Source: an uncultured Clostridium sp. (GTDB taxonomy: Bacteria > Bacillota > Clostridia > TANB77 > CAG-465). Taken from it: a DNA stretch of 64,000 bases. Below, in pieces: positions 1 to 64,000 of this stretch. Where the stretch lies: positions 5,866 to 69,865 of the forward strand of contig CAOKPF010000001.1 in assembly GCA_948470565.1 (NCBI GenBank), in the 5' to 3' direction. The notes below the pieces were generated by a model. The model was given only the letters and a program-made list of their open reading frames with translations, searched no databases and had not been told where the DNA came from. Each line of letters starts with the position of its first letter. Within the stretch, counting starts at the first letter, position 1. Made by a program: the position numbers and the translations under genes.

Positions 1-118
1 GAAAGTCCATTGATATTTATATCCTATATAAGTAATAAAATTAAATAGTATTATTTCAATAATATATATTAATCATAAATTATTTTATCAGTAGTATAAT
101 TTATTAGGAGTGAGATTC

Positions 119-457
119 ATGAAATCAAATAGTAAAGAAAAAAAGAAGTGGTATAAAAGTATTATTAAAAATATAAAACAAAAAGGAAATTTAGATGAAG
201 CCAAAAATAAATTTTCTGATTTTCTTGAATTACCTCCAGAGGTTGCAAATAATTCTACTAAAATATCTATTATTGAAGATTCAGATGTATTAATTGAGGG
301 TTATAAACAAATAATTGATTATTACGAAGATTATATAAAAATAAGAACACAAAATTTAGATGTAGTAATAGATGGTAAAGGCTTAGATATAAAGGAAATA
401 ACAGATTATGAATTAGTAATTAGTGGAACAATATATAGTTTAAATTATAAAAAATAA
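119..457 (+). CDS. yqfC: sporulation protein YqfC-like
   Basis: Roughly 110 aa with an ELPPEV...ITI...G-rich core typical of YqfC. Sits directly upstream of yqfD. AGGAG RBS 8 nt before ATG at 119 (ORF track start 110 is probably too early). Confidence 0.6.
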   Translation: MKSNSKEKKKWYKSIIKNIKQKGNLDEAKNKFSDFLELPPEVANNSTKISIIEDSDVLIEGYKQIIDYYEDYIKIRTQNLDVVIDGKGLDIKEITDYELVISGTIYSLNYKK

Positions 458-467
458 CGGAGGAATT

Positions 468-1664
468 ATGGGAATTGATAAAAACATTCAAAATATGATA
501 GGCATAGTAACAATTCAAATAGAGGGATTTTTTACAGAACGTTTTATAAATCTGTGTAAAATAAATAATATAAAAATTTGGGATATTAGAAATATAGTAA
601 AAGGCGTCATAAGATTTAAAATGAATATATCAGATTTTAAAAAATTAAGGAAGATTGCAAGAAAAACGAAGTGCAAAGTTAAAATAAAGGAAAAGAAAGG
701 ACTATATTTTAAATTTCATAAATATAGAAATAGAAAATTAATCTTTATACTAGTATTTCTTATGATATGTTTTAGTATTTTATTTTCAACTTTTGTATGG
801 AATATAGATATAAGGGGAAACGAATATGTAACTAATGAGCAAATTGAACAAGCCCTTAAAAATTCAGGGTTATATGTAGGTAGAAACAAATTAACACTTA
901 ATACTACAGAAGTAATAAATAATTTTAGAATAGAAATATCAGATATTACTTGGATAGGAATTGAACTAGATGGTACAAAAGCTATAGTAAATATTGTAGA
1001 AAAAACAAGGCTTGATAAGAGTGCGGTTCAGGAAACAAGTGTAGGAGATATTGTAGCGGATAAGTCAGGAATTATTACTAAAGTTGTACCAGAAAATGGT
1101 ACTTCAAAGTATAAAGTTGGAAGTTATATAGAAGAGGGAATGGTTGCAATTGAAGGCAAGATATATAGTGAACATTTTGAACCAATTGATGTAACTGCAA
1201 AAGGGATAGTAATGGTTGATACAGAATATAACTACGAAAAAGAGTATAATTATGAGGATATACAAAAAGAATATACAGGTAAAAAAAGATATTCTTTAGG
1301 AATTAGCATTAATTCTAAAGAATTTATGCTCAATTATTTGAATAAAAACAAAAAATATGATATAAATAAATATAGTAAATGTATTAACATATTTGGAAAC
1401 AGTATATCATTTGATTGGTACAGTTGTAATGAATATGTAGAAAATAGTATAATGTATAACAAGGAAGAGTTATTAAATATTGTAGAACAGGATACACAAA
1501 ATTATTTAGAAAATAATATATTTACTAATTGTAAAAATCCAACTTTGAAGAGTAAAGATGTTATGGTAGAGGATACAATAAATGGTATATTGGTAAAAAC
1601 AAAGTATGTTGTAAATGAACAAATTGGAAAATTTGTTGAAAGGGGAGAAAATGCACCAGAGTAA
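468..1664 (+). CDS. yqfD: stage IV sporulation protein YqfD
   Basis: 398 aa, the same length as B. subtilis YqfD. One TM segment near residue 90. Conserved yqfC-yqfD-ybeY neighbourhood. Confidence 0.6.
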   Translation: MGIDKNIQNMIGIVTIQIEGFFTERFINLCKINNIKIWDIRNIVKGVIRFKMNISDFKKLRKIARKTKCKVKIKEKKGLYFKFHKYRNRKLIFILVFLMICFSILFSTFVWNIDIRGNEYVTNEQIEQALKNSGLYVGRNKLTLNTTEVINNFRIEISDITWIGIELDGTKAIVNIVEKTRLDKSAVQETSVGDIVADKSGIITKVVPENGTSKYKVGSYIEEGMVAIEGKIYSEHFEPIDVTAKGIVMVDTEYNYEKEYNYEDIQKEYTGKKRYSLGISINSKEFMLNYLNKNKKYDINKYSKCINIFGNSISFDWYSCNEYVENSIMYNKEELLNIVEQDTQNYLENNIFTNCKNPTLKSKDVMVEDTINGILVKTKYVVNEQIGKFVERGENAPE

Positions 1665-2166
1665 TATACAAATAGATTTAGATGAATACTTAAATAAATA
1701 CATGTATAAAAATACAGGAAAAAGCGATATAACAAATAATGTGAAGAATATAGTATATTATGCACTTCAAGAAGAAAATATAAATATTGAAAATGTAAGT
1801 GTATCTATAAAAACAGTATCAGCAGAAGAAATAAAAGATATTAACAGAGAATATAGAGGAATTGATAGATCAACAGATGTTCTATCTTTTCCAATATTCG
1901 AAAAAGAAGAATTAGATATATTAAAAAATCAAGATAATAAAGGAAAAAAATTACATGAAATTGAACTGGGAGATATACTTCTTTGTTTAGATATAATAAA
2001 ACAGCATTCAATAGAATATGGAACTGGTATAGAAAGAGAAATATTATATATGATTACTCATGGAATTTGCCATTTACTAGGTTATGATCACATAAAAGAA
2101 GAGGATAAGAAAGAAATGAGGATATTGGAGGAAAAGATATTATCTAAAATTGAGGTGACTGAGTAA
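1651..2166 (+). CDS. ybeY: endoribonuclease YbeY (rRNA maturation factor)
   Basis: HGICHLLGYDH zinc-binding motif (HxxxHxxxxxH). About 150-170 aa. The start overlaps the yqfD 3' end; 1615 is an alternative start. Confidence 0.8.
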   Translation: MHQSNIQIDLDEYLNKYMYKNTGKSDITNNVKNIVYYALQEENINIENVSVSIKTVSAEEIKDINREYRGIDRSTDVLSFPIFEKEELDILKNQDNKGKKLHEIELGDILLCLDIIKQHSIEYGTGIEREILYMITHGICHLLGYDHIKEEDKKEMRILEEKILSKIEVTE

Positions 2167-2967
2167 ATGAAAAATAATAAGAAAGATGAAAAAAAAGTTG
2201 AAATAGACAACTATGAAAAATTAAAGAATGTAAAAAATAAGACTTTTTACACTGCCCTGGGACATGCTTTAGATGGAGTGATTAGAGCCTTTAAAACTGA
2301 GAGAAATTTAAGAATTGATTATATAATAGGGGTTGTAGTACTTATAAGTAGTTTGTTTTTTGATTTTACCAAGACAGAATTTGCATGTTTATGTTTAACA
2401 ATAGGATTTGTAATTTTTGCAGAAATGATTAATTCTACGGTAGAATATATAGTTGACTTGATTACAGATAAATATGATGATAGAGCAAAAGCTGCAAAAG
2501 ATATAGCAGCAGGTGGGGTCTTAATATCGAGTGCAGTAGCTGTAATTGTTGCATACTTTTTATTTGTAGATAAATTAGCTAATGCGACAACATCTGTTAT
2601 TTCATCTATACTTTCATCAAAATTGCACATATTGTTTACAATTATTTTCGTGATAATAATTTTAACAGTTATACTAAAAGGGATTTTTGGCAAGGGTGAT
2701 AAATTTGCACAAACATATCCTAGTGCAAGAGTAGCACTTGCATTTGCACTAACAACATATTCATATATAATAACGAGAAATATATTTGTTGGAGGAATTA
2801 CATTTTTGCTTAGTTTAATTATTGCTCAAATAAGAGTTGAGAATACAAAAATAGCCCCAGTTTATATGTTAATTAGTGCTATACTTGGTATATTAGTAGT
2901 ATTAATAATATATGAAATAGTATTAGTTGGTCCAGAAGTTGGTAATATAGTAAAAAATTTAATGTAA
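2167..2967 (+). CDS. diacylglycerol kinase family protein (DgkA-like N-terminal domain plus extra C-terminal membrane domain)
   Basis: N-terminal half matches the DgkA/undecaprenol kinase fold (ALGHALDG...AEMINSTVE...DIAAG). The C-terminal ~140 aa add further TM helices. Confidence 0.55.
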   Translation: MKNNKKDEKKVEIDNYEKLKNVKNKTFYTALGHALDGVIRAFKTERNLRIDYIIGVVVLISSLFFDFTKTEFACLCLTIGFVIFAEMINSTVEYIVDLITDKYDDRAKAAKDIAAGGVLISSAVAVIVAYFLFVDKLANATTSVISSILSSKLHILFTIIFVIIILTVILKGIFGKGDKFAQTYPSARVALAFALTTYSYIITRNIFVGGITFLLSLIIAQIRVENTKIAPVYMLISAILGILVVLIIYEIVLVGPEVGNIVKNLM

Positions 2968-2981
2968 TAAGGAGGAATATT

Positions 2982-3518
2982 ATGGAATATGAAGATTATG
3001 AAAAAATAATAGAAAAATTAGAAAAAGAGGAAATAGCAGAATTCCTATTAGACAGTTTAATGTCAAATAGCTCACTTAGAGATAGTTTTGAAATAACATT
3101 TTGTGAATATTGTTCTGATGGAACAAAAGATAGTATAAAAGAATTGTTGTATAATACTATAATGAGAATATCCGATAGAGGTTACATAGATGATGAAACA
3201 GGCAGTTTATTTATGGATATTATGTATGATTATGCTAATAAAGCTAAGGGTTATATAGAGAAAAATGATATAAAAAACGCTATTAATATAGTTGAATCAA
3301 CATTAGAAACAATAGGAGAATTTTATATAGATGGTTCTAATGGTGAACATGGCGATGTTCAAGATATGTTTCTGGAAATAATAGAAGATTTATTAAGTAA
3401 AAGTTCGGCTAGTGAGAAAGAACAATTCCTTATATGGTTAAAAGAATATATAGAAGTTAGCGATGAATTTGTAGATTATAAAGATGAGTTTAAAAATGTG
3501 TATGATAAATATAAATAA
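2982..3518 (+). CDS. hypothetical acidic protein
   Basis: Intact 178-aa ORF with an RBS (aggagg). No motif recognised. Confidence 0.4.
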   Translation: MEYEDYEKIIEKLEKEEIAEFLLDSLMSNSSLRDSFEITFCEYCSDGTKDSIKELLYNTIMRISDRGYIDDETGSLFMDIMYDYANKAKGYIEKNDIKNAINIVESTLETIGEFYIDGSNGEHGDVQDMFLEIIEDLLSKSSASEKEQFLIWLKEYIEVSDEFVDYKDEFKNVYDKYK

Positions 3519-3527
3519 TAATATATT

Positions 3528-3953
3528 ATGGAGGTCGTTATGGATAATGAGAGTTTACTAAAAATTGCAATAAATGCAAGAAAAAATGCTTTAGCAGAAG
3601 TATCGCAATATACAGTAGGTGCAGCACTTCTTGCAAGTTCAGGAACAGTATATATTGGGGCTAATGTAGAAGAGTACAGTATACTAGGTTTATCTAATTG
3701 TGCAGAAAGAGTTGCAATACAAAATGCAATTTCACATGGTGAAAGAAATTTTGTAAAAATTGCAATAGTTGGTGGTAAAAAAGCTTCTGATAAGTTAGAT
3801 GAAATAGCTCCATGTGGAGTATGTTTGCAATATATACTTGATATGTGTAAAAATATTGATATAATTACAATAAAATCAGGAGAAATTGTATCAAATAATA
3901 TTGAAGATTATTTAAAAGTCCCATATGAATTAAATAGTATAGATAATAAATGA
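3528..3953 (+). CDS. cdd: cytidine deaminase
   Basis: CAERVAI...PCGVCLQ zinc-binding motifs of the cytidine deaminase family. Conserved position after ybeY-dgkA. Confidence 0.8.
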   Translation: MEVVMDNESLLKIAINARKNALAEVSQYTVGAALLASSGTVYIGANVEEYSILGLSNCAERVAIQNAISHGERNFVKIAIVGGKKASDKLDEIAPCGVCLQYILDMCKNIDIITIKSGEIVSNNIEDYLKVPYELNSIDNK

Positions 3954-3995
3954 ATAAAAAAACAATTAAGTGCATAACAATTATTAGGTGATAAT

Positions 3996-4706
3996 ATGAC
4001 AAAAAAGTATGCCTTAGTTGTTTTTTTATTCTTATTTCTTATAATTTCGACATATTATATTTCAAGTGGAGTAGATGGAACTGTTTTTGAAGTAAGGGCA
4101 GTAAATTCAAGTTGTAATTATAAAGTTAAAGAAATAAAAGAAGAGGGAAAAAACTATGTTATAGGAGGATATATACCTGATACAGAGTACGAGGTTTTAA
4201 ATAAAAAGGTAAATAATATAACTATTGACTATATAAATGACTTTAAGGAAAATATAGAGGGATTAACACCACTTAGTGAAGATGCTAAATTTGAATTGCA
4301 ATTTACATTTAATTCTTATGAAATGGAAAATTACATATCATTTGAAATAGAAATATATTCATATACTGGTGGAGCCCATCCAAATACTCTTATTGAAACT
4401 GTTGTATATAATAAAAAAGAAAATAATTTTGTAACTATTGAAGATTTAGAAAAACTAGATAATAATATATTGAATAAATTATCTGAATATTCATATAATA
4501 AGCTTAAACAAAACAAAATACTAATTGAAGTAAATGATGAAGGAATGCTAAAAGATGGTTTAAAGCCAGACGACGAAAATTTTGATAAGTTCGTTTTTTC
4601 AGATGAGGGACTAATAGTATTTTTTGAAAGGTATAGTATTGCACCATATTTTGCAGGAGATTTTAGTATATTAGTTCCATACGATGTTATAAATCTTAAT
4701 ATATAA
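3996..4706 (+). CDS. secreted DUF3298/DUF4163-like (RsiV-like fold) protein
   Basis: N-terminal signal/TM segment. YSYTGGAHPNT motif resembles the GGAH motif of DUF3298. Confidence 0.4.
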   Translation: MTKKYALVVFLFLFLIISTYYISSGVDGTVFEVRAVNSSCNYKVKEIKEEGKNYVIGGYIPDTEYEVLNKKVNNITIDYINDFKENIEGLTPLSEDAKFELQFTFNSYEMENYISFEIEIYSYTGGAHPNTLIETVVYNKKENNFVTIEDLEKLDNNILNKLSEYSYNKLKQNKILIEVNDEGMLKDGLKPDDENFDKFVFSDEGLIVFFERYSIAPYFAGDFSILVPYDVINLNI

Positions 4707-4717
4707 ATATTTATTAA

Positions 4718-4758
4718 AACAGTAAACATATATATTTATAAGTTTACTGTCTATTTAA
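4718..4758 (+). terminator. rho-independent terminator
   Basis: Hairpin aacagtaaac...gtttactgt followed by a T-rich tract. Confidence 0.5.
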
Positions 4759-4823
4759 TAAAAAATATATAATTGTAATTGAAAAAGTATTTAGTATTTG
4801 GTATAATAATAAACATATGAGGG

Positions 4824-7676
4824 ATGGATATGAAAATAAATAGAAATAAAGATTTTGATTCAACGCTTAATCTTCCAAAAGAAACTATATCTATAATAAG
4901 TGATTTAATAAAGAAAGAAAAATATTTTTTAAATAGCATACAAGATTATAAAAAATATAATAATGCTATCGAGAAGAATAAATTAAATGGCAAAAATTAT
5001 AATTTAGCAAGTATTCCTTTTGAAATAAATGATAAAAGTACTCCAACCCAATTAATTAACTCAATTTACAAAGATATATATATAAGACATCAGATAATGA
5101 TGGGTAACATTATAACTCATCATATAAGTTTTATTGAAAAAGGTAGTACTAATAATGAAAAGGTCAATGGTTTAAAATTAAAAGAGCAAGTAAAATATAA
5201 AAATATAAAAGAAGATGAATTAAAAGATACTACTAAAAATATTATACATGAAATAAAAAAAATGGGGGTAGTTAGCAACTATAATAATAATATAGAAAGT
5301 AGTTTTGATGAAAATACTGAAGAAAGAGTAGTTGAAAATTTTTTTAAATCATATAAAAATGGTAATATATACAAGCAGATAAGACCTGTTCATTGGTGTA
5401 CTAAATGTAAAAGTGAAATTTCACAAAGTGATGTTATAATACAAAAGGCTAGAAAAAATAATGTATATATAAAATATCGAATTAAAAATTGTGGAGAGAT
5501 TTATGAGGCAATAAATCCAAATGAAGAGATGTATTTTATTGTTGCAACAATAAGACCTTGGGTTCTTGAATCTAGTGATAGTATAGTTGCATGTAAGAAT
5601 ATGGAATATAGTATAGTAAATGTAACAGAAAATAACAAGAGTATTTACTATATTATAGCTTCTGAATGTGTAGATACTGTAATGGAAAATGCATTCTTTC
5701 TTAGATATAATATTATAAAAAAAATAGATGCAAGTAAGCTACAAAATATTATATGTTATAATCCATTAGATGAAAATAGAGAAGTAAAATTAATATATTC
5801 AACTCGTGAAAAAATAATGATAAATGATAATGATTTTACAGGGATAAATGTTGTTTCTAATACACATACATATATTGATTATTTAATAGAATTAGAAAAT
5901 AATATTGATAATTTAAAATCAATTATAGATGGTGAAGGAAATGTATATCCAAGTACTATAAAATTTAATGGTAAATTTTATAAAGATGTACAAAAAGATG
6001 TAGTAGATTACTTGAAAGAAAAGGGACTAATTTTATCTGTAATGCCAATAACTACATCTATAAATAAATGTAGTACATGCAAAACTGAACTTGTATATAA
6101 AATTGCTAATGAATGGTATATAAAAAGAGATAATGAGGTAAAAGATGAATTAAAAAATGCAATTTCTAATATAAAAAATGTGCTGAAAATACAGGATAAT
6201 AGTTTAAAAAATAATGTATTTGATATGCTTGATAAAATAAGTTTGAAAGATGAACTAAAAATTTCAGTTAATAAAAAAATTGGTATACCAATTCCTATGT
6301 TTTTCTGCGCTGATTGTGGTAAATATTTAAGTGGTGATAAATATTTTGAAATAATAAGGGATTGTATTGGGAAAAATGGTATATCTTCATTGTACAATAT
6401 GACACCTGATCAAATTTTAGGTAAAGAAATAGTATGTGAGTGCGGTAGTAATTTTTTCTTTAAAGATGATGGGGTATTTAATAATACATTTATATTATCA
6501 TCAATGCAATTTTTAAGTAAGAGTGAACAACAAAAAAGTGATGCAAATATATGTATAGCAAGTTCAAAGGAATTTTTAAAGCAAGTTTATAGTTTAAGTT
6601 ATAATAAAACAGGAGTAGAAAATTTAAGTAAATTAGATTTAATTTTAGTACATTCTGGAATTAATGAGAATATAAAAATTGTAACAATACCAATATTTTT
6701 TGATAAGTACGATGAAAATTCGTTAAGTGATTTAATTACACAAAATATAGGAATAAATGATGTAGTAAAAAAATATAGTACAGATGTATTAAGATTATGG
6801 GCAATGTCTGTTTTTAATGAAAATAATGTAAAATTAGAGGAACAAGATATTGTAAAAATAAATTCAGATTATTTAAATATAAGAAGATGTTTAAAGTATA
6901 TTTTATCAAATTTATATGATTTTATACCAGTAAGAAATTACATAGAAATAAATGATAGAACTGATTTAGATAAGTATATATATACAAAATTATATGATTT
7001 GAATGTTAATATAGATTTATGGTATGAAGATGGAATGTATAATAAAGTATATAAAGAAGTTTTTAATTTTTGTAAAAATTTCTTAACACGAGACTATTTT
7101 TCAACTTTAAAATATAGGTTATATATCTTAAGTGAAGATGATAAGATAAGAAGAAGTACACAGTCAACTTTACATGATATTTTAAATGCTTTGGTATTAT
7201 GGTTATCGCCAGTAATTCCATTTACCATAGAGGAGATATGGCCTTTCGTATGGAATAAAAATAATGATGAACAAATAAATGTACTTATGTATAGAAATGA
7301 ATTAAAAGAATACGATTTTAGAGATGTAATAGATAAATGGGATAAAATATTTGATTTTAAAAGAAAAATTACAAGGTATATAGAAAATGCCAAAAAAGAT
7401 AAAGTGATAGAAAATACATTTCAAGCTAATGTTTTGTTACAAACAACACCAAAGTCAGTTGAATTTATAAATGATAATAAAGATGAAATAGTGAGGGCTT
7501 TAAATATTTCTGAAATTGAGGCAGAAGAAAGTAATAAAAGATCTGTGAAAATTACAAAAACGACAGCACAGATGTGTCCTAGGTGTCGTAATTATACTGA
7601 TTCAATTGGTAAGTTATTGGAGTATAGATATTTGTGTGAAGATTGTGCTAAAATTTTAGTTAGCAAGAAAAGCTAG
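4824..7676 (+). CDS. isoleucyl-tRNA synthetase paralogue lacking HIGH and KMSKS motifs (predicted non-catalytic)
   Basis: Collinear similarity to IleRS along the full length: STLNLPKE N-terminus; KQIRPVHWCTKCKSEISQSDV versus the PVHWC.xC zinc-knuckle region; RPWVLE versus TTPWTLP; IGIPIP versus WGVPIP; TDVLRLWAMS versus GADILRLWVAS; ALVLWLSPVIPFTIEEIW; C-terminal CPRC...CEDC zinc finger. In place of HIGH the sequence reads KSTPTQL, and in place of KMSKS it reads DENSLSD. Confidence 0.75.
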   Translation: MDMKINRNKDFDSTLNLPKETISIISDLIKKEKYFLNSIQDYKKYNNAIEKNKLNGKNYNLASIPFEINDKSTPTQLINSIYKDIYIRHQIMMGNIITHHISFIEKGSTNNEKVNGLKLKEQVKYKNIKEDELKDTTKNIIHEIKKMGVVSNYNNNIESSFDENTEERVVENFFKSYKNGNIYKQIRPVHWCTKCKSEISQSDVIIQKARKNNVYIKYRIKNCGEIYEAINPNEEMYFIVATIRPWVLESSDSIVACKNMEYSIVNVTENNKSIYYIIASECVDTVMENAFFLRYNIIKKIDASKLQNIICYNPLDENREVKLIYSTREKIMINDNDFTGINVVSNTHTYIDYLIELENNIDNLKSIIDGEGNVYPSTIKFNGKFYKDVQKDVVDYLKEKGLILSVMPITTSINKCSTCKTELVYKIANEWYIKRDNEVKDELKNAISNIKNVLKIQDNSLKNNVFDMLDKISLKDELKISVNKKIGIPIPMFFCADCGKYLSGDKYFEIIRDCIGKNGISSLYNMTPDQILGKEIVCECGSNFFFKDDGVFNNTFILSSMQFLSKSEQQKSDANICIASSKEFLKQVYSLSYNKTGVENLSKLDLILVHSGINENIKIVTIPIFFDKYDENSLSDLITQNIGINDVVKKYSTDVLRLWAMSVFNENNVKLEEQDIVKINSDYLNIRRCLKYILSNLYDFIPVRNYIEINDRTDLDKYIYTKLYDLNVNIDLWYEDGMYNKVYKEVFNFCKNFLTRDYFSTLKYRLYILSEDDKIRRSTQSTLHDILNALVLWLSPVIPFTIEEIWPFVWNKNNDEQINVLMYRNELKEYDFRDVIDKWDKIFDFKRKITRYIENAKKDKVIENTFQANVLLQTTPKSVEFINDNKDEIVRALNISEIEAEESNKRSVKITKTTAQMCPRCRNYTDSIGKLLEYRYLCEDCAKILVSKKS

Positions 7677-7719
7677 AATATGTAATTTTGTATAAATTTT
7701 TTAAAAATTACATAATCTA

Positions 7720-7750
7720 CTTGACATAATATGTTGTTTTATATATAATA
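7720..7750 (+). promoter_or_regulatory. sigma-A-like promoter
   Basis: cTTGACAtaatatgttgttttataTATAAT, 17-nt spacer. Confidence 0.4.
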
Positions 7751-7801
7751 TTAAGTAGATAATAGTTGTAATACTTTAATAATTTAAAGGAGGAATTTTG
7801 T

Positions 7802-8199
7802 ATGATTATACAGGAAAAAGGTGGAAATATTTTAGAAAGTGGCGAAACTCGGATAGCTTTTGCAGTTAATATTGAAGGATTTAATGATGCAGGATTTGCC
7901 GGAACTGTTCAAGTAAGTATTGGCCAGAACTTGCAAACTATGGAAAATGTGAACTAGGTACAGTTTTGACTAAGTCTGTTAAAGGAATAACATTTTATGC
8001 ATTAGTATGTCATTCTTTGAAAACTGGCTGGAATAGTCAAATTGAAACTATAAGGAAATGTTTTGACTCTATAGAAACAGATGAGCCTATTGCAAGTATA
8101 TCCATTGGTACAGGATTGATAGGAGTATTAAGTGGAGCTGATTTTAATTTGATTAGAAGGGGGATGGAGCTTTCTAAAAAGAAAATTATACTTTATTAA
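7802..8199 (+). pseudogene. macro-domain (ADP-ribose binding/hydrolase-like) gene disrupted by a stop/frameshift
   Basis: Two adjacent frames (7802-7951 and 7966-8199) together resemble a macro domain: AGFAGTV...GxxLT...FYALVCHS...ASISIGTGLIGVLSGADF, compare SVAFPAISTGVYGYP. There is a stop codon at 7952 and a frame change before 7966. Confidence 0.45.
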
Positions 8200-8540
8200 A
8201 ATAAAAATCACTTTATAGTTAAAATGGAAATAGTAAAAGATAAATCAATATATTACTATTTTCATTTTTTGTTATTAAAAATCATTTTCTCTTTGTTGTA
8301 TAAATAATATTAAATTTTATGTATAAAGATGTATAGTCTTATAATATATTATACTAGTATATATTAATTTTATATTTTTATCATCAGGAATTAAGAGTAA
8401 CAAAATAATGTTTAGAAAATAGATGGTGACTGGTGCAAAAATGTAAAAATAAAATTGAAAATAGCTTTTTCGAATAAAATATAGCAAAAAAAGTCCGAAA
8501 ATAGAGCAAAGCAACACAATTAATATTATGTTAATTTTTA

Positions 8541-8570
8541 CTTAAGCTATTGACACCAACCTAATATGTA
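8541..8570 (+). promoter_or_regulatory. strong consensus promoter in a long noncoding region
   Basis: TTGACAccaacctaatatgtaTAAATAT (perfect -35, 17-nt spacer). No ORF downstream. Confidence 0.4.
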
Positions 8571-9252
8571 TAAATATAGCATACATTAACGTCATCTATA
8601 AATCTTAATTGAACTGTGTGTTCGTTAAAGTTGGTTAGTTTTTTTGATACTCAATACGCCTTTAAATCCATGTTGGATAAGATGGTACTTCGGGCTGTGA
8701 GGGTAAGAACCTTATTGCAAAAAACTGACAATATACACTAAGAAGTAAGACTTAAAAATACCTAAACTTTTTATTGTTTTTTATTCATTTGTTATAATTT
8801 ATACCAAAAAGAGAAGATAAATTTTCCCCTTTATCTTCTCGACATTTCAATGAAACTATAATCTTTACAAATAGAAGAAAAGAAATATAAAGTAACTTAC
8901 TTCCTATTTGTTATTTACATTATACAACACTTATTTTATTTGTCAATATTAGTTTACAATAAAAATACTAACTTTTATTGTTTAACTATCGTTATATGTC
9001 TGCTTTGTATATTTATATGGCTCTTCTGGAAAGTACGTGATGTTTATCATAATTAAAATAACTTACTTAATATTATTATTTTTATACTCTTATTTCTATA
9101 TGTTTATTATCTAATAAGAATTAATTGTCATACATTTTTTGTAAGAGCCATTTATATTTTACTACTAACAACAGTACAAGCTAAGTATATTAATTTTAAA
9201 CTTTTATCATTAAATTTCTTGCAATTTTTAAGTTTATATTGTATAATTAACG

Positions 9253-9338
9253 TATCACCAAGCGATAGAAAGCTATGAACCTTGTCAGGTCTGGAAGGAA
9301 GCAGCAATAAGTAGTTATTTCTATGTGTTTGGTGTATT
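9253..9338 (+). ncRNA. ffs: signal recognition particle RNA (small 4.5S-type, domain IV)
   Basis: ccttgtcaggtctggaaggaagcagcaataag matches the SRP domain IV consensus (CAGGUCCGGAAGGAAGCAGC, GGAA tetraloop). 5' atcaccaagcgatagaaa pairs with 3' tttctatgtgtttggtgtat. Promoter TTGCAA-17-TATAAT at 9219-9247. Conserved position immediately upstream of dnaX. Confidence 0.7.
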
Positions 9339-9357
9339 ATTGTATAAGGGTGAGAAT

Positions 9358-10920
9358 ATGTCATATATATCATTGTATAGAAAATATAGACCTAGTACAT
9401 TTGATACAATAGTAGGTCAAGATAGTGTAACTAAGATTTTAAAAAATCAAATAAAATCAGATAAAATATCTCATGCGTATATATTTAGTGGTAGTAGAGG
9501 AACAGGAAAGACAAGTGCAGCCAAGGTATTTTCAAGAGCAATAAACTGTTTAAATCCTAGAGATGGAGAACCTTGTAATGAGTGTGAAGTATGTAAAAAT
9601 ATATTAGAGGGAAATACAACTGATGTAATTGAAATGGACGCAGCTTCTAACAATAGTGTCGAGAATATACGTCAAATAAGGCAAGAAGTAGTATACGCAA
9701 CTATTGATGTAAAATATAGAGTTTATATAATAGATGAAGCACACATGTTAACAACTAGCGCATTTAATGCACTTCTAAAAACACTTGAAGAACCACCAGA
9801 AAATGTCGTATTTATATTAGCAACAACAGAACAGCATAAGATACCTGTAACAATTCTTTCAAGATGTTTAAGATTTGAATTTAGAAGAATATCAGATGAT
9901 GCAATTATCAAAAGATTAAATTATGTACTAGAACAAGAAAATATAAAGTTTGAAGATGAAGCAATCTCATATATAGCTAAACTTGCTGACGGAGGACTAA
10001 GAGATGCATTAAGTATACTAGAAAGGTGTATTTCTGAATATTCAGATATTTTAAAGAAAAGTGATGTTGAAAGAATTGTTGGAGCTATAAATACGGACTT
10101 AGTAAATAATATTGCTGATAGTATAATCAATTTTGATGCAATTAAAGCTGTGGAATATGTTGATAATGTTATTCAAAGTGGTAAGGATTTAAGACAATTA
10201 GTTTCAGAAGTTACAGAAGAATTTTTAAATAGATTACTTAAAAATAATGATAAGAAAGATGATAATAAAAGAATAATTTCAATAATTGATAGATTATCAA
10301 AATTAGATAATGACTTAAGATTATCTACAAATCCTGAAATTGTTGTAAAAGCCTGTTTTGTTGAATTATGTAATAATGTTACTAGCATAATTTCAAATAA
10401 TGGTAATAATAATGATAATAGCGAACTAATTTCATATATGCAAAATTTGAATAATAAAATAATTGAATTGGAAAATAAAATAAAATCTGGAGTAGTGGTA
10501 AAAAGTAATGCAACGAAAGTACCAGTAAAATCAAAAAGTGATGATGCTAATATTGATGTTTCACCAGAAAAAATTACATCACAAAAATCAAGTTTTTCAA
10601 AATTTGCAGAGTTTGATGGACTAAAGAATGCAATAGCAGAAAAAGGAAAATTAAAATTATATTCAGCACTTGCAAGTTCTGAGTTATATATAGCTGATAT
10701 TTTAAGTGTTATAATTACAAATAATAGTTTTGCATATAATATATTAAAATCAGATGACAATGCTCAAATTATAAGTTCAGTGTTATCTGAAAAATATGGT
10801 ATAAATAACAGATTATTATTTGAATTAAATGAAAAGAATGAAGATACAATGAGTAAACTAGAACAATTATTAGTTGAAAATAATATTGAATATACAAATA
10901 TTGATTGCAAAAAAGATTAA
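9358..10920 (+). CDS. dnaX: DNA polymerase III subunit gamma/tau
   Basis: MSYISLYRKYRP start, GSRGTGKTS Walker A, zinc module CxxC..CxxC, sensor motifs. The ORF-track start at 9325 overlaps the SRP RNA; the real start is probably 9358, with RBS aagggtgag. Confidence 0.9.
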   Translation: MSYISLYRKYRPSTFDTIVGQDSVTKILKNQIKSDKISHAYIFSGSRGTGKTSAAKVFSRAINCLNPRDGEPCNECEVCKNILEGNTTDVIEMDAASNNSVENIRQIRQEVVYATIDVKYRVYIIDEAHMLTTSAFNALLKTLEEPPENVVFILATTEQHKIPVTILSRCLRFEFRRISDDAIIKRLNYVLEQENIKFEDEAISYIAKLADGGLRDALSILERCISEYSDILKKSDVERIVGAINTDLVNNIADSIINFDAIKAVEYVDNVIQSGKDLRQLVSEVTEEFLNRLLKNNDKKDDNKRIISIIDRLSKLDNDLRLSTNPEIVVKACFVELCNNVTSIISNNGNNNDNSELISYMQNLNNKIIELENKIKSGVVVKSNATKVPVKSKSDDANIDVSPEKITSQKSSFSKFAEFDGLKNAIAEKGKLKLYSALASSELYIADILSVIITNNSFAYNILKSDDNAQIISSVLSEKYGINNRLLFELNEKNEDTMSKLEQLLVENNIEYTNIDCKKD

Positions 10921-10959
10921 ATTGATATATAATTTATAAAAAAAGAAAGGGTGATAATA

Positions 10960-11304
10960 ATGGCAAAATTTGGAGGATTTCCAGGAGGCGGAAATAGCTT
11001 TGGAAATATGCAAAATATATTAAAACAAGCACAAAAAATGCAAACTGAAATGCAAGAAAAACAAGAAGCAGTGGCTAAAAAAGAAATTGAAACATCAGCA
11101 GGTGGTGGAGCGGTTAAAGTTAAAGCTACTGGGGATAAAGTTATAAAAGAAATAATCTTAGAAAAAGAAGTTGTAAATGCTGATGATATAGAAATGCTAC
11201 AAGATTTAATACTTACAGCAGTAAATGAAGCATTAAATAAAGCAGATACAATGATGCAAGCAGAACTTGGTTCAATGAATATGAATATACCTGGATTATT
11301 TTAG
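10960..11304 (+). CDS. ybaB: nucleoid-associated protein YbaB/EbfC
   Basis: [20 protein letters not shown] motif. Conserved dnaX-ybaB-recR order. Confidence 0.9.
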
Positions 11305-11312
11305 GTGATATA

Positions 11313-11906
11313 ATGTATTCAGAAACGGTAACAAAATTAATAAATCAATTTGAAAAATTACCAGGAATAGGACACAAAACAGCAGTAAGACTTGCATTTT
11401 ATATTTTAGAAGCACCAAAAGAGGTAGCTTGTGAAATGTCCCAAACATTAATAGATGCAAAAGAAAAGGTAAAATTTTGTTCAACGTGTTATAATATAAC
11501 TGAAAGTGATCCTTGTAATATATGTTCAGATAGCAAAAGAGATGAATCTGTAATATGTGTAGTAGAAAATGTAAAAGATGTAATTGCAATGGAAAAAACA
11601 CATGAATACAAAGGGTATTATCATGTATTACATGGTTCAATCTCACCAATGAACAATATTACTGCTGGTGATATAAAAATAAAAGAATTATTGGAAAGAT
11701 TAAAAGATGATAAAATAAAAGAAGTAATACTTGCAACTAATCCAACAATTGAAGGAGAAGCAACAGCTATGTACATTTCTAGGTTAATAAAACCTCTTGG
11801 AATTTTAGTTTCTCGTATAGCACATGGTATACCTGTTGGTGGAGATCTAGAATATACTGATGAAATAACTTTAATAAAAGCATTAGAGGGAAGAAGAGAG
11901 ATGTAA
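11313..11906 (+). CDS. recR: recombination protein RecR
   Basis: N-terminal HhH ([10 protein letters not shown]). C4 zinc finger (CSTC...CNIC). Toprim domain. Confidence 0.9.
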
Positions 11907-11908
11907 AA

Positions 11909-11940
11909 AAATAGGTGTAGCGCTGCTCCACCTATTTTTG
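11909..11940 (+). terminator. rho-independent terminator after recR
   Basis: aggtg..agcgct..cacct hairpin followed by TTTTTG. Confidence 0.6.
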
Positions 11941-12055
11941 CCTTATCCATAGAAATGGAACCAAGGACTTAAAGATAAAATATATATTTGACTAATGAAT
12001 ATATTCATTAGTTATAAATAGTATATTCATTTTGTAAAAAAATATTCAAAAGGAA

Positions 12056-12865
12056 GTGAATTTTTTGAAAATTGGTTTTTTTGATTCTGGACTTGGAGGA
12101 ACAACAGTACTAGTTGAAGCTTTAAAAGAAATAAAAGCTGAATATATTTATCTTGCAGATAATAAGAATTCTCCATACGGGATAAAAGATGTAAATAAAG
12201 TAAAAAGTTACATATTTTCTAATATTGATACATTAGTCAATATGGGTTGTGAGATTATTGTAGTTGCTTGTAATACTGCTACTAGTATAGCAATAAATGA
12301 ATTAAGAGAAAAATATACTGATATTTGTATAATTGGAACTGAACCTGCTGTAAAAGTAGCAGTAGATAATAATAGAGATGATGAAAAAAGGATTTTAGTT
12401 TGTGCAACAACTATTACAACTAAGCAGAAGAAATTAACAGAGCTTGTAAATAAGTTAAATACGGCTAATAATATTGATATATTGGCAATGGATGGATTAG
12501 TACCGATTGCTGAGGAATATGATTGTAACGAAGATATGGCAAATGCATATATATTAGATAAATTAAAAGATTTTAATATAAAGAGCTATGGATATATTGT
12601 TTTAGGTTGTACTCATTTTCCACTATTTAGGTCTGTTTTTAGTGATATTTTCGGAAATGATGTTATGGTAATAGATGGAAGTAGAGGGATCGTTAAAAAT
12701 CTAAAAAATAAGCTAGATGGAATGAAAAAAAATAAAAATGATGTAAATGATACAGAAACTAAAATTACATTAGTACTTACTAGTAAAAGTAATGTATTTG
12801 AGGAAAATTTTAAAAAAATTACAGGAAGTTATAATATTGATGTAATTTACAATATTACAAATTAA
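12056..12865 (+). CDS. murI: glutamate racemase
   Basis: FFDSGLGG, ACNTAT and GCTHFP motifs. GTG start with RBS aaaggaag. Confidence 0.85.
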   Translation: MNFLKIGFFDSGLGGTTVLVEALKEIKAEYIYLADNKNSPYGIKDVNKVKSYIFSNIDTLVNMGCEIIVVACNTATSIAINELREKYTDICIIGTEPAVKVAVDNNRDDEKRILVCATTITTKQKKLTELVNKLNTANNIDILAMDGLVPIAEEYDCNEDMANAYILDKLKDFNIKSYGYIVLGCTHFPLFRSVFSDIFGNDVMVIDGSRGIVKNLKNKLDGMKKNKNDVNDTETKITLVLTSKSNVFEENFKKITGSYNIDVIYNITN

Positions 12866-12877
12866 TTGGAGAGAAAT

Positions 12878-14683
12878 ATGATAAAAAAAGAAAATATAAG
12901 AAATTTTAGTATAATAGCACATATTGATCATGGTAAATCAACTTTAGCAGATAGACTTATTCAATTAACTGGAAGTATAGATAATAGAAAAATGCAAGAA
13001 CAACTACTAGATAATATGGATATAGAGCGTGAAAGAGGTATAACAATAAAATCTCAATCTGTTAGAATGAAGTATAAAGCTAAAGATGGAGATGAGTATA
13101 TTTTAAACTTAATAGATACACCAGGGCATGTAGACTTTAATTATGAGGTTTCTAGGTCACTTGCAGCGTGTGAAGGTGCAGTACTTGTAGTAGATGCAGC
13201 ACAGGGAGTTGAAGCTCAAACACTTGCAAATGTATATTTAGCACTTGAAAATAATTTAGAAATATTACCAGTTATAAATAAAATTGATTTACCAAGTGCA
13301 AGACCAGAAGAGGTAAAAAAAGAAATTGAAGATACGATAGGACTTGATACTACCGATTGTCCATGTATTTCAGCAAAAACTGGTCTTAATGTAGAAGATG
13401 TATTAGAGAATATAGTAAAAAATGTTCCATATCCAAAAGGAGATGTTACAAAACCAACAGCTTGCTTAATTTTTGATTCTGTGTATGATAATTATAAAGG
13501 TGCAGTTGCTTATATTAAAGTTGTAAATGGTAAAATTAAAAAGAGTGATATAGCAATTACTATGTCTAATGGAAAAGAATATGATGTTGTTGAAGTAGGA
13601 TATTTTAAACCAGGAGCATACGAAGAATGTGAAGAATTACAAGCAGGAGAGGTAGGATATATATCTGCTAGTATAAAAAAAGTTTCTGATATAAGAGTAG
13701 GAGATACAATTACATTAAAATCAAATCCAGTAAATGAAGCATTACCTGGATATAAGGAAGTAAAATCTATGGTATATTGCGGGATATTCCCAGCAGATGG
13801 TAGTGACTATGAAATGTTAAAAGAAGCATTAGAAAAATTAAAATTAAATGATGCTTCACTAAATTTTGAGTTAGAATCATCTACTGCACTTGGGCATGGA
13901 TTTAGATGTGGTTTCCTTGGTTTATTACATATGGAAATAATACAGGAAAGATTAGAAAGAGAATATAATTTAAATTTAATAACAACAGCTCCATCAGTTA
14001 TATATAAAGTTCATAAAAATAATGGTGAAATTTTAGAATTATATAATCCATCGGATTTACCAAGTCCACAAGAAATTGAGCATATAGAAGAGCCAATAGC
14101 AAAAACAGAGATAATTTCTCCAAAAGAATATGTTGGAAATATAATGGAACTTTGTCAAGAAAGACGTGGTAAATTTATTAACATGAAATATATTGATAAT
14201 TCAAGGGTAACATTGGAATATTTATTACCTTTAAATGAAATAATATATGATTTTTTTAATAGTTTGAAATCTAGAACAAAAGGATATGCGTCTTTTGATT
14301 ATGAATTAGAAAAATACGAAAAAGCAAATCTTGTAAAACTAGATATTTTACTAAATAATGAAATAGTTGATGCGTTATCTTTTATTGTAAATAGAGAGAA
14401 GGCAGAAACAAGAGGCAGAAAAATGACAGAAAAATTAAAGGAAATTATACCAAGACAATTATTTGAAGTTCCAATTCAAGCAGCAATAGGAGGAAAGGTT
14501 GTAGCTAGAGAAACTGTAAAGGCTATGAGAAAAGATGTACTAGCTAAATGTTATGGTGGAGATATTACTAGAAAGAAAAAGTTATTAGAAAAACAAAAAG
14601 AAGGTAAGAAGAAAATGAGGCAGGTGGGAAGTATTGAACTTCCACAAGATGCATTTATGAGTGTACTAAAATTAGATGAATAA
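12878..14683 (+). CDS. lepA: elongation factor 4 (LepA)
   Basis: [17 protein letters not shown]1 motif, DTPGHVDF motif, LepA C-terminal domain. ATG at 12878 after a GGAGAG RBS (ORF-track start 12866). Confidence 0.9.
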
Positions 14684-14706
14684 ATAAGTATTTTAGTAGT
14701 AAAAAT

Positions 14707-14724
14707 GAGGACAAATATGTCCTC
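14707..14724. terminator. bidirectional hairpin terminator
   Basis: gaggacaaatatgtcctc perfect hairpin flanked by A/T runs. Confidence 0.6.
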
Positions 14725-14960
14725 TAAAAATAATACAGTAATGTGTTTTATTTTCTTTTTTGTAATTTACAAAATATCTTTTTTATGAATTTACAAAAAA
14801 GAGTTAAAAGAAAACCAATCGTACTATATTCATCAAATAAGTCATCGAGTTTCATAATTATGTACCTCCTAGATGTTTTATAAATTTTTGTAAAACTTAA
14901 TAATACAGTGAAATTTTATTATAACATAAAAATTATTAAATGTAAAGGGAATGAGAAAAA

Positions 14961-15701
14961 ATGGGATTAATTTATGGTAGAAATACAGTAACAGAAGCAA
15001 TTGTTTCAGGTAAAACAATAAATAAAATATATATACAAAAATCAAGTAAAGAACTATATGATATAATACAACTTGCTAAAAAGAATAAAATTGTAATAGT
15101 TGAAGCTGATAAGCAAAAACTAGATAAAATGATTGAATATAAAAATTCTCAAGGAATTGTTGCAAGTATTACAGACTTTGAATATTCAACAATAGATGAA
15201 ATTTTAGAAAACGTAGAAAATTTAGCTAAAGATAAAAAGTCATCTATAATATTAATACTAGATAAAATAGAAGATCCACATAATTTAGGAGCAATAATAC
15301 GTACAGCAGAGTGTATGGGAGTTAGTGGAATTATAATTCAGAAAAGAAATGCGTGTCAAATAACAGATACTGTTGAAAAAGTTGCAGTTGGTGCTACACA
15401 GTATGTAAAAGTTGCAAGAGTTACTAATATAACTGAGAGTATAAAATATTTGCAAGAAAATGGATTTTGGATATATGGACTTGATATGAATGGTGAAAGC
15501 AAATTATATGATACAAAGTTTGAAGGAAAAATAGGAATTGTTGTAGGAAATGAGGGAAATGGTATATCTAGGTTGGTTAAGGAAAACTGTGACTTTATGC
15601 TAAATATACCTATGTATGGAAAAATAAATTCGCTTAATGCTTCTGTAAGTGTAGCAATGTGTTTATATGAAGTAAGAAAGAATTTAGACAATGATGTATA
15701 G
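14961..15701 (+). CDS. rlmB: TrmH/SpoU-family 23S rRNA (Gm2251) methyltransferase RlmB-like
   Basis: LDKIEDPHNLGAIIRTAE..., GNEGNGIS and NASVSVAMCLYE SPOUT motifs. Confidence 0.8.
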   Translation: MGLIYGRNTVTEAIVSGKTINKIYIQKSSKELYDIIQLAKKNKIVIVEADKQKLDKMIEYKNSQGIVASITDFEYSTIDEILENVENLAKDKKSSIILILDKIEDPHNLGAIIRTAECMGVSGIIIQKRNACQITDTVEKVAVGATQYVKVARVTNITESIKYLQENGFWIYGLDMNGESKLYDTKFEGKIGIVVGNEGNGISRLVKENCDFMLNIPMYGKINSLNASVSVAMCLYEVRKNLDNDV

Positions 15702-15747
15702 ATTTTTTATGATTATATTCCTTTCGATTGTTTATTTTAAATAAAAA

Positions 15748-15790
15748 ATTGCTATTATTCAGTTAGATAATAGCAAATTTTACTTTTAAA
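15748..15790. terminator. bidirectional terminator
   Basis: aattgctattat..ataatagcaaatt hairpin flanked by T runs. Lies between convergent rlmB and the membrane-protein array. Confidence 0.55.
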
Positions 15791-15809
15791 ATATTAATTT
15801 ATATAAAAC

Positions 15810-16145
15810 TTAAGTAACAAAAAAATTCCAAATTATCATACATACCATACCCATTGGAAATGAAAATGTATAAGTAGCAATAGGCAGCCAATAAACGATA
15901 TGTTTATATTGAGTATTGATTTTTTTATTTAATGCAACACAAATTGTAATAAAGGATATGAAAATAAAATGGTATACCCCAGCTTCAATATATGGACCAA
16001 ATAAGTAAGTAAAAAAATACCCATTTTCAAAACATTCTTGTTTAGCTTTTTCCAAATTACACTGTCCAATGAAAAATTCAAATAAAAATAATGATACAAT
16101 GTATAATAATATTATTAAAAGTTTATTCTTTGTTTTTTTTGACAT
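15810..16145 (-). CDS. small 3-TM membrane protein, paralogue copy 4 (diverged C-terminus)
   Basis: About 95% nucleotide identity to the three upstream copies. GGGAGG RBS then ATG (MSKKTKNK...). The last ~8 residues differ (IWNFFVT). Confidence 0.7.
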   Translation of the reverse strand: MSKKTKNKLLIILLYIVSLFLFEFFIGQCNLEKAKQECFENGYFFTYLFGPYIEAGVYHFIFISFITICVALNKKINTQYKHIVYWLPIATYTFSFPMGMVCMIIWNFFVT

Positions 16146-16235
16146 AGTCATACCTCCCAATTTTTAATGAATTTTATTGTAATAGCAAATTTATTGACGA
16201 CATTAAAAATAAATCTTTAATATTTTTGTTTTTAT

Positions 16236-16583
16236 TTATCCAATAATATATGTTTCAAAAAAATTACCGATTATCATACATACCATACCCATTGGAAATG
16301 AAAATGTATAGGTAGCAATAGGTAGCCAATAAATGATATGTTTATATTGAGTATCGATTTTTTTATTTAATGCAACACAAATTGCAATAAAGGATATGAA
16401 AATAAAATGATATACCCCAGCTTCAATATATGGATAAAATACGTAAAGTACAAAATATCCATTTTCACCATATTCTTGTACCGCTTTTTCAAAATTACAT
16501 TCTCCAACGAAAAATTCAAATAAAAATAATGATATAATGTATAATAATATTATTAAAAGTTTATTCTTTGTTTTTTTTGACAT
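16236..16583 (-). CDS. small 3-TM membrane protein, paralogue copy 3
   Basis: Tandem 438-bp unit. Start at MSKK after GGGAGG (ORF track extends to 16598). Confidence 0.7.
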   Translation of the reverse strand: MSKKTKNKLLIILLYIISLFLFEFFVGECNFEKAVQEYGENGYFVLYVFYPYIEAGVYHFIFISFIAICVALNKKIDTQYKHIIYWLPIATYTFSFPMGMVCMIIGNFFETYIIG

Positions 16584-16673
16584 AGTCATACCTCCCAATT
16601 TTTAATGAATTTTATTGTAATAGCAAATTTATTGACGACATTAAAAATAAATCTTTAATATTTTTGTTTTTAT

Positions 16674-17021
16674 TTATCCAATAATATATGTTTCAAAAAA
16701 ATTACCGATTATCATACATACCATACCCATTGGAAATGAAAATGTATAGGTAGCAATAGGTAGCCAATAAATGATATGTTTATATTGAGTATCGATTTTT
16801 TTATTTAATGCAACACAAATTGCAATAAAGGATATGAAAATAAAATGGTATACCCCAGCTTGAAAATATGGATAAAATAAGTAAGTAAAAGAGTACCCAT
16901 TTTCAAAACATTCTTGTTCAGCTTTTTCAAAATTACATTCTCCAATGAAAAATTCAAATAAAAATAATGATACAATGTATAATAATATTATTAAAAGTTT
17001 ATTCTTTGTTTTTTTTGACAT
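16674..17021 (-). CDS. small 3-TM membrane protein, paralogue copy 2
   Basis: Tandem 438-bp unit, identical RBS/start context. Confidence 0.7.
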   Translation of the reverse strand: MSKKTKNKLLIILLYIVSLFLFEFFIGECNFEKAEQECFENGYSFTYLFYPYFQAGVYHFIFISFIAICVALNKKIDTQYKHIIYWLPIATYTFSFPMGMVCMIIGNFFETYIIG

Positions 17022-17111
17022 AGTCATACCTCCCAATTTTTAATGAATTTTATTGTAATAGCAAATTTATTGACGACATTAAAAATAAATCTTTAATATT
17101 TTTGTTTTTAT

Positions 17112-17459
17112 TTATCCAATAATATATGTTTCAAAAAAATTACCGATTATCATACATACCATACCCATTGGAAATGAAAATGTATAGGTAGCAATAGGTA
17201 GCCAATAAACGATATGTTTATATTGAGTATCAATTTTTTTATTTAATGCAACACAAATTGCAATAAAGGATATAAAAATAAAATGGTATACTCCTGCTCC
17301 AATATATGGACCAAATATGTAAGTAAAAAAATACCCATTTTCAAAACATTCTTGTTCAGCTTTTTTAAAATTACATTGTCCAATGAAAAATTCAAATAAA
17401 AATAATGATATAATGTATAAAATTATAATTAAAAGTTTATTTTTTGTTTTTTTTGACAT
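17112..17459 (-). CDS. small 3-TM membrane protein, paralogue copy 1
   Basis: First copy. Its start abuts the stop of the upstream 342-aa gene, suggesting translational coupling. Confidence 0.7.
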   Translation of the reverse strand: MSKKTKNKLLIIILYIISLFLFEFFIGQCNFKKAEQECFENGYFFTYIFGPYIGAGVYHFIFISFIAICVALNKKIDTQYKHIVYWLPIATYTFSFPMGMVCMIIGNFFETYIIG

Positions 17460-17461
17460 AG

Positions 17462-18490
17462 TCATACCTCCCAATTTTTGATATTGAACTTAATTGTAAT
17501 AGCAAATTTATTAACAACTTTACATGAAGTACCTATCATTGCTAAATTATTACCAAAAGACGCAAAAAAAACTTTAGCATAATCATCATTGTTTATATAT
17601 TTTTCTATTTCTTGGAACTCTGTAAAATCATAAATATCTGATAATTCTATATCCAAATTCCAATTTCCGTTATTTTGTTTGTTTCCACAAATGTTTATAT
17701 AGCTATTGTGTAGTGCTAGAAACAGATCACCACTTTCAAAAGCTAATGATTCATTATTTTTACCTGTATTAAACTGTTCCTTATTACCATATTTTTTAAT
17801 AATTTCATTTACTTTATTTTTAAAATAAATATTTTCCTTTATTTTTTCTACAACTTTTCCCTCTGTAATAATTATATCACTAGGCTTTTTTTGTAATGAA
17901 TGATTTAAAAATTCAGAGGATATATCATAATTACCTAGTTTTAGAACTAGAACTGCACATTTTAATATATAATGTTGTAACATTTGGGTCATATCAGATA
18001 AATAAGGTTTTTTATTATAATATTTACTAAATGCAAAGTTAACAATGTTAAATGAAATATTTTGAATATCATCATATTCACCATTCATTACTTTTTCGAA
18101 AATTTCTTTATATTCCTTATATTTTTTATTAATTTCTGATGATTGTTTAAGCGTAATAGCATTATTACTATATAAATTTTTGGAAGTAGTAGTACTATTT
18201 ATTATATCAATATCTTTTTGTAATAATTTCTTATATTTATCATAACAACTCAAAGGTACTTCATTTAATAAATTTAAGGTTAAGTATCTATTTGTTAATA
18301 TTTGTCTTTGAGCAGTAGGCAAATTTTTCTTATTACATAATTTTAATATTTTTTTATTTAGTAACTCCTCACCTTTTAGATTTTTTACATCAGAAATATT
18401 TATAGAACAACACATTTTCTTTAAGCAACCTAAACCAAATGTATATTTGGTATTGCTAAGTTCTCTACCACATAGAGTACATCTTTTCAT
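17462..18490 (-). CDS. hypothetical cytoplasmic protein with N-terminal CxxC...C..C zinc-ribbon
   Basis: 342 aa, MKRCTLCGRELS...GLGCLKKMCC. Extended -10 (tggtataat) and GAGGTGA RBS upstream. No other motif recognised. Confidence 0.6.
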   Translation of the reverse strand: MKRCTLCGRELSNTKYTFGLGCLKKMCCSINISDVKNLKGEELLNKKILKLCNKKNLPTAQRQILTNRYLTLNLLNEVPLSCYDKYKKLLQKDIDIINSTTTSKNLYSNNAITLKQSSEINKKYKEYKEIFEKVMNGEYDDIQNISFNIVNFAFSKYYNKKPYLSDMTQMLQHYILKCAVLVLKLGNYDISSEFLNHSLQKKPSDIIITEGKVVEKIKENIYFKNKVNEIIKKYGNKEQFNTGKNNESLAFESGDLFLALHNSYINICGNKQNNGNWNLDIELSDIYDFTEFQEIEKYINNDDYAKVFFASFGNNLAMIGTSCKVVNKFAITIKFNIKNWEV

Positions 18491-18919
18491 ATATTATCAC
18501 CTCGAACAAACTTTCATTGTACAAATTATACCATAATTTTCCAGAAAAGTATATAATTATCACAAAATTTACACGATAAAATTACAAGAGTTTAAATCAA
18601 GAAAGAGAAGATGGCATAATGAAAAATCTGTTAAATATGATAAAATATATTAGAGATATATGAAATGTTAGATAAATTAAATAAATTGTTGTTTATGTAG
18701 AATATTTTAGAAGATAAGAATAAAACATTTACGAGAAATTTTCAAAAAAATATAAAAATAATAATGAAATTTTGTTTTCTAGAGTTAAGAATATTTAAAG
18801 AAAATAAATAGGACTTTTAAAATGAACTAGATAATATAATTTATTATATATAAACATAAAGAAAATGCCGATATTGTGTTTACAATATCAACATTTCCTT
18901 ATATTTTACTTTTTAAATA

Positions 18920-19822
18920 TTAGTTATCTGCAAATTTAGGTAATTCATCTTTTGGGTATTCTGTGAATTCTCCAGTTAACATATTTTGAAGAACATATTT
19001 GTCTAAAACTGGTATTTCCCAAAAATTCTTATTTTTTAAAATAGCATATTTTCCAAAAGGTACTTCATCATCAGAAATGACTACGTTTAAAATCTTTATA
19101 CGTGAAAATGGGTACTTGTTACGAAGTTTTAAACTCATATCACATTTAAAGTTGCATTTTATAAATTTTGCAGTTTCACTATTTGTTTTATCAACTATAA
19201 CTACGCCATTACCATTTGATGTAGAATTGATTGTATATAAATATTTCCCATTAGAAGAAATTGGCTCTGAAACATAGTATGCTTCAAATAACTCTTCAAT
19301 AGTTGAACTTGGTATTATAGGTTGACCTGTTTCTAAGTTTATTTTATCACCTGTTTTTGTAGAAATTACAATTTCTGTTTTTTGGTCATCTTTTTTTATC
19401 CCAATAATGTTACCTGATGACATTACTGCATCTGTTATTGAAATTCCTATACATATAATAGCAATACAAATAAGAAATGCAACTTTCAATTCTTTGTTAT
19501 TATTCCAGCCATCAAGAATGGTTAATCCTTGAAATAATAATATGAATAGTATTTGTGCTATCGCCCCATAAAAATTATACCGGGTCGATAATGGTAAATA
19601 AATAAGTAATGATATAACAAAAGTAAGGCAAAAATAAATAACTTGCAGTATGATAGAGTATTTTAATTCATCACTTTTTTCTGAAAATCCTCTTTGTTCT
19701 ACATCTCCTATTAATGATTTTAATTTAAAACCTTTCCGTTTTATATTTTTCCAAAACCATGGTTGTATTAATATGGTTGAACAAATTCCCCAAAAGAGAG
19801 ATAAAAAAATAGGTATTAGCAT
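18920..19822 (-). CDS. hypothetical membrane-anchored protein with extracytoplasmic C-terminal domain
   Basis: N-terminal TM helices; the C-terminal ~170 aa are hydrophilic. Hairpin terminator downstream. Confidence 0.5.
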   Translation of the reverse strand: MLIPIFLSLFWGICSTILIQPWFWKNIKRKGFKLKSLIGDVEQRGFSEKSDELKYSIILQVIYFCLTFVISLLIYLPLSTRYNFYGAIAQILFILLFQGLTILDGWNNNKELKVAFLICIAIICIGISITDAVMSSGNIIGIKKDDQKTEIVISTKTGDKINLETGQPIIPSSTIEELFEAYYVSEPISSNGKYLYTINSTSNGNGVVIVDKTNSETAKFIKCNFKCDMSLKLRNKYPFSRIKILNVVISDDEVPFGKYAILKNKNFWEIPVLDKYVLQNMLTGEFTEYPKDELPKFADN

Positions 19823-20068
19823 AAAAATTCCTCCTTTTAAATAATTATTTAAGTTTATTAATATAATACGTGTTTATTATATATCTTGAAATACTTTATG
19901 TCAAGTGATAAAGGAAATTTTCTTATATAAACCACAAAATATTACAAATTTTATGTAATTTTTGCAAATATTAAATAAAAATGGTAGAATAATCAATTAT
20001 TTATTTATATTATATTGAAATTTCAGTGAATTTATATTAAAATATATAGTAAAAAACAGGAGGGAAAA

Positions 20069-21274
20069 TTGAAAAAGTTAATAAAATTTTTCTTTACATG
20101 TGCAATATGTGTAGGAATTACATATTATTTATATTTAAATCCAGAAATTACAGTTTTAATTTCAGATAGAATTACTGATACTGTTGAAATAATTGGAACA
20201 TATTTTGAAAAGGACTTAGAAGAATATACATCAGATTTTCAAATAAATGAACTCGAAATTGAAAAAGATGATTATTATTATGGATTTCTTACTAGTAACC
20301 AAAAAACAGTATATAATTACATAGCACATGCAGTAAAGGATTTAAAAAAAGAATTTAAAGTAAAGGGGTATGAACTTAGTACTACTCCTGAGGCTATGTC
20401 TGATGTATCTGAAGCAATGGATGCCTTTTTTAATGATCATCCAGAAGTATTTTATTTAGAAACATCATATAGAGTTGCAATTAATAGTTGGATTACAGGA
20501 CAAGTATTGGAAATTCAGCTCGCATATACTGTAACTAATGAAATAGAATTACAAAATCAGATTAGAATAATTAATGCTAAGATAAATGACATGATAAAGA
20601 ATGTTCCTGTAAATAATATATTTGAAACAGAACTTGAATTACATGATAGGTTGTGTAAAAGTGCTTCATATTTTAAATATACAGATATAGACGATATTCC
20701 TATGGAATGTCATACCATATATGGAACATTTGTAAAAGATACTGCAGTATGCGATGGTTTTTCGAAAGCAATGCAAATATTATTAGATAGGGTAGGAATT
20801 GAAAGTATAATTACTGTTGGAAATTTACAAGGTGAATCACATGCTTGGAATATGGTACATTTAGATGATGAATGGTATCATTTAGATGTGACTTCTGACA
20901 AATCGTTATATAGAAATGATGAATTAAGTAATTATGTTATTCACTCATATTTTAATGTAACAACTGAGAATATAAAAGCTACACATAGTATAAAATATGA
21001 AAGGAAAATCCCAAGGGCAGTTGAAACTAAATATAATTATTATGTGTATATGAATAAATATATATCAAATAATGATTATTTTACGAGTAAGATAAAAAGT
21101 ATATTAGATAATAATAAAGATACACAATTAGTAGAATTTAGTGCTGATAATATAAATAAAGTTGCAGATAAGATGACAACTGTACTTGCAGATAAAAAAT
21201 ATAATGAGTATGTATCTAGTAATAACGTATTTAAATATTATATTGTACTTAATTCGTATATAATGGTTAAATAA
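20069..21274 (+). CDS. transglutaminase-like cysteine protease domain protein
   Basis: N-terminal TM segment. CDGFS...HAWNMV...D catalytic triad arrangement of transglutaminase-like proteins. Confidence 0.65.
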   Translation: MKKLIKFFFTCAICVGITYYLYLNPEITVLISDRITDTVEIIGTYFEKDLEEYTSDFQINELEIEKDDYYYGFLTSNQKTVYNYIAHAVKDLKKEFKVKGYELSTTPEAMSDVSEAMDAFFNDHPEVFYLETSYRVAINSWITGQVLEIQLAYTVTNEIELQNQIRIINAKINDMIKNVPVNNIFETELELHDRLCKSASYFKYTDIDDIPMECHTIYGTFVKDTAVCDGFSKAMQILLDRVGIESIITVGNLQGESHAWNMVHLDDEWYHLDVTSDKSLYRNDELSNYVIHSYFNVTTENIKATHSIKYERKIPRAVETKYNYYVYMNKYISNNDYFTSKIKSILDNNKDTQLVEFSADNINKVADKMTTVLADKKYNEYVSSNNVFKYYIVLNSYIMVK

Positions 21275-21302
21275 TTGGAAAAAAATAATATAGAGAGGAG
21301 AA

Positions 21303-23777
21303 ATGAAAATGGAGGATATAATTGACCTATTTAAAGATATATATAATGAGCATAAAAAAGTAATTATTGGAATGGTTATAGCAGCTTTAGTATTAGTCAT
21401 AGGTGTAAATGTTTTTAAAGCTGTATATAATCCAATAACAATTTCCTGGGGAGAAAATAGTGTAATAGCAACTAAGGAAAAAATTATAGTTTTAGATGCA
21501 ACAGCAACAGATAAATATGGTAAGGCTTATGACATAGAATGGGAAGTTAGTGATGGACAGATTAATACAAATTTTGGAAATGAAATAAAGTGGAGTTTGC
21601 CTGATAATCCAGGAGTATATACTGTTACAGTAAAATGCGAGGATAAAATAAAATCTAAAAATATAACAGTGTTAGATAATGAGTTATCCTTACAACTACA
21701 TGAAACACTAAAATATGATGAAAATAACGATGAAGATGCAGATGGTATTATTAATTCAAAAGAAGTAGAAAATAGTACAGCAATTAATTTAATAGATAGT
21801 GATGGAGATGGACTTTCTGATTATTACGAATTAAATGTTTCAAAAACCTCACCTACAATATCAGATTCAGATGAAGATGGTATAAATGATGGAAATGAAA
21901 TACTTTTACAACTTGATCCTTTAAGTAAGAATGAAGATACTAATTTAAAATATAATTTTTCCGATGAAAAAACAGGTACACAAATTGAAATTACAGGTAA
22001 AGAAAATATTGCAAGTACTACTGTTAATGAATATAAGTTAGATAATATTTCTAGTATTAATAAAAATATTAGTCCTGTATATCAAATCCATAGTGAGGGT
22101 GAAATTAGTGATGCGATTATTAAATTAAAGTACAATAAGGAAACTATTACTTCAGCTGGGATAAATGAAAGTAATTTAGGTATATACAGAGTTGATATGA
22201 AGGCTAATGAATTTGAAAAAATTGATTCAAACTTAGATACTCAAAATAGCATAATATCTTGTAATGTAAATGAACTTGGAATGTATTTTATAGGTGATAC
22301 AACTACAATTTCTAAATCAATTTCAACAGAGCTTATGTTTGTAATTGATAATTCAGGTTCTATGTATTCAAGTGAAGAGGTATCAGGTAGTGCAGAAAAT
22401 GATGTAGATTTTAAAAGAGTAGATTTATCAAATAAGATTATAGATAAATTAGAAGGACATTATAAATTTGGAGCAGGTAAATTTACATTTGAGTATACTA
22501 GTTTGAGTGGTATGACAGAAAATAAATCTCAGGTAAAAGAACAATTAAATTCTATAAAAAGTGTAGTAGAGAAGTTTACAGGTACATATATAGGTAATGC
22601 GATTAGTGAAGGTGTAAAGGCCTTTTCTAATCAAGATATTGCAAGAAAATATATGATATTACTTACTGATGGAAAGGATAGTACTGATGTACAAGGATAC
22701 GATAAAGATAAAATAACTAAAGCAATACAAGAAGCAAAAGATGCGAATGTGAAAATATTTACTATTGGATTAGGTCAGGAGATAGAGCAAAATACTTTGA
22801 AAAATATTTCTGAGCAAACTGGTGGGGAATATTATTATGCTACTAATGATGAAATTTTAGAAAGTATATTTGAATTAATATCTGCAAAAATAAATTACAA
22901 TTTAGTTGACAGTAATAGAGATAATTTAGATGATAGCATAGTATTAAATGATAGTAAGTTTATTACTAAAAGAGATGGTTTTCCATTTAATAATTTTGCA
23001 TCTACAAAAAATAATTATGGAGTAACCTATGGTATGACATTATTTGCAAAATTATATTACCAAGGTGATTTACCAAAAAGTTTAGATAGTATGACAATAA
23101 GGACAAATGCTAATAATGGAACTGTAAAAGCTGATGGATATAATTTGGGAAATAGTGTAATAGAAGATTCTCTTTCAAATTTAGAATTTGAAAATTTATA
23201 TTTCTTATCAAAAGAACCAAACGATTTTAGATATATGGTAGAAAATAATATATTATTAATTAATCCTACTTATTCTAATGAATATATTGAATATGGATTT
23301 AATACATATAATATTGACACAATTGTAGCGAATGCACCATTTAGAAAATATAATCAGTATTATTTAGATATGGATTCGGAAGCATTTTTAAATTCAGATT
23401 ATAATGAAAAAGAAATTATTAACGCTTTTTATAGGTTAGATATATTAAAGTATAGACAAGATGAGTATAATTTTAGTAGTATACCTGATGAGAGCTTTAA
23501 TAAATTAGTTGAAATGCTTAAAAATAATGAACCTGCATTACTAGTACTAAATGAAAATTACACAGTATGTGCTATAAAACTTTTAGCAGATAGTATTAAT
23601 CCAAATAAAATGTTAATAGAAGTATATGATAGTAATTATAGTAATAAAAATAAATTTATTGAAGTAACACGAACTAATCTTGTCAATGAGAAAAATAAAT
23701 ATCAGTATAAATTTAGTTATAATGGAAATGAGGTATATGTAAAAATTAGTATACCAAGTATAGAAACTAAGTTATAA
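21303..23777 (+). CDS. von Willebrand factor A domain protein with D-rich calcium-binding repeats
   Basis: N-terminal TM. DSDGDGLSDYYE / DSDEDGINDGNE thrombospondin-type-3-like repeats. vWA motifs: MFVIDNSGSM (MIDAS DxSxS), LLTDGKDST, TIGLG. Confidence 0.65.
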   Translation: MKMEDIIDLFKDIYNEHKKVIIGMVIAALVLVIGVNVFKAVYNPITISWGENSVIATKEKIIVLDATATDKYGKAYDIEWEVSDGQINTNFGNEIKWSLPDNPGVYTVTVKCEDKIKSKNITVLDNELSLQLHETLKYDENNDEDADGIINSKEVENSTAINLIDSDGDGLSDYYELNVSKTSPTISDSDEDGINDGNEILLQLDPLSKNEDTNLKYNFSDEKTGTQIEITGKENIASTTVNEYKLDNISSINKNISPVYQIHSEGEISDAIIKLKYNKETITSAGINESNLGIYRVDMKANEFEKIDSNLDTQNSIISCNVNELGMYFIGDTTTISKSISTELMFVIDNSGSMYSSEEVSGSAENDVDFKRVDLSNKIIDKLEGHYKFGAGKFTFEYTSLSGMTENKSQVKEQLNSIKSVVEKFTGTYIGNAISEGVKAFSNQDIARKYMILLTDGKDSTDVQGYDKDKITKAIQEAKDANVKIFTIGLGQEIEQNTLKNISEQTGGEYYYATNDEILESIFELISAKINYNLVDSNRDNLDDSIVLNDSKFITKRDGFPFNNFASTKNNYGVTYGMTLFAKLYYQGDLPKSLDSMTIRTNANNGTVKADGYNLGNSVIEDSLSNLEFENLYFLSKEPNDFRYMVENNILLINPTYSNEYIEYGFNTYNIDTIVANAPFRKYNQYYLDMDSEAFLNSDYNEKEIINAFYRLDILKYRQDEYNFSSIPDESFNKLVEMLKNNEPALLVLNENYTVCAIKLLADSINPNKMLIEVYDSNYSNKNKFIEVTRTNLVNEKNKYQYKFSYNGNEVYVKISIPSIETKL

Positions 23778-23869
23778 AATAGAGAGTACAGTTTTAACAC
23801 TGTACTTTTAAAATATATTGTTGATTTTTGTATATATAAGTAGTATAATATGTAATAAAAAGGAAAAAA

Positions 23870-25159
23870 ATGGTAATGGGTAAAATTTATTTAGAAAAAG
23901 ATGTAGTAACTGCTGCAATAGAGAGGTTAGAGTACGTTTTTAACAATTTTGACAATGTATATTTTAGTTTTAGTGGTGGGAAAGATAGTTCAGTAATGTT
24001 GCAGCTTGCAAATCAAATAGCAAAAAGATTAAAGAAAAAATTTGATGTATTATTCATAGACTTAGAAGCTCAGTATAAACTTACTATAGAGCATGTAGAA
24101 GAAATGAAAAAACTTTCAAGAATAAGATATTTTTATCATATAGCTTTACCACTTGCACTTAGAAATTCGGTATCTGTATTACAACCAAAATGGACATGCT
24201 GGGATGAAAATTCTAAAGATTTATGGGTTCGTGATTTACCTAAGGATAGTATAAATATTTACAATTGTCCTATAAAAGATTTTAGAGTTGGAGAGGAGTT
24301 TGAAGAATTTGTATTGCAATTTGCAAAATGGTATCAAAATGAGCATGGTGGAACTTGTGCTTGTGGTGTTGCAATACGTGCAAATGAAAGCTTAAATAGA
24401 TTTAGGACTGTTGCAAAAAAGATAAAAAAGAGAATGTATAAAAATATTATATGGACTACTGAGATAAAATATAGGAATTATTTAGATGTATATAACTTTT
24501 ATCCAATTTATGATTTTACAACAGAAGATATTTGGGGAATTGTAAGTAAATTTGATTTTGAGTATAATAAAGTTTATGAATTACTGTATAAAAATGGAGT
24601 TCCAATAGCTCAGCAAAGACTTTGTCAACCATATGGAGATGATCAAAGAAATGGTTTAGATCAATTTAGAGCTTTAGAACCAGAAACATGGGAGAAAATA
24701 TTAAATAGAGTAAATGGTGTAAATTTTGGAAATATATATTGTAAGACTACAGCATTAGGAAATTTAAGAACCTCTAAACCAGATTTTATGACATGGGAGG
24801 AATATTCGGTATATTTATTAGAAAGTATTGGAATATATAATAAAGAATTGATGATACATTATTACCATAAGATTAAAAAATTTATGAATTGGTATGAAAA
24901 AAAAGAAGGTATTACAGTAAAGGATATTCCTCAAGAAGCGGATATTAAACTTGAAGGTAGAAAAAAGGTTATAAGTTGGCGTAGAATTGCTAGAAGTTTA
25001 GAAAAAAATGATTTTTATATGAGAAGGCTTTGTTTTTCTCAGACTAAAGGTGATGAGGAAAAACTAAGAAAATTTATGAAAAAATATCAAAATTTCCTTA
25101 CTTCTGAAACTGATACAGATGAGGATTTAATACAAATTGCTATTGAGGAGGGATATTAA
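23870..25159 (+). CDS. PAPS-reductase-like PP-loop protein (IbrA-like)
   Basis: SFSGGKDSSVML PP-loop. Roughly 430 aa with a long C-terminal extension as in the IbrA/DUF3440 family. Paired with a ParB-like gene. Confidence 0.6.
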   Translation: MVMGKIYLEKDVVTAAIERLEYVFNNFDNVYFSFSGGKDSSVMLQLANQIAKRLKKKFDVLFIDLEAQYKLTIEHVEEMKKLSRIRYFYHIALPLALRNSVSVLQPKWTCWDENSKDLWVRDLPKDSINIYNCPIKDFRVGEEFEEFVLQFAKWYQNEHGGTCACGVAIRANESLNRFRTVAKKIKKRMYKNIIWTTEIKYRNYLDVYNFYPIYDFTTEDIWGIVSKFDFEYNKVYELLYKNGVPIAQQRLCQPYGDDQRNGLDQFRALEPETWEKILNRVNGVNFGNIYCKTTALGNLRTSKPDFMTWEEYSVYLLESIGIYNKELMIHYYHKIKKFMNWYEKKEGITVKDIPQEADIKLEGRKKVISWRRIARSLEKNDFYMRRLCFSQTKGDEEKLRKFMKKYQNFLTSETDTDEDLIQIAIEEGY

Positions 25160-25647
25160 TGAAAGATATAGAATTTCCAGTATTAGATGTAAAAATGGTC
25201 GATATTGACAAAGTAATTTCAAATGATTATAACCCAAATAGAGTTGCAACTCCTGAATTAGTACTATTAAGAAAATCAATTGAAGCAGATGGCTATACTC
25301 AGCCTATAGTTACATATTATGATAAGAAAAATGATAAATATATAGTAGTAGATGGGTTTCATAGATATAAGTGTGCCAAAGAGTATTTCTTTTTAAAGGA
25401 GATACCAGTTGTTACTATAAATAAAGATTTAAAGAATAGAATGGCGTCAACTATAAGGCATAATAGGGCACGTGGAACACATCAGATTGGAGATATGTCA
25501 AAGATAGTAGTAACATTATTAAAAAAAGGTTGGTCAGATGAAAAAATATGCATAGAACTTGGAATGGAATTAGATGAAGTTATAAGATTAAAACAAGTAA
25601 GTGGGTTAAAAGAAGCTTTTGCTGATCACAAATTTAGTAGAACATAG
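25159..25647 (+). CDS. ParB-like nuclease domain protein (IbrB-like)
   Basis: ParB/Srx fold motifs: DYNPNR...GYTQPI...DGFHRY. Start overlaps the stop of the upstream gene (ATGA). Confidence 0.6.
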   Translation: MKDIEFPVLDVKMVDIDKVISNDYNPNRVATPELVLLRKSIEADGYTQPIVTYYDKKNDKYIVVDGFHRYKCAKEYFFLKEIPVVTINKDLKNRMASTIRHNRARGTHQIGDMSKIVVTLLKKGWSDEKICIELGMELDEVIRLKQVSGLKEAFADHKFSRT

Positions 25648-25793
25648 GAAGAATTTGAAAATTCAATAAAAGATGATTTAGAAAAGGAACAAGAAGAAAT
25701 AAAGGAAGAAAAATTAAAGAAAAAACTAGAAAGAATAAAGCAAAATAATAATAATATTAAGTAGAATATATAGTTAAGAGTTGTAAAAATAAG

Positions 25794-25836
25794 AAATCAT
25801 TGAAATTGCATATGTATTTTCAATGATTTTTTATTG
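25794..25836 (+). terminator. rho-independent terminator
   Basis: aaatcattgaaa..tttcaatgattt hairpin followed by TTTTATT. Confidence 0.55.
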
Positions 25837-25876
25837 TATAATTAAAAATAATAATCTTTTTTAAAGTCCTCTTTTC

Positions 25877-26603
25877 TTAATTAAAATTAATTGAAAAATA
25901 ATTTTGCAATCCTAGAAAGATTCCCCAAGCAAGTTTATTTTGATAATTATCCGTTTTTAGTAAATTTGTCTCTTCTGCATTAGATAAAAATCCGCATTCT
26001 ATAATTACAGATGGTATTTTTACATGTTCCATTATATATACATTAGTAATTTTTAGAGGGACTCTATCGTTTTTAAATTCAATATTTTTATTTAGATTAT
26101 CCTGTATATATTGTGCTAGTATTTTGCTATTTTCATTATTTTCTTGGTAGAATGTCTGCCACCCTCTATAAATTTCGGATTCAGGATATTTATTTAAATG
26201 AATTGATACAAATACATCTGCATTACTGTTATTTCCAATTTCAACTCTGTTTTTTATGTCACTAACTTTTTTACTTTTAATACTTTTGCTATCTAATGAA
26301 TATATGCCATTTTCATCACTTCTAGTAAGAATTACACTAGCACCACTTTGTTCTATTAGTTTTTGTAGTTTTAATCCTATTGCTAAGTTTATTGCCTGTT
26401 CTGTTGTACCATAGTAGCCAACTGCTCCGTTCATCTGGAATACCATGTCCACTATCGATAATTATTACTTTATTTGTTATTGGAAGTGCATTTACCATTG
26501 CAACTTGATTAGGAATTTTGCGTATTATTCCATACGTTACAAGCGATATAACAATTAGTACAAGCGAAAATAATAATATTTTATTAAATTTAGTTAAATT
26601 CAT
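25877..26603 (-). pseudogene. N-acetylmuramoyl-L-alanine amidase (CwlD-like, Amidase_3) with +1 frameshift
   Basis: Signal peptide and IIIDSGHGIPDE in one frame; GAVGYYGTTEQAINL...VFVSIHLN in the next. Removing one nt near 26447 (gaaCgg) restores GHGIPDEGAVG, matching the GHGG.D.GAV family motif. Confidence 0.6.
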
Positions 26604-27084
26604 TGTATCACCTTATATATATATATGTTAATATATTTTAATATATCACATGTGAATTTAAATAATATTACTAAATTTAATTATAATTAAAAATTCGTAT
26701 AAAGATTAATAGGTTACATACTATTATTGGATTGCTTTAAACAAAAGTTGATATAATTTATCTTAAACACTGTTGAGAGAGAAAAAATCACTATGTATTC
26801 TAAGAAAAGGAATTGGAAGTCTCGGAATTTTAATAAAAAATGTATAAGATTTTTATTTATTATATCATAAAAAATATATAAACATATAATATCAATTATT
26901 TTAAGATAAAATAATTTTATAGTATAAAGTTAATATAAATATAAAAATACATATAAATGTAATATAAAGGAAAATAAATGTGAAAATTGCAAATTATTTG
27001 AGAATTTTTTGATTATAAAATTGACAAAAGAACATTGCATATATAAGGATTATATCAATCTAATACTATAAGAGTATTTAAGAT

Positions 27085-27470
27085 GTGAGTATATGCCATC
27101 TTTATTACTTCTAGTAAGAATACACTAGCACAACTTTATTCTATTATTTTTTGTAGGTTTAATTCTATTGTTAGGTTTATCGCTTGTTTTTTGTACCATA
27201 GTAGCAACAGCTCCGTTCATCTGGAATACCATGTCCACTATCTGTAATGATTAATTATTCGTTATTGGAAATACATTAATCATTCAACTTGACGAAAATT
27301 TGCGTATTATGCTATATGTTGCAATTGATATAATAATAGTAAAAATTAAATTTAGTTAAATTAATTGAATTATATACATTGATGTATTTTAATTTTACAT
27401 ACAAATCAAAAATTTGTATAAAGATTAATAGTCATTTTAGCTATTATTGATTATTTTTAAAAATCATATT
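27085..27470 (-). repeat. decayed partial tandem duplicate of the amidase 5' region and its upstream sequence
   Basis: About 85% identity with indels to 26296-26750. It includes the same gatgaacggagc frameshift context and no intact ORF. Confidence 0.6.
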
Positions 27471-27655
27471 AATTTTATACAATCAGAGATGTCGAAGTTT
27501 GTGATCAAAAATTAAAAAAAATAATATTATATTGTTTACAGATAAACAAAAGTTTGGTATAATGTATATATGAAAAATGTATTAACTAATTAGTTTTTAA
27601 AACCAAGAGTTAGAAATAGTATTTTTGTGTATAAATAAATTGTAAAGGAGTTATA

Positions 27656-28123
27656 ATGGACAAGTATATGAAAGAGGCATTAAAACAAGCCAAAAAGGCA
27701 TATATTAAAGAAGAAGTACCTGTTGGAGCTGTTATAGTAAAAGATGGAGTTATTATTTCTAAGGCATATAATTTAAGGGAATCAAAGCAAAGTAGTTTAG
27801 CACATGCAGAAATAATATGTATAAACAGAGCTTGTAAAAAAATGAATAGTTGGCGACTTGATGGTTGCGAAATGTATGTGACTTTAGAACCATGCGCTAT
27901 GTGTTCAGGTGCTATTTTGCAGGCTAGAATAAAAAAAGTGTATATAGGTGCATATGATTACAAAAATGGTTGTGTAGGTTCATTATGTAATATGTTTAAT
28001 GTAAATACTACTCATAAGGTAGAATATGAATATATGCAAGATTGTGAGGAATGCTCAAATATATTGAGTGAGTTTTTTGAACAACTTAGGAGTAGAAAAA
28101 AAGGCAAAAATAATTGCCTTTAA
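27656..28123 (+). CDS. tadA: tRNA-specific adenosine deaminase
   Basis: HAEIICI...(C)..LEPCAMCSGAI CDA zinc motif; 155 aa. Confidence 0.85.
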   Translation: MDKYMKEALKQAKKAYIKEEVPVGAVIVKDGVIISKAYNLRESKQSSLAHAEIICINRACKKMNSWRLDGCEMYVTLEPCAMCSGAILQARIKKVYIGAYDYKNGCVGSLCNMFNVNTTHKVEYEYMQDCEECSNILSEFFEQLRSRKKGKNNCL

Positions 28124-28151
28124 AGATGAATACCAAACTAAAAAATATAAT

Positions 28152-28499
28152 TTAAGAATTACCTCTGGATTTTTCTACTTCTTTGCAAAATTCAACAATA
28201 GCATTAAATTTTTCAGTTGAAATATTTTTAAGATAATTAGTTATACTATCATTTGTTTCTTTTGATATACAAAAGAAATCATGCAGATCTATTTTAAATT
28301 CTGTACATATTTTTAATATTAGCATAATAGAACAAGTATACTTACAGTTTTCAATTCGTGAAATATGTTCAATTGAAACTTCTAATTTTTCAGCAAACTT
28401 TTCTTGAGTTAGGTTATTTTCTAAACGAATTTTTTTTACACTTTTTGCAATACATTCTTTTAGTTTGTCTTCATTTGAGAAATAAGATAAATAATTCAT
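28152..28499 (-). CDS. XRE-family HTH transcriptional regulator
   Basis: LTQEKFAEKLEVSIEHISRIE helix-turn-helix. Divergent from the downstream operon. Confidence 0.7.
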   Translation of the reverse strand: MNYLSYFSNEDKLKECIAKSVKKIRLENNLTQEKFAEKLEVSIEHISRIENCKYTCSIMLILKICTEFKIDLHDFFCISKETNDSITNYLKNISTEKFNAIVEFCKEVEKSRGNS

Positions 28500-29041
28500 A
28501 TTTTCGTCCTTTCAATATATAGTTAATAATAAATTATATATATGATACATTATTTTAAAACAAAATTTAATGATTTAATGTACATATTATAAGTTATAAT
28601 CAGTCATCATATACATAATAAAATGCTAAAAGTTAATGTTTCCTAAGAGTGAAGTCATATAAATTTTTGTTAAAAGGTTACCATTCAAGGGGGTAAAATT
28701 ATATTTTTTATGTCATTAATACTTTTGCACTGCCTTAATTTAAGTAATAATTTTATTAAAAATATATAATAAAAATTAATACTAAAATTTATTTTTATGA
28801 TTAAAATACTATAAAATTAATGTTATTTTGTAAAAATCATTTTTTTACAAGATAATATATTTGCTGATATAACAGTGTTTCATTTACCTTACTATACCCG
28901 TGAATAGTAACGTTAAAAGATAGACTAGAAAAACATTTTTTATATTTTATTTAATATTTCTTGAATTATGTAAAGTAATATGATATAATATACGCGTATA
29001 TGATATTAAACCTAATATGATTATAGAAGGAGGAATTTTTT

Positions 29042-30331
29042 ATGGAAAAATTTTTTGGAGAGAAAAAAGAAAAAAATATATATTTAGATAATGGAGCAAG
29101 TACGTTAGCTTTATTAGAAGTAAAAAATACTACCGATGAGTTTTTAATGAATTATGGTTCAGTTCACAGAGGTAGTGGATATAACAGTGAAACTTCTACA
29201 ATGTTATATGAGCAAGCAAGAGATAATATTTTAGAGTGTATAGAAGGTACAAAACAAGATCATGCTGTTATATTTACTGCTAATACAACAGATGGAATTA
29301 ATAAATTTGCACTTATGAGTAATTTTAGAAAAATACTGGTATCAGATATAGAACATTCAAGTAATAGGCTACCATGGGAAAAAAATTTCCAAGTTGTAGA
29401 GTTAAAGACTGTAGATTTTAAAATAGATATTGAGGAATTAGAAAGTACATTAAGTAAGGAAAGAGATATAGAATTAGTAGCATTGACTGGTGCCAGTAAT
29501 ATAACAGGATATGTTACAGATATTCAAAAAGTTTATGAGATTTGTAAGAAATATAATGTAATTTTCTTTTTAGATGCTTCACAATATGCACCACATTTTA
29601 AACCATCACTTAATGATTGCGATGTTATGGTATATTGTGGTCATAAGATGTATGCACCATTTGGAGCTGGAGTATTAGCAGGCAAAAAATCTTTATTTAG
29701 AAATGATAGAAATGCTGTTACAGGTGGTGGAAATGTGGTGTATGCCAGAAATGATTTTACTATATATAAAGATGTACCATATATGCACGAAAGTGGAACA
29801 CCAAACGGAATTGGTTGTGTTGCAATTTCTAAAGCTCATGATATATTATATAAAAAGATTGGTGAGAAAAATTTATTAAAACATGCAAATGATTTATGTG
29901 ATGAAATAGATAAAATTTGTGATAGGTTAGAAGGGGCAGGCTATAAAATATATTTTGGTAGAAAAGTTAAGGGAGTACAAAGAACACCAGTTTTAGTACT
30001 ATCAAATACTAAGAAAAGTAATAAGGAAACTGTAGATTTACTAAATAAAAGTATTGGTAAGTATAAAAAGAATATATTTTGTAGAGAAGGTGCTTTTTGT
30101 GCTTATAGACTAATTGAAAAAATAAAGGAAATTGATGGACCTATTATACAAGATGAAAAAGGTCAAGTATTTTTAAATAATATGGTAAAAGTATCTAAAG
30201 GTAGGTATATAGCTGATGATGCATGTAGATTGGATGACAGATACTCACTTATCAGATTTTCAGCAGGGTTAATAAATGAAGTAGAGGATATACAGTATCT
30301 TGCAGGAAAACTTATTCAAATAAATTCATAA
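29042..30331 (+). CDS. aminotransferase class V / cysteine desulfurase-like PLP enzyme
   Basis: LDNGAST...FTANTTDGIN...HK(M)...SG(T)PN architecture of NifS/CsdA-like enzymes. Strong RBS. Confidence 0.6.
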   Translation: MEKFFGEKKEKNIYLDNGASTLALLEVKNTTDEFLMNYGSVHRGSGYNSETSTMLYEQARDNILECIEGTKQDHAVIFTANTTDGINKFALMSNFRKILVSDIEHSSNRLPWEKNFQVVELKTVDFKIDIEELESTLSKERDIELVALTGASNITGYVTDIQKVYEICKKYNVIFFLDASQYAPHFKPSLNDCDVMVYCGHKMYAPFGAGVLAGKKSLFRNDRNAVTGGGNVVYARNDFTIYKDVPYMHESGTPNGIGCVAISKAHDILYKKIGEKNLLKHANDLCDEIDKICDRLEGAGYKIYFGRKVKGVQRTPVLVLSNTKKSNKETVDLLNKSIGKYKKNIFCREGAFCAYRLIEKIKEIDGPIIQDEKGQVFLNNMVKVSKGRYIADDACRLDDRYSLIRFSAGLINEVEDIQYLAGKLIQINS

Positions 30332-30348
30332 ATAAAGGAGAATAAAAA

Positions 30349-31563
30349 ATGAATAAAAAAACTTTTTTTGATTATTTTGGAAATGTTCCTGTTAGTATAA
30401 ATAATCTATATGGAGATCCTTTTTTTTCATTACAGGTTAAAAATACTTTTGAAAAATTGGAGTCTTTGAAAAATACACAACATAAAGGTATTGTATCGAT
30501 AATAACGAAGTCTGAAATTACAGAAGAACAGGCAATAAAACTTTCAGAATATTCAAAAGCCTTGAAGCTAGTTGTACTAGTTTCAATTAGTGGTTTGACT
30601 AATAAGAAGGTAGAAGGAATGCCTTATGAATGTACAGCAAAGAATAGATATAATACATTATATTTATGTAAAAAATACAATATACCATCATTAGCCTACG
30701 TAAGACCATTTATACCACCATATAATACATCAAGACAATGTATTGAAGAAATTTTTAAGAACGTTTCTAAATCTGGTATAACTACGATGATTGTATCTGG
30801 ACTTAGAGGAAATGATGAAATTTTGTTAAATAGTGGAATTTCAAAAGAGGAAAAAGATAAATGGTCTTTTAGAGTAAAAATAATTCCATCAGATGTTAGA
30901 AAAATACTAAATGAGATGAAAGAGAAATATGCAATAACATTATTTGAAAGAACATCTTGTGGTGTGGCATATGTCTTAAATGAAAAAATCTCATATAATC
31001 CATATCAAGCAAGTCCACAGCTAGCAAAATGTTATAATTGTCCTTTAAAATCGACTTGTTTTGATAAAAGAGATGAGATAAAACCTACTAAAGATGATAT
31101 TGAATTTGTAAAATTGTTAGGCTATGATGCTCATTTAAATATATACGACAAAGGACAAATATGTAATGTAGATCCACAAAAGAGAACAGAATGTGAATCT
31201 TGTTGTACATCTTGTTATAAGCTTAAAAGAAATGCTATACAACTAGATAAAATCGAAAATGTGTCATTAGGAGATACAAGTGTTTTGAGGCTACTTACTA
31301 AGAAATTAGTATATGGAAATGGAGTAAGAGAAGTAGGAGATAAAAATGTAGCATATCCAACCTCAAGTATACTAACAGGACTTCCAATATATGTAGTAAA
31401 TTCTTGGTGGGTGTATGCAAGATCTATGCCAAAATGCTATAATTGCTCTTACTGTATGATAGGAAAGTATTACTCAGAGTGTTATAATACAGAAGAGATG
31501 GGGAGTAATCCAATAGAAGTTGCAAAAATGATTTGGAACAAATTGAATATTTCTGTTAAATAA
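30349..31563 (+). CDS. Cys-rich hypothetical protein (putative Fe-S protein)
   Basis: Three cysteine clusters: CYNCPLKSTC, CESCCTSC, CYNCSYC. Tightly linked to the flanking genes. Confidence 0.5.
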   Translation: MNKKTFFDYFGNVPVSINNLYGDPFFSLQVKNTFEKLESLKNTQHKGIVSIITKSEITEEQAIKLSEYSKALKLVVLVSISGLTNKKVEGMPYECTAKNRYNTLYLCKKYNIPSLAYVRPFIPPYNTSRQCIEEIFKNVSKSGITTMIVSGLRGNDEILLNSGISKEEKDKWSFRVKIIPSDVRKILNEMKEKYAITLFERTSCGVAYVLNEKISYNPYQASPQLAKCYNCPLKSTCFDKRDEIKPTKDDIEFVKLLGYDAHLNIYDKGQICNVDPQKRTECESCCTSCYKLKRNAIQLDKIENVSLGDTSVLRLLTKKLVYGNGVREVGDKNVAYPTSSILTGLPIYVVNSWWVYARSMPKCYNCSYCMIGKYYSECYNTEEMGSNPIEVAKMIWNKLNISVK

Positions 31564-31573
31564 GGAGGAGCTT

Positions 31574-32494
31574 ATGATAGTATGTAAAAATGGAGTACCA
31601 ACTTGTCCAGTTAACTGTATGTATTGTATGGCACAAAAAATTGATATACGTTCTAAATATTGGAAAAATACAGCAAGAATAGGAATGAATAAATCTTGTG
31701 TGTTTTTTAACAGACTTCCTCAAGATCCAAAACTTGAGGATATGAACTTACCATGGAATTTGTTAGATGGGGAATATTTGGGCTTTCAGGGGATAACTGA
31801 CTGTTTCTGGGATATATTCCTAGATGATCTAAAATTTTTAGTTAAAATGGTAAAAGAAAAAAATATAAGGAAATTATGTCTTATAAGTAAAATACCACTA
31901 ACTGATGAACAGTTAAAAATTTTGATAGAGATAAAGGAGAAACTTGTTGTATGTTATAGTGTAACAGGTTTGGACAAACTTGAAAAAACTTCTACAAAAG
32001 ATAGAATAAAGTCATTAGTAAATTTAAGAAATGCTGGTATTGATAGTTTCCCTGTAATTCATCCATATATTCATGGATATTGTGATATTGAATCCGTAAT
32101 GAAAGAGCTTTATATAAATAATTTCCATGAAGTAAATTGGAAGGGCTTTAGATACAATAGTCAAAATATGAAAATTCTTGAGAACTATATTCCAAAAGAA
32201 ATACTTAATCAGTATATTGGAAGTGGTGAAGAAGAGGAAATATTAATTGGAAATGACTATATTGAAAAAATCGCACAAAAGTATGATATAAAATTTGTTG
32301 ATTTGAAGGAATATTTACATAGACACACTAAAATTAAACTTAAAATAAATTCTACAAAAGAAGAGTATGAAGTAAAAATAAGAGAGCAGGTATTAGCTTT
32401 ATCTAAACAATGTGTTTTTTCTACTTCCGGAAAAAAAGAGGAGGTAATAGAAAACTGTATAAATAGAAGGTGTGATAATATAGAATTTATATAA
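31574..32494 (+). CDS. radical SAM-like protein (SplB/COG1533-like CxxxCxxC motif)
   Basis: N-terminal CPVNCMYCMA resembles the C.H.C.YCYA motif of SplB-like 'DNA repair photolyase' radical SAM proteins. Confidence 0.5.
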   Translation: MIVCKNGVPTCPVNCMYCMAQKIDIRSKYWKNTARIGMNKSCVFFNRLPQDPKLEDMNLPWNLLDGEYLGFQGITDCFWDIFLDDLKFLVKMVKEKNIRKLCLISKIPLTDEQLKILIEIKEKLVVCYSVTGLDKLEKTSTKDRIKSLVNLRNAGIDSFPVIHPYIHGYCDIESVMKELYINNFHEVNWKGFRYNSQNMKILENYIPKEILNQYIGSGEEEEILIGNDYIEKIAQKYDIKFVDLKEYLHRHTKIKLKINSTKEEYEVKIREQVLALSKQCVFSTSGKKEEVIENCINRRCDNIEFI

Positions 32495-32510
32495 ATCACA
32501 TAAATTACAA

Positions 32511-32538
32511 AAATAGGGGCTGAAAAAGCCCCTATTAT
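32511..32538. terminator. bidirectional terminator
   Basis: aaataggggctgaaaaagcccctatt hairpin between convergent genes. Confidence 0.7.
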
Positions 32539-32546
32539 ACAATTTA

Positions 32547-32759
32547 TTATTGGTTAGGTTGTTGAGATTGCATTTGGTTTGCAGTTTGAGCAACCATTTT
32601 TTTAACCATTTCACCACCGATAGAACCAGCTTGTTTTGATGTTAAATCACCATTATAACCTTGTTTTAAGTTAACACCTAATTCATTAGCAACTTCATAT
32701 TTGAATTTGTTAAGAGCTTGCTTTGCTTGTTTATTAGACATTTTACTATTTGATGCCAT
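32547..32759 (-). CDS. alpha/beta-type small acid-soluble spore protein
   Basis: KFKYEVANELGV...GGEMVKKMV SASP signature. GGAGGTG RBS before MASNS (ORF track start is 5 codons early). Confidence 0.85.
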   Translation of the reverse strand: MASNSKMSNKQAKQALNKFKYEVANELGVNLKQGYNGDLTSKQAGSIGGEMVKKMVAQTANQMQSQQPNQ

Positions 32760-33104
32760 TTGTTTCACCTCCAATTAATATTAATTTGTGAAGTTTTTAA
32801 ATAATTATACGAAGATATTATTTTTTTATAAAAATAAATTATATATTCTTTAAAAACAATTATAGCGTTATGATAATATTTTTTTGAATTTTAATATTAT
32901 TATGTATAATAAATATTATTTTGTTCTATATAGTACAATAAAAAGATTAAAGAAAATGAAAAAATATTATATATCTATTGGTTAAAAAATATTTCTAATA
33001 AAGAGATTTGCAAAATTTTGTTTTAGAAATACGAAGTTAATAAATAAAAATAGTGAGTACAGATAAAAAGTACTCACTATTGTAATAAACAACTGTTAAC
33101 TAAA

Positions 33105-33311
33105 TTATTGGTTAGGTTGTTGAGATTGCATTTGGTTAGCTGCTTGAGCAACCATTTTTTTAACCATTTCACCACCTATAGAACCAGCTTCTCTAGATGT
33201 TAAGTCACCATTATAACCTTGTTTTAAGTTAACACCTAATTCATTAGCAACTTCATATTTAAATTTGTTAAGAGCTTCCTTAGCTTGTTTGTTAGTCATT
33301 TTACTATTTGA
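33105..33311 (-). CDS. alpha/beta-type small acid-soluble spore protein (tandem paralogue)
   Basis: About 90% identical to the upstream copy; the flanking DNA is also duplicated. Terminator hairpin at 33052-33090. Confidence 0.85.
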   Translation of the reverse strand, partial: SNSKMTNKQAKEALNKFKYEVANELGVNLKQGYNGDLTSREAGSIGGEMVKKMVAQAANQMQSQQPNQ

Positions 33312-33433
33312 TGCCATTTGTTTCACCTCCGTTATTAAAATTAGTAAAACTAAAATAATGTTTTACACTAATAATTTGCGCGAATTTTGTAAAATAATAC
33401 TGGAAAAAAAAGGAATTTAATAAAAAATTAAAT

Positions 33434-33440
33434 TTCGACA
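33434..33440 (+). promoter_or_regulatory. Spo0A box (TTCGACA) upstream of spo0A
   Basis: Reverse complement of the TGTCGAA 0A-box consensus, about 100 nt upstream of the spo0A start. Confidence 0.4.
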
Positions 33441-33537
33441 AAACTCGATGACAAAATTACGCTAAAAGACTTGATTTTTTCAAAAAATTTTTGTATAATT
33501 GTCTTGCGTTGTTTTAGTAAGATAGATGGAGGATTAA

Positions 33538-34347
33538 ATGAGTGAGAAAACTAAAATTGTAATAGTAGACGATAACAAAGAATTTGTAAGATTGTTAAGT
33601 CTATATATGAATTCCCAGGAAGATATGGAAGTAGTTGGGGTTGCGTATGATGGTAAAGAAACTGTTGAATTAGTTAAAGAATATAACCCTGATATATTAT
33701 TATTAGATATAATTATGCCAGAAAGAGATGGTATATCAGTATTAGAAGATTTAATGAAACAAAACTTAAATCATGAATTACTTACAATAGTTATGTCTGC
33801 AATAGGACAAGAAAAAATTACACAAAAAGCAATATCGCTTGGTGCAACATATTATGTGGTAAAACCATTTGATATGTCAACACTAGCAAATCGATTAAGA
33901 GATTTACTTGAAAGCGATGATGATGATAGATGCACAATGCCAACGGCTTATTATTCAAAAGAGAGGGATATTCCCAAAAGTAATCTACCTGTAGAAGTTA
34001 GAGTTACTAATATCATTCATGATGTTGGGGTACCTGCACATATAAAAGGTTACCAATATATAAGGGAGGCAATAGTTCTTGCTATAGAAAATGAAGATAT
34101 TATAAATGCTATTACTAAGACTCTTTATCCTACACTTGCAAAGAAATTTTCAACAACTCCGTCAAGAGTTGAAAGAGCAATTCGTCATGCAATAGAAGTT
34201 GCATGGAATAGAGGACAAATTGAGATGCATGATAAGATATTTGGTTACACTGTAAATTCTAATAAAGGAAAACCTACTAATTCAGAATTTATTGCAATGA
34301 TTGCTGATAAAATTAGAATGGAAACAAAAGCAGTTGTAAATGTATAA
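33538..34347 (+). CDS. spo0A: stage 0 sporulation protein A
   Basis: REC domain (IVDDN...LLLDIIMP). Spo0A_C with [20 protein letters not shown] and ...[17 protein letters not shown]. Confidence 0.9.
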
Positions 34348-34458
34348 ATTAAAAAATACTTTATATTTATTAATTAGTTAATAAATGTGAGGTGTTTTTT
34401 TGATGTAAGTAATAAATTTATTGATTTTATATAGTATTGAGTATATAATATACACGAG

Positions 34459-34881
34459 GTGATACTTATAAAAAGATCAAAAAAGATATTAATAATCATA
34501 TTTGTATTGTTATTAATAATTTCAGTATTTATAGCAAAAAAATGTACAGTAGAAAAAAATGTAGATACAAAGCAAGCAACGAAAAAAGTTGAAATTAGAA
34601 ATCATGAATATAAAATATATTTTTTTATTACGGAAAACTGTCCAGCATGCAATTATATGTTACCAACGTATAATAAAATAAAAGAAACGTATAAAGATAT
34701 ACTTGATTTTGAAAAAATAGATGTTTCTTATAATATTAAACTTAGTAGTAAATATGTTATAAATGAAGTCCCTACTTTGATTATAGTTGATAGAGATGGT
34801 AAAGTAAAAAAACGAAAACTTGGAATTATAAAGGAAGAAGAACTTATAAATATGATTGAGGGAGTAATAAAAAATGATTGA
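34459..34881 (+). CDS. membrane-anchored thioredoxin-like protein (TlpA/ResA-like)
   Basis: N-terminal TM. CPAC active site in the context FFITENCPACNYMLP. Confidence 0.65.
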   Translation: MILIKRSKKILIIIFVLLLIISVFIAKKCTVEKNVDTKQATKKVEIRNHEYKIYFFITENCPACNYMLPTYNKIKETYKDILDFEKIDVSYNIKLSSKYVINEVPTLIIVDRDGKVKKRKLGIIKEEELINMIEGVIKND

Positions 34882-35566
34882 AATAATGATAAATCTATCT
34901 AATATGATTAATGACAATTATATAGTTTCATGTATAATAGCATTTATAGGTGGTATACTTTCTTCATTTAGTCCATGTATGATATCTACATTACCACTTA
35001 TAATTGCATATATAACTATTGATAACAAAGATAAAAAGGATAGATTTAATAATGTAATAATAAGCATGTATTTTTCGTTAGGTATTATAATTACATTTAT
35101 ATTGATTGGAGTTATATCAGTTATATTAGGAAATAAACTTAAGTTATTTGGAAATTGGTATTATCTATTTTTAGCGATAATTTTGCTAATTTCAGCTTTA
35201 AATTTGTTCGGAATATTTGCAGGTAAAAATGATGTATGTAAAAGACCTAAATTAAAAAAGAATATATTAGGAGCCTTTTTACTTGGAATTATAGGTGGCA
35301 TATTTGATTCACCTTGTAGTACTCCAATATTAATATCAATTCTTGCTATTGTAGCTACAAAATCTAGTCTTTTATATGGTGTAATGTTAATGATTATATA
35401 TTCAATAGGACATTGTATTATAGTAATAATAGCAGGAATTTCAGCAGATTTTATACAAAAAATTGCAAATAATCAAAAATATATAAAATTTTCAAATGTA
35501 ATTAAAATAATTATTGGAATTATCTTATTAGTAATATCATTATATCTGTTTTATTTAGGCTTCTAA
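34874..35566 (+). CDS. ccdA: cytochrome c-type biogenesis protein CcdA (DsbD-like TM domain)
   Basis: Six TM segments. FSPCMIST and SPCSTPIL conserved Cys motifs. Overlaps the upstream thioredoxin gene. Confidence 0.7.
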   Translation: MIEIMINLSNMINDNYIVSCIIAFIGGILSSFSPCMISTLPLIIAYITIDNKDKKDRFNNVIISMYFSLGIIITFILIGVISVILGNKLKLFGNWYYLFLAIILLISALNLFGIFAGKNDVCKRPKLKKNILGAFLLGIIGGIFDSPCSTPILISILAIVATKSSLLYGVMLMIIYSIGHCIIVIIAGISADFIQKIANNQKYIKFSNVIKIIIGIILLVISLYLFYLGF

Positions 35567-35728
35567 CATTTTATTGTAAATCTGTTTTATCAGTATATAA
35601 GTGTTAGTAATAATTCTTTTTTTGTTGAAGGTAATAAAAAAACATAAATTTTTGTCAAAAGTATTGACATATTTTATCTTTTATTGCATAATTATAGTAT
35701 AGAGTGATTTTTTAATAGGGGGTTGTAT

Positions 35729-36253
35729 ATGAGTGCGGTTTGGTTAAATAAACTGATGAAGGTGGTTGGGATTAATAGTGAAGAAGATGAATATGAATAC
35801 GATGATGAAGTAGAACAATATGATGAAGAAGATAATGATATGGAAGAAGAAATAGAGGAACCTATGCCAAGGAGTAGAAGATCATTTAGTGAAATAGAGG
35901 ATAGTAGCCCTTATTCTTCAAGGAATATGCAAAATAAAGTTATACCAATGAATACAGCAGTATCGTCATCTAAGATGGTAATAACACAACCTAATTGTTA
36001 TGAAGATGTTGCTGATATTGCAAGATATTTTAAAGAGAAAAAATCAGTAATTGTAAATCTTGAAAATGCAAATAAAGAGGATGCTAGAAGAATAGTAGAT
36101 TTTTTGTGTGGTTCAACTTTTATGGTAGATGGAACTATTCAAAGGGTGTCTAGTTTAATATATCTTATAACACCGCGTAATGTCGAAATACAAAATGATA
36201 TTGAGCAAAATCAAAATAAACAACAAAAGTCATCATTTTCATGGCTAAAATGA
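35729..36253 (+). CDS. sepF: cell division protein SepF
   Basis: Acidic linker followed by the SepF core (VIVNLENANKEDARRIVDFLCGSTFMVDGTIQRVS). GGGGG RBS before ATG at 35729 (ORF track TTG at 35723). Confidence 0.8.
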   Translation: MSAVWLNKLMKVVGINSEEDEYEYDDEVEQYDEEDNDMEEEIEEPMPRSRRSFSEIEDSSPYSSRNMQNKVIPMNTAVSSSKMVITQPNCYEDVADIARYFKEKKSVIVNLENANKEDARRIVDFLCGSTFMVDGTIQRVSSLIYLITPRNVEIQNDIEQNQNKQQKSSFSWLK

Positions 36254-36308
36254 CAAAGTGGGCAGGCTGGTGGTCTGTCTTTTTGATTTTTAAAGGGGGA
36301 TATGTGTA

Positions 36309-36761
36309 ATGCTTACACCAATTGATATTGAAAATAAGGTTTTTAAAAAAGTAAAAGTAAAAGGATATGATATACAAGATGTTGAAGATTTTATGGAGCA
36401 GATTATAAATGATTATGAAAGTTTATATAAAGAAAATTCTGAACTAAGAGATAAAGTAAATTTAATGCAAGATTCTGTTTCTTATTATAAATCAGTTGAA
36501 GAGGGAATTAATAAAACAATTGAGAATGCACAACATACGGCAGAAGATATAAGAGAGAATGCAAAACAGGAAGCATTAAATATAAAAAGAGAAGCAGAGA
36601 TAGAAGTTAAAGATGAGCTGATTAATTTAAGAAAAGAAATAACTAATGTTGAGGTTGAACTGGAAGAAAAGAAAAAACAAATGCAAATTTATAGAGTAAA
36701 AGTAAAGTCAATGCTTGAAGCACAATTAAAAATTTTAGATGAACAAGATATTGATTATTAG
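36309..36761 (+). CDS. divIVA: DivIVA-domain protein
   Basis: MLTPIDIENKVFKK..GYD...V..F N-terminal DivIVA motif followed by coiled coil. Confidence 0.8.
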   Translation: MLTPIDIENKVFKKVKVKGYDIQDVEDFMEQIINDYESLYKENSELRDKVNLMQDSVSYYKSVEEGINKTIENAQHTAEDIRENAKQEALNIKREAEIEVKDELINLRKEITNVEVELEEKKKQMQIYRVKVKSMLEAQLKILDEQDIDY

Positions 36762-37035
36762 TAGTATTTAATAAATTTTTCCCTAATATAAATTTTTATG
36801 CGAAAATTGTTACAATATATAATAAACTGTACAAGCTTGTAAAATAAGTACTGTAATGAAAAAATTATGTAAAAAAGCTTGCCATTTTTTTAATTTTATT
36901 ATATAATGAAATAGGTATATTATAAATTAATATATTTTAGTGTAGAGGTAAATATACTAGATTATAAATGTAAAGTAAATATATGCTTATATAATAATGT
37001 ACATTGAAAATTTTATAGAAGGGAGAAAAAAGGAA

Positions 37036-38580
37036 ATGACAATTGCTATTTGTGCTATTGGTTCGTTTTTGCTTGGCTCTTTAATTTTTTTCTTTGTTGG
37101 AATTATCTATAGAAAAAAAATAGCTGAGGCTAAAATAAAATCTGCAGAAGAACAATCAGAAAAAATAATTGAAGATAGTAAAAAAGATGCTGAACGTATA
37201 AAAAAAGAAGCTACTTTACAAGCAAAAGACGAAATGATAAAAAGAAAAGACGAGATTGATAGAGAAGAAAAAGCCAGAAAAAAAGAATTGCACGAAATAG
37301 AAAACAGAATCAATCAAAGACAAGATTTAATTGATAAAAGATCTGCATTAATAGAAGAAAAGGAAAATGCAGTTATAAAAAAATTAGAACAAGTTTCAGA
37401 AAAAGAAAAAGAACTGAAAAAATCTCATGAAAGAGAAATGGAAAAGCTAAGTGAAATATCTAAGATGACTATTGATGAGGCAAAAATACAATTAATGAAA
37501 AATCTGGAAGAGGAAATGAAACCAGAAATGGCAGAATATATTAGGACACAACAAGATAAGGCAAAAGAGGAGATAGATAAAAAAGCAAAAGAATTATTAG
37601 TTGTAGCTATACAAAAGTGTGCAACTGATCATACATCAGAGGCTACTGTAACAGTAGTAAGTTTACCAAATGATGATTTAAAGGGTAGAATAATTGGTAG
37701 AGAAGGAAGAAATATAAAGACAATAGAAACGTTAACTGGTATTGATTTAATTATTGATGATACGCCAGATGTAATTGTTTTGTCAAGTTTTGACCCTATA
37801 AGAAGAGAAGTTGCAAGAATTGCACTTGAAAGACTTATTGCTGATGGAAGAATTCATCCAGGAAAAATTGAAGAAATGATTCAGAAAGCTAAAGTTGAAG
37901 TTGAAAATACTATAAAAGAAGAAGGAGAAAGAGCATTACTAGAAACTGGGGTTGTAAATATTCACCCTGATTTATTAAAGCTATTAGGAAAACTTAGGTA
38001 TAGAACAAGTTATGGACAAAATGTTTTAAATCATTCTATTGAAGTATCAAATATAGCTGGAGTTTTAGCAGAAGAATTAGGACTTGATCCTACAATAGCC
38101 AAAAGAGCAGGATTGCTACATGATATAGGAAAGTCTTTTGATCATGATGTTGAAGGAACTCATGTAAGTTTAGGAATAGAATTATTAAAGAAATATAAAG
38201 AAAAAGATGAAGTTATTTGGGGAATGGAAGCACATCATGGTGATACAGATCCAAAAACAATTGAGGCAGTATTAGTACAGGCTGCTGATATAGTGTCTGC
38301 TTCAAGACCTGGTGCACGTAAAGAAACTGTTAGTACATATATTAAAAGATTACAAAAATTAGAAGAAATATGTAATTCATATGAAGGTGTTGAAAAATCT
38401 TATGCAATTCAAGCAGGTAGAGAAGTAAGAATTGTTGTAAAGCCTGAACAAGTTGATGATGATTCTATGGTAATTATGGCAAGAAATGTTGCTAAACAAA
38501 TAGAAAAAGAAATGGTATATCCAGGACAAATAAAAGTAAATGTTATAAGAGAGACAAGAGCCATAGAACTTGCAAAATAA
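37036..38580 (+). CDS. rny: ribonuclease Y
   Basis: N-terminal TM, coiled coil, KH domain ([12 protein letters not shown]), HD domain (HSIEVS...LLHDIGK). ATG at 37036 (ORF track begins 36997). Confidence 0.9.
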
Positions 38581-38657
38581 AATTTGAAAAGTGTATAAAA
38601 TTTATTGAATTTTATATGCTTTTTTTGTGTAATTTTAGCTAGTAAAAAAAGAAAAAT

Positions 38658-38702
38658 TCTAGTATAAAATAGAGTAAAATTTACTCTATTTTATACTAGA
38701 AT
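38658..38702. terminator. bidirectional terminator (long perfect palindrome)
   Basis: ttctagtataaaatagagtaaa|atttactctattttatactagaa. Confidence 0.6.
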
Positions 38703-39430
38703 ATGTTATATTCATTATTCATAAAAACAAGTTGTACATCTTTATTTTTAGGAAAAGAATTTATATAATCTATTTTGTTTAAATAAGCTTTTAAATGTGA
38801 TGCAAAAACCTTTTTTACATTGCAATTAAAGATGCTATTTACAATTTCAGTTGTTTGACCATGATAGTTTTTTAAAGATATACTAGTATATTTATATGGA
38901 TTACCACAGTCAATTAGTGCAATATCTGCATTATTAATAAATGTCTTAAGCTTATCGGTTACGTATGGTAGATCTGATGTATATACAAATATTTTTTTGT
39001 TTATACATATTTTTGTAGAGTAAGATTCACCACAGTGTGGAGTTCTGCAAAATGTAAAATCTGCATTATCAATACTAAAATGTGTAGTTTCATTTAATGT
39101 TTTTACGTCAAATACATTTCTAAATTTTTTAACTATGTCATATATTACGCTTTTATGAGGAATATATATAGTTAATTTCTTTTTATTTACTTTTAATACA
39201 TATGCTAGATTAATTAAATCTGCACAATGGTCAAAGTGGTTATGTGATATTATTATGGTTAATGATGATAAATCAATATGATTTTTCTTTATGTATTTCA
39301 ATAGATATCTTATAGTACCATTGCCGCAATCCAAGAGTATATTTTTACTAAGTCCTGTTATTAAGTAACTAGTACCAGGTTTAAATCGTAAATTTGGTGC
39401 ATAATTTCCCAGAACAATAAGTTTTAGCAT
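38696..39430 (-). CDS. MBL-fold metallo-hydrolase
   Basis: HNHFDHCADL (HxHxDH) motif. Confidence 0.7.
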   Translation of the reverse strand: MLKLIVLGNYAPNLRFKPGTSYLITGLSKNILLDCGNGTIRYLLKYIKKNHIDLSSLTIIISHNHFDHCADLINLAYVLKVNKKKLTIYIPHKSVIYDIVKKFRNVFDVKTLNETTHFSIDNADFTFCRTPHCGESYSTKICINKKIFVYTSDLPYVTDKLKTFINNADIALIDCGNPYKYTSISLKNYHGQTTEIVNSIFNCNVKKVFASHLKAYLNKIDYINSFPKNKDVQLVFMNNEYNIF

Positions 39431-39664
39431 TTTAACCCTTCTTTCTAATTATATTTTTAATTATTATTGTAAATTTGATAAATATTATACTATGGATAAG
39501 CAAAAATGTAAATAACTAAAAATTATTTTATAGAATAATATTAATTTATAGAATTTTTATTTGCAACTTTCTAGTAATTTAGACATTTCATTTATTTAAA
39601 TTATATTGACAGATTGAGTATTTTAAAGTATAATAAAGTGGTAAAAATAGGGAGGAGAATTTCA

Positions 39665-39952
39665 ATGAGTGTATCAATTGAAGAGGCAAAACATATTGCC
39701 AAACTTTCAAGACTTGAGTTTAATGATGAAAAATTACAAAAAATTACAGATGAATTATCAAATATAGTTGATTTTGCTAATACTTTATCAGAAATAAATG
39801 TTGAGGGAGTAAAACCCACAGCACATATATTAGATATAAAGAATGTATTTAGAAAAGATGAAGTAAAAGATTCTTATAATAGAGAAGAGATACTAAAAAA
39901 TGCTCCTGATAAAGAGTCAGGTTGTGTTAGTGTACCAAAGACAGTAGAATAG
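39665..39952 (+). CDS. gatC: Asp/Glu-tRNA amidotransferase subunit C
   Basis: IEEAKHIAKLSRLEF...VEGVKPTAH GatC signature. Promoter TTGACA-17-TATAAT at 39607. Real start 39665 after GGGAGG. Confidence 0.85.
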   Translation: MSVSIEEAKHIAKLSRLEFNDEKLQKITDELSNIVDFANTLSEINVEGVKPTAHILDIKNVFRKDEVKDSYNREEILKNAPDKESGCVSVPKTVE

Positions 39953-39959
39953 GAGGATA

Positions 39960-41423
39960 ATGATGGAGTTATATAATCAAACATTAAGCAATATTGCAAA
40001 TGATATAAAATCAAAAAAAATAACAATAAGAGAAGTTTTAGATAGTGTATATTCTCGTATTGATAATATTGAACCCAAAATAGATGCTTATATTACACTT
40101 ACAAAAGATAATGCGTATAAAAGAGCTGATGAGTTACAAGAAAAATTAAATTCTGGTGAAGATATAGGGATTCTTGGAGGAGTACCAATAGCGATAAAAG
40201 ATAACATATGTACTAATGGTGTGAAAACTACATGTGCATCAAAAATGTTAGAAAACTTTGTACCAATATATGATGCAACAGTAATTGAGAAATTAGAAAA
40301 TGCAGGTGCTATAATACTAGGAAAAACTAATATGGATGAATTTGCTATGGGATCTTCTACAGAAAGTTCATATATGAAAAAAACAAAAAATCCATGGAAT
40401 ACTAATCACGTTCCAGGTGGTTCTAGTGGAGGAAGTGCTGCATGTGTATCAGCTGATATGGCATATGCTTCCCTTGGTTCTGATACAGGTGGCTCAATTA
40501 GACAACCAGCGTCATACTGTTCAGTAGTAGGGCTAAAACCTACTTATGGTTTGGTATCAAGGTATGGTTTAATAGCTTATGCTTCATCACTTGATCAAAT
40601 AGGTCCGCTTACCAAAACTGTTGAAGATGCGGCTATAATGTTAAATGTTATATCAGGATATGATCCTAAAGATACTACTTCTGCCAATATAGAAAAGAAG
40701 GATTATATAAAGTCATTGAAAAATGATATAAAGGGTATTAAAATTGGTATTGATGAGAATTTTGTAAAAGATGGAGTAAATTTAGATGTAAAAACTGCAT
40801 ATGAAAATTCGTTAAATGTTTTAAAAGAATTAGGGGCAGAAATTGTAAATGTAGATTTAAAATATGCAAAATATAGTTTAGCAACATATTACATAATTGC
40901 TACTGCTGAGGCTTCTTCTAATTTAGGAAGATATGATGGAATAAGATTTGGTCATAGGGCTAGTGAATTTGATGATTTAACAGCTCTATATGTAAAATCT
41001 AGAACAGAAGGCTTTGGAGATGAGGTAAAAAGAAGAATTATGCTTGGTACTTACGTGCTTTCATCTGGATATTATGATGCATATTACAAAAGAGCACAAC
41101 AAGTAAGAACTTTAATAATTGAAAATTTTAAAAAGGCTTTTGAAATTTGTGATACAATATTAATTCCAACAGCTCCAAACACTTCATTTAAGTTTGGTGA
41201 GAAATCTACAAATCCAATTGAAATGTATTTAGAGGATATATATACTGTTCCTGTAAATATAACAGGGTTACCTGCAATATCAGTACCAGGTGGATTTGAT
41301 ACCAATGGAATGCCTATAGGTATGCAATTTATTTGTTCTGCATTTAATGAAGAAAAATTATTACAAATTGCATATACATATGAACAAAATACAGATTTTA
41401 GTAAGAATAAACCTATTTTGTAG
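39960..41423 (+). CDS. gatA: Asp/Glu-tRNA amidotransferase subunit A
   Basis: Amidase signature GGSSGGSAA..., 487 aa. Confidence 0.9.
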   Translation: MMELYNQTLSNIANDIKSKKITIREVLDSVYSRIDNIEPKIDAYITLTKDNAYKRADELQEKLNSGEDIGILGGVPIAIKDNICTNGVKTTCASKMLENFVPIYDATVIEKLENAGAIILGKTNMDEFAMGSSTESSYMKKTKNPWNTNHVPGGSSGGSAACVSADMAYASLGSDTGGSIRQPASYCSVVGLKPTYGLVSRYGLIAYASSLDQIGPLTKTVEDAAIMLNVISGYDPKDTTSANIEKKDYIKSLKNDIKGIKIGIDENFVKDGVNLDVKTAYENSLNVLKELGAEIVNVDLKYAKYSLATYYIIATAEASSNLGRYDGIRFGHRASEFDDLTALYVKSRTEGFGDEVKRRIMLGTYVLSSGYYDAYYKRAQQVRTLIIENFKKAFEICDTILIPTAPNTSFKFGEKSTNPIEMYLEDIYTVPVNITGLPAISVPGGFDTNGMPIGMQFICSAFNEEKLLQIAYTYEQNTDFSKNKPIL

Positions 41424-41452
41424 AATGTAGTGCAATAAATGGGAGTGAGTTT

Positions 41453-43171
41453 ATGTTACAATCAAAATTAATAGCAAATACAAAAAAAGAATGGCCAAAT
41501 GAGGCTTCTACAAAAAGTCATGGCATATTACTAAAAGGTGGATATGTAAAACAGATGGCTTCTGGAATTTATACTCTTTTGCCACTTGGAAAAAGGGTTA
41601 TATCAAAAATAGAAAATATAATAAGGGAAGAAATGAATGAGATTGGTTCTCAAGAAGTGTTTATGCCTGTTGTAGCTACTAGAAAACTATGGGATATGTG
41701 TGGTAGATATGATACAGTTGGCTCAGAGTTATTAAGATTTAAGGATAGAAATGATACTGATATGGTACTTTCTATGACACATGAAGAGGCTGTTGTGTTT
41801 AGTATGATGAATGAAATTACATCATATCAAAAATATCCATTTTCTGTGTATCAAATACAAACAAAATTTAGAGATGAAGCAAGACCTCGTGCAGGACTTA
41901 TACGTGTAAGAGAATTTACCATGAAAGATGCTTATTCATTTCATACTTCTAAGGAGAGTTTAGATGAAGAATACGACAAATTTTATAAAGCATATGAGAG
42001 AATTTATGAAAGAGTTGGTATTCCTGAAACAATAGCCGTTGCTGCTGATACTGGAATGATGGGTGGAAGTGGTGCTCATGAATTTATGCTTCTTTGTGAG
42101 GCTGGTGAAGATAAAATAGTAATTTGTAATGAATGCGGATATAGTGCTAATATGGAAGTTGCATATACTAATAACATAGAAGTTGAAACTAAAACTGAAG
42201 AAAAATTAGAAAAGATATATACACCAAATATAAAGACAATTGAGGCGTTGCATGAATTTACTAATGAGAGTATAACTCATATGGGAAAAGCAGTAATATA
42301 TGAAAGGCTAGATAATAAACAAACAATTATAGTATTTATAAGGGCTGATAGGGAGGTAAATGAAACTAAACTTAGACATTTATTAAACATAGATGATGAG
42401 GACTTAATACCTAAAAAGGCAGATGATACAGATGGTATAACATATGGTTTTGTTGGACCAGTAAATTTGAATGTAGATAATTGTATCGTTGTGTATGATA
42501 AATCTTTAGAAAATGAAAAGTCTTTAATATTTGGAGCAAATGAAAAAGATTATCATATAAAGGGTATATGTGTATCAAGAGATGTACCAAATGTAGAATT
42601 TGTGGATATTTCAAAAGTAGTTGAACATGATTTTTGCCCAATTTGTAATAAAAGAGCACTTAGTATTGCTAATGGAATTGAAGTTGGTAATATATTTAAA
42701 CTTGGTAAAAAATATACAGAGTTAATGAAAATGACATATTTAGATGAAAATGGTAAAGCTAATGTACCATTAATGGGCTGCTATGGTATAGGAGTTGGGC
42801 GTCTAATGGCATCTGTTCTAGAAGCAAAAGCCACTGAGAATGCGACTAATTGGCCTGTAGAAATAGCACCGTTTGATGTACATATATGTCCAATAGATTA
42901 TACTAAAAAGAAGGAAATAACTGAATTTTCTGATAAATTATACAATGACTTAAAAAAAGATGGATTAGATGTATTATTAGATGATAGAAATAAAAATGCA
43001 GGTGTAAAGTTTGCAGATGCAGACCTTATTGGTGCACCTATAAGAATAGTAGTTAGTCCAAGAAATTTAGTAAATAATCTAGTTGAAATAAAAGTTATTG
43101 GTAATGAGGCAAAATTAGTTAATATAAATGAAATTTATGAATATATAAAAATTGCTAGAAAAAAAATTTAA
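41453..43171 (+). CDS. proS: prolyl-tRNA synthetase (bacterial type with editing domain)
   Basis: Class II motifs FRDEARPRAGLIRVREFTMKDAYSF, ...GGYVKQMASGIYTLLPLG. 572 aa. Confidence 0.85.
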   Translation: MLQSKLIANTKKEWPNEASTKSHGILLKGGYVKQMASGIYTLLPLGKRVISKIENIIREEMNEIGSQEVFMPVVATRKLWDMCGRYDTVGSELLRFKDRNDTDMVLSMTHEEAVVFSMMNEITSYQKYPFSVYQIQTKFRDEARPRAGLIRVREFTMKDAYSFHTSKESLDEEYDKFYKAYERIYERVGIPETIAVAADTGMMGGSGAHEFMLLCEAGEDKIVICNECGYSANMEVAYTNNIEVETKTEEKLEKIYTPNIKTIEALHEFTNESITHMGKAVIYERLDNKQTIIVFIRADREVNETKLRHLLNIDDEDLIPKKADDTDGITYGFVGPVNLNVDNCIVVYDKSLENEKSLIFGANEKDYHIKGICVSRDVPNVEFVDISKVVEHDFCPICNKRALSIANGIEVGNIFKLGKKYTELMKMTYLDENGKANVPLMGCYGIGVGRLMASVLEAKATENATNWPVEIAPFDVHICPIDYTKKKEITEFSDKLYNDLKKDGLDVLLDDRNKNAGVKFADADLIGAPIRIVVSPRNLVNNLVEIKVIGNEAKLVNINEIYEYIKIARKKI

Positions 43172-43187
43172 AATGGGAGGAAAAATA

Positions 43188-44621
43188 ATGAAAGATTATG
43201 AAGTAATAATCGGTTTGGAAGTACACGCAGAATTGTCTACTAATACTAAAATATATTGTGGGTGTTCGACAGAGTTTGGAGCTGATCCCAATACTCATTG
43301 CTGTCCAATATGTACAGGAATGCCTGGTACACTTCCAGTATTAAATGAGAAAGTAGTAGAATATGCAGTAAAAGCAGGACTTGCTACAAATTGTGAAATT
43401 GCAAGATTTTCAAAGCAAGATAGAAAAAACTATTTTTATCCTGATTTGCCAAAGGCATATCAAACTTCACAATATGATTTACCACTATGTGAACATGGTT
43501 ATTTAGATATAAATGTAGAGGGAAATGTAAAAAGAATAGGTATAACAAGAATTCATATAGAAGAAGATGCAGGAAAACTAATACATGATGCGTATACAGG
43601 AGCTACACTTGTTGATATGAATAGATGTGCAGTACCACTTATAGAGATTGTATCAGAGCCTGATATAAGAAGTGCAAAAGAAGCTGTTGAATATATGCAA
43701 ACATTAAAAGGAATATTAGAATACTTAGAAGTATGTGATTGTAAAATGCAAGAGGGCTCACTTAGATGTGATGTAAATTTATCAGTAAGACCAGTGGGGC
43801 AAAAGGAATTTGGTACAAGAACAGAAACTAAAAATCTAAATTCATTTAGAGCAATTGAAAATTCCATAGAATTTGAGATAAAAAGACAAATTGAAGAGTT
43901 GGAAAATGGCGGAGTTATATATCAAGAAACAAGAAGATTTGATGATACAAAAGGTATAGGGTACGCTATGCGTTCAAAAGAAGATGCACATGATTATAGG
44001 TATTTTCCTGAACCTGATTTAGCACCTATTGTTTTAAGTGATGAATATATAAATAATGTAAAGGATAATTTGCCCGAAATGCCTCATGTAAAAAAGTCAA
44101 GATATATAGATGAATTTAATTTATCAGATTATGATGCAACTCAACTTACTAGTTCTAAATATACAGCAAGTTTCTTTGAAGAAGCGACTTGTGCTTGCAA
44201 CAATGCAAAAGCAGTTGCAAATTGGATAATGGGTGATTTATTTAGAATGCTTAATGAAAGTGAAATTACAATTACTGAATGTAAAATTACACCTAAGAAT
44301 TTGGCTGAATTGATAATGTTAATAGATAATGGTACTATAAGTTCAAAAATCGCAAAAGATGTATTTATTGATATGTTTGAGAGTGGAGAGAGTGCAAAGG
44401 CGATAGTAGACAAAAAAGGATTAGTACAGATGTCTGATGAAGGTGCAATAAAAGCTTTAGTTGAAAGTGTTGTAGAAAAAAATCCAAAATCAGTTGAGGA
44501 TTATAGGGCAGGAAAGGATAAAGCGTTAGGCTTTTTGGTTGGACAAATTATGAAAGAAACAAAAGGAAAAGCAAATCCTGCAATAGTAAATAAACTTTTA
44601 TTGGAAGTACTTAATAAGTAA
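43188..44621 (+). CDS. gatB: Asp/Glu-tRNA amidotransferase subunit B
   Basis: MKDYEVIIGLEVHAEL N-terminus; GatB/YqeY C-terminal domain. Confidence 0.9.
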   Translation: MKDYEVIIGLEVHAELSTNTKIYCGCSTEFGADPNTHCCPICTGMPGTLPVLNEKVVEYAVKAGLATNCEIARFSKQDRKNYFYPDLPKAYQTSQYDLPLCEHGYLDINVEGNVKRIGITRIHIEEDAGKLIHDAYTGATLVDMNRCAVPLIEIVSEPDIRSAKEAVEYMQTLKGILEYLEVCDCKMQEGSLRCDVNLSVRPVGQKEFGTRTETKNLNSFRAIENSIEFEIKRQIEELENGGVIYQETRRFDDTKGIGYAMRSKEDAHDYRYFPEPDLAPIVLSDEYINNVKDNLPEMPHVKKSRYIDEFNLSDYDATQLTSSKYTASFFEEATCACNNAKAVANWIMGDLFRMLNESEITITECKITPKNLAELIMLIDNGTISSKIAKDVFIDMFESGESAKAIVDKKGLVQMSDEGAIKALVESVVEKNPKSVEDYRAGKDKALGFLVGQIMKETKGKANPAIVNKLLLEVLNK

Positions 44622-44637
44622 TATGAAAAATAATACA

Positions 44638-44680
44638 AATAAACTGTATGATATTAATTGTTATGCAGTTTATTTTTGTA
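44638..44680 (+). terminator. rho-independent terminator after gatB
   Basis: aaataaactg..cagtttattt hairpin followed by TTG/T-rich sequence. Confidence 0.6.
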
Positions 44681-44750
44681 ATAATTTGAAAAACTATTGA
44701 AAAATTTCAGAGGAATATAGTATAATATGATTAAAAATTAGGAGGAATGT

Positions 44751-45812
44751 ATGGAAAATAAAAGAAGGAGTGTGACAATTTTATTAATTGTTATTGGGAT
44801 TGTTATAATAGGAGCAATATCAGTAATAGCATTTACTAAGGGAAAAGAAAAAAATATTATAAGCGAAGGAAATATATCAGATAATGATATGAATGTTTCA
44901 GACAAAAATGATCAAACAATTAATGAAAATAGTGTTCAAAATAAGAAAACAAATAAAAAATCAGAATTTGTAAAAAGGATATCAGGAAATGAGAAAGAAT
45001 ATTATGGGAAAGTAGTAAGTAATTATGTTACGGGTAATAGCGAAGTGGATAAAGAATTACAAAAGTATGGGATAGAGTGGATGATATTATATGCTGGTGA
45101 AAATCCAGGAACAGGTGATGAAAATATATATTTAATAGCTAGTGATTATGTACCAATTAGTACTTTGCCAAAAAATGATAAATTAAAGAAAAAAGAAGAT
45201 AGTTATGATATAGCCGCTTTTTCTGCTGATTTAGTTTCAGATTACGAAGGTTCATCAGACATACAAGATGAAAGAATTAAAGGACTTAATAATGATTATT
45301 TTAATATAAAGAAATATAAAAGTAGTAAATATAATATGAAAGTATTGGCGTATATGTTGGATATAAATGAATGGAATAGATATTATACGAATGTAGAGTA
45401 TGCAGAGTATGCAATAGGAGGACCAACTATTGAAATGTTAATTTCATCAAATAACCAATTATATGGTACAGAGTATGAATGTAAAGCAGAGAATGAAGAT
45501 GGATATATTAGTAGAAAATCAGGTTCAACAGCATGGAGTAAATATACTTTTATTCATTTAGAAAAAACAGACAAACTATATGTAAGTAATAGAACAGAAC
45601 CACTAAAACGTGCTGCTTGGATGGCCTCTACTCCATCAATATCATCAGCAATGGTTAATGGATTAGACGGGAATGGAGTTATTTCATCAAGCTTATGGGA
45701 TTCGGTAGCTATGAGCACTTTTGATGATATATGGAATGCATTTAGACCTGTTATATGCTTAAATTCAGATGTTGAATTAATTGCATCTGGTGGTGAATAT
45801 ATAATAAAATAA
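44751..45812 (+). CDS. hypothetical membrane-anchored protein
   Basis: Single N-terminal TM. No recognised motif. Terminator at 45830-45866. Confidence 0.45.
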   Translation: MENKRRSVTILLIVIGIVIIGAISVIAFTKGKEKNIISEGNISDNDMNVSDKNDQTINENSVQNKKTNKKSEFVKRISGNEKEYYGKVVSNYVTGNSEVDKELQKYGIEWMILYAGENPGTGDENIYLIASDYVPISTLPKNDKLKKKEDSYDIAAFSADLVSDYEGSSDIQDERIKGLNNDYFNIKKYKSSKYNMKVLAYMLDINEWNRYYTNVEYAEYAIGGPTIEMLISSNNQLYGTEYECKAENEDGYISRKSGSTAWSKYTFIHLEKTDKLYVSNRTEPLKRAAWMASTPSISSAMVNGLDGNGVISSSLWDSVAMSTFDDIWNAFRPVICLNSDVELIASGGEYIIK

Positions 45813-45974
45813 TAAATAGAGAATGTGGACTGGTAAAAAGAAAAATAAATTTTTACCAGTTATTTTGTGTGTAGAAACATTTTTCTTTAAGAGGATTTTA
45901 TATTAAAAGTTCTACAAAATATAGACAAATATAAGAAAAAATGATATAATCTTTTTCAAATAGGAGGCAATAAA

Positions 45975-46556
45975 TTGAGAATAATATCAGGAAGATTTAA
46001 GGCTAAAAAACTACAAAGTCCTAAGACAATTAAGACAAGACCAACACTAGATAGAGTAAAAGAAGCTTTGTTTTCAATATTAGGTTCAATGGAAGATAAA
46101 AAAGTACTTGATTTGTTTTCAGGAACAGGAAATCTTGCCTTGGAAAGTATAAGTAGAGGTGCAAATTTTGCTTGGATAAATGATATGGAAAATATTGCTA
46201 TTTCAACTATAATAGCTAATGTTAAGTTGACTAATGTTGCAGAATGTGTTAAAATAACAAAGAAAGATTATATCAAGTGTTTAAATCAAATATTAAATGA
46301 TGATATATTTTTTGATATTATATATTTAGATCCTCCATATGATAGTATGTATGGAATAAAATCACTTGAGTATATATCTAAATTGAATAATAAGATATTA
46401 TCTAAAAATGGTATAATAGTTTATGAAACTGATAAGGCATTTTTAGAAAAGGTTAATAAGAAGCAAAATGATGTTTTTAATAGTTTTTCTAACTTAGAAT
46501 GTTTTGATACAAGAAATTATGGAAATGTGATTTTGAAATTTTATAAATGGAGGTAG
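45975..46556 (+). CDS. rsmD: 16S rRNA (guanine966-N2)-methyltransferase RsmD
   Basis: RPTLDRVKEALF, VLDLFSGTGNLALE and YLDPPY motifs. TTG start after GGAGG. Confidence 0.8.
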   Translation: MRIISGRFKAKKLQSPKTIKTRPTLDRVKEALFSILGSMEDKKVLDLFSGTGNLALESISRGANFAWINDMENIAISTIIANVKLTNVAECVKITKKDYIKCLNQILNDDIFFDIIYLDPPYDSMYGIKSLEYISKLNNKILSKNGIIVYETDKAFLEKVNKKQNDVFNSFSNLECFDTRNYGNVILKFYKWR

Positions 46557-46560
46557 TAAG

Positions 46561-47001
46561 ATGGAGATTTTTTCACTTTTAGAGAATGTAGAAGAATTGC
46601 TTGAAAACGGAGCTAAGGTACCTTTTTCCAATAAAGTAATGATTGATGTAGATGAATTAAGAGATATATTAGAAGATATACGTTTAAAACTTCCAGATGA
46701 AATAAAGCAAGCAAAATGGGTAAAAGAGGAAAGACAAAGGATAATTGCAGATGCAGAACAAGAGGCTCAAAGCATATTAAAGCAGGCAGAAGGGCAAATT
46801 GTTACAATGCTAGATGAACATGTTATAACTCAACAAGCATTAGAACAAAAGGAAGAAATAATACAAAATGCTAATAAAGTGTCAAAGGAAATTAGTGTAG
46901 GAACTCGTGACTATGCTGATGCAGTTTTAGGAAAAGTTGAAGAAATATTAAATGAGTCAATAGATGTTATAAGGAAAAATAGGCAAGAATTAAATAGTTA
47001 A
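46561..47001 (+). CDS. hypothetical coiled-coil protein
   Basis: 146-aa acidic, helical ORF tightly following rsmD. Confidence 0.4.
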   Translation: MEIFSLLENVEELLENGAKVPFSNKVMIDVDELRDILEDIRLKLPDEIKQAKWVKEERQRIIADAEQEAQSILKQAEGQIVTMLDEHVITQQALEQKEEIIQNANKVSKEISVGTRDYADAVLGKVEEILNESIDVIRKNRQELNS

Positions 47002-47021
47002 ACACTAGAGGTTGGTGTGGA

Positions 47022-49574
47022 ATGGGAAAGAAAAAAAATAGTGTAAGAAGAAAAGGTGGAGTAAAAACAAAAAATAAAAAAGATCAAAAAAAATTAAGTT
47101 CTGATATGATTGGTGGTTTTTTAATTGCACTAGGACTTATTGTTATTGTATTTTTAACATTTAGTAATATTGGAATAGTCGCTGAAGTTTCAAAGAGTGT
47201 ATTAAAGGGAATTTTTGGTAACGTTGCTTTTGTATTTGCATTAGTTCTTATGTGGACAGGTGGTAGTATGATTGTATCTGAGAAGAAAGTAAATGCAATT
47301 GCTAAAATAGAGAGTGGAGTATTGCTTATGGTATTGTTATCAGTATTTTTAGCTTCATTTTTTAACACAAATTTTGAAATTAAGTATAATATTATAAAAT
47401 ATTTAGTAAATTCGTACAATAATGGTGTTAGCGGTGTTAATCCATACGGATTAGTAGGTATTGGTATTTCTTCGGTATTAGTAAAATTTGCAGGAGTAAT
47501 AGCTACTAGAATAATTACTTCGTTTGTGCTAATTATAACTTTGTTGGTTACATTTGATATTTCATTTAAACAATTATTTAGTGCACTTGCAGATGTTATA
47601 AAATTTATTGTAGAAAAAATAGGCAATATTTTTTCAGTGTTATTTAGAGAAGAAGAAAATGATATCACTAATATTAGACCACCTAGAAAAAGAGTTAATA
47701 AAGAATTGATTACTGAACCTATTGTTGAAGAAAAGAAATTATCTAAAAGACAACAAAAATTATTAGATAAGCAAAAGTTAAAAAGTTTAGAAATTGATGT
47801 TGATATGGCAGAAGAAAATAATGTATATACAGATGAAATTTTAAACGATGAAAATGATCAATTAGAATTTGATTTTTCTAAGTTAGATGCTCCAAAAAGC
47901 AAACTAGAAAATAAGCAAGAAGTAGAAAGTAAACAGAAACGAGATGAATATTTTAAACTGCAAAAAGAAAAGAAGGAAGATAAATCAGTAAAAGAAGTAA
48001 TGATGGTTGAACATACAGAGCATATAGAAGAAGACAATTATGAATTTCCTCCGCTTAGTATGTTAAATGAGCCAGTAAAAGGTAAAAACTTAGATAAAAG
48101 GGAAGTAAATTCAACAGCAATGAAACTTCAAAAAACATTACTAAGCTTTGGAGTAGATGCTAAAGTTGTAAATGTTACAAGAGGTCCTACAGTAACAAGA
48201 TATGAACTTAGTCCAAGCACTGGTGTAAAGGTAAGTAAAATAGTAAATTTAGCTGATGATATAGCATTAAATTTAGCTGCTAAGAGTATAAGAATTGAAG
48301 CTCCAATTCCTGGTAGGGCAGCTGTTGGTATAGAAGTACCAAATTTAACTCCTGAATCTGTTGCAATAAGGGAAGTTATTGAATCCGATAATTTCCAAAA
48401 TCATAAATCAAAGCTTGCATTTGCACTGGGAAAAGACGCAGCAGGAGAAATGATTGTTGCAGATATTGCAAAAATGCCTCATGTACTTATAGCTGGTGCA
48501 ACAGGTGCTGGAAAGAGTGTATGTATTAATTCATTAATAGTATCGCTTTTGTATCATTCAAAGCCTAGTGAAGTAAAGATGATTTTAATAGATCCCAAAA
48601 TGGTTGAGTTATCAGGATATAATGGTATACCTCACTTGCTTATACCAGTTGTTACAGATCCCAAAAAAGCGGCAGGAGCATTAAACTGGGCTGTACAGGA
48701 AATGGTTAATAGGTATAAATTATTTGCAGAAAAGGGAGTAAAAGACATAAAGAGCTATAATAATGCTATGGATAGAGAAAACGGAGCAAAATTACCTCAG
48801 ATAGTAGTTATAGTAGACGAACTTGCAGATCTTATGATGGTTGCACCAAATGATGTTGAAGATGCAATTTGTAGATTAGCTCAGATGGCAAGGGCTGCTG
48901 GTATGCATTTAGTTATAGCAACTCAAAGACCATCAGTTGATGTTATAACTGGAATAATTAAGGCTAATATTCCATCACGTATAGCTTGTACTGTTTCATC
49001 TCAAGTAGATTCAAGAACAATTTTGGATATGGCAGGAGCTGAAAAATTATTGGGAAAAGGGGATATGTTGTATTATCCAGTTGGAGAAACTAAACCATTA
49101 AGAGTTCAAGGTAATTTTATATCAGAAGAGGAAATTGAAGAAATTGTTGAATATATTAAAAGTAATACTGTTATAAATGAATATAGTGATGAAATAATGG
49201 CTACTATTGAAAATACAAAAGTAAAGATAAAGGGGGAAAAATCTAAACCAGATAATGAACCAGAAGAAACATCTGATGAGGACGAGTTACTAAATAAGGC
49301 AATTGATATAGTAGTAGATCTTGGACAAGCATCTGCTTCAATGCTACAAAGAAAATTAAAGATAGGCTTTTCGAGGGCAGGTAGAATAATAGATCAAATG
49401 GAAGAAAGAGGTATAATATCTGAATCAGAGGGAAGTAAGGCAAGAAAAGTCTTAATATCTAAATCAGAATGGCAGGAAATAAAACTTGGTGGAACATTAG
49501 CAAGTGATGAAAAATCAGATTATGTTAGTGATTTAGAAAACTCAGAAGAAACTAAAAGTAATAATGCAGAATAA
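47022..49574 (+). CDS. ftsK: DNA translocase FtsK/SpoIIIE
   Basis: N-terminal TM domain. Motor domain GATGAGKSVCIN (Walker A). C-terminal gamma winged-helix domain. Confidence 0.9.
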   Translation: MGKKKNSVRRKGGVKTKNKKDQKKLSSDMIGGFLIALGLIVIVFLTFSNIGIVAEVSKSVLKGIFGNVAFVFALVLMWTGGSMIVSEKKVNAIAKIESGVLLMVLLSVFLASFFNTNFEIKYNIIKYLVNSYNNGVSGVNPYGLVGIGISSVLVKFAGVIATRIITSFVLIITLLVTFDISFKQLFSALADVIKFIVEKIGNIFSVLFREEENDITNIRPPRKRVNKELITEPIVEEKKLSKRQQKLLDKQKLKSLEIDVDMAEENNVYTDEILNDENDQLEFDFSKLDAPKSKLENKQEVESKQKRDEYFKLQKEKKEDKSVKEVMMVEHTEHIEEDNYEFPPLSMLNEPVKGKNLDKREVNSTAMKLQKTLLSFGVDAKVVNVTRGPTVTRYELSPSTGVKVSKIVNLADDIALNLAAKSIRIEAPIPGRAAVGIEVPNLTPESVAIREVIESDNFQNHKSKLAFALGKDAAGEMIVADIAKMPHVLIAGATGAGKSVCINSLIVSLLYHSKPSEVKMILIDPKMVELSGYNGIPHLLIPVVTDPKKAAGALNWAVQEMVNRYKLFAEKGVKDIKSYNNAMDRENGAKLPQIVVIVDELADLMMVAPNDVEDAICRLAQMARAAGMHLVIATQRPSVDVITGIIKANIPSRIACTVSSQVDSRTILDMAGAEKLLGKGDMLYYPVGETKPLRVQGNFISEEEIEEIVEYIKSNTVINEYSDEIMATIENTKVKIKGEKSKPDNEPEETSDEDELLNKAIDIVVDLGQASASMLQRKLKIGFSRAGRIIDQMEERGIISESEGSKARKVLISKSEWQEIKLGGTLASDEKSDYVSDLENSEETKSNNAE

Positions 49575-49595
49575 TAGGAAAAAGGAGGATGTAAG

Positions 49596-50066
49596 ATGGC
49601 AATAAGGAAAATAAGGCTAGATGGAGATGAGATATTAAAAAAGAATGCTAGAAATGTAGATGTAATTGATAGTAAGATAAAAGAATTGGCACATGATATG
49701 TTAGATACAATGTATGCAAATGATGGTATTGGACTTGCAGCTTGCCAGGTTGGAATGTTAAAAGCCATGATTGTTTATGATGTACAATATATTGAGGAAG
49801 ATGAAATTAGGAAACCTATGGTATTAATAAATCCTAAAATTATATCTCGTTCTAAATCTATGTTACTTGTAGAAGAGGGGTGTCTTAGTTTTCCTAATAT
49901 ATATAATGATGTGAAAAGACATGAAAAAATAAAAGTAGAATATACGGATTTAAATGGGGAAAGAAAAGTATTATGTGCAAAGGGTATGGAAGCAATAGTT
50001 ATACAACATGAATGTGATCATTTAGAGGGAATTGTATTTTTAGATAGGGTAGAAAGAAAAAAATGA
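49596..50066 (+). CDS. def: peptide deformylase
   Basis: GIGLAA(C)Q, EGCLSFP and HECDHLEG motifs. Confidence 0.9.
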   Translation: MAIRKIRLDGDEILKKNARNVDVIDSKIKELAHDMLDTMYANDGIGLAACQVGMLKAMIVYDVQYIEEDEIRKPMVLINPKIISRSKSMLLVEEGCLSFPNIYNDVKRHEKIKVEYTDLNGERKVLCAKGMEAIVIQHECDHLEGIVFLDRVERKK

Positions 50067-51028
50067 AGCAAAAAGGGAAAAAAAATAAATTAAAAAAGAA
50101 AGTAATGAAAGTAAAAATAGAACAACCAGAAACTAAAATTTCTGATAATAGTAGCAGTAATGATACAGAAGTAATTAAAAAAAGTAATAAATATAAAAGA
50201 AGTATTCCCAAAAAAATATTTTATGCTATATTAATATGTATAATTCTTTCTATAATAGGAGCTGCAACATATTTTATACAGATATATTTAAATACTCCAA
50301 AGCAACTTACAAAAAAATACATTAAAGAATTAGGGGAAGAATTTAGCAGTGATTTAAATATATTTTATATAGAAAAGTATAATGTATATGGAGATGAAAA
50401 AGAAGATTATATATGTTTTATAAATAAAAATTATATATCAGATAAGATGTATGGTGATGTACAAATTCAGATAGTAGATGGAAATACAAGAGAAGTTATA
50501 ACATATGATACTAATAAAAATTTTGCAGAGGATTATCAAATATCTGTTATAAGGAATAATGAGCAAAATTATATATTTTTGCAAAGTGAAGAGGCTACTA
50601 ATGTTTCAATATTAACAATTCAAGATGGTCAGTTACATGACTTAATAAAAGAAAATTTTTCAGATGTTCCTAAAGGATATTATTATAGTTATAGTGTAAA
50701 TAATGAGGAAAATAAAATTGTAGTTACTTTAGATAAAAATGGAGTACCATATTTAGATTTAAATAATAATGTATTTGAATATAATTTGGATAATTTAAAT
50801 GTAGATTTATCACTTTATAGAAAGTCATATTTAAAGGAAAAGTACAATTACTATGAATTTGGTAATATAAATACTGAAAACCAATTGGAATTAGTTGGAA
50901 TTCAAAATATATTATACTTAAATGAGGTAACTACTGAAAATATTCCAAATACAATTGGAAAAATAAGAGTTACATTTGTAGTTAATGGAAATAAAATTAC
51001 ATTTAAAAATGTTGAAATAATTATATAA
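50063..51028 (+). CDS. hypothetical membrane-anchored protein
   Basis: Lys-rich N-terminus, one TM, extracytoplasmic domain. No recognised motif. Confidence 0.45.
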   Translation: MKQKGKKNKLKKKVMKVKIEQPETKISDNSSSNDTEVIKKSNKYKRSIPKKIFYAILICIILSIIGAATYFIQIYLNTPKQLTKKYIKELGEEFSSDLNIFYIEKYNVYGDEKEDYICFINKNYISDKMYGDVQIQIVDGNTREVITYDTNKNFAEDYQISVIRNNEQNYIFLQSEEATNVSILTIQDGQLHDLIKENFSDVPKGYYYSYSVNNEENKIVVTLDKNGVPYLDLNNNVFEYNLDNLNVDLSLYRKSYLKEKYNYYEFGNINTENQLELVGIQNILYLNEVTTENIPNTIGKIRVTFVVNGNKITFKNVEIII

Positions 51029-51062
51029 TAATAAGATAGTAATAAGATTATATTTTATTACT

Positions 51063-51740
51063 ATTTTATATGTATGACGGGCATGTCATAAATCTAGGGT
51101 GAAAGTCCCAAGAGGCGTATTTGTCGCGAACTCGATAGCAACTTGCAAAGCGTAAACCAGTAATGGAGCGTGAAAAGAAGCAATAGCGAAATCGTGGCTC
51201 TATGAATAAGAACTTGATATTAAGGCTTATTAGATGGATAAGTTGCCAAAACACAACAAAGTCCAAAAGACAAACGTAAATCTAATGGGTAAATCAAGAG
51301 AGTAAACGAGGAAAGAGTTATGACTTATCCCGTGAGGTCCTATAAGCGAATAAGTAGTAACAACGAATTATAGGAAGTCAGCAGAAGTCATAGTAGGTAG
51401 GAAACGAGCCAATAAAGGAAAGGAAGTCTCACGAATACTGAAGGACTGAACAATTTATAAGACTATGGAAGTCTTGAAATCTCTTGCAATTATCAGAATA
51501 AATAAAGATGAGAGGTTGAGCGTATCTTAATGGGTAATCCAAGAGATGATGTTGCAAGATAACGAAAAGAAAGGAAATAGACAAGCTATGAAAAAAAAAA
51601 ATAAAAAGCTAGGACGAAGAGGATTAGTTTTTGCCCTAGATTATTATTTAGCTTGAAATCAAACTTATAAATTGAACCGCCCATTGTCGAACAGAACGAT
51701 GCGGTGGTGTGATAGGGGATGAAAATTTTATTTTATAAAA
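51063..51740 (+). ncRNA. candidate large structured noncoding RNA (identity unresolved)
   Basis: About 700 nt with no credible ORF. GC content is markedly above the local background. The + strand is purine-rich. Internal near-repeats (cttaatgggtaa(a)tc(c)aagaga x2) and five RRAAGTCY motifs; several local hairpins. Confidence 0.4.
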
Positions 51741-51849
51741 TTTTCTACTCTACTCGATTAAAAAAAAAATTATAACACGCAGAGACAAGTATAATATAAG
51801 TGTTGATAATATTAACTAATAAAATAATTTTTTTAGGAGGACATAATTT

Positions 51850-52713
51850 ATGAATAAAAAAGAATTTGAAAATAGTCTATTAAGTAGAAATGTGGTAGAA
51901 GAGTACTTAAATAGTTCCAATGAAGAATTAGAAAAAACTTTTGGTAACCAATTTATGAGAACAGTAAATTTTGGTTCTCAGAATAATAAGGAGCATCAGT
52001 ATGATTTATTTGAACATATTTTACGAACTGTTGATAATATTCAAACAAATCATCTCTCAAGGCATGATGTTGTTATGATAAAGGTGGCAGCTTTTTTTCA
52101 TGATATAGGTAAACCAAATGTTGCAAAGGTTAATGAACAAACAGGTCAAACTCAGTATTTTAATCATGCTAAAGAGTCTGCAAAATTAGCAAAAGATATA
52201 TTAGAAAAGTTTGGCTTTAATAGTTTGGAAATAAAGGAAATAAGTTTTTTAATAGAAAGTCATGATGAGTTTATACAGATGAAAAATATTACAGATGCTA
52301 CACTTGCAAAAGTTTTAAATAAAAAAACAAAACTTGGTTTTACAATTTCCAATTTTAGGAAACTAATAATTTTATGTAGGGCTGATGTTATGGCGCAAAA
52401 AGATATTATAACAGAAAATGGAAATGTTATAGATACTAGAGTAAATAAGCTTGATAAACTTGAAATTATTGAAGCATTGTTGCCAAAATCAATTGTATTA
52501 ACACAGCAAAAAGAACTTAATAGATTAAAAAAACAGTTGAAGAATTTAGAAATTGTACCTAAACCTATAAATATTAATGGTAAAGTAGTAAATCAGGGGC
52601 AAATCGATAATTGGTATAGAATGAAAGATGAAGAAAAGATAAGTAGGGTAACAGATATTAAAGATAAAATTAATAAATTAAAAGAAGAGGTAAGATTTTT
52701 ATTAGAGAATTAA
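51850..52713 (+). CDS. HD-domain phosphohydrolase-like protein
   Basis: AAFFHDIGKP HD motif. 287 aa. Confidence 0.6.
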   Translation: MNKKEFENSLLSRNVVEEYLNSSNEELEKTFGNQFMRTVNFGSQNNKEHQYDLFEHILRTVDNIQTNHLSRHDVVMIKVAAFFHDIGKPNVAKVNEQTGQTQYFNHAKESAKLAKDILEKFGFNSLEIKEISFLIESHDEFIQMKNITDATLAKVLNKKTKLGFTISNFRKLIILCRADVMAQKDIITENGNVIDTRVNKLDKLEIIEALLPKSIVLTQQKELNRLKKQLKNLEIVPKPININGKVVNQGQIDNWYRMKDEEKISRVTDIKDKINKLKEEVRFLLEN

Positions 52714-52776
52714 TATAAAAATAAGCTTTAGTTAATTACATTGTATTAATTATTTTGTTATATAAAATAATTGTTT

Positions 52777-52813
52777 CTTATCAATTGGTCAGTTGTAACT
52801 GACCAATTGATAA
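52777..52813. terminator. bidirectional terminator (perfect palindrome)
   Basis: ttatcaattggtcagtt|gtaactgaccaattgataa. Confidence 0.6.
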
Positions 52814-52927
52814 ATATATTTCCAATACTTATTTTCAAGTTATATATATCTAATTTTTTGAGTAATTTCTGCTATTTTCATTTTACCATTAACAGTTAAA
52901 GTTTGAACGTAAAAATATATAGTTATA

Positions 52928-53638
52928 TTATTTAAAAGGATCATGTGATATTTTTTTATCATTTTTCGGAAAAACACTTAAATTTTCATTAAAATCATAT
53001 GTAGCAAGGAATACATCTTCTACTTTTTTGTAATTTTGTTCTTTTAAATTTTTATTTAACCATTCCTCGTTTTTTCCAGCAGATTTTAAATTATCTTGCA
53101 GTATTTTTCCGTCTATTATTAAATTAGTAACTACTCTATCTTGTGTAGGGACAATACTTAGATCTTCTGGATTTGCTGGTCTTTTGGTACTTTTTGGCAG
53201 AAAACTAATTTTTCCATTAGCTTCATATATAGCAGTTTGTATATCTGATATGTTAAAATATCCATTAATTCTACATTCCATTAAAAACTCATTTACATCA
53301 AGTCTTGTTTTTTTCAAGTTTTCATTGTAAATGTAACCATTATCGTATAGTATTAAGGCATGCCCTTCAACAAATCGTCGTATAGTAATAGATTTATTGG
53401 TACAGTATGATATTAAAAATATAACTGCTGCATATATTAGCATTGCTACAAGTGGTTGTAAAAAATTATCTTCAAGAGAAGTAGACATTTCAGCCGCAAT
53501 TGAACCAATAGTTATACTATTTATATAATCAAACATTGTAAGTTGAGCAAGTTCTCTATTACCAAGTATTTTCGTAATAATGAATAATACTGTTATAGAA
53601 CTTAAAGATAATATAATAATTTTAATAATTTCCTCCAT
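52928..53638 (-). CDS. DUF421 (YetF/YdfS-like) membrane protein
   Basis: N-terminal 3-TM region followed by the DUF421 soluble domain pattern. Confidence 0.5.
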   Translation of the reverse strand: MEEIIKIIILSLSSITVLFIITKILGNRELAQLTMFDYINSITIGSIAAEMSTSLEDNFLQPLVAMLIYAAVIFLISYCTNKSITIRRFVEGHALILYDNGYIYNENLKKTRLDVNEFLMECRINGYFNISDIQTAIYEANGKISFLPKSTKRPANPEDLSIVPTQDRVVTNLIIDGKILQDNLKSAGKNEEWLNKNLKEQNYKKVEDVFLATYDFNENLSVFPKNDKKISHDPFK

Positions 53639-53764
53639 ATTCTTTCTCCTTGAATAATTGTTTTTTAATATTTTGAGCTTATTATAAATTAATATACAAA
53701 TAATAAAAATAAATTTTAGAATAAATTTTATTTAGACAAGTATAATGTTAATGGAGGTAAAAGT

Positions 53765-54016
53765 ATGCAATATTTTGTACTTTTTTTGACAGTATTAGCA
53801 GTAATAATCATGGCTAAATTTTTATCATGGCCGTTTAAAAATATATTAAAACTAATATTTAATATATTAGTAGGATTAATTATGATATTATTAGTAAATT
53901 GTTTTGGAGCAAAAATTGGTATACATATAAATTTTAATGTAGTAACTGCTATTGTATCGGGAATTCTAGGAATACCAGGTGTCATATGTTTAATTATTTT
54001 AAATTATATATTTTAA
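53765..54016 (+). CDS. bofA: pro-sigma-K processing inhibitor BofA
   Basis: 83 aa, two TM. NFNVVTAIVSGILGIPG matches the BofA motif (INLVTTAISGILGIPG). Confidence 0.75.
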   Translation: MQYFVLFLTVLAVIIMAKFLSWPFKNILKLIFNILVGLIMILLVNCFGAKIGIHINFNVVTAIVSGILGIPGVICLIILNYIF

Positions 54017-54076
54017 AAAAATAATTTGTATATAAATTTTAAATCTACAAAAAATAATAAAAAAATGGAGGAAAAA

Positions 54077-54631
54077 ATGAAATTTGTAGATTTAAAAAAA
54101 TATATAATAGGTATTTTTAGTATATCAATTTTAACATTATTATTATATATATCTTTAAATACTAATAGTACAATAAATTATATTTTAGCAAATACAAAAA
54201 AACAAATATATGCAGCTGCAAAAACAGATCAGAGTTCTACTAGTACTAAAAAGGGTTCTGATGGGTCTGATATGACACAATTACTTGCAAGGTTAATAAA
54301 TGGTGAAGCAAGAGGTGAACCGTATAAAGGTCAAGTTGCAGTTGGGGCAGTCGTTATGAATAGGGTAAAAAGTTCACAATTTCCAAATACTGTTTCAGGT
54401 GTAATATATCAAAAAGGTCAATTTTCCTGCGTAAAAGATGGGCAGTTTGATAAACCAATTGCAGAAGGCTCTACTGTGTATAAAGCAGCAAAAGAAGCGA
54501 TAAGTGGAGTTGACCCTACCAATGGAGCACTATATTTTTATAATCCTAAAACTGCAAAAAGTAAATGGTTATTCTCACTTAAAACTGTAGCTACAATTGG
54601 AAACCATAGATTTGGAGTGGAGGGAAAATAA
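54077..54631 (+). CDS. sleB: spore cortex-lytic enzyme SleB/CwlJ-like (Hydrolase_2)
   Basis: LLARLINGEARGEPYKGQVAVGAVVMNRV...IYQKGQFSC. ATG at 54077 after GGAGG (ORF track begins 54026). Confidence 0.75.
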   Translation: MKFVDLKKYIIGIFSISILTLLLYISLNTNSTINYILANTKKQIYAAAKTDQSSTSTKKGSDGSDMTQLLARLINGEARGEPYKGQVAVGAVVMNRVKSSQFPNTVSGVIYQKGQFSCVKDGQFDKPIAEGSTVYKAAKEAISGVDPTNGALYFYNPKTAKSKWLFSLKTVATIGNHRFGVEGK

Positions 54632-56019
54632 TGATAGAGAAATTTGAAAAAAAAATAAACGAAATAAAAGGAAAAATAAATAGTAAATATGTAGGTGTAA
54701 TAATATTTATGGTAGTATCTTTCCTTATAGTATATGGTGTTGAAATGACTAATAACTTTAAAAGGCAAAAACAGATTTCTCAAGATGATTATAATAAATC
54801 TCTTTATGAAATAGTAGGATATATAAATACAGTAGAGGCAGAACTTGCAAAATTACAAGTTACTACAACACCAAATTTGACTTCAACAACTCTTGCTAAT
54901 ATTTGGCGACAATCAAATATGGCAAAGGAAAATTTAGAGCAGTTACCTGTAAATCAAAAAGCTATGTCAAATGCATCAAAGTATTTATCACAGCTTAGTG
55001 ATTTTTCATATGTATTAATGAAACAGACTATATCAGATCAAAAAATTACAGATGAAGAATATGAGCAAGTAGCATCACTTTATACTAGTTGTAAAGAATT
55101 ATCTGATGTTATGCAAGATATATATGATGATTTGAATAATGGAGCTATAAAATGGGACGAATTAAAGAATAGTGGAGATGAGAAATTGCCTAATGTAGAT
55201 GTAGAAGAGGCAGTATCAAATATTGATAAGATTGGGAAAACATTCCAAGATTATGAAGGGCTAATATATGATGGAGCTTTTTCGGAGCATTTACTTACAG
55301 AAAGTCCTAAATTTTTAACTGGTCAAGAGGTTAGTAAAGATGATGCAAGGAAATACATACAATCTATTTTTGGAGAAGAGAATATAGAATATATAAACGA
55401 TGGAGAAGATTCAGATGGTAGAATATATTTATATACTTTTGAAGTAAAGTTAAAAGAAGCTGAATCAGTTAGAACAATATATATAACAAAAAAAGATTGT
55501 AAACTATACCTAATGGTAAGTGATCGTAATGTTGAACAAACAAATATTGAAATGGATAAGGCAAAAGAAGAAGGAAAAGAGTTCTTAAAAAAATTAGGAA
55601 TAGAAAATGTTATAGATACTTATTATCTTAGAGCTGAGAATATGGCAATAATAAATTATGCAGCTGTACAAAATGATGTAACATTATATCCTGATTTAAT
55701 AAAAGTAAAAGTAGCTTTAGATAATGGAGAAATTTGTTCAGTGGAAAGTCAAGGGTATATATATAATCATACAAATAGAGAAAAAATAACAACCTCTCAT
55801 AGTTTTGAAGAAGCAAAAAAAGTTATTAATAATAAAATAGAAGTATCAAGTCAAAATATGGCAATTATTCCAACAGAGTCAAAAAATGAAATACTATGTT
55901 TTGAATTTAAAGGGAAAATAGACGAAAGAGAATTTATAATATATATAAACGCAGAAACACTTCAAGAAGAAAAAGTATTATTAATACTAGAAACTCAAGG
56001 TGGAGTTCTTACAATGTAA
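54631..56019 (+). CDS. ypeB: germination protein YpeB
   Basis: N-terminal TM, about 460 aa. Translationally coupled to sleB (ATGA overlap), the conserved sleB-ypeB operon. Confidence 0.7.
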   Translation: MIEKFEKKINEIKGKINSKYVGVIIFMVVSFLIVYGVEMTNNFKRQKQISQDDYNKSLYEIVGYINTVEAELAKLQVTTTPNLTSTTLANIWRQSNMAKENLEQLPVNQKAMSNASKYLSQLSDFSYVLMKQTISDQKITDEEYEQVASLYTSCKELSDVMQDIYDDLNNGAIKWDELKNSGDEKLPNVDVEEAVSNIDKIGKTFQDYEGLIYDGAFSEHLLTESPKFLTGQEVSKDDARKYIQSIFGEENIEYINDGEDSDGRIYLYTFEVKLKEAESVRTIYITKKDCKLYLMVSDRNVEQTNIEMDKAKEEGKEFLKKLGIENVIDTYYLRAENMAIINYAAVQNDVTLYPDLIKVKVALDNGEICSVESQGYIYNHTNREKITTSHSFEEAKKVINNKIEVSSQNMAIIPTESKNEILCFEFKGKIDEREFIIYINAETLQEEKVLLILETQGGVLTM

Positions 56020-56052
56020 AAACAAATAATAGGGATAAATTAAATATCTCTA

Positions 56053-56841
56053 TTATTTTTTTCTTTCTTTATAGTTTTTTCTTTTTTCGCTTAATTGAAG
56101 CTTTATATCTAAAAACTGTTTATTAATTTTTTCGAAATCTAAATTTGGAAATGCTTCAATAATTCTTTTCTTAAATATATTTCTCTTGTCAATTATATTT
56201 TGTCTAATAATTTGAAGCTGCTTTAATATTTCTAAGTCTTGTAATTTTTCATTATTTTTTTCATTTATAGAATTTGCAAGTTTGGCAAAAGTAATTAGTT
56301 TTTCCCTTAAACTAAAAATAGTTGCAATAGTAATAGTAAAGTCAATAAACATAAAAATAATTATAGTACTTATAACTAAATGCTTATATGTATTAGGAAT
56401 AAAATTTATAATATTATTTGCAAATGGTTCAAATATATATGTAACTGCAAGGCAAAGTATACCAAATTCAGTAGAATTTAATAAACAGATCCTACCATTT
56501 AAGTTAAATTTATGTTTAGAATAATCCCACCATTTTGCATTAAAAATTTTTTCCATCATATAGCTAGTTATATATTCTAAAATTGATGTAGCTATCATTC
56601 CAAACAAAAAAATTATTAAAGGGTTATAATAGTAATCTGATAAAAAAAAAGTAATTATTAGACCACCAAATCCATATATAGGACAATAGGGACCAAATAA
56701 AAAACCTCTATTAACAATTTTTCTGTCACATATTGAACAATAAATCATTTCACAAGTCCAGCCAAGAATACTATAAATAAAAAAGTATAAAAATATAGTG
56801 CTAAATTCCATAAAATCACTTCCACTGAAATTATATATCAA
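56053..56841 (-). CDS. polytopic membrane protein (DUF1113-like)
   Basis: Multiple TM helices, YGFGG motif. TTGACA..TATATAAT promoter just upstream. Confidence 0.45.
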   Translation of the reverse strand: MIYNFSGSDFMEFSTIFLYFFIYSILGWTCEMIYCSICDRKIVNRGFLFGPYCPIYGFGGLIITFFLSDYYYNPLIIFLFGMIATSILEYITSYMMEKIFNAKWWDYSKHKFNLNGRICLLNSTEFGILCLAVTYIFEPFANNIINFIPNTYKHLVISTIIIFMFIDFTITIATIFSLREKLITFAKLANSINEKNNEKLQDLEILKQLQIIRQNIIDKRNIFKKRIIEAFPNLDFEKINKQFLDIKLQLSEKRKNYKERKK

Positions 56842-56960
56842 ATTATATATTTTGTCAATAAAATTTATATAGTCAAATATAGCTATTTATAGGGGAATAT
56901 TAATAAATTACAGACAAAAAAATATATAAATTAATATATATTAATAATTAATTTATATTT

Positions 56961-57836
56961 TTATGAGAGTTTATTGGGCATAATTTTGTTATTGTTTAAT
57001 CTCTTCGGGTTTAATTCCCCGACGCTTGCGTCGTAACAAACTAGGCAAACATTACGAAGTTTTGTTTGCTGGGGCGAATACCCCGCTCTCGAAGAGAGGC
57101 AAACATCTTTTCTAGATGTTTGAGGGCTTGCCCCGGGGAAGTTTATTATATTAAACATTTCTGTGATAAAAATTTTTGAAGTTGGACGTGAATAGGGGAA
57201 AAAATCATTTAAAACACTAGGAGTTGTATACTTATTCATTGTTGAAATAGATTTATCAATTGCCCATTTTACATGTAGATTAGATTTGGCATTATTTTCA
57301 TTTGCTATTATTTTATATAATTCCTTTTCAAATGGAGTAATAAGAGAGTTTTTATTTAAACAAATCTTTATACATTCTACTATGTACAAATAACCAGGAC
57401 TGCTTTTATTAAAATAGAAATTATTTAAAAGTTCTGATATCTTTGTTATAAAATCATTATTTTTTATCTTTTCTTCTATTATATTTAATTTATCTATAAG
57501 TTTATCAAAATCAAAAGGTTTTGTTAAAATTTCAGATATAGGAATATTAAGTCTTACTAATTCTTGCATTAAATAGGGGTCTCCTGTAATGATTATTATT
57601 TCTGGAAAATTTTTAATATCCTTTATTTTATTAATAAGTTCTAATCCATTTAGTTTAGGCATTTTTAGATCTAGTATCATTATATCAAATGAATTTGTTA
57701 TTAAATTTTTATATGCCTCTTCACCATTAATTGATATATTACTTACTATGAATTTATTTCCAGTGCTATTGTTAATATAGTTGAATATATTTTTTACAAA
57801 GTTTAAATCATCATCAACTATTAAAATCTTCTTCAT
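56961..57836 (-). CDS. Spo0A-like response regulator paralogue (REC + divergent Spo0A_C)
   Basis: REC domain (ILIVDDD...DIMILDLKMP). C-terminal similarity to Spo0A_C: GYLYIVECI versus GYLYLREAI; ELYKIIANENN...VKWAIDKSI versus VLYPDIAKKYN...VERAIRHAI; F.Y....K......F. It lacks the [12 protein letters not shown] helix. The last ~55 codons read through a GC-rich hairpin element and are probably not native. Confidence 0.6.
   Translation of the reverse strand: MKKILIVDDDLNFVKNIFNYINNSTGNKFIVSNISINGEEAYKNLITNSFDIMILDLKMPKLNGLELINKIKDIKNFPEIIIITGDPYLMQELVRLNIPISEILTKPFDFDKLIDKLNIIEEKIKNNDFITKISELLNNFYFNKSSPGYLYIVECIKICLNKNSLITPFEKELYKIIANENNAKSNLHVKWAIDKSISTMNKYTTPSVLNDFFPYSRPTSKIFITEMFNIINFPGASPQTSRKDVCLSSRAGYSPQQTKLRNVCLVCYDASVGELNPKRLNNNKIMPNKLS
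56985..57165. other. GC-rich nested-hairpin element (two tandem ~45-nt hairpin modules)
   Basis: Hairpins cgacgcTTgcgtcg, gcaaac..gtttgc, ggggCGAATAcccc, ctctcGAAgagag, caaacatc..gatgtttg, ccccgggg. Two aggcaaacat modules. GC content far above surroundings. Confidence 0.45.
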
Positions 57837-57930
57837 AAAAAATCACCAAAATGATTATATAATAATTCTGCGGTAACTTCAATACGTGAAATATCGTTTA
57901 TTAACATTTCCTTCTACTTTTTTCTACTTT

Positions 57931-57959
57931 TTTCGACAAATTTTGCAAAATTGTCGAAA
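57931..57959. promoter_or_regulatory. palindromic pair of Spo0A boxes
   Basis: TTCGACAaattttgcaaaatTGTCGAA, about 95 nt upstream of the Spo0A-like regulator start. Confidence 0.45.
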
Positions 57960-58344
57960 ACCTAAATTATAAGTTTATAATTATATGTATAAAAATTGTA
58001 ATTTTGTATAGAATAAATGTTAAAATAGTATACTTTAATATGTTATTTAATAGTTGGTATTTTGTATATGTATTTTTTATTGCTAGTATTTTCATAATAT
58101 CCCCTCCTTTATTTATATTAAAAAAATTATACAATATTTTTAATCGTCATTCAAATATTATGGAAGAAAATAGAAAAAAATAGAAAAAAGTAGATATTTT
58201 CAATTATATATACATATGTAATATGCTAAAAATTACATTATTTTAAATGAGCTTAAATTTTATTTTCTAATTTGTTGCAAAAATAAATAAAAACTATTGA
58301 CAAATAGCAAAAAATATAGTATTATATATACGCAGATTGGTTAT

Positions 58345-58420
58345 GGGCTATTAGCTCAGTTGGCAGAGCACTTGACTTTTAATCAAGTTGTCCGCAGTTC
58401 GAACCTGCGATAGCTCACCA
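58345..58420 (+). tRNA. tRNA-Lys (anticodon UUU)
   Basis: Cloverleaf: acceptor GGGCTAT/ATAGCTC, anticodon stem cttga/tcaag with loop cTTTtaa, T-arm GTTCGAAC, 3' CCA encoded. Promoter TTGACA-17-TATTAT at 58291. Confidence 0.9.
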
Positions 58421-58518
58421 ATATACCTATATTTTAGGTAAATGTTATAGAACTTTTAGCATTTAGTAATAAATGTTGAAAGTTTTTTTAAATTTATTTT
58501 TTATTAAGGTGGAAAAGT

Positions 58519-59580
58519 ATGTTTGAAAAATTAGAAGAATTATTAAAAAAATATAATGATTTGACAGAAAAAATATCAGATCCAGATGTAATAGCAGATC
58601 AGGAAGTTTGGAAAAAGTATATGAAAGAGCAATCTGCTATGAAAGATGTAGTGGATAAATATATAGAGTATAAAAATATAGAGGATAATATGAAAGAAGC
58701 AAAGGAACTTTTAAATGATCCTGAAATGAAAGAAATTGCAGAAGAAGAATATTATTCAAGTAAAGAAAAATTAACAAGTATGGAAGATGAGTTAAAGATA
58801 TTACTTCTACCAAAAGATGTTAATGATGACAATAATGTAATTATAGAAATAAGAGGTGGAGCAGGTGGTGAAGAGGCTGCGTTGTTTGCATATAATTTAT
58901 ATAGAATGTATACAATGTATGCTGAACTTAAAAGATGGCAAATAGAAATAATTGACATGAATGAAACAGGAATTGGTGGTTTAAAAGAAGTGTCATTTAT
59001 GCTTAAAGGAAAAGGAGCATATAGTAGACTTAAATTTGAAAGTGGTGTTCATAGAGTACAACGTGTTCCTGAAACTGAAGCAAGTGGAAGAATTCATACT
59101 TCAACAGTTACAGTTGCGGTTTTACCTGAAGTAGAAGATGTTGAAGTGGAAATTAATCAAAACGACCTTAGGATAGATACATATAGGGCTAGTGGTGCAG
59201 GTGGCCAGCACGTAAATAAAACATCATCTGCTATAAGAATAACTCATATTCCTACTGGAATTGTTGTTGCTTGTCAAAATGAGCGTTCACAGTTGCAAAA
59301 TAAGGAAACTGCAATGAAAATGCTTAGATCGAAACTATATGAAAAAAAGCAGGAGGAACAAGATAGTAAACTTGCACAGACTAGAAGATTGCAAGTTGGA
59401 AGTGGTGATAGAAGCGAGAAAATTAGAACGTATAATTATCCTCAAAGTAGAGTAACAGATCATAGAATAAATGTCACTATATATCAATTAGAAAGTTTTT
59501 TAAATGGTAATATAGATGAAATGATTGAAGCGTTAATTGCAGCAGATAGAGCAGATAGATTAAAAGAAGGAAATATATAG
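58519..59580 (+). CDS. prfA: peptide chain release factor 1
   Basis: PET tripeptide (RF1 PxT), [23 protein letters not shown] motif. 353 aa. Confidence 0.9.
59490..59580 (+). repeat. direct repeat copy 1 (native 3' end of prfA)
   Basis: 91 bp identical to 60653-60743. Confidence 0.85.
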
Positions 59581-59907
59581 TGTATTATATGGATATAGAT
59601 TTTTTATAATTTACTCTAACTAAAAACAAATAAAAAATATAATAAAAATTATCTTGAGCGTAAAAAGCCCAAGATTTTATTTTTATGAAAAAAGAAAAAT
59701 TATCAATTGCTTCTTGAGAGTTAAATCTTCACTCCATTTAATTCATAGAAACGATATTAAAAATATGTATAATAAACGAATAATTAAAAAATTATTATAT
59801 TTTATATGAAGTTTCTGAAAAAGTCCTAAAAAATTTTATAACAATTTTTTCAAGGCTCATATTTGTACTTTAAAGGCTTATTCTTTATAAAATATTGGTG
59901 AAAATGA

Positions 59908-59936
59908 TTGACAAATAGTATAAAAATGGTTATAAT
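59908..59936 (+). promoter_or_regulatory. promoter of the toxIN-like module
   Basis: TTGACAaatagtataaaaatggtTATAAT (17-nt spacer). Confidence 0.55.
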
Positions 59937-59942
59937 GAATAT

Positions 59943-60065
59943 AATAGGAATAGATATTTAATATCTATTTACAGTTTACAGTAAAAAATCAGGTGAACCC
60001 TACCAATAAGTGGGAGCTGTAAAATCAAAAGGTGGAGATCTAGGTCTTTACCTTTATATTTTTTA
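59943..60065 (+). ncRNA. type III antitoxin RNA (ToxI-like repeats) with short terminator
   Basis: Repeat 1, AGGTGAACCCTACCAATAAGTGGGAGCTGTAAAATC (59991-60026), closely resembles the ToxI 36-nt repeat AGGTGATTTGCTACCTTTAAGTGCAGCTAGAAATTC. A degenerate second repeat AGGTGGAGATCTAGG follows, then the hairpin aggtCTTTacct plus T-run, directly upstream of toxN. Confidence 0.55.
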
Positions 60066-60075
60066 GGAGTAAAGA

Positions 60076-60606
60076 ATGAAATTATATGCAGTAACAGATG
60101 AATATATAGACTATTTAAGACAATTTGATTATAAAGTTTATGATAATAAAGAAGATAGAAGAAAAGTAATGAGAAAATATTTAGGTATAGTTTTAATAAT
60201 AAACGATATGAATTATTATATACCAATGTCATCTCCTAAAAAAAGTGATTATAAAGATAATCAAATAAGAAAATCTATTGTTCCTATTGTCAGAGTTGTG
60301 TCAAATGAAGAAATTTATAATGTACCAGTTTTAAAAGGAACATTAAGGATTAGTAATATGATACCTGTACCAGATAGTGAATTAATATTATATGAACCTA
60401 AATATGAAAAAAATAAAAATTATAAGATATTGGTTGAAAAGGAACTTGAATTTATTGGAAAAAATGAAGAAATGATAAAGAAGTATGCAAGTATTATATA
60501 TAATCAAAAAATTAATAATTATGATGTATCTTATATAAAAAATGTTGTTGATTTTAAGTTATTAGAAGAAAAATGTAGAGAATACCAAAAGGCTAAAAAC
60601 AACTAA
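60076..60606 (+). CDS. toxN: type III toxin-antitoxin endoribonuclease toxin ToxN/AbiQ family
   Basis: MKLYAVTDEYIDYLRQFDYKV...YLGIVLIINDMNYYIPMSSPK matches AbiQ/ToxN N-terminal conservation (MKFYTI..YI.YL..FD.KV...GIVLEI...Y.APLSSPK). 176 aa. Confidence 0.75.
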   Translation: MKLYAVTDEYIDYLRQFDYKVYDNKEDRRKVMRKYLGIVLIINDMNYYIPMSSPKKSDYKDNQIRKSIVPIVRVVSNEEIYNVPVLKGTLRISNMIPVPDSELILYEPKYEKNKNYKILVEKELEFIGKNEEMIKKYASIIYNQKINNYDVSYIKNVVDFKLLEEKCREYQKAKNN

Positions 60607-60652
60607 AATATTAATTAAATGTTTTCATTAAGAATTAGGCAATGTAGCTACA

Positions 60653-60743
60653 AGAAAGTTTTTTAAATGGTAATATAGATGAAATGATTGAAGCGTTAAT
60701 TGCAGCAGATAGAGCAGATAGATTAAAAGAAGGAAATATATAG
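60653..60743 (+). repeat. direct repeat copy 2 (orphan duplicate of prfA 3' end)
   Basis: Identical 91 bp encoding the last 30 codons of RF1, with no start codon. Followed by the terminator at 60755-60790 (ttggaataa..ttattccag + T7). Confidence 0.85.
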
Positions 60744-60846
60744 TAATATTAATATTGGAATAATTTAGTTTATTCCAGTATTTTTTTGAATACGTAGAAA
60801 ATTTTTCTGATTTATAGTATAATTTTTTCTAGTAGGAGGATAAAAG

Positions 60847-62124
60847 ATGTTGTATGAATTATTTATACTATGGTTTGTATTATTGTTTATTATGCAAATA
60901 GTTTATTTATTTAAATCTATTAAAACAAAGTATAATAAAAATTGGATAATTCTATTCATTTCTTGTATTTCATCAATATTTAGTGCTATATTACTTTGTA
61001 TTTATTCCTTATTTAATGCACCTTATCTTGGTTGGAATGTTTTGTTAAACTTTTTTCTAGGTGGGGGAGCAGTCATTAGTTATGTGATTGTATTATTAAT
61101 TAGTACAATATCAAAACTTGTAGAGAGAATAAAAGATAAAAAATTAAATATTAGTAGAGAAAAACTAGAAAAAAATGTTATTAAAAAAACTATATGCGGT
61201 ACATTTTTAACAATATTTTTAGTATCAACCTGTATATATGCAGTAGACTATTCTATATGTATAATTCAGGAAAAAATAGACTTAAAAAAAGAAGAGGAGC
61301 AAAAAATAAGTAAAGAAAAAGAAATGGTAGAATATATTAACAATAAATATGAACTTAGCCTTAGTATTAATGATATAATTTATTATAGAAAAGAAGATTA
61401 TAGTGCAGATATAGGATTGTTAGCAACAAGAAAAAATAATATCCCAAATATTGCTATATTTAAAAATAATACTCAAAAAATTACTGTTATTGATAGAAAG
61501 GGATTTTTTTCTGATGATGGACAACTAAAACAAATTAATTATTATATAGCAGATTATTTTAGCAAAATTGTTGGAACTGATATAGAATTTGTTCAAGTGA
61601 GAAAAACATATAATGGAAATATTGAAGATGGCACAATAAATGAAGTTTTACAGTATGGTTTTAATGAAAAGATAACAAGCTATAACATAAATAGATTTAT
61701 AGATTATTTACTTTCAGAAGAGGATTTAGAATTAATTTTCTATATTAAAGATAGCGAAAACAGAACGGACTTGATTAATTTACTTACTGATAAATTAAAT
61801 TATTTAAAAGAATACAAAAATATTGAGAGAGTAATGTTTTATATATACGATAAGAATGAAACTTTAATAGTAAATAATATTGAAAATGACTTAATAGCTC
61901 TTGATGGTAAAAAAGAACGTGATTTTAAATTTGATTATTATTACGTACCAAATAAGTATGAGTATTACTATCCAGAAACTAGTAGTACTGCCTATAAATT
62001 TAAAGATGAAAAATTTAATACTTTTTTAGTATCGGCTTATTTGACTTTAAATAGAGGATATGGAGCTGGTCAAGGAAATAGGCAATATAGTGTGAAAAAT
62101 GGTTGGTATGTATTTGTATACTAA
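60847..62124 (+). CDS. hypothetical membrane protein
   Basis: Four N-terminal TM helices plus a ~280-aa soluble domain. No recognised motif. Confidence 0.45.
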   Translation: MLYELFILWFVLLFIMQIVYLFKSIKTKYNKNWIILFISCISSIFSAILLCIYSLFNAPYLGWNVLLNFFLGGGAVISYVIVLLISTISKLVERIKDKKLNISREKLEKNVIKKTICGTFLTIFLVSTCIYAVDYSICIIQEKIDLKKEEEQKISKEKEMVEYINNKYELSLSINDIIYYRKEDYSADIGLLATRKNNIPNIAIFKNNTQKITVIDRKGFFSDDGQLKQINYYIADYFSKIVGTDIEFVQVRKTYNGNIEDGTINEVLQYGFNEKITSYNINRFIDYLLSEEDLELIFYIKDSENRTDLINLLTDKLNYLKEYKNIERVMFYIYDKNETLIVNNIENDLIALDGKKERDFKFDYYYVPNKYEYYYPETSSTAYKFKDEKFNTFLVSAYLTLNRGYGAGQGNRQYSVKNGWYVFVY

Positions 62125-62293
62125 GTAAAAGTTTAATAAAAAAATAAAATTATAATTGTAGAATTAAAAAACATATTTTGGTAGATTTTCCCTTTTTGAA
62201 AATTTTGTGTAAATATAGAAAAAATATTGAAATGATTTTTTGAATGTATTATAATAGCATTAATATTATTTTTGTAATTTAGGGGGAGTAAAT

Positions 62294-64000
62294 TTGAAAG
62301 AGAAAAAAGCAAAGTTAAAGATAGATTTTGTACAAATGAGTAAATTTTTTGTAATAATTCAGATTATAATGTCTGTAATTTTAATAGTATCAATTTTAAA
62401 TTTAAAAGTATTTCCTATAAAATATGTAATTTTGGTGTGTTTAGCTTTAATAGTATGTGCTGGAATTACGTTTATTGTAGGATTTCTAAAAAAGATAACT
62501 AATAGAAAAATAAAAGTTGCAGGTCTAATATTTTCAGTTATAATAGATATAATTTGTTGTATTGGAAGTATATATTGCTTTAAAACAGCCGATTTTATAA
62601 ATGATATTTCTTCATCTGAATATACAATACAAAATTATTCAGTTATAGTATTAAATGATAGTAAATATGATGAAATTGATGATTTGAGAGATAAAACTAT
62701 AGGATATTTTGATAATTCAGATGAGGGGACTGATAGTGCATTAGAAAAGCTTAAAGAAGTAGTATCAGCAAAGTTTAATTCTGTGCAAGATACTGGTGAA
62801 CTATATGATAGCTTAATGAGTAATAAGTCTGATGCAATTTTATTAGAAGAAACGTATATGAATATTTTAGGTGAAGAAATATCTGATTTTTCAGAAAAAA
62901 CAAAGGTTATATATACATTTAGTGTAGAAGTTAAAACTGAAGAGGTTTTAAAAGATGTTGGAAATATTACGAGTGAACCATTTAATGTGTATATTAGTGG
63001 AATTGATACATATGGAAAAATTGCAAAAGTTTCAAGAAGTGATGTAAATATTATTGCAACAGTTAATCCAAGTACTAATCAAGTACTACTTACAAATATA
63101 CCTAGAGATTATTATGTTCAATTAGATGGAACAACTGGTACTAAAGATAAATTAACTCATGCAGGTATATATGGAGTTGATAAATCATTAAAGACATTAG
63201 AAAATTTACTTGGTATAGATATAAATTATTATTTTAAAGTAAATTTCACATCTGTTGAAGACGCAGTAAATGCAATAGGTGGTGTTACTGCATATTCAAA
63301 ATATACATTTACTTCATATATAGGTAATTACTATTTTAAAGAAGGATATAACAATATGAATGGCGCACAAGCACTTGCTTTTGCAAGAGAGAGAAAATCT
63401 TTTGCAGAGGGTGATATAATGAGAGGGCAAAATCAACAAGCAATAATCGAGGCGTTTATTAGAAAAGCTACAAGTAAGACAATTATAACTAAATATACAA
63501 CTATATTAAATTCGCTTAGTGGAAAATTTGAAACTAATATGAGTTCAGATAATATAATAGAATTAGTAAGAAGTCAGCTAGATAAAGGAAAATCATGGAA
63601 TATTACCTCTATAACACTTAGGGGAACTGGTTCTAGTCAGTATACATATAGTTGTGGAAATCAAAAATTATCTGTTGTATTACCAAATGAAGAATCATTA
63701 GCAGAAGCTAAAAATAAAATCAAAGCTGTGTTAAATGGAGATGTATTGGAATCATCATATGGTGAAGTAACTAATCCTAGAGATACAACTCAAGTTGTAA
63801 CAAATAAACCTAGTAATAATAATGTACAGAATAATAACGTAAATAATGATACTAAAAAAGATGAGCCTAAAAAAGACGAAAATAAAACAACAGATAATAA
63901 TAAAACTAATGTTAAAGATAAAGAAGATGAAAATAAAAATACTAATAATAATGTTAATAATAGCAATACTACTAATAATAAGGATAAAGATGATAAGGAA
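62294..64000 (+). CDS. LytR-CpsA-Psr (LCP) family cell-envelope protein, 3'-truncated by window end
   Basis: TTG start after AGGGGGAG. N-terminal TM. LCP domain (ISGIDTYG...NIPRDYYVQL...HAGIYG...AIGGV). Low-complexity N/K/D-rich C-terminal tail running off the window. Confidence 0.7.
   Translation, partial: MKEKKAKLKIDFVQMSKFFVIIQIIMSVILIVSILNLKVFPIKYVILVCLALIVCAGITFIVGFLKKITNRKIKVAGLIFSVIIDIICCIGSIYCFKTADFINDISSSEYTIQNYSVIVLNDSKYDEIDDLRDKTIGYFDNSDEGTDSALEKLKEVVSAKFNSVQDTGELYDSLMSNKSDAILLEETYMNILGEEISDFSEKTKVIYTFSVEVKTEEVLKDVGNITSEPFNVYISGIDTYGKIAKVSRSDVNIIATVNPSTNQVLLTNIPRDYYVQLDGTTGTKDKLTHAGIYGVDKSLKTLENLLGIDINYYFKVNFTSVEDAVNAIGGVTAYSKYTFTSYIGNYYFKEGYNNMNGAQALAFARERKSFAEGDIMRGQNQQAIIEAFIRKATSKTIITKYTTILNSLSGKFETNMSSDNIIELVRSQLDKGKSWNITSITLRGTGSSQYTYSCGNQKLSVVLPNEESLAEAKNKIKAVLNGDVLESSYGEVTNPRDTTQVVTNKPSNNNVQNNNVNNDTKKDEPKKDENKTTDNNKTNVKDKEDENKNTNNNVNNSNTTNNKDKDDKE

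Follow-up and report, generated by a model that had tools for sequence, protein, structure and literature searches.

In the window, by which we mean the whole stretch of 64,000 nucleotides analysed here from an uncultured Clostridium sp., canonical spo0A (33538-34347) is accompanied, 23 kb away in the same genome, by a gene for a 291-aa response regulator with Spo0A-like features. Both genes lie where a sequence-only reading of this DNA had placed them. The neighbours of the regulator gene are sleB, ypeB, a membrane protein gene (Pfam CmpB family in contig L033), a small ORF with a strong ribosome-binding site (AAGGAGGGG), a tRNA gene and prfA (Table 1 for coordinates). No histidine kinase gene adjoining the regulator was found among these neighbours, and the regulator is therefore an orphan, as Spo0A is in Clostridia. 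The regulator ORF as it stands comprises a receiver (REC) domain, a Spo0A_C-like domain, 49 residues encoded by a mobile element, and a native tail of 11 residues. Based on comparison of empty-site and filled-site alleles, the native protein has 242 aa, since the 147 nt between the effector domain and the tail are a mobile insert; in the allele P0121 of L033 the 3' site is empty and the protein ends with FITEMFNILNNNKIMPNKLS at its stop codon. The REC and Spo0A_C domains of the earlier description were thus recovered, while the element, and with it the origin of 49 residues near the C-terminus, had been missed.

Table 1. Features of the regulator locus, with positions as numbered in the window
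Feature	Position	Strand	Basis or remark
Regulator ORF as it stands	56961..57836	-	291 aa
Receiver (REC) domain, residues 4-117	57486..57827	-	Pfam PF00072 Response_reg, E 9e-18
Spo0A_C-like effector domain, residues 133-226	57159..57440	-	Pfam PF08769
Predicted second HTH helix (putative recognition helix), residues 186-203, NLHVKWAIDKSISTMNKY	57228..57281	-	Alignments with Spo0A
GC-rich structured mobile element, 147 nt	57000..57146	.	GC profile; empty versus filled sites
Flanking target motif TTTAA	56995..56999	+	Already in empty site; TTGAA in most other copies
Second target copy ATATTAAA within REC coding region	57612..57620	-	Empty in the window
Best sigma-A-type promoter candidate, TTGAAG-17 nt-TATAAT	57854..57882	-	Consensus scan
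Tandem AAAAAAGTAG x2, directly downstream of proximal 0A box	57913..57934	-	Inverted-repeat arm
Palindrome TTCGACA-N13-TGTCGAA, TTCGACAAATTTTGCAAAATTGTCGAA	57932-57958		Two inverted perfect 0A boxes
Proximal perfect 0A box TGTCGAA	57932..57938	-	Gene sense, 95 nt from ATG
Distal perfect 0A box, inverted	57952..57958	+	115 nt from ATG
Small ORF, 42 aa, hydrophobic peptide MKILAIKNTYTKYQLLNNILKYTILTFILYKITIFIHIIINL	57967..58095	-	Also a called gene in L034
Small-ORF promoter-like site TTGAAT-17 nt-TATAAT	58126-58154	-	Consensus scan
Partner arm of 22-nt inverted repeat	58173..58194	+	Just upstream of small-ORF promoter

The receiver domain was modelled by AF2 with pLDDT above 90, and alignments indicated that the acidic pocket D8-D10, the phospho-acceptor D56, T84 and K106 are all kept; judged from these positions, the phospho-acceptor site is intact. 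The C-terminal half was matched by the Pfam Spo0A_C profile over positions 1-99 of 104 (35.1 bits, E 1.4e-8; gathering threshold 25 bits), which bears out the assignment that had been made from the sequence; the lack of a significant match, which the sequence-only reading had named as a refutation, did not arise. Full-length Foldseek searches returned mainly receiver domains and said nothing useful about the effector domain, and the C-domain was therefore modelled by itself. The resulting model (pLDDT 92, six helices) superimposed on 1LQ1 with a TM score of 0.81 and an rmsd of 1.8 Å over 100 columns; its significant matches were Spo0A-C entries only, the next non-Spo0A match having an E value of 0.7. 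A PDB search with a profile of the regulator family (named K-W here after its helix signature, described below) likewise returned only 1FC3 and 1LQ1 (E 4e-9). By these models the effector domain has the six-helix Spo0A fold with an embedded helix-turn-helix, the latter aligning to residues 169-203. Across both domains the regulator is truly homologous to Spo0A, if divergent: it shares with Spo0A the REC plus Spo0A_C architecture, the effector fold and the phosphorylation site, and it keeps the core positions G-Y-x-Y, L-Y, F-x-Y, P-T and F-I.

The canonical Spo0A of the window, whose nearest relatives are at most 75% identical, scored 154 bits with Spo0A_C and 364.2 bits with TIGR02875. The same NCBIfam model (spore_0_A) is the best one for the regulator, but over residues 3-217 it gave 63.9 bits, below its equivalog cutoff of 200 bits, and by this score the regulator is not Spo0A proper. 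Alignment of the two proteins by BLASTP gave 21% identity over 254 columns (E 2e-10), and the linker between the domains is about 15 residues long in the regulator versus about 35 in Spo0A. Where the effector domain begins, the regulator has NNFYFNKSSPGY in place of the Spo0A signature, with G-Y alone retained. In the Spo0A-C structures this signature opens the effector domain and is distinct from the recognition helix, so that the earlier statement that the regulator "lacks" the recognition helix was a mislabelling. A helix-turn-helix is present and appears to have been re-specified. The segment aligned with the recognition helix reads L-H-V-K-W-A-I-D-K-S-I-S in the regulator (helix boundaries were taken from the AF2 models), and the canonical Spo0A of the window keeps the Spo0A form of this segment; the aligned positions are V-K-W-A-I-D-K versus V-E-R-A-I-R-H. 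The difference thus lies at E-R..R-H of Spo0A, which is K-W..D-K in the regulator, in the helix that reads the 0A box in Spo0A.

Homology searches placed the regulator in a family with at least 433 representatives (50%-identity clusters) at E<=1e-10. Members of this K-W family are mostly 232-250 aa long (about 238), with a Spo0A_C-type domain at about residues 128-236; they come from uncultured Clostridia and are named in databases only as "response regulator". In an alignment of 97 sequences the putative recognition helix has the consensus [IV]-K-W-x-I-x-[KR]-x-I-x-x-M, a non-Spo0A sequence (K-W...K) conserved throughout the family, and D56 and K106 are conserved in 80 and 79 sequences, respectively. 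A search for gene neighbours shared among family members found none, the contexts including an ECF sigma operon, Mbeg1-like and trypsin-like genes and others. The view that Spo0A_C is unique to Spo0A does not strictly hold, both in the light of this divergent family of hundreds and of a published survey in which Spo0A paralogs were reported in 11 of 118 Spo0A-positive genomes, with two spo0A-type genes in 10 genomes and three in Anaerostipes hadrus (bioRxiv 10.1101/2022.02.25.481979). The regulator is like the Clostridiales paralogs of that survey by Galperin and co-workers in that a Clostridia genome carries it alongside another spo0A-type gene, but the sequences and functions of those paralogs are not described there. 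Taken as a whole, the data are best explained, and we think probably so, by an uncharacterised regulator family of Spo0A descent.

Upstream of the regulator gene, GGTGA is the likely ribosome-binding site before the ATG, and the 0A boxes lie at about -85 to -111 relative to the predicted start site, the proximal one about 50 nt upstream of the candidate -35 hexamer. The two perfect inverted boxes reported earlier at about 95 nt upstream are present; they form the sole such pair in the window, and none of 100 shuffled sequences gave one. Perfect TGTCGAA occurs eight times in the window versus 1.9 expected, a number reached in 0 of 100 shuffles, and one of these copies lies upstream of canonical spo0A. 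Both perfect boxes fall within the 100-120 nt or so upstream of the start codon in which a Spo0A-regulated promoter would be expected to have a perfect or nearly perfect box, and in C. difficile a perfect 0A box is predictive of Spo0A binding (PMC3485338). For conservation, L033 and L034 differ too little from the window to be informative, and the comparison was made with L035, the nearest diverged ortholog (77% amino-acid identity). L035 retains the proximal TGTCGAA at an equivalent position (-101/-102), in a 32-nt block differing at one base, and also keeps the -35 and -10 hexamers and the ribosome-binding site. The distal box is lost in L035, and because of this the palindrome as such is not conserved; upstream of six more distant family members no TGNCGAA was found. 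For these two reasons control by Spo0A is lineage-specific at best. Within the lineage it is plausible on the motif evidence, given the retained proximal box and the helix segment kept in the canonical Spo0A. Absence of the palindrome from orthologous promoters, which the sequence-only reading had named as a refutation of its proposal, thus applies in part.

Between the proximal box and the promoter lies the tandem AAAAAAGTAG repeat, which is identical in L035 and takes part in a 22-nt inverted repeat (95%) spanning the small ORF. A similar tandem motif occurs upstream of the distant homolog P0003 in L002; AAAAAAGTAG is present in two copies there and in one in L038, and zero copies were found in the promoter regions of L001, L004, L037 and L039. 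A role as a family-wide operator was considered and judged weakly supported, tandem copies being found in the window, L035 and L002 only. The repeat would nevertheless be a candidate operator for the regulator protein or for another factor.

The palindrome could instead be a stem-loop ending the transcript of the 42-aa ORF, as a stabiliser or weak terminator, or the operator of an unrelated dimeric repressor. It begins 9 nt after the stop codon of the small ORF and folds as a 10-bp stem of about -10 kcal/mol, and L035 has a hairpin at the equivalent place in which the 0A box is the 3' arm and pairing goes through G.U, of a kind that would not maintain a palindrome at the DNA level. The reading as an intrinsic terminator was rejected, with no U-tract on either strand and nothing from a terminator scan. 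The strictly conserved part is, moreover, a perfect 0A box, of a kind that is 4-fold enriched in the window, and we regard the stem-loop or foreign-operator reading as unlikely.

The insert near the 3' end of the regulator gene has a GC content of about 50% versus 26% for the window. It entered in frame (49 codons) at ATA^TTAAA, with a boundary ambiguous by 1 nt, on the minus strand as aligned or the plus strand in transposon orientation, in which the target motif is on the 5' side. The 49 residues read from it were modelled with pLDDT below 50. The gene contains a second, identical 8-nt target, in the REC coding region; this is empty in the window and filled by an identical element in the sister contigs L033 and L034. 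These metagenome contigs share 99.9% identity with the window, and the insertion leaves the gene in them as two ORFs of 84 aa and 153 aa. Comparison of empty with filled sites showed that each insertion had added 147 nt net, with no target-site duplication, the empty sites reading ATATTAAA once. These alleles document very recent movement of the element between two sites of one gene among near-identical strains.

Further copies were located in an Acetatifactor MAG (L007; one copy) and at 24 metagenome loci with other flanks. A 20-mer scan of a genome collection gave the one true copy in L007 and one chance match (L008), a scan of viral contigs found no copy, and a covariance model matched the window at 56995-57147 (104.5 bits); neither this model nor BLAST found a second copy in the window. 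For P0009 the insertion site was deduced from the protein sequence alone. In the sense of the element, every copy is followed by TT[C/A]AA (CTCAA in L007), the opposite flank being variable, and the variant of the target motif co-varies with an internal segment, AATGTA versus AATTA[A/G]A. Most copies are 141-143 nt long, and the element is therefore not consistently a multiple of three; only some copies lie within long ORFs, and insertion in frame was ruled out as a property of the element. Genes next to the 24 copies include integrases, AIPR and ATPase genes, such as mobile and defence islands usually contain. No recurrent transposase was found next to these copies.

This signature fits a miniature element of the IS200/IS605 type (HUH, single-strand). 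Such insertion sequences insert beside a target motif without duplication, excise scarlessly and give rise to protein-less derivatives, PATEs (PMC10055086). The element is like a PATE in its scarless empty site and absence of target-site duplication, in adjoining a short conserved target motif on one side only, in being non-coding with many copies in different flanks, and in having similar subterminal stem-loops near both ends: two G[CAAG]C hairpins are set back from the ends by about 13 and about 20 nt, with compensatory changes at three pairs of the 3' hairpin and, in one copy, in the 5' hairpin. It differs in that no partner TnpA or TnpB was found beside its copies, in additional conserved internal hairpins beyond what end recognition by TnpA needs, and in the window copy lying inside a coding sequence and being read through in frame. 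Rickettsia palindromic elements are short structured repeats that sit in frame in protein-coding genes and are translated as an extra peptide, and the window copy resembles them in this respect; the present element, however, has no sequence relationship to them, occurs in another host group and is not consistently inside ORFs.

Alternatively, the insert may be chiefly an RNA element, spreading with or as a mobile unit (a guide-RNA scaffold of the TnpB/IscB type or another structured ncRNA). Five or six hairpins are predicted, with UUCG-type and CAAG loops among them; compensatory changes occur at 6 of 36 predicted pairs, in contigs of very different genomes (26% to 58% GC); a TATAAT stands at the 5' edge of the element in the window and L007; and omega-RNAs are frequent in PATEs (PMC10055086). 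Against this, searches returned no Rfam match, IS605-associated RNAs included (whole window at gathering thresholds, 56800-58500 at E<=1, and the L010 copy at E<=5), the TATAAT is lost in most copies, and no nuclease gene is linked. A chiefly RNA-based element is on balance distinctly unlikely.

The insertions may also be seen as symptoms of relaxed selection on a regulator left over from a Spo0A duplication, decaying or dispensable and functionless now. The REC domain is interrupted in two independent metagenome contigs, the window copy carries an insertion as well, the phospho-acceptor Asp is absent in 17 of 97 family members and several database entries are fragments; because the gene is naturally disrupted in the two sister contigs, the regulator may be dispensable. 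Loss of function altogether is, in our judgement, decidedly improbable, as the 242 native codons are intact in the window ORF, specific motifs are strongly conserved over hundreds of clusters, the AF2 models are very confident, and L035 keeps the promoter, the ribosome-binding site and the upstream block.

A more ambitious reading, which we hold to be very doubtful, sees in the K-W family a regulator in its own right, of development or the transition state, that is widespread in uncultured Clostridia, reads a DNA code of its own and has come under Spo0A control in the lineage of the window; the element may in addition be a reversible switch on the gene, hopping scarlessly between the disruptive site in REC and the tolerated in-frame site at the 3' end, which share one 8-nt target. 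It is highly improbable that the paralog binds 0A-type boxes, regulates its own gene as a symmetric dimer on the palindrome and titrates Spo0A or competes with it, along the lines of the related specificity suggested earlier: the Spo0A-C fold is there and two perfect inverted boxes upstream would suit such a dimer, but E-R...R-H of the Spo0A helix is K-W...D-K in the regulator, a conserved family signature ([IV]-K-W-x-I-x-[KR] in 97 members), L035 keeps the gene and loses the distal half-site, and other family members are without 0A-like boxes upstream.

The explanation that we consider reasonably likely joins an orphan regulator descended from Spo0A, a promoter wired to Spo0A, and a miniature element of the IS200/IS605 type that is read through at the 3' end. 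The regulator would be a DNA-binding transcription factor controlled by phosphorylation, probably with a target sequence of its own other than the 0A box. In the lineage of the window, Spo0A~P would act on its promoter through the conserved proximal TGTCGAA, and the regulator would then belong to the Spo0A regulon and stand below the master regulator. The non-autonomous element inserted scarlessly beside TTTAA at the 3' end of the gene, where reading through in frame adds a disordered segment of 49 residues near the C-terminus; in the near-identical strains the same element breaks the receiver domain instead. The observation from which this analysis started is partly confirmed, and its interpretation is partly supported.

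The element is without an Rfam family and was matched to no described repeat, and its translation in frame, lengthening an ORF by 49 residues, is a warning for annotation. Among regulators, Spo0A is the one that defines the endospore formers, and the fold of its effector domain is usually regarded as belonging to a single protein. Here, a sizeable family, nearly confined to uncultured AT-rich Clostridia, retains that fold and rewrites the putative recognition helix. It is a natural experiment on the ways in which a Spo0A effector domain can come to a different specificity, and it suggests that the network regulating sporulation and the transition state has a branch yet to be explored.

Canonical spo0A (33538-34347) of this uncultured Clostridia lineage reaches 154 bits with Spo0A_C and 364 bits with TIGR02875, the NCBIfam equivalog model; its product is at most 75% identical to its nearest Spo0A proteins, the few named ones of which are labelled just 'Clostridia bacterium'. 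Besides it, the window encodes a second protein with a receiver and a Spo0A_C domain (the regulator). Its C-terminal half matches Spo0A_C above the Pfam gathering cutoff of 25 bits. TIGR02875 scored only 63.9 bits, below its cutoff of 200, and was nonetheless the best match, spanning residues 3-217; BLASTP gave 21% identity end to end with the window Spo0A (E 2e-10). In the PDB, a profile made from seven family members, using their C-terminal halves, matched only two entries, 1FC3 and 1LQ1, both of the Spo0A effector domain (E 4e-9, residues 5-113 of 120). The C-domain was also modelled by itself with AlphaFold (pLDDT 92, six helices), and Foldseek matched this model to the same two entries only (TM 0.81, rmsd 1.8 Å, 100 columns), the next unrelated match having an E-value of 0.7. 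Since Pfam, BLASTP, the PDB profile and Foldseek agree, the second REC and Spo0A_C protein was correctly observed in the sequence-only reading.

Judged by its sequence, the regulator is not itself a Spo0A. Based on alignment with the window Spo0A and with B. subtilis Spo0A, its linker is shorter than that of Spo0A, NNFYFNKSSPGY stands where Spo0A has its 12-residue signature, and LHVKWAIDKSISTMN is aligned with the 15-residue recognition-helix segment. We place the 12-residue signature at the start of the effector domain and, from Spo0A-C structures, take the 15-residue segment for the recognition helix, the second of the helix-turn-helix. With the signature at the domain start and the recognition segment elsewhere, the earlier statement that the protein has no such helix is a mislabel: the modelled helix is there (residues 186-203) but re-specified. 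The receiver domain retains D8-D10, D56, T84 and K106, and no histidine kinase gene was found among the neighbours, which are sleB, ypeB, a membrane protein gene, a 42-aa ORF, a tRNA and prfA.

A word-indexed search for relatives of the regulator yielded just a handful of proteins, of about 233-240 aa; the C-domain profile, run as an exhaustive HMM search, gave 433 cluster representatives at E<=1e-10. Family members are mostly 232-250 aa long, with the Spo0A_C-like domain at about residues 128-236. Among the ten top-scoring members looked up, the sole source-given name was 'response regulator [Clostridia bacterium]', and a literature search for a description of such a divergent Spo0A-like family found none. 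Spo0A paralogs are on record: among 118 Spo0A-positive genomes, ten carry two and one carries three (bioRxiv 10.1101/2022.02.25.481979). An alignment of 97 sequences gave the domain start consensus F-x-F-N-K-S-S-x-G-Y-x-Y and the helix consensus [IV]-K(73)-W(71)-x-I(81)-x-[KR](88)-x-I-x-x-M(86); the phospho-acceptor Asp is retained in 80/97 and the switch Lys in 79/97. That such specific motifs are kept favours a function that has been maintained and a DNA specificity unlike that of Spo0A, and the family helix gives no support to the shared specificity that had been suggested. About 17% of the family are pseudo-receiver variants with N, E, Q or K in place of the phospho-acceptor Asp (for example P0148, P0157, P0167, P0194, P0199, P0277 and P0007). 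Other matches of the C-domain profile are proteins of about 110 aa that consist of the domain alone, and proteins with three to four tandem Spo0A_C domains, the latter looking closer to canonical Spo0A_C. Two of these, P0131 (439 aa) and P0136 (454 aa), carry four tandem domains without a receiver domain, with motifs near-canonical for Spo0A (GIPCHVKGYQYL, VERAI). This four-domain architecture is not a familiar one.

Features of the regulator locus and copies of the inserted element
Feature	Position	Strand	Remarks
Regulator ORF, 291 aa	56961-57836	-	ORF call
Receiver domain of regulator	residues 4-117		Pfam, E 9e-18
Spo0A_C of regulator	residues 133-226		Pfam, E 1.4e-8, 35.1 bits, profile positions 1-99/104
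Best promoter candidate, regulator	57882-57854		TTGAAG, 17 nt, TATAAT
Palindrome TTCGACA-N13-TGTCGAA	57932-57958		upstream of regulator
Perfect 0A boxes (TGTCGAA), whole window	4046, 27490, 33434, 36181, 43265, 51685, 57932, 57952		
22-nt inverted repeat, AAAAAA[G/A]TAG units	arms 57913-57934, 58173-58194		brackets 42-aa ORF
42-aa hydrophobic small ORF	57967-58095	-	own promoter-like site, strong ribosome-binding site
Element copies	window 57000-57146; L007, L009-L034		141-147 nt

The 3' part of the regulator ORF is foreign to the family. All homologs stop about 10 residues past an F-I-x-E motif and the ORF continues for 60; the extra DNA is the GC maximum of the window (about 50% vs 26%), folds as a series of hairpins (z -4.1), and encodes 50 residues which are also found internally in an unrelated protein of 302 aa (P0009). 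A near-identical allele, P0121, terminates ...FITEMFNILNNNKIMPNKLS*. Its contigs, L033 and L034, come from two ENA samples; setting aside where the element lies, they match the window at 99.9-100% identity over about 3.6 kb (L033) and about 2.4 kb (L034). In both, the 3' site is empty, and an identical 155-nt block (the 147-nt element and 8 target bases) lies in the receiver-domain coding region, at the window equivalent of 57612-57620, splitting the gene into ORFs of 84 and 153 aa (L033 1709-2584; L034 1382-2257). Both sites show a net gain of 147 nt without target duplication at a common 8-mer, ATA^TTAAA, which the P0009 junctions (I|...|L-K) also fit. From the empty and filled sites, the native regulator is therefore a protein of 242 aa. 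The full-length model is confident for residues 1-230 (block means >=90) and below 50 for residues 240-291. The arrangement in L033 and L034 reflects either a very recent intragenic relocation or two independent insertions.

The window holds a single copy of the element by BLAST and covariance model. Among species-representative genomes, a 20-mer scan revealed one copy, in an Acetatifactor MAG (L007, locus 51% GC), with compensatory changes in several hairpins, and a metagenome scan found a further 24 loci, each with different flanks, on contigs of 32-58% GC. Most copies elsewhere measure 141-143 nt. In the consensus structure from 15 distinct copies, 6/36 pairs show double compensatory changes. 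One flank is TT[C/A]AA in all copies (CTCAA in L007), none of which shows target duplication, and the opposite flank is variable; the flanking-motif variant co-varies with an internal segment beside the end hairpin, and two alike G[CAAG]C hairpins lie about 13 and 20 nt from the element ends. No Rfam family or described repeat matched the element. In-frame read-through, reminiscent of the Rickettsia palindromic elements, is not general to the copies and is here best seen as a tolerated accident. IS200/IS605 'peel-and-paste' elements and their protein-less derivatives, the PATEs, have as their signature scarless insertion beside a short motif, absence of duplication, and subterminal hairpins (PMC10055086). 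The element is assigned to this type with moderate confidence only, because its partner transposase was not seen; no transposase recurs beside its copies. Some copies (L010/L021, L025/L029, L013/L023/L025) have one flank in common and the other different; either assemblies were mis-joined at the repeat, or the element is a place of true recombination or cassette exchange. On L011, a possible degraded copy gave a weak second covariance-model match (2927-3010, minus strand, 26.7 bits, E 1.6e-4) at a distance of about 800 nt from the complete one.

The double 0A-box palindrome upstream of the regulator exists as reported, and such a pair occurred in 0/100 shuffles; the window has 8 perfect TGTCGAA where 1.9 are expected, an enrichment of about 4-fold. 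A single box also precedes spo0A itself by about 100 nt, and others precede a DivIVA-domain gene (36309) by about 125 nt and an HD-domain gene (51850) by about 160 nt. Given the candidate promoter, the regulator's boxes fall at about -85 to -111. L035, the closest of the diverged orthologs (77% amino-acid identity, on a low-coverage contig), keeps a 32-nt block, GCAAA-n-TTTGTCGAAAAAAGTAGAAAAAAGTAGAA, in which the proximal box lies, as well as the -35 and -10 hexamers and the ribosome-binding site; it does not keep the distal half-site, and six more distant homologs have no TGNCGAA in their upstream regions. For clostridial Spo0A, binding in vitro is predicted by a perfect 0A box (PMC3485338). 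Because of this and the kept proximal block, control of the gene by Spo0A through the proximal box is plausible in this lineage. The palindromic double box as such is, on this comparison, not a conserved feature, and autoregulation through 0A boxes is not supported; nor is titration of Spo0A by the regulator.

A live alternative is that the palindrome acts as an RNA hairpin, because it comes directly after the stop codon of the 42-aa ORF and can form a 10-bp stem, retained in L035 through G.U pairs, but no U-tract follows it. The tandem AAAAAAGTAG repeat beside the 0A box is one arm of the inverted repeat (95%) around that ORF. The two arms could delimit a small inserted unit or serve as paired operators. 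The distant homolog P0003 has a similar tandem motif in its upstream region, as most others do not; that this motif might be the operator of the regulator family itself is only an idea.

Elsewhere in the window, some 5.5 kb away from the regulator, Rfam matches to group II intron domains at 51154-51446 (plus strand; D1-D4-3, 97.9 bits, and D1-D4-1, 38.8 bits) indicate such an intron or part of one. At 15810-17474 (minus strand) lies a tandem array of paralogous small genes: four ORFs in succession, of 116-120 aa, the last three at exact 438-nt spacing; the array is also visible as periodic BLAST matches. A small SRP RNA was identified at 9249-9346 (plus strand, 66 bits). The tRNA at 58345-58417 (plus strand, 67 bits, anticodon loop CUUUUAA), divergent to the regulator's upstream region and just before prfA, is probably tRNA-Lys-UUU.

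The regulator gene has thus been visited twice, recently, by a structured miniature mobile element. Its product, from a sizeable uncharacterised family, is an orphan response regulator that derives from Spo0A and has diverged from it; it probably has a DNA specificity of its own and possibly acts downstream of Spo0A.

Follow-up and report, generated by a model that had tools for sequence, protein, structure and literature searches.

The IS200 group of insertion sequences carries only tnpA within about 0.6–0.7 kb, as in IS200 of Salmonella. Rickettsia palindromic elements (RPEs) are selfish repeats found within protein-coding genes, into which they insert in frame. Palindrome-associated transposable elements (PATEs), which derive from IS200/IS605 elements but lack a transposase, have been described as the HqIRS families of Haloquadratum walsbyi (PMC3119063), and PATE-like elements have been reported in Geobacillus stearothermophilus (bioRxiv 10.1101/2023.03.14.532601). 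In IS608 of Helicobacter pylori (PMC3201880, PMC5027513), the cleavage site is recognised by pairing with the four nucleotides that lie 5′ of the hairpin foot, and non-canonical guide pairs are used (PMC3201880), and IS200/IS605 elements favour the lagging-strand-template orientation (PMC5027513). Here we analysed a 64,000-nucleotide stretch of DNA from an uncultured Clostridium sp. (hereafter the window), in which a GC-rich island interrupts a Spo0A-like response-regulator gene. With a probability of roughly 0.93, the island is best explained as a non-autonomous derivative of the IS200 group, that is, a PATE, and as mobile selfish DNA lodged in the gene rather than a regulatory RNA.

A compact, GC-rich and hairpin-dense block had been pointed out here by the first-pass annotation, and both base composition and folding bear this out. 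The 60-nt windows of highest GC in the whole 64 kb fall in the block (up to 55%), although its overall GC is 48%, compared with 21% in the flanking 2 kb, and not the 55–60% given earlier. When the block was folded as RNA, the two strands had z scores of −3.8 and −4.6 relative to dinucleotide shuffles, and when folded as DNA, of −3.9 and −4.9; none of 200 shuffles matched the folding of the block on either strand. The hairpins named in the annotation all exist, namely CGACGC-TT-GCGTCG, CTCTC-GAA-GAGAG (57086–57098), two GCAAACA hairpins and GGGC-TT-GCCC. The proposal of a riboswitch resembling the c-di-GMP-I aptamer found no counterpart in Rfam: nothing relevant was returned for the entire 64-kb window at gathering thresholds, and a search of 56800–57300 on both strands at E ≤ 10 gave only two chance snoRNA matches outside the block. 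The suggested terminator was likewise not recovered, as no terminator-like site (a hairpin followed by a T-run) occurs in or adjoining the block. A promoter-like match of 9/12 lies at 57120–57149 on the + strand, within chance expectation. The arrangement of the locus is given in Table 1.

Table 1 Features of the element, its host gene and its two target sites (window coordinates)
Feature	Position	Strand	Remark
Spo0A-like response-regulator gene, 291 aa	56961..57836	−	Insertion corresponds to residues 231–279
TTTAA target pentanucleotide, left cleavage/target site	56995..56999	+	Directly 5′ of the element; also precedes the second insertion site
Transposase-less IS200-type element (probable PATE), 147 bp	57000..57146	+ (its top strand)	Absent at this site from L003/L004
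Conserved left-end block TCTCTTCGGGTTTAATTCCCCG	57000..57021	+	Family left-end match; putative left guide AATT at 57013–57016
Left subterminal hairpin CGACGC-TT-GCGTCG	57020..57033	+	Covariation across 52 distinct left ends
Central hairpin GCAAACA...TGTTTGC, element core	57045..57069	+	In all folds; kept in L076/L046
Putative right-end guide AATA (57077–57080) and palindrome 5′ arm CCCCG	57077..57085	+	Homologous to GATACCCCG
38-nt lineage-specific expansion in right palindrome	57086..57123	+	Absent from L076/L046
Apical hairpin GGGC-TT-GCCC and palindrome 3′ arm CGGGG	57124..57138	+	Fits family consensus CCCCG-nnGC-TT-GCnn-CGGGG
Spacer AAGT and putative right cleavage tetranucleotide TTAT, element 3′ end	57139..57146	+	Family flanks diverge there
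Second, empty target site (TTTAA/T)	57612..57617	+	Window reads AATTTTTAAT/ATCC; filled by an identical copy in L003/L004

The limits of the block became apparent from two metagenome contigs of a near-identical strain (L003 and L004), which share about 99.9% identity with the window along some 3.6 kb. Both are without exactly the 147 nt at 57000–57146, and the flanks are 100% identical with no target duplication, so that the block is shorter than the roughly 170 bp first assigned to it. An ambiguity of 1 nt concerns the boundary, which would lie at 57000–57146 if the insertion followed TTTAA and at 57001–57147 if it followed TTTAAT, and the former is chosen only through the guide pairing known from IS608. 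In the empty allele the protein ends in ...EMFNI-LNNNKIMPNKLS and a stop, while the window allele has 49 additional in-frame codons followed by the identical 12 residues and the identical stop. The response-regulator ORF does run through the block, as annotated, but what had been read as a lost stop with about 55 codons of read-through is a 49-codon in-frame insertion that keeps the native last 12 codons and the stop.

L003 and L004 carry a 100% identical 147-nt copy about 617 bp away, upstream within the same gene and in the same orientation as the window copy (L003 1928–2074, L004 1601–1747), at a site that is empty in the window. This copy lies in a frame that contains stops, by which the gene is split and the protein truncated at 84 aa, and it was seen in two independent assemblies. 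At both filled/empty site pairs, the flanks are 100% identical and the target is not duplicated. These observations show that the 147-nt element with its expanded right palindrome has moved very recently, and, given that the identical element is found at two sites in filled and empty states, it is selfish DNA that is currently or was very recently mobile. Only three occupied sites are known for the exact 147-nt variant, the one in the window and the site in L003 and L004. Scans of JGI metagenomes with a 24-mer specific to this variant and with a 22-mer common to the Clostridium MAG subfamily both gave 0 matches. No further copy was detected in the 64-kb window by mismatch-tolerant patterns, repeat finding, short-word blastn or end-motif regular expressions. 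Distant blastn of the element against a phage collection gave no match, and a protein search with the 63-aa tail for copies translated elsewhere gave no candidates.

Homology of both ends connects the element to a large family. The 22-nt left block recurs, exactly or with two degenerate positions, at more than 109 genome loci that span many phyla, and in 28 of these a Y1 transposase gene starts 25–80 nt beyond it; the block also matches plasmid sequences adjoining tnpA. In the Kovacikia copy the transposase was assigned to Pfam PF01797 (Y1_Tnp) with E = 1e-39. The full-length relatives, which include a 527-bp Microcystis element and an Oscillospiraceae copy (L035), are tnpA-only and 527–591 bp long, and they occur in several copies per genome with differing flanks, for example in Microcystis. 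Their right end is matched by the last ~70 nt of the element: GATACCCCG lies directly 3′ of the tnpA stop in full-length copies, and the pattern AATA/GATA-CCCCG...CGGGG-nnnn-TTAT/TCAT, which follows that stop directly, recurs at the 3′ end of the window element. The flanks diverge just past TCAT/TTAT and one more base, usually T, whether a copy is full-length or short. On the basis of these sequence matches, the element appears to keep the left end (22-nt block and hairpin) and the right end (guide, palindrome and cleavage tetranucleotide) of a parent IS. The central hairpin stands where tnpA would be, and no transposase gene is present inside the 147 bp.

Relatives without tnpA fall into sizes of 45–46, 75–110 and 139–188 nt, and by a crude open-frame test 13 of 42 short family members lie inside long ORFs, many of them from GC-rich genomes, in which chance alone can produce open frames. 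The closest relative is a 110-nt element (L076/L046) in a Clostridium sp. MAG of 25% GC, which is about 95% similar outside the 38-nt expansion. The expansion consists of two hairpins, CTCTC-GAA-GAGAG and CAAACATCT-TTTCT-AGATGTTTG, partly duplicates AGGCAAACAT at 57044–57053, and was found in no other family member. The identical copy at the second site is the sole ground for presuming that the expansion is tolerated by TnpA.

The target and the structured ends were further compared across the family. At 106 distinct insertion sites, positions −5 to −1 read T (95), T (103), T (95), A (104) and A (103), i.e., TTTAA at 90–98% per position, and the sequence further upstream is random. For the left hairpin, 97.1% of the cells in 52 distinct left ends are paired and 48 cells are changed on both sides; none of 500 shuffles reached the observed values and slid controls were 21–68% paired. 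At the right end, guide and cleavage tetranucleotide change together, with GATA-TCAT in 27 of 27 and AATA-TTAT in 11 of 11 distinct elements (38/38; Fisher p = 8e-10), and these statistics, like those of the hairpin, ignore kinship among the elements. The pair at the left end is AATT-TTAA; as the left CCCCG leaves three of its C's unpaired on the 3′ side, the guide AATT was assigned by left/right sequence homology. The position-by-position mapping of guide onto cleavage site is presumably that of IS608. Taken together, the sequence comparison suggests that a cross-phylum, tnpA-only family follows the IS608 rule of guide/cleavage pairing. Given the lack of target duplication and inverted repeats, the TTTAA target and the covariation of hairpin and guide, the element is assigned to the PATE type of IS200/IS605 elements.

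No tnpA was found in the 64-kb window by tblastn. The element presumably relies on a TnpA supplied in trans from beyond the window, and its mobility is deduced from the identical copies at two sites. Following the IS608 paradigm, TnpA from a full-length copy elsewhere in the genome would bind both subterminal hairpins on the single-stranded top strand, which here would be the + strand and the lagging-strand template. The enzyme would locate its cleavage sites through the 4-nt guides 5′ of the hairpins, AATT with TTAA on the left and AATA with TTAT on the right, and the element would be excised precisely as a single-stranded circle. The circle would then be pasted 3′ of TTTAA in single-stranded DNA without target duplication, and it is by one such event that the element would have entered the Spo0A-like gene, between its codons 230 and 231. 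The top strand is the + strand at both sites. This strand is purine-rich and gene-rich (GC skew +0.26, AT skew +0.11, ~38 of 47 long ORFs), and these skews and gene bias point indirectly to a direction of replication in which it serves as the lagging-strand template.

The host protein shows Pfam matches to Response_reg (E = 9e-18, 64.9 bits) and Spo0A_C (E = 1.4e-8, 35.1 bits with a cut-off of 25, residues 133–226), and given the weak Spo0A_C match we regard it as a divergent Spo0A-like paralogue. Its homologues are 233–240 aa long and end 5–12 residues past the last helix. The low-complexity peptide had been suspected not to be native, and indeed it is absent from all aligned homologues and from the ~99.9% identical strain. 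In the AF2 model, almost every 10-residue block as far as about residue 230 has a pLDDT above 90, with a helix at 220–232 predicted at high confidence, and the value falls below 50 for residues 240–291; the insert directly follows the last confident helix of the Spo0A_C domain. The model indicates that the 49-residue insert is probably a disordered loop. The element is antisense to the regulator gene and has stops in five of its six frames, the sole open frame being that of the host gene. As its length corresponds to 49 codons and it landed in the only stop-free frame, the protein gains a 49-residue loop and keeps its native 12-residue tail and stop. With only one frame of six open, nothing points to selection for translatability.

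The effects of the two sites differ, one insertion being disruptive (84-aa truncation) and the other tolerated (C-terminal 49-aa loop). The element might therefore be considered a reversible switch whose hops between the two TTTAA sites toggle the regulator between off and on or modified states in the population, since excision of IS200/IS605 elements is precise and the same element occupies two alternative sites in co-existing near-identical strains. We consider such a switch improbable; in a weaker variant, the 49-aa loop itself could alter the activity of the regulator.

Several other identities were weighed against the IS200-type derivative. A classical MITE or an RPE-like repeat would involve a DDE transposase, terminal inverted repeats and target-site duplications. 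Though the small, non-coding, hairpin-rich element lies in frame in a protein gene as RPEs do, this reading is very unlikely: neither of the two filled/empty pairs has a target duplication, the autonomous relatives encode a Y1 HUH transposase and not a DDE enzyme, and the two ends are direct rather than inverted repeats. The left palindrome reads CCCCG-ACGC-TT-GCGT-CG (57017–57033) and the right one CCCCG ... GGGC-TT-GCCC-CGGGG (57081–57138), both on the + strand, so that CCCCGnnGC... recurs on the same strand and terminal inverted repeats are absent. A further candidate is a REP/BIME-type repeat that depends on a domesticated RAYT (TnpA-REP) and not on a mobile IS, since REPs, too, are GC-rich hairpins that are related to the ends of IS200/IS605 elements and serve as substrates of Y1 enzymes. 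We give this little credence, as the cognate Y1 genes lie between both ends in compact 527–591-bp units, the several copies per genome with differing flanks, seen for example in Microcystis, indicate a mobile IS and not a single-copy RAYT amid REP arrays, and the element has 147 bp with distinct left and right ends compared with 20–40 bp for a REP. It is similarly hard to sustain that the structured part is a trans-acting guide RNA (omega RNA/reRNA) for TnpB or IscB. Some PATEs do encode omega RNAs (Meers et al. 2023 preprint) and the element is rich in structure in its right half, but all full-length relatives found are tnpA-only units with no room for tnpB or iscB, the extra hairpins are missing from the shorter relatives, and there is no Rfam match, which would include any curated TnpB/IscB-associated RNA motifs.

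Least likely of all is a cis-regulatory structured RNA, such as a c-di-GMP-I riboswitch or a terminator/attenuator serving the regulator or the downstream CmpB-like membrane-protein gene, which the empty site and the homology with IS ends effectively refute: the block does fold strongly on both strands and separates the main part of one gene from the beginning of the following one, yet it lies inside coding sequence, has neither an Rfam match at E ≤ 10 on either strand nor a hairpin with a T-run, is missing here from a ~99.9% identical strain while present elsewhere in that strain, and has ends homologous to IS ends of many phyla in unrelated contexts. Homology to IS ends and presence or absence between near-identical strains are not the behaviour of a resident cis-regulatory RNA, and of the ideas in the first-pass annotation it is the alternative of an inserted miniature repeat element that holds. 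A group I/II intron or IStron was rejected (no match to a ribozyme model, 147 nt, antisense to the gene), as was an intein (49 aa).

For annotation, the 291-aa protein in the public record should be flagged as a composite of host protein and 49 residues translated from the transposon, and what appears in the sister strains as a pair of genes of 84 aa and 153 aa is a single gene that the same element has interrupted. Almost identical strains show each of the two sites both filled and empty, which amounts to a clean natural experiment that fixes the boundaries to within 1 nt. A family whose guide pairs are all Watson-Crick, if this is true, would be an attractive minimal system in which to study or re-target single-strand transposition. 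Selfish DNA of this kind is already known, the case is unusually well documented, and the finding leaves the concepts of the field unchanged.

Compared with known PATEs, the element likewise has no coding capacity, carries near-terminal palindromes homologous to those of autonomous IS200/IS605 elements, is without inverted terminal repeats or target duplication, follows a 4–5-nt target at its 5′ side, and is strain-specific in its insertions; minimal forms consisting of the termini only are about 50 bp in both cases (45–46 nt here, 52 bp in Haloquadratum). It differs in the 38-nt two-hairpin expansion of the right palindrome and in the position of the window copy, in frame inside a protein-coding gene. 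The parent also differs from that of the Haloquadratum type, being a tnpA-only IS200-group element of many bacterial phyla instead of a haloarchaeal IS605/IS1341-type element with tnpB. As in IS608, the top strand carries imperfect subterminal palindromes, and the cleavage sites would be recognised by 4-nt guides situated 5′ of the hairpin foot. Further features in common are a fixed tetra- or pentanucleotide 5′ of the insertion, precise excision and a bias to the lagging-strand template. The spacing is comparable: the distance between the palindrome and the cleavage site, which lies 5′ of it at the left end and 3′ of it at the right end, is 17 and 8 nt, respectively, compared with 19 and 10 nt in IS608. 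The sites themselves are TTTAA and TTAT/TCAT instead of TTAC and TCAA, all four inferred guide-site pairs would be Watson-Crick under the presumed mapping, unlike in IS608, and the window element has neither tnpA nor tnpB of its own, its family being known here from sequence alone. By layout the full-length relatives resemble the IS200 group: tnpA (Pfam Y1_Tnp, “Transposase IS200 like”) is their only gene, a structured left end immediately precedes it, and they are very small. In the window element that gene is missing. Like RPEs, it is a short palindromic mobile repeat translated within a host protein where the fold tolerates it, and it is set apart from them by its origin and mechanism, which here would be Y1/HUH single-strand transposition, and by a sister copy that disrupts the same gene.

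The first-pass annotation had described a GC-rich island of about 170 bp and 55-60% GC at the 3' end of a Spo0A-like response-regulator gene. The island is real, with the highest-GC 60-nt windows of all 64 kb (up to 55%; overall GC 26%) lying here, but it is a block of 147 bp with exact ends, and the size and GC content claimed for it were wrong. The hairpins listed at that stage are present, and the regulator ORF indeed reads through them. When compared with dinucleotide-preserving shuffles, folding of the island gave z = -3.8 (+ strand) and -4.6 (- strand) as RNA and -3.9 and -4.9 as DNA, and in every case 0 of 200 shuffles folded as well. The host, uncultured and low in GC, belongs to the Clostridia; its RF1 shares 83% identity with the RF1 of Clostridium sp. 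CAG:921 and 83-87% with those of several "Clostridia bacterium" MAGs.

Positions of the hairpin element, its host gene and other features (window coordinates unless a contig is named)
Feature	Position	Strand	Remarks
Hairpin element	57000-57146	+	from the junctions; one shared T permits 57001-57147
Highest-GC 60-nt windows	57013-57150		GC profile
Segment matching plasmids	56995-57036		sensitive blastn
Right end, same as the family's	AATA-CCCCG 57077-57085; CGGGG-AAGT-TTAT 57134-57146	+	homology to full elements
Extra 38-nt block	57086-57123	+	two hairpins; partly duplicates AGGCAAACAT at 57044-57053
Spo0A-like regulator ORF	56961-57836	-	291 aa; runs through the island
Second site, empty in the window	57616/57617		about 617 bp from the first site
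Identical 147-nt copy	L003 1928-2074; L004 1601-1747		same orientation; 100% identity
Group II intron domains D1-D4	51154-51446	+	Rfam RF02001 97.9 bits, RF01998 38.8 bits
ORF after the intron domains	51850-52713
Four tandem units	15811-17424		about 438 nt each; 90-93% identity
Direct repeat, 103 nt	59479-59581; 60642-60744		95%
Direct repeat, 227 nt	32546-32772; 33104-33330		94% identity; 558 nt apart
Sigma-70 consensus	56858-56830	-	TTGACA, 17 nt, TATAAT; 12/12
tRNA	58345-58417	+	67 bits
Small SRP RNA	9249-9346	+	66 bits

A protein search using the regulator without its tail returned a protein (P0001) 99% identical to the regulator, with the C-terminus ...EMFNILNNNKIMPNKLS, encoded on L003 and L004, metagenome contigs of different samples that show ~2 mismatches to the window across roughly 3.6 kb. 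In the DNA alignment the flanks were 100% identical and the window held exactly 147 nt extra, with the + strand junctions GTTTAA/TCTCTTCGGG...GGGGAAGTTTAT/TATATTAAAC and no duplicated sequence at either junction. Without the insert the site reads GTTTAATATATTAAAC, which forms a 16-nt palindrome. Within the protein, the insert forms residues 231-279 (INFPGASPQ...GELNPKR), and the native LNNNKIMPNKLS and stop come after it. The insertion is thus in-frame and internal, 49 codons long and 12 codons ahead of the original stop, and not a lost stop with ~55 codons of read-through as first supposed. That this stretch is not native was correctly recognized: it is missing from the empty allele of the near-identical strain and from all eight regulator homologues (33-47% identical, 233-240 aa), whose C-termini lie 5-12 residues past the last helix. 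Only one of the six frames of the element is stop-free, the one used in the regulator.

The regulator has a receiver domain (Pfam E = 9e-18) and a weak, above-threshold match to Spo0A_C (residues 133-226, model positions 1-99 of 104). In the AlphaFold2 model, pLDDT exceeded 90 in nearly all 10-residue blocks to about residue 230, the last confident helix was 220-232, and residues 240-291 were below 50. The insert is therefore predicted to be a floppy appendix immediately past the folded Spo0A_C domain, and for this reason may be tolerated. This in-frame, structurally peripheral insertion has inflated a public protein record.

The strain without the insert at this site carries the same element elsewhere in the same gene, in the context AATTTTTAA/T/ATCC. 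There it is read in a frame with two stops, which shortens the regulator to 73 native and 11 foreign residues, and gene callers report 84-aa and 153-aa genes instead. Each strain thus has one copy in the regulator gene, at different TTTAA sites, the other site being precisely empty; this very clean two-site polymorphism within one gene is of modest interest. Given that the window contains 317 (+) and 371 (-) TTTAA sequences and the regulator gene only 8 and 10 of them, two random insertions into one 0.9-kb gene are unlikely, and the likelier history would be a hot spot or a local hop in which the element was precisely excised.

No match was found in the phage collection. A sensitive blastn search against plasmids matched sequences in Kovacikia (a cyanobacterium) and Candidatus Megaera (Rickettsiaceae). 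In each plasmid a reading frame for an IS200-type transposase lies 10-30 nt downstream of the match; the Kovacikia frame is intact (147 aa, Pfam Y1_Tnp E = 1e-39), the Megaera one degenerate. The 99.6-kb plasmid of Ca. Megaera polyxenophila (NZ_CP104168.1) has the family left end at three places. At the one examined, the tnpA frame that comes after it is truncated, and the next ~1.5 kb carry annotations for a DDE transposase gene and for a different, oppositely oriented IS200/IS605 tnpA. When one genome per prokaryotic species was scanned with the left-end block TCTCTTCGGGTYWAATTCCCCG, at least 109 loci were found, those listed spanning cyanobacteria, several proteobacterial classes, Lachnospiraceae, Oscillospiraceae, a Clostridium sp. 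MAG, Fusobacteriaceae, Spirochaetales, Bacteroidota, Planctomycetota and one archaeal MAG. More than 100 loci, from at least eight bacterial phyla and the archaeal MAG, share the 22-nt block without any sequence difference, and the adjoining hairpin varies freely through compensatory changes. Constancy of the first 21 nt suggests strong functional constraint, perhaps through TnpA contacts or a role in the tnpA 5'-UTR, together with frequent horizontal spread.

Among the loci listed, full elements are only 527-591 bp: after the left end comes a 441-nt tnpA, whose stop is directly followed by the right end GATACCCCG-palindrome-CGGGG-nnnn-TCAT; Microcystis holds several full copies per genome with different flanks. 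Elements with the same two ends and without tnpA measure 45-46 nt (a single fused hairpin), 75-110 nt and 139-188 nt. Five minimal members (L048, L055, L094, L103, L044) share one hairpin between left and right ends, in the layout TCTCTTCGGGTTTAATTCCCCG-CAGC-TT-GCTG-CGGGG-nnnn-TTAT. Closest among the relatives listed is an element of 110 nt from a Clostridium sp. MAG of 25% GC (L076, L046), nearly identical over the first ~88 nt; its right palindrome is simple and lacks the 38 extra nt found inside that of the window element. This extra block may have arisen by duplication within the element or through a very small second insertion; PATE palindromes in Haloquadratum are targets of other small repeats (PMC3119063).

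The properties that define IS200/IS605 elements, as described for IS608, are one-strand subterminal hairpins, insertion on the 3' side of a short fixed sequence with neither target duplication nor inverted terminal repeats, precise excision, lagging-strand-template preference, and recognition of both cleavage sites via 4-nt guides 5' of the hairpin foot (PMC3201880; PMC5027513). At 106 distinct sites among the loci listed, positions -5 to -1 read T95 T103 T95 A104 A103, and further upstream was random. Across 52 distinct left ends listed, 97.1% of left-hairpin cells were paired and 48 cells had changed on both sides; 0 of 500 shuffles reached these values, and slid controls were 21-68% paired. 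In distinct listed elements with their own right end, the guide GATA went with TCAT (27/27) and AATA with TTAT (11/11; Fisher p = 8e-10, which ignores phylogeny), while the left-end guide AATT goes with TTAA. It is also of modest interest that a minimal family with tnpA alone shows such perfect covariation across phyla. Guides and cleavage sites in IS608 pair as c2-g1, c1-g2, c3-g3 and c4-g4. Under this scheme all four pairs of the element are Watson-Crick, which would favour the boundary TTTAA/TCTC...TTAT/. The window + strand is purine-rich (GC skew +0.26, AT skew +0.11) and bears about 38 of 47 long ORFs, so it is probably leading-strand sequence and hence the template for the lagging strand; in both insertions the top strand lies on it.

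The block is homologous at both ends to a widespread family of tnpA-only IS200-group elements, is inserted exactly with nothing duplicated, agrees with the target and covariation of that family, and has an identical copy at a second site. It is thus, judging from its sequence, a transposase-less family member of the PATE type, which bears out the earlier idea of an inserted miniature repeat element, here with an exact 147-nt presence/absence. A REP/RAYT system is unlikely, as the Y1 genes lie within compact multi-copy IS units, and so is an omega-RNA-bearing PATE, the parent elements having neither tnpB nor iscB. That hopping between the two sites serves a phase-variation-like role seems very improbable, the coincidence of both sites in one gene being its sole support. 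The riboswitch or terminator first proposed is excluded by the empty allele, the homology of the block ends to IS ends, and the lack of an Rfam match on either strand and of a terminator signal. The absence of inverted terminal repeats and of duplications rules out a DDE-type MITE or RPE-like repeat. No tnpA was found in the 64-kb window, and the PATE-type element would be mobilized in trans by a TnpA encoded elsewhere, presumably by single-strand "peel and paste". This TnpA would have to tolerate the expanded right palindrome, which, from the identical second-site copy, evidently still transposes.

Several other features of the window were recorded. The group II intron domains look like another mobile element, one unrelated to the 147-bp block and about 6 kb from it. 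The tandem units each contain a 41-nt segment, identical in three of four copies. The 103-nt repeat begins at the prfA (RF1) 3' end and recurs 1.16 kb downstream; both copies match L003 over its first 55 nt. The perfect sigma-70 consensus overlaps the mechanically called TTG start of a CmpB-like ORF, so that the true start is probably the downstream ATG (MEFSTIF...). The only two remaining Rfam matches are the tRNA and small SRP RNA.

PATEs, as defined, include 52-bp terminal-only forms (PMC3119063), and they are also known in Geobacillus (bioRxiv 10.1101/2023.03.14.532601). Compared with IS608, where the left and right cleavage sites lie 19 and 10 nt from their palindromes, those of the window element lie 17 nt 5' and 8 nt 3'. 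The 52-bp "terminal-only" PATEs of Haloquadratum are analogous to the 45-46-nt minimal members of its family.

Follow-up and report, generated by a model that had tools for sequence, protein, structure and literature searches.

At the 3' end of prfA, an uncultured gut Clostridium carries a 1,071-bp insert (59582-60652) that lies between two identical 92-nt copies of the end of that gene. Judging from its sequence, the insert contains a complete and apparently functional toxIN/AbiQ-type type III toxin-antitoxin (abortive-infection) module. Our preferred explanation, to which we give a probability of roughly 40%, is that a circular element integrated by recombination within the 92-bp segment and left an integrase-less relic that resembles a cis-mobilizable element (CIME); this is based on the topology of the site and on sister loci in other genomes. 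The insertion is a tidy case of a known type of event. What is unusual is that there is no integrase and that the antitoxin RNA has one unit. All coordinates refer to the window, which is the entire 64,000-nt stretch of DNA that we analyzed.

The prfA gene (58519-59580, + strand) is intact. It encodes peptide chain release factor 1 (RF1; 353 amino acids; Pfam PCRF, E = 2.4e-75, and RF-1, E = 2.6e-46), has the same length as in relatives, and shares 83-89% identity along its whole length with RF1 from related species represented by metagenome-assembled genomes. Directly upstream is tRNA-Lys(UUU) (58345-58420, + strand; found by ARAGORN, and by Rfam at 67 bits), with an 11/12 promoter match ahead of it in the promoter scan (58297-58325). 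The final 91 nt of prfA, which take in the TAG stop codon, together with one more nucleotide, occur both at 59490-59581 (copy 1, attL-like) and at 60653-60744 (copy 2, attR-like), on the + strand, with 92/92 identity. In other words, the duplication that was noticed in the sequence-only reading is real and perfect, but its length is 92 nt, not 91. The repeat has exactly two copies in the window, while none are expected (100 dinucleotide shuffles), and the window holds no third or degenerate copy. Its edges are sharp: outside of the repeat, on both sides, the flanks align no better than shuffled sequences do. Since the flanks score as shuffles, we dismissed a longer repeat (103 nt at 95%) as extension noise. 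The shuffle tests also rule out an old and diverged duplication, or the UTR of a related donor, either of which would have degenerate homology past the 92 nt.

The intact RF1 gene has its true 3' end in copy 1, and copy 2 is a displaced, non-coding relic: reading the sequence, there is an in-frame TAG at 60645-60647, just upstream of it. As the sequence-only reading had proposed, prfA was reconstituted, with copy 1 completing all 353 codons' worth of RF1. The gene stays intact because its end is duplicated, so an integrase-less insert of 1.07 kb spares the end of an essential gene.

The insert has three parts: a left arm, the toxIN module, and a right arm. The left arm (59582-59892) is 311 bp of AT-rich non-coding DNA with no match in the cassette loci, the RF1 loci, plasmids, or phages. 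A six-frame tblastn search of it gave no coding remnant above noise, so we rejected the idea that it is a decayed gene. It contains a bidirectional terminator-like hairpin (59651-59687, with the hairpin itself at 59651-59675, followed by a U-run; terminator scan; -8.1 kcal/mol when folded), and a pattern scan for this hairpin found none in metagenome and viral contigs. We infer that this hairpin, as the first terminator now downstream of prfA, serves that gene. The right arm (60607-60652) is just 46 bp, has no match elsewhere besides an independent contig in which it is 100% identical, and lacks a terminator of its own. Past copy 2, there is another hairpin with a U-run (60751-60787, + strand; 13-bp stem; -13.1 kcal/mol when folded), which is now the first terminator after toxN. 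This was presumably the original terminator of prfA; relatives have no homologous region, and because their prfA flanks are not syntenic, the native terminator is not assignable by homology.

The insert has no genes of its own for integration or transfer. More broadly, none of the 44 ORFs that we scanned in the window matches a recombinase or transposase family in Pfam, which agrees with the earlier statement that no integrase is nearby, and using three island integrases as tblastn queries gave no match in the window. Terminal inverted repeats were sought at the ends of the insert, with nothing above noise. A transposon origin was rejected, as there are no inverted repeats and no transposase and the 92-bp duplication is far above normal target-site duplications. 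Retrohoming of a group II intron (there is an intron fragment at 51154-51446) was rejected as well, since it gives no such duplications and the fragment has no sequence in common with the insert. (Two other ORFs in the window have the lengths of RF1 and ToxN, 353 and 176 amino acids, but they are unrelated to these proteins and the match in length is a coincidence.)

The toxIN module itself (59893-60606, + strand; promoter, leader/antitoxin RNA, and toxN) is the only portion of the insert that blastn finds in other genomes. The sequence-only reading had described a self-contained module of about 1.07 kb. The toxIN module is present, but just about 700 bp of the insert is conserved, with the 311-bp and 46-bp arms lying outside of this part. 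The assignment to the ToxN/AbiQ type III family, with a promoter, a structured RNA, a terminator, and a toxin gene, is borne out by profile, PDB, and fold matches, as follows. toxN (60076-60606, + strand) is the sole gene in the insert. It is predicted to encode an endoribonuclease toxin of 176 amino acids and is preceded by a ribosome binding site (GGAG at 60066-60069). The protein matches all of Pfam PF13958 (positions 1-159 of 159; E = 2.7e-37; 128.8 bits, with a cut-off of 25) and also matches PADLOC's AbiQ (1.5e-42). It aligns end to end with the proteins of known structure AbiQ (PDB 4GLK, 1.8e-22) and ToxN (2XD0, 4.8e-16), as well as with 4ATO and 7D8O. The catalytic residues of ToxN are in the Thr52/Ser53/Lys55 region and at Lys33 (roles from PMC8860590). 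S52-S53-P54-K55 of this protein and T52-S53-P54-K55 of 2XD0 line up with no gaps, and at position 33 there is an Arg, next to Lys34.

Upstream of toxN is a sigma-70-type promoter, TTGACA-17-TATAAT (59908-59936, + strand), which scores 12/12 in the promoter scan and whose -35 and -10 boxes are kept across homologs of the cassette. The leader RNA that follows has a minimum free energy z-score of -3.8. It begins with a hairpin (59948-59970, + strand; a 10-bp stem in the minimum free energy fold) for which 96% of cells are paired across 11 leaders, with varying loop length. Then comes a single 36-nt ToxI-like antitoxin unit (59988-60023, + strand; AUCAGGUGAACCCUACCAAUAAGUGGGAGCUGUAAA), which lies between two AAAAU motifs that are 36 nt apart. 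The unit has two stems that are compatible with a pseudoknot, GGU/ACC and CCC/GGG, of 3 bp each. Each of these has one compensatory change on both sides among just 11 sequences (stem 2 in L015, and stem 1 in an orphan unit in L101). An intrinsic terminator or attenuator separates the antitoxin RNA from toxN (60028-60065, + strand; 12-bp stem at 60028-60055 plus a U-run, from the terminator scan and the fold). Two pairs in its stem have compensatory changes, and 98% of cells are paired. Its 5' arm begins with AGGUG, which resembles the head of a second ToxI unit. For the leader structure, 97% of cells are paired, versus 41-52% in slid controls. An Rfam search of 58200-61000 (E ≤ 1) found only the tRNA, and the leader matches no curated RNA family.

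By analogy with the rest of the toxIN family, the consensus promoter would drive transcription of the leader RNA, and most transcripts would end at the attenuator. Because most transcripts would halt there, the antitoxin RNA is expected to be more abundant than the toxN mRNA. The A-rich AAAAU motifs that flank the 36-nt unit would be the sites at which ToxN cuts the leader; ToxN would then bind the pseudoknot and be kept inactive. If phage infection or loss of the locus prevented this labile RNA from being replenished, free ToxN would cleave cellular and phage RNAs.

We also found the toxIN module in other gut Clostridia, at 80-95% DNA identity (by blastn, 93-94% for L001, L122, and L125, 92% for L101, and 80-82% for L009 and L015). 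Its chromosomal contexts there number at least 8 and are unrelated, and its edges are the same in each, at about 59878-59901 and about 60584-60599. In other words, one compact module of 700 bp is found in at least 8 housekeeping neighborhoods, and in some of them it is carried by integrase islands at the 3' end of secA. Several copies (91-95% DNA identity) are cargo of these islands, which duplicate the 3' end of secA. For example, in L001 the order is secA, a decayed integrase-like gene, a cupin gene, a gene for a 209-amino-acid protein, toxIN, and then the secA' copy (about 70 nt, 80% identity). In L114, the order is secA, a DUF2000 gene, toxIN, the secA' copy (74-86%), and then a full tyrosine integrase. 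Because the integrase of L114 lies past the secA' copy, its toxIN segment is integrase-less and bounded by repeats, in tandem with an integrase-bearing element. Overall, the repeats of the secA islands are about 50-70 nt and imperfect (74-86% identity), and the arms of our insert have nothing in common with the arms of these islands. Other copies of toxIN are solitary. The one in L015 is bracketed by a 28-nt repeat (27/28 identical) of unrelated intergenic or promoter sequence, while those in L009, L101, and L106 lack both flanking repeats and an integrase.

Among the RF1 loci of 80 related species, each has one prfA end only, and none has the cassette, a displaced prfA end, or an integrase within 4 kb. 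This agrees with the earlier proposals that the cassette is foreign to the site and that the duplication is not ancestral. The comparison to an empty site fared less well: the cassette is absent from all 80 relatives, but so is synteny (neither flank of prfA has the gene order of any relative), so we do not count them as strict empty sites. We did not find an empty site in the same species, which has been sampled essentially once. It had also been suggested that plasmids or phages might carry the cassette along with the prfA segment, but we found no plasmid, phage, or circular donor with this segment in collections of plasmids, phages, viral sequences, and metagenomes. When plasmids and phages were searched at the DNA and protein levels, the only matches were fragments of prfA or homologs of ToxN at 46% identity or less, and scans of viral contigs for ToxN, two sub-strings of the repeat, the ToxI unit, and the left-arm hairpin gave no match. 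Exact look-ups of the ToxN and RF1 proteins yielded no encoding contig, and both proteins are present in the clustered collection.

Under our preferred explanation, the circular form of a small integrative island would have borne a copy of the final 92 bp of prfA that served as its attachment site. Recombination between this circle and the chromosomal prfA, inside the 92-bp segment, would give attL (copy 1, which completes prfA), the cargo, and attR (copy 2, the relic). Recombination was most likely catalyzed by a tyrosine integrase, which may have acted in trans or may have disappeared later, either by deletion or when a tandem partner was excised. The remainder would be CIME-like, with attL and attR kept and the integration genes gone. 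Transcription of prfA would now end at the insert-borne hairpin, and that of toxN at the old prfA terminator. Addiction to the toxin-antitoxin system would also counter loss of the insert through recombination between the repeats. Among the observations that favor this scenario are that the repeat ends one base past the stop codon of prfA and that the secA islands with toxIN cargo duplicate the end of their target gene. Elements are known to decay and to accrete in tandem to form CIMEs, and they integrate in the 3' ends of housekeeping genes, with one repeat preserving the gene (PMC5704250). CIMEs and accreted ICE/IME islands, such as those related to ICESt1 and ICESt3 at fda (PMC5704250), are likewise short and flanked by repeats, one of which completes the 3' end of the target, and CIMEs likewise lack their own integration and transfer genes; at sister loci, toxIN is cargo in accreted secA integrase islands. 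In contrast to CIMEs, our insert is extremely small, at 1.07 kb with one cargo module, and no cognate integrase or prfA-targeting relative turned up at the 80 related RF1 loci. The repeats of tyrosine-recombinase elements, including CIMEs, are typically 8-60 bp (PMC5704250), while here the repeat is 92 bp. The perfection of this repeat (versus 74-86% identity in the secA islands), the dissimilar arms, and the lack of a free, plasmid, or phage form in the collections that we searched also count against this scenario, as does the failure to find a same-species empty site or synteny around prfA.

In a rival explanation, no site-specific recombinase was involved. A non-replicating circle of about 1,163 bp from the same species, comprising the cassette, its arms, and one 92-bp segment of prfA, might have integrated by a single RecA-mediated (Campbell) crossover within the 92 bp. 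We consider this fairly unlikely. Campbell integration gives the same topology, with a direct duplication around the incoming DNA, identical copies, and a gene restored by copy 1. A single crossover over the full shared homology would explain why the copies are 100% identical and why the similarity stops abruptly, and the window has no recombinase. In the secA islands, which are associated with integrases, the repeats have diverged, unlike the perfect pair here, and 92 bp should suffice for RecA-dependent recombination. However, the first origin of a circle with the exact 3' end of prfA would be unexplained (it could have arisen by earlier excision between repeats or by illegitimate circularization), and no collection that we searched contains such a circle. 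Most known cases of Campbell integration involve laboratory suicide vectors or the integration of plasmids and phages; a natural 1.16-kb circle with only a toxin-antitoxin system was not found here. Also, a right edge at one base past the stop codon is better explained by selection on an attachment site that is carried by the element and completes the gene. Alternatively, an illegitimate or homology-facilitated insertion of foreign DNA with toxIN might have duplicated the recipient's own prfA end at the target. Possible routes include break repair, template switching during replication, or homologous anchoring on one side, within prfA, combined with a second, illegitimate joint located 92 nt before the end of the gene. 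A perfect duplication is expected if the recipient supplied both copies, and the 28-nt repeat in L015 suggests that target duplications vary in length and that there is not a single, fixed att site. Also, because the copies in L009, L101, and L106 have neither repeats nor an integrase, the module clearly also moves by routes that are not site-specific. And the left arm starts right after the stop codon of prfA and has a terminator about 70 nt on, much like the prfA 3' UTR of a donor. Still, we think that such an insertion is unlikely: the edge at one base past the stop would be a coincidence, or else would require a donor from the same species whose gene order differed; target duplications of such length are rare; two examples with differing lengths are thin evidence, and the 28-nt case could be unrelated.

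The assembly came from a metagenome, and the assembler might have joined, through the repeat, an empty chromosome in which prfA is followed directly by the 60745 region and a separate toxIN element, small and circular or located elsewhere, that carries the 92-nt segment. An exact repeat of 92 nt is longer than common k-mer sizes, and contigs from sister samples break at or inside of the repeat (L100, which starts exactly at the first base of copy 2, and L099). Also, close variants of toxIN co-occur in one accession series (L005, L121, and L125, in ERZ148648xx/ERZ148646xx). Nevertheless, an artefact is very improbable. A contig from a different sample (L098) runs from the end of toxN through the 46 nt of the right arm and all of copy 2 to the downstream gene at 100% identity, which covers 100 nt of the cassette, the whole repeat with both of its flanks, and 2.1 kb of chromosome. 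Our 90-kb contig resolves both junctions, and reads of 150 nt (an assumed length) can bridge 92 nt. Even if the contig were wrong, a toxIN element with the exact 3' end of prfA must exist, so the inference of an attP-like site stands. It is just as improbable that prfA, the left arm, and toxIN are the older state, and that the segment from copy 2 onward arrived from the right, by a rearrangement or as part of a larger island. The lack of synteny around prfA would fit this, as would the downstream gene for a 425-amino-acid protein, for which scans of genome contigs and JGI metagenomes gave no relatives and which is alone in its cluster. But toxIN is demonstrably the mobile part, given its many contexts; on the right, the window has neither a third copy of the repeat nor an island boundary; and the genes there are ordinary ones for the envelope (LCP family).

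We also considered a more general idea: that the toxIN module of this Clostridia subfamily is a minimal, recombinase-free mobile cassette that takes up a piece of its target and is inserted by host recombination or repair, with addiction guarding the repeat-flanked insert, and that a single ToxI unit is a sufficient antitoxin for a widespread ToxN subfamily, one overlooked by surveys based on repeats. This combination seems distinctly unlikely to us. The pieces of target, if read in this way, would be the 92-bp end of prfA here and 28 bp of promoter in L015.

Among known systems, the module is closest to ToxIN from plasmid pECA1039 of Pectobacterium atrosepticum and AbiQ/antiQ from plasmid pSRQ900 of Lactococcus lactis. 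It shares their ToxN/AbiQ fold, with (T/S)-S-P-K in register, and their order of parts (promoter, antitoxin RNA, intrinsic terminator, and toxin gene), and the pairing in its antitoxin unit, with covariation, is compatible with a pseudoknot. The 36-nt length of the unit is the same as in ToxI of P. atrosepticum, and AGGUGA..CUACC..AAG is common to both (based on a primer sequence, PMC5772629). The AAAAU motifs that flank the unit are like the AA|AU cleavage consensus (PMC8860590). On the other hand, ToxN is just 33-41% identical to the characterized members of the family, and our module is chromosomal, in uncultured gut Clostridia, whereas those two are on plasmids (the carriers that we found among plasmids and phages are at most 46% identical).

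The antitoxin RNA differs as well. ToxIN and AbiQ/antiQ have 2.8-5.6 tandem repeats, while here there is one full unit with a partial head and tail, or about 1.4 copies, along with a conserved extra 5' hairpin. Tandem Repeats Finder (TRF, minimum score 30) found no array with a period of about 36 nt in 59400-60900; with the same settings, it does detect the arrays of antiQ (35 nt x 2.9) and of phage phiFN37 (39 nt x 1.9). All 10 distinct leaders of this ToxN subfamily have a single full unit, and the subfamily includes about 120 database clusters with identities of 66% or more. A published survey of type III systems required tandem repeats (PMC3401426). If our reading of these leaders is correct, then a common ToxN subfamily has an antitoxin with a single repeat unit and would be undetectable by such surveys. 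Because surveys for tandem repeats cannot detect this architecture, type III systems have probably been under-counted. Both the mobility of the module and its single-unit antitoxin refine, rather than overturn, the current understanding.

In the phage collection, the closest annotated homolog is the toxIN-like locus of Fusobacterium phage phiFN37, whose ToxN is 46% identical. Its antitoxin unit (AGGTGTTCCACCACC...ATAAATTC) is visibly related to ours and is followed by a terminator hairpin. Unlike our module, the phiFN37 locus is phage-borne, repeats a 39-nt unit in tandem 1.9 times, and is not flanked by the duplicated end of a gene.

The last 91 nt of prfA (which encodes release factor 1, RF1), including the TAG stop codon, and the base that follows recur without a mismatch: positions 59490-59581 (copy 1) are identical to 60653-60744 (copy 2). 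The sequence-only reading described this as a 91-bp identical duplication; the exact direct repeat of the prfA 3' end stands, and its length is 92 nt. The 64 kb contain just these two copies (allowing up to 3 mismatches), with 0 expected from 100 dinucleotide-preserving shuffles, and relaxed blastn found no third or degenerate copy in the window. The edges of the repeat are sharp: 30-100 nt past each edge, local alignment scores are no higher than for shuffled sequence. A candidate repeat family of 103 nt at 95% identity was rejected as extension noise, because its flank alignments were no better than shuffles. prfA itself is intact (58519-59580, plus strand; PCRF 2.4e-75, RF-1 2.6e-46), and its product has the same length, 353 aa, in all close relatives. 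Copy 2 is non-coding because of an in-frame TAG at 60645-60647. A tRNA-Lys(UUU) gene (58345-58420) with its own near-consensus promoter (58297-58325) lies directly 5' of prfA.

The insert between the copies (59582-60652; 1,071 bp) has a G+C content of 21.6%, versus 26.1% for the window. It comprises a 311-bp left arm (59582-59892), a toxIN module (59893-60606), and a 46-bp right arm (60607-60652). As the sequence-only reading had it, the module includes a consensus promoter, a small terminator, and a 176-aa gene of the ToxN/AbiQ family. The sigma-70-type promoter is perfect (TTGACA-17-TATAAT, 59908-59936) and the terminator-like hairpin is at 60028-60055. The toxN ORF (60076-60606) matches ToxN_toxin over its full length (PF13958, 2.7e-37) and AbiQ in PADLOC (1.5e-42), and its product aligns end to end with the AbiQ structure 4GLK (1.8e-22) and with three ToxN structures (2XD0, 4ATO, and 7D8O). 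The catalytic (T/S)-S-P-K motif, whose residue roles are known (PMC8860590), is kept in register: S52-S53-P54-K55 here versus T52-S53-P54-K55 in ToxN from P. atrosepticum.

Upstream of toxN, Tandem Repeats Finder found no array with a period of about 36 nt, even with its most permissive parameters. With identical settings, it did pick up the arrays of classical antiQ (35 nt x 2.9) and of the nearest phage homolog (39 nt x 1.9). Instead of an array, the leader RNA (about 59943-60065) has a 10-bp 5' hairpin (59948-59970), one 36-nt antitoxin unit (AUCAGGUGAACCCUACCAAUAAGUGGGAGCUGUAAA, 59988-60023), and the terminator, whose 5' arm resembles, at its start, the head of another unit. The 36-nt unit has AGGUGA..CUACC..AAG in common with the ToxI repeat of P. 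atrosepticum (published primer sequence, PMC5772629). It is bounded by two AAAAU motifs, spaced exactly 36 nt apart, which are similar to the consensus at which ToxN enzymes cleave, AA|AU and GAA|AU. The short structured RNA that had been proposed here also held up across eleven distinct leaders from cassettes of different genomes: in a model that combines the 5' hairpin and the terminator with a pseudoknot of two stems (GGU/ACC and CCC/GGG), 97.4% of cells are paired, versus 41-52% if the partners are slid. Four pairs show compensatory changes on both sides (two are in the terminator, and each pseudoknot stem has one), and a change in contig L015 (CUC...GAG) favors the pseudoknot register over the nested minimum-free-energy hairpin. 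Because the sequences are few, we consider the pseudoknot likely but not proven. The window's leader also carries TTTACAG twice in tandem (a 7-nt duplication, 59968-59982) just 5' of the putative upstream cleavage motif; 0 of the 10 other leaders have it.

Judging by sequence, the module probably works like a toxIN-family type III toxin-antitoxin or abortive infection system, and by most criteria would be one. The single formal criterion on which it departs from the family is the tandem repeat array, so we class it as a variant with a single-unit ToxI and not as a standard member. The ToxI and antiQ arrays characterized so far have 2.8-5.6 repeats. Published surveys demanded tandem repeats that Tandem Repeats Finder could detect (PMC3401426), so a single-unit ToxN subfamily would have escaped them. 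Single-unit ToxI would be an overlooked antitoxin architecture.

The database has 1,027 relatives of this ToxN (E <= 1e-5), and the 120 that were listed are 66-92% identical. One homolog, P0003 (230 aa; 92% identical over 171 aa), has a C-terminus that runs into a GNAT acetyltransferase domain; it represents a fusion, or else read-through by frameshift into the gene next to it. The DNA shared with other genomes is about 59893-60599 only, with the same edges everywhere; DNA comparison found no match for either arm. Identity across the module is 93-94% to L001, L122, and L125 (contigs of other assemblies), 92% to L101, and 80-82% to L009 and L015. The module occurs in at least 8 contexts, including after secA in three arrangements (L001-L008, L101-L105, L114-L121), between dprA and mutS2 (L009-L014), between pseudouridine synthase and methyltransferase genes (L015-L017), after a zeta-toxin-like kinase gene (L106-L113), after a 209-aa gene adjoining a cation ATPase (L122-L124), and after a PIN gene (L125).

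The secA context is an integration hotspot. In L001, secA is followed by an integrase-N-terminal/NUDIX gene, a cupin gene, a 209-aa gene, toxIN, and a displaced secA end (about 70 nt, 80%). In L114, the order is secA, DUF2000, toxIN, a displaced secA end (74-86%), a complete tyrosine integrase, NUDIX, and, farther on, a second integrase. Thus, in L114 an integrase-less toxIN segment flanked by repeats of the target gene's end lies in tandem with an integrase-bearing element. More broadly, tandemly accreted islands at this site in related gut Clostridia (L001, L002, L114-L121) carry tyrosine integrases, NUDIX, RhuM, SIR2, and HTH_17 genes, and their displaced secA-end copies are 74-86% identical. 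At an unrelated intergenic site in L015, a 28-nt direct repeat (27/28; 4777-4804 and 5720-5747) brackets the module. It includes the -35 box and spacer of the promoter for the methyltransferase gene downstream; there too, then, a functional target sequence was duplicated and preserved. L009, L101, and L106 have no flanking repeats. L101-L104 also have an orphan degenerate ToxI-like unit with a terminator hairpin and ribosome-binding site (L101:6144-6240), about 80% identical to the real unit 1.2 kb upstream, with no toxN behind it and just 5' of a TelA-family gene. It may be what is left of a second cassette, or a locus with an antitoxin alone.

The window is unremarkable chromosomal DNA of a spore former of the Clostridia, with genes for YqfD, YbeY, IleRS, DnaX, RecR, LepA, Spo0A, RNase Y, GatB, ProRS, FtsK, Def, SleB/YpeB, and others. 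Its source, a 90,151-bp contig of a metagenome-assembled genome, is the sole contig with this species' RF1. Among 5.8 billion proteins, the next best RF1 is 89% identical, so no same-species comparison is possible. We compared the locus to 80 related RF1 loci from species representatives; the closest are 83-89% identical and all are from uncultured gut Clostridia. In none of the 80 is there any part of the insert, nor is an integrase encoded within 4 kb, and in all 80 the prfA 3' end is single. The earlier concern that all relatives might share the duplication can be set aside: because these loci have no insert and one prfA end each, the duplication is, by this comparison, not ancestral at that depth. 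The comparison to an empty site, which had also been proposed, succeeded in part. The insert is absent, but the relatives do not keep the gene order around prfA at all (they have no tRNA-Lys, nor homologs of the neighboring genes in the window), so none of them is an empty site in the strict sense, and homology cannot identify the hairpin that follows copy 2 as the original terminator of prfA. In the 17 close relatives L018-L034, no tRNA lies closer than 4 kb to prfA and flanking genes are not shared, which marks the prfA neighborhood of this clade as unusually fluid in gene order.

A gene end, then foreign cargo, then an identical gene end, with prfA restored, suggests that a circular molecule recombined with the chromosome within the shared 92-bp segment. 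No recombinase is encoded within 59 kb upstream or 3.3 kb downstream of the insert, in agreement with the earlier remark that no integrase was in sight. We tentatively favor a site-specific integration, with the integrase lost later (probability roughly 40%). This would leave a relic like a cis-mobilizable element (CIME, in the sense of PMC5704250), which retains attL and attR while the integration genes are gone. We favor this because islands of this kind at secA demonstrably carry the same toxIN cargo, and because the repeat ends one base past the stop codon, as expected of an element-borne att site that completes the gene. Against it, 92 bp is longer than the 8-60 bp usually quoted, the prfA repeat is perfect while the secA repeats are 74-86% identical, and the 80 related RF1 loci yielded no element with a prfA-specific integrase. 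RecA-mediated Campbell integration of a mini-circle from the same species would account for the perfect identity and the sharp edges, but it leaves the circle's origin unexplained, and we think it somewhat unlikely. The sequence-only reading proposed searching plasmids and phages for the cassette with the prfA segment; the search found no close ToxN relative there (the best is 46% identical, from Fusobacterium phage phiFN37; AbiQ of pSRQ900 is 38% identical), and scans of viral contigs gave no match. Less likely still is that an illegitimate or homology-facilitated insertion copied part of the recipient's sequence, as the 28-nt repeat in L015 and the solitary module copies without repeats might suggest.

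The remaining probability is shared by two readings: that the right side is the newcomer, and that the repeat is an assembly artefact, as the sequence-only reading had cautioned. The left junction is seen in the 90-kb contig only, but the right junction was resolved independently. The exact 425-aa downstream protein is present on three more short contigs from sister samples, and one of these (L098, ERZ14864794) runs at 100% identity from inside toxN through the right arm and the whole 92-nt copy into 2.1 kb of downstream chromosome. Another (L100) begins exactly at the first base of the repeat and the third (L099) begins inside it, which is the behavior expected of a true repeat in short-read assembly. 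We consider an artefact very improbable; even in that case, a toxIN element with the exact prfA end would have to exist. (For the 425-aa protein, a membrane protein, scans of genomes and metagenomes gave no relatives, and it is alone in its cluster.)

Returning to the site-specific origin, the insert resembles a CIME and departs from one on two points: it has no known cognate integrase, and its repeat is not of the typical length. The locus is a clean and slightly unusual case of defense-module mobility, and nothing in it belongs to a new category. In this arrangement, prfA transcripts would now run into the insert's bidirectional hairpin and U-run (59651-59675, -8.1 kcal/mol), and toxN, which has no terminator of its own, would read into the stronger hairpin and U-run after copy 2 (60751-60782, -13.1 kcal/mol). 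The insert should be easily lost by deletion between direct repeats that are perfect, 92 bp long, and 1.07 kb apart, and toxin-antitoxin addiction would counter-select cells that lose the module.

The window has other unusual features. It encodes two Spo0A-type response regulators, a canonical one (33538-34347, Spo0A_C 1.1e-45) and a divergent one adjoining the prfA region (56961-57836, minus strand, Spo0A_C 1.4e-08). The odd C-terminal tail of the divergent ORF is a sharp GC-rich island (56998-57145; 43% versus a background of about 20%) that folds into multiple hairpins on either strand (z = -3.6 and -4.3). The window has no other copy of it, and Rfam gives no match at E <= 1; it could be a structured RNA not described before or a small element inserted here. 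Domains D1-D4 of a group II intron (51154-51446; Rfam RF02001, 97.9 bits, and RF01998, 38.8 bits) lie between ORFs for an unassigned 321-aa protein and an HD-domain protein, with no recognized reverse-transcriptase ORF nearby. At 23870-25647, a PAPS-reductase/DUF3440 protein is followed by a ParB_N-domain protein, with weak PADLOC matches to BrxP and DndC; the pair may be related to DNA modification or defense. A 438-bp tandem repeat (15818-17512; 3.9 copies, 94% identity) yields three 120-aa ORFs of equal length on the minus strand, and adjoins a 342-aa ORF without a Pfam match.
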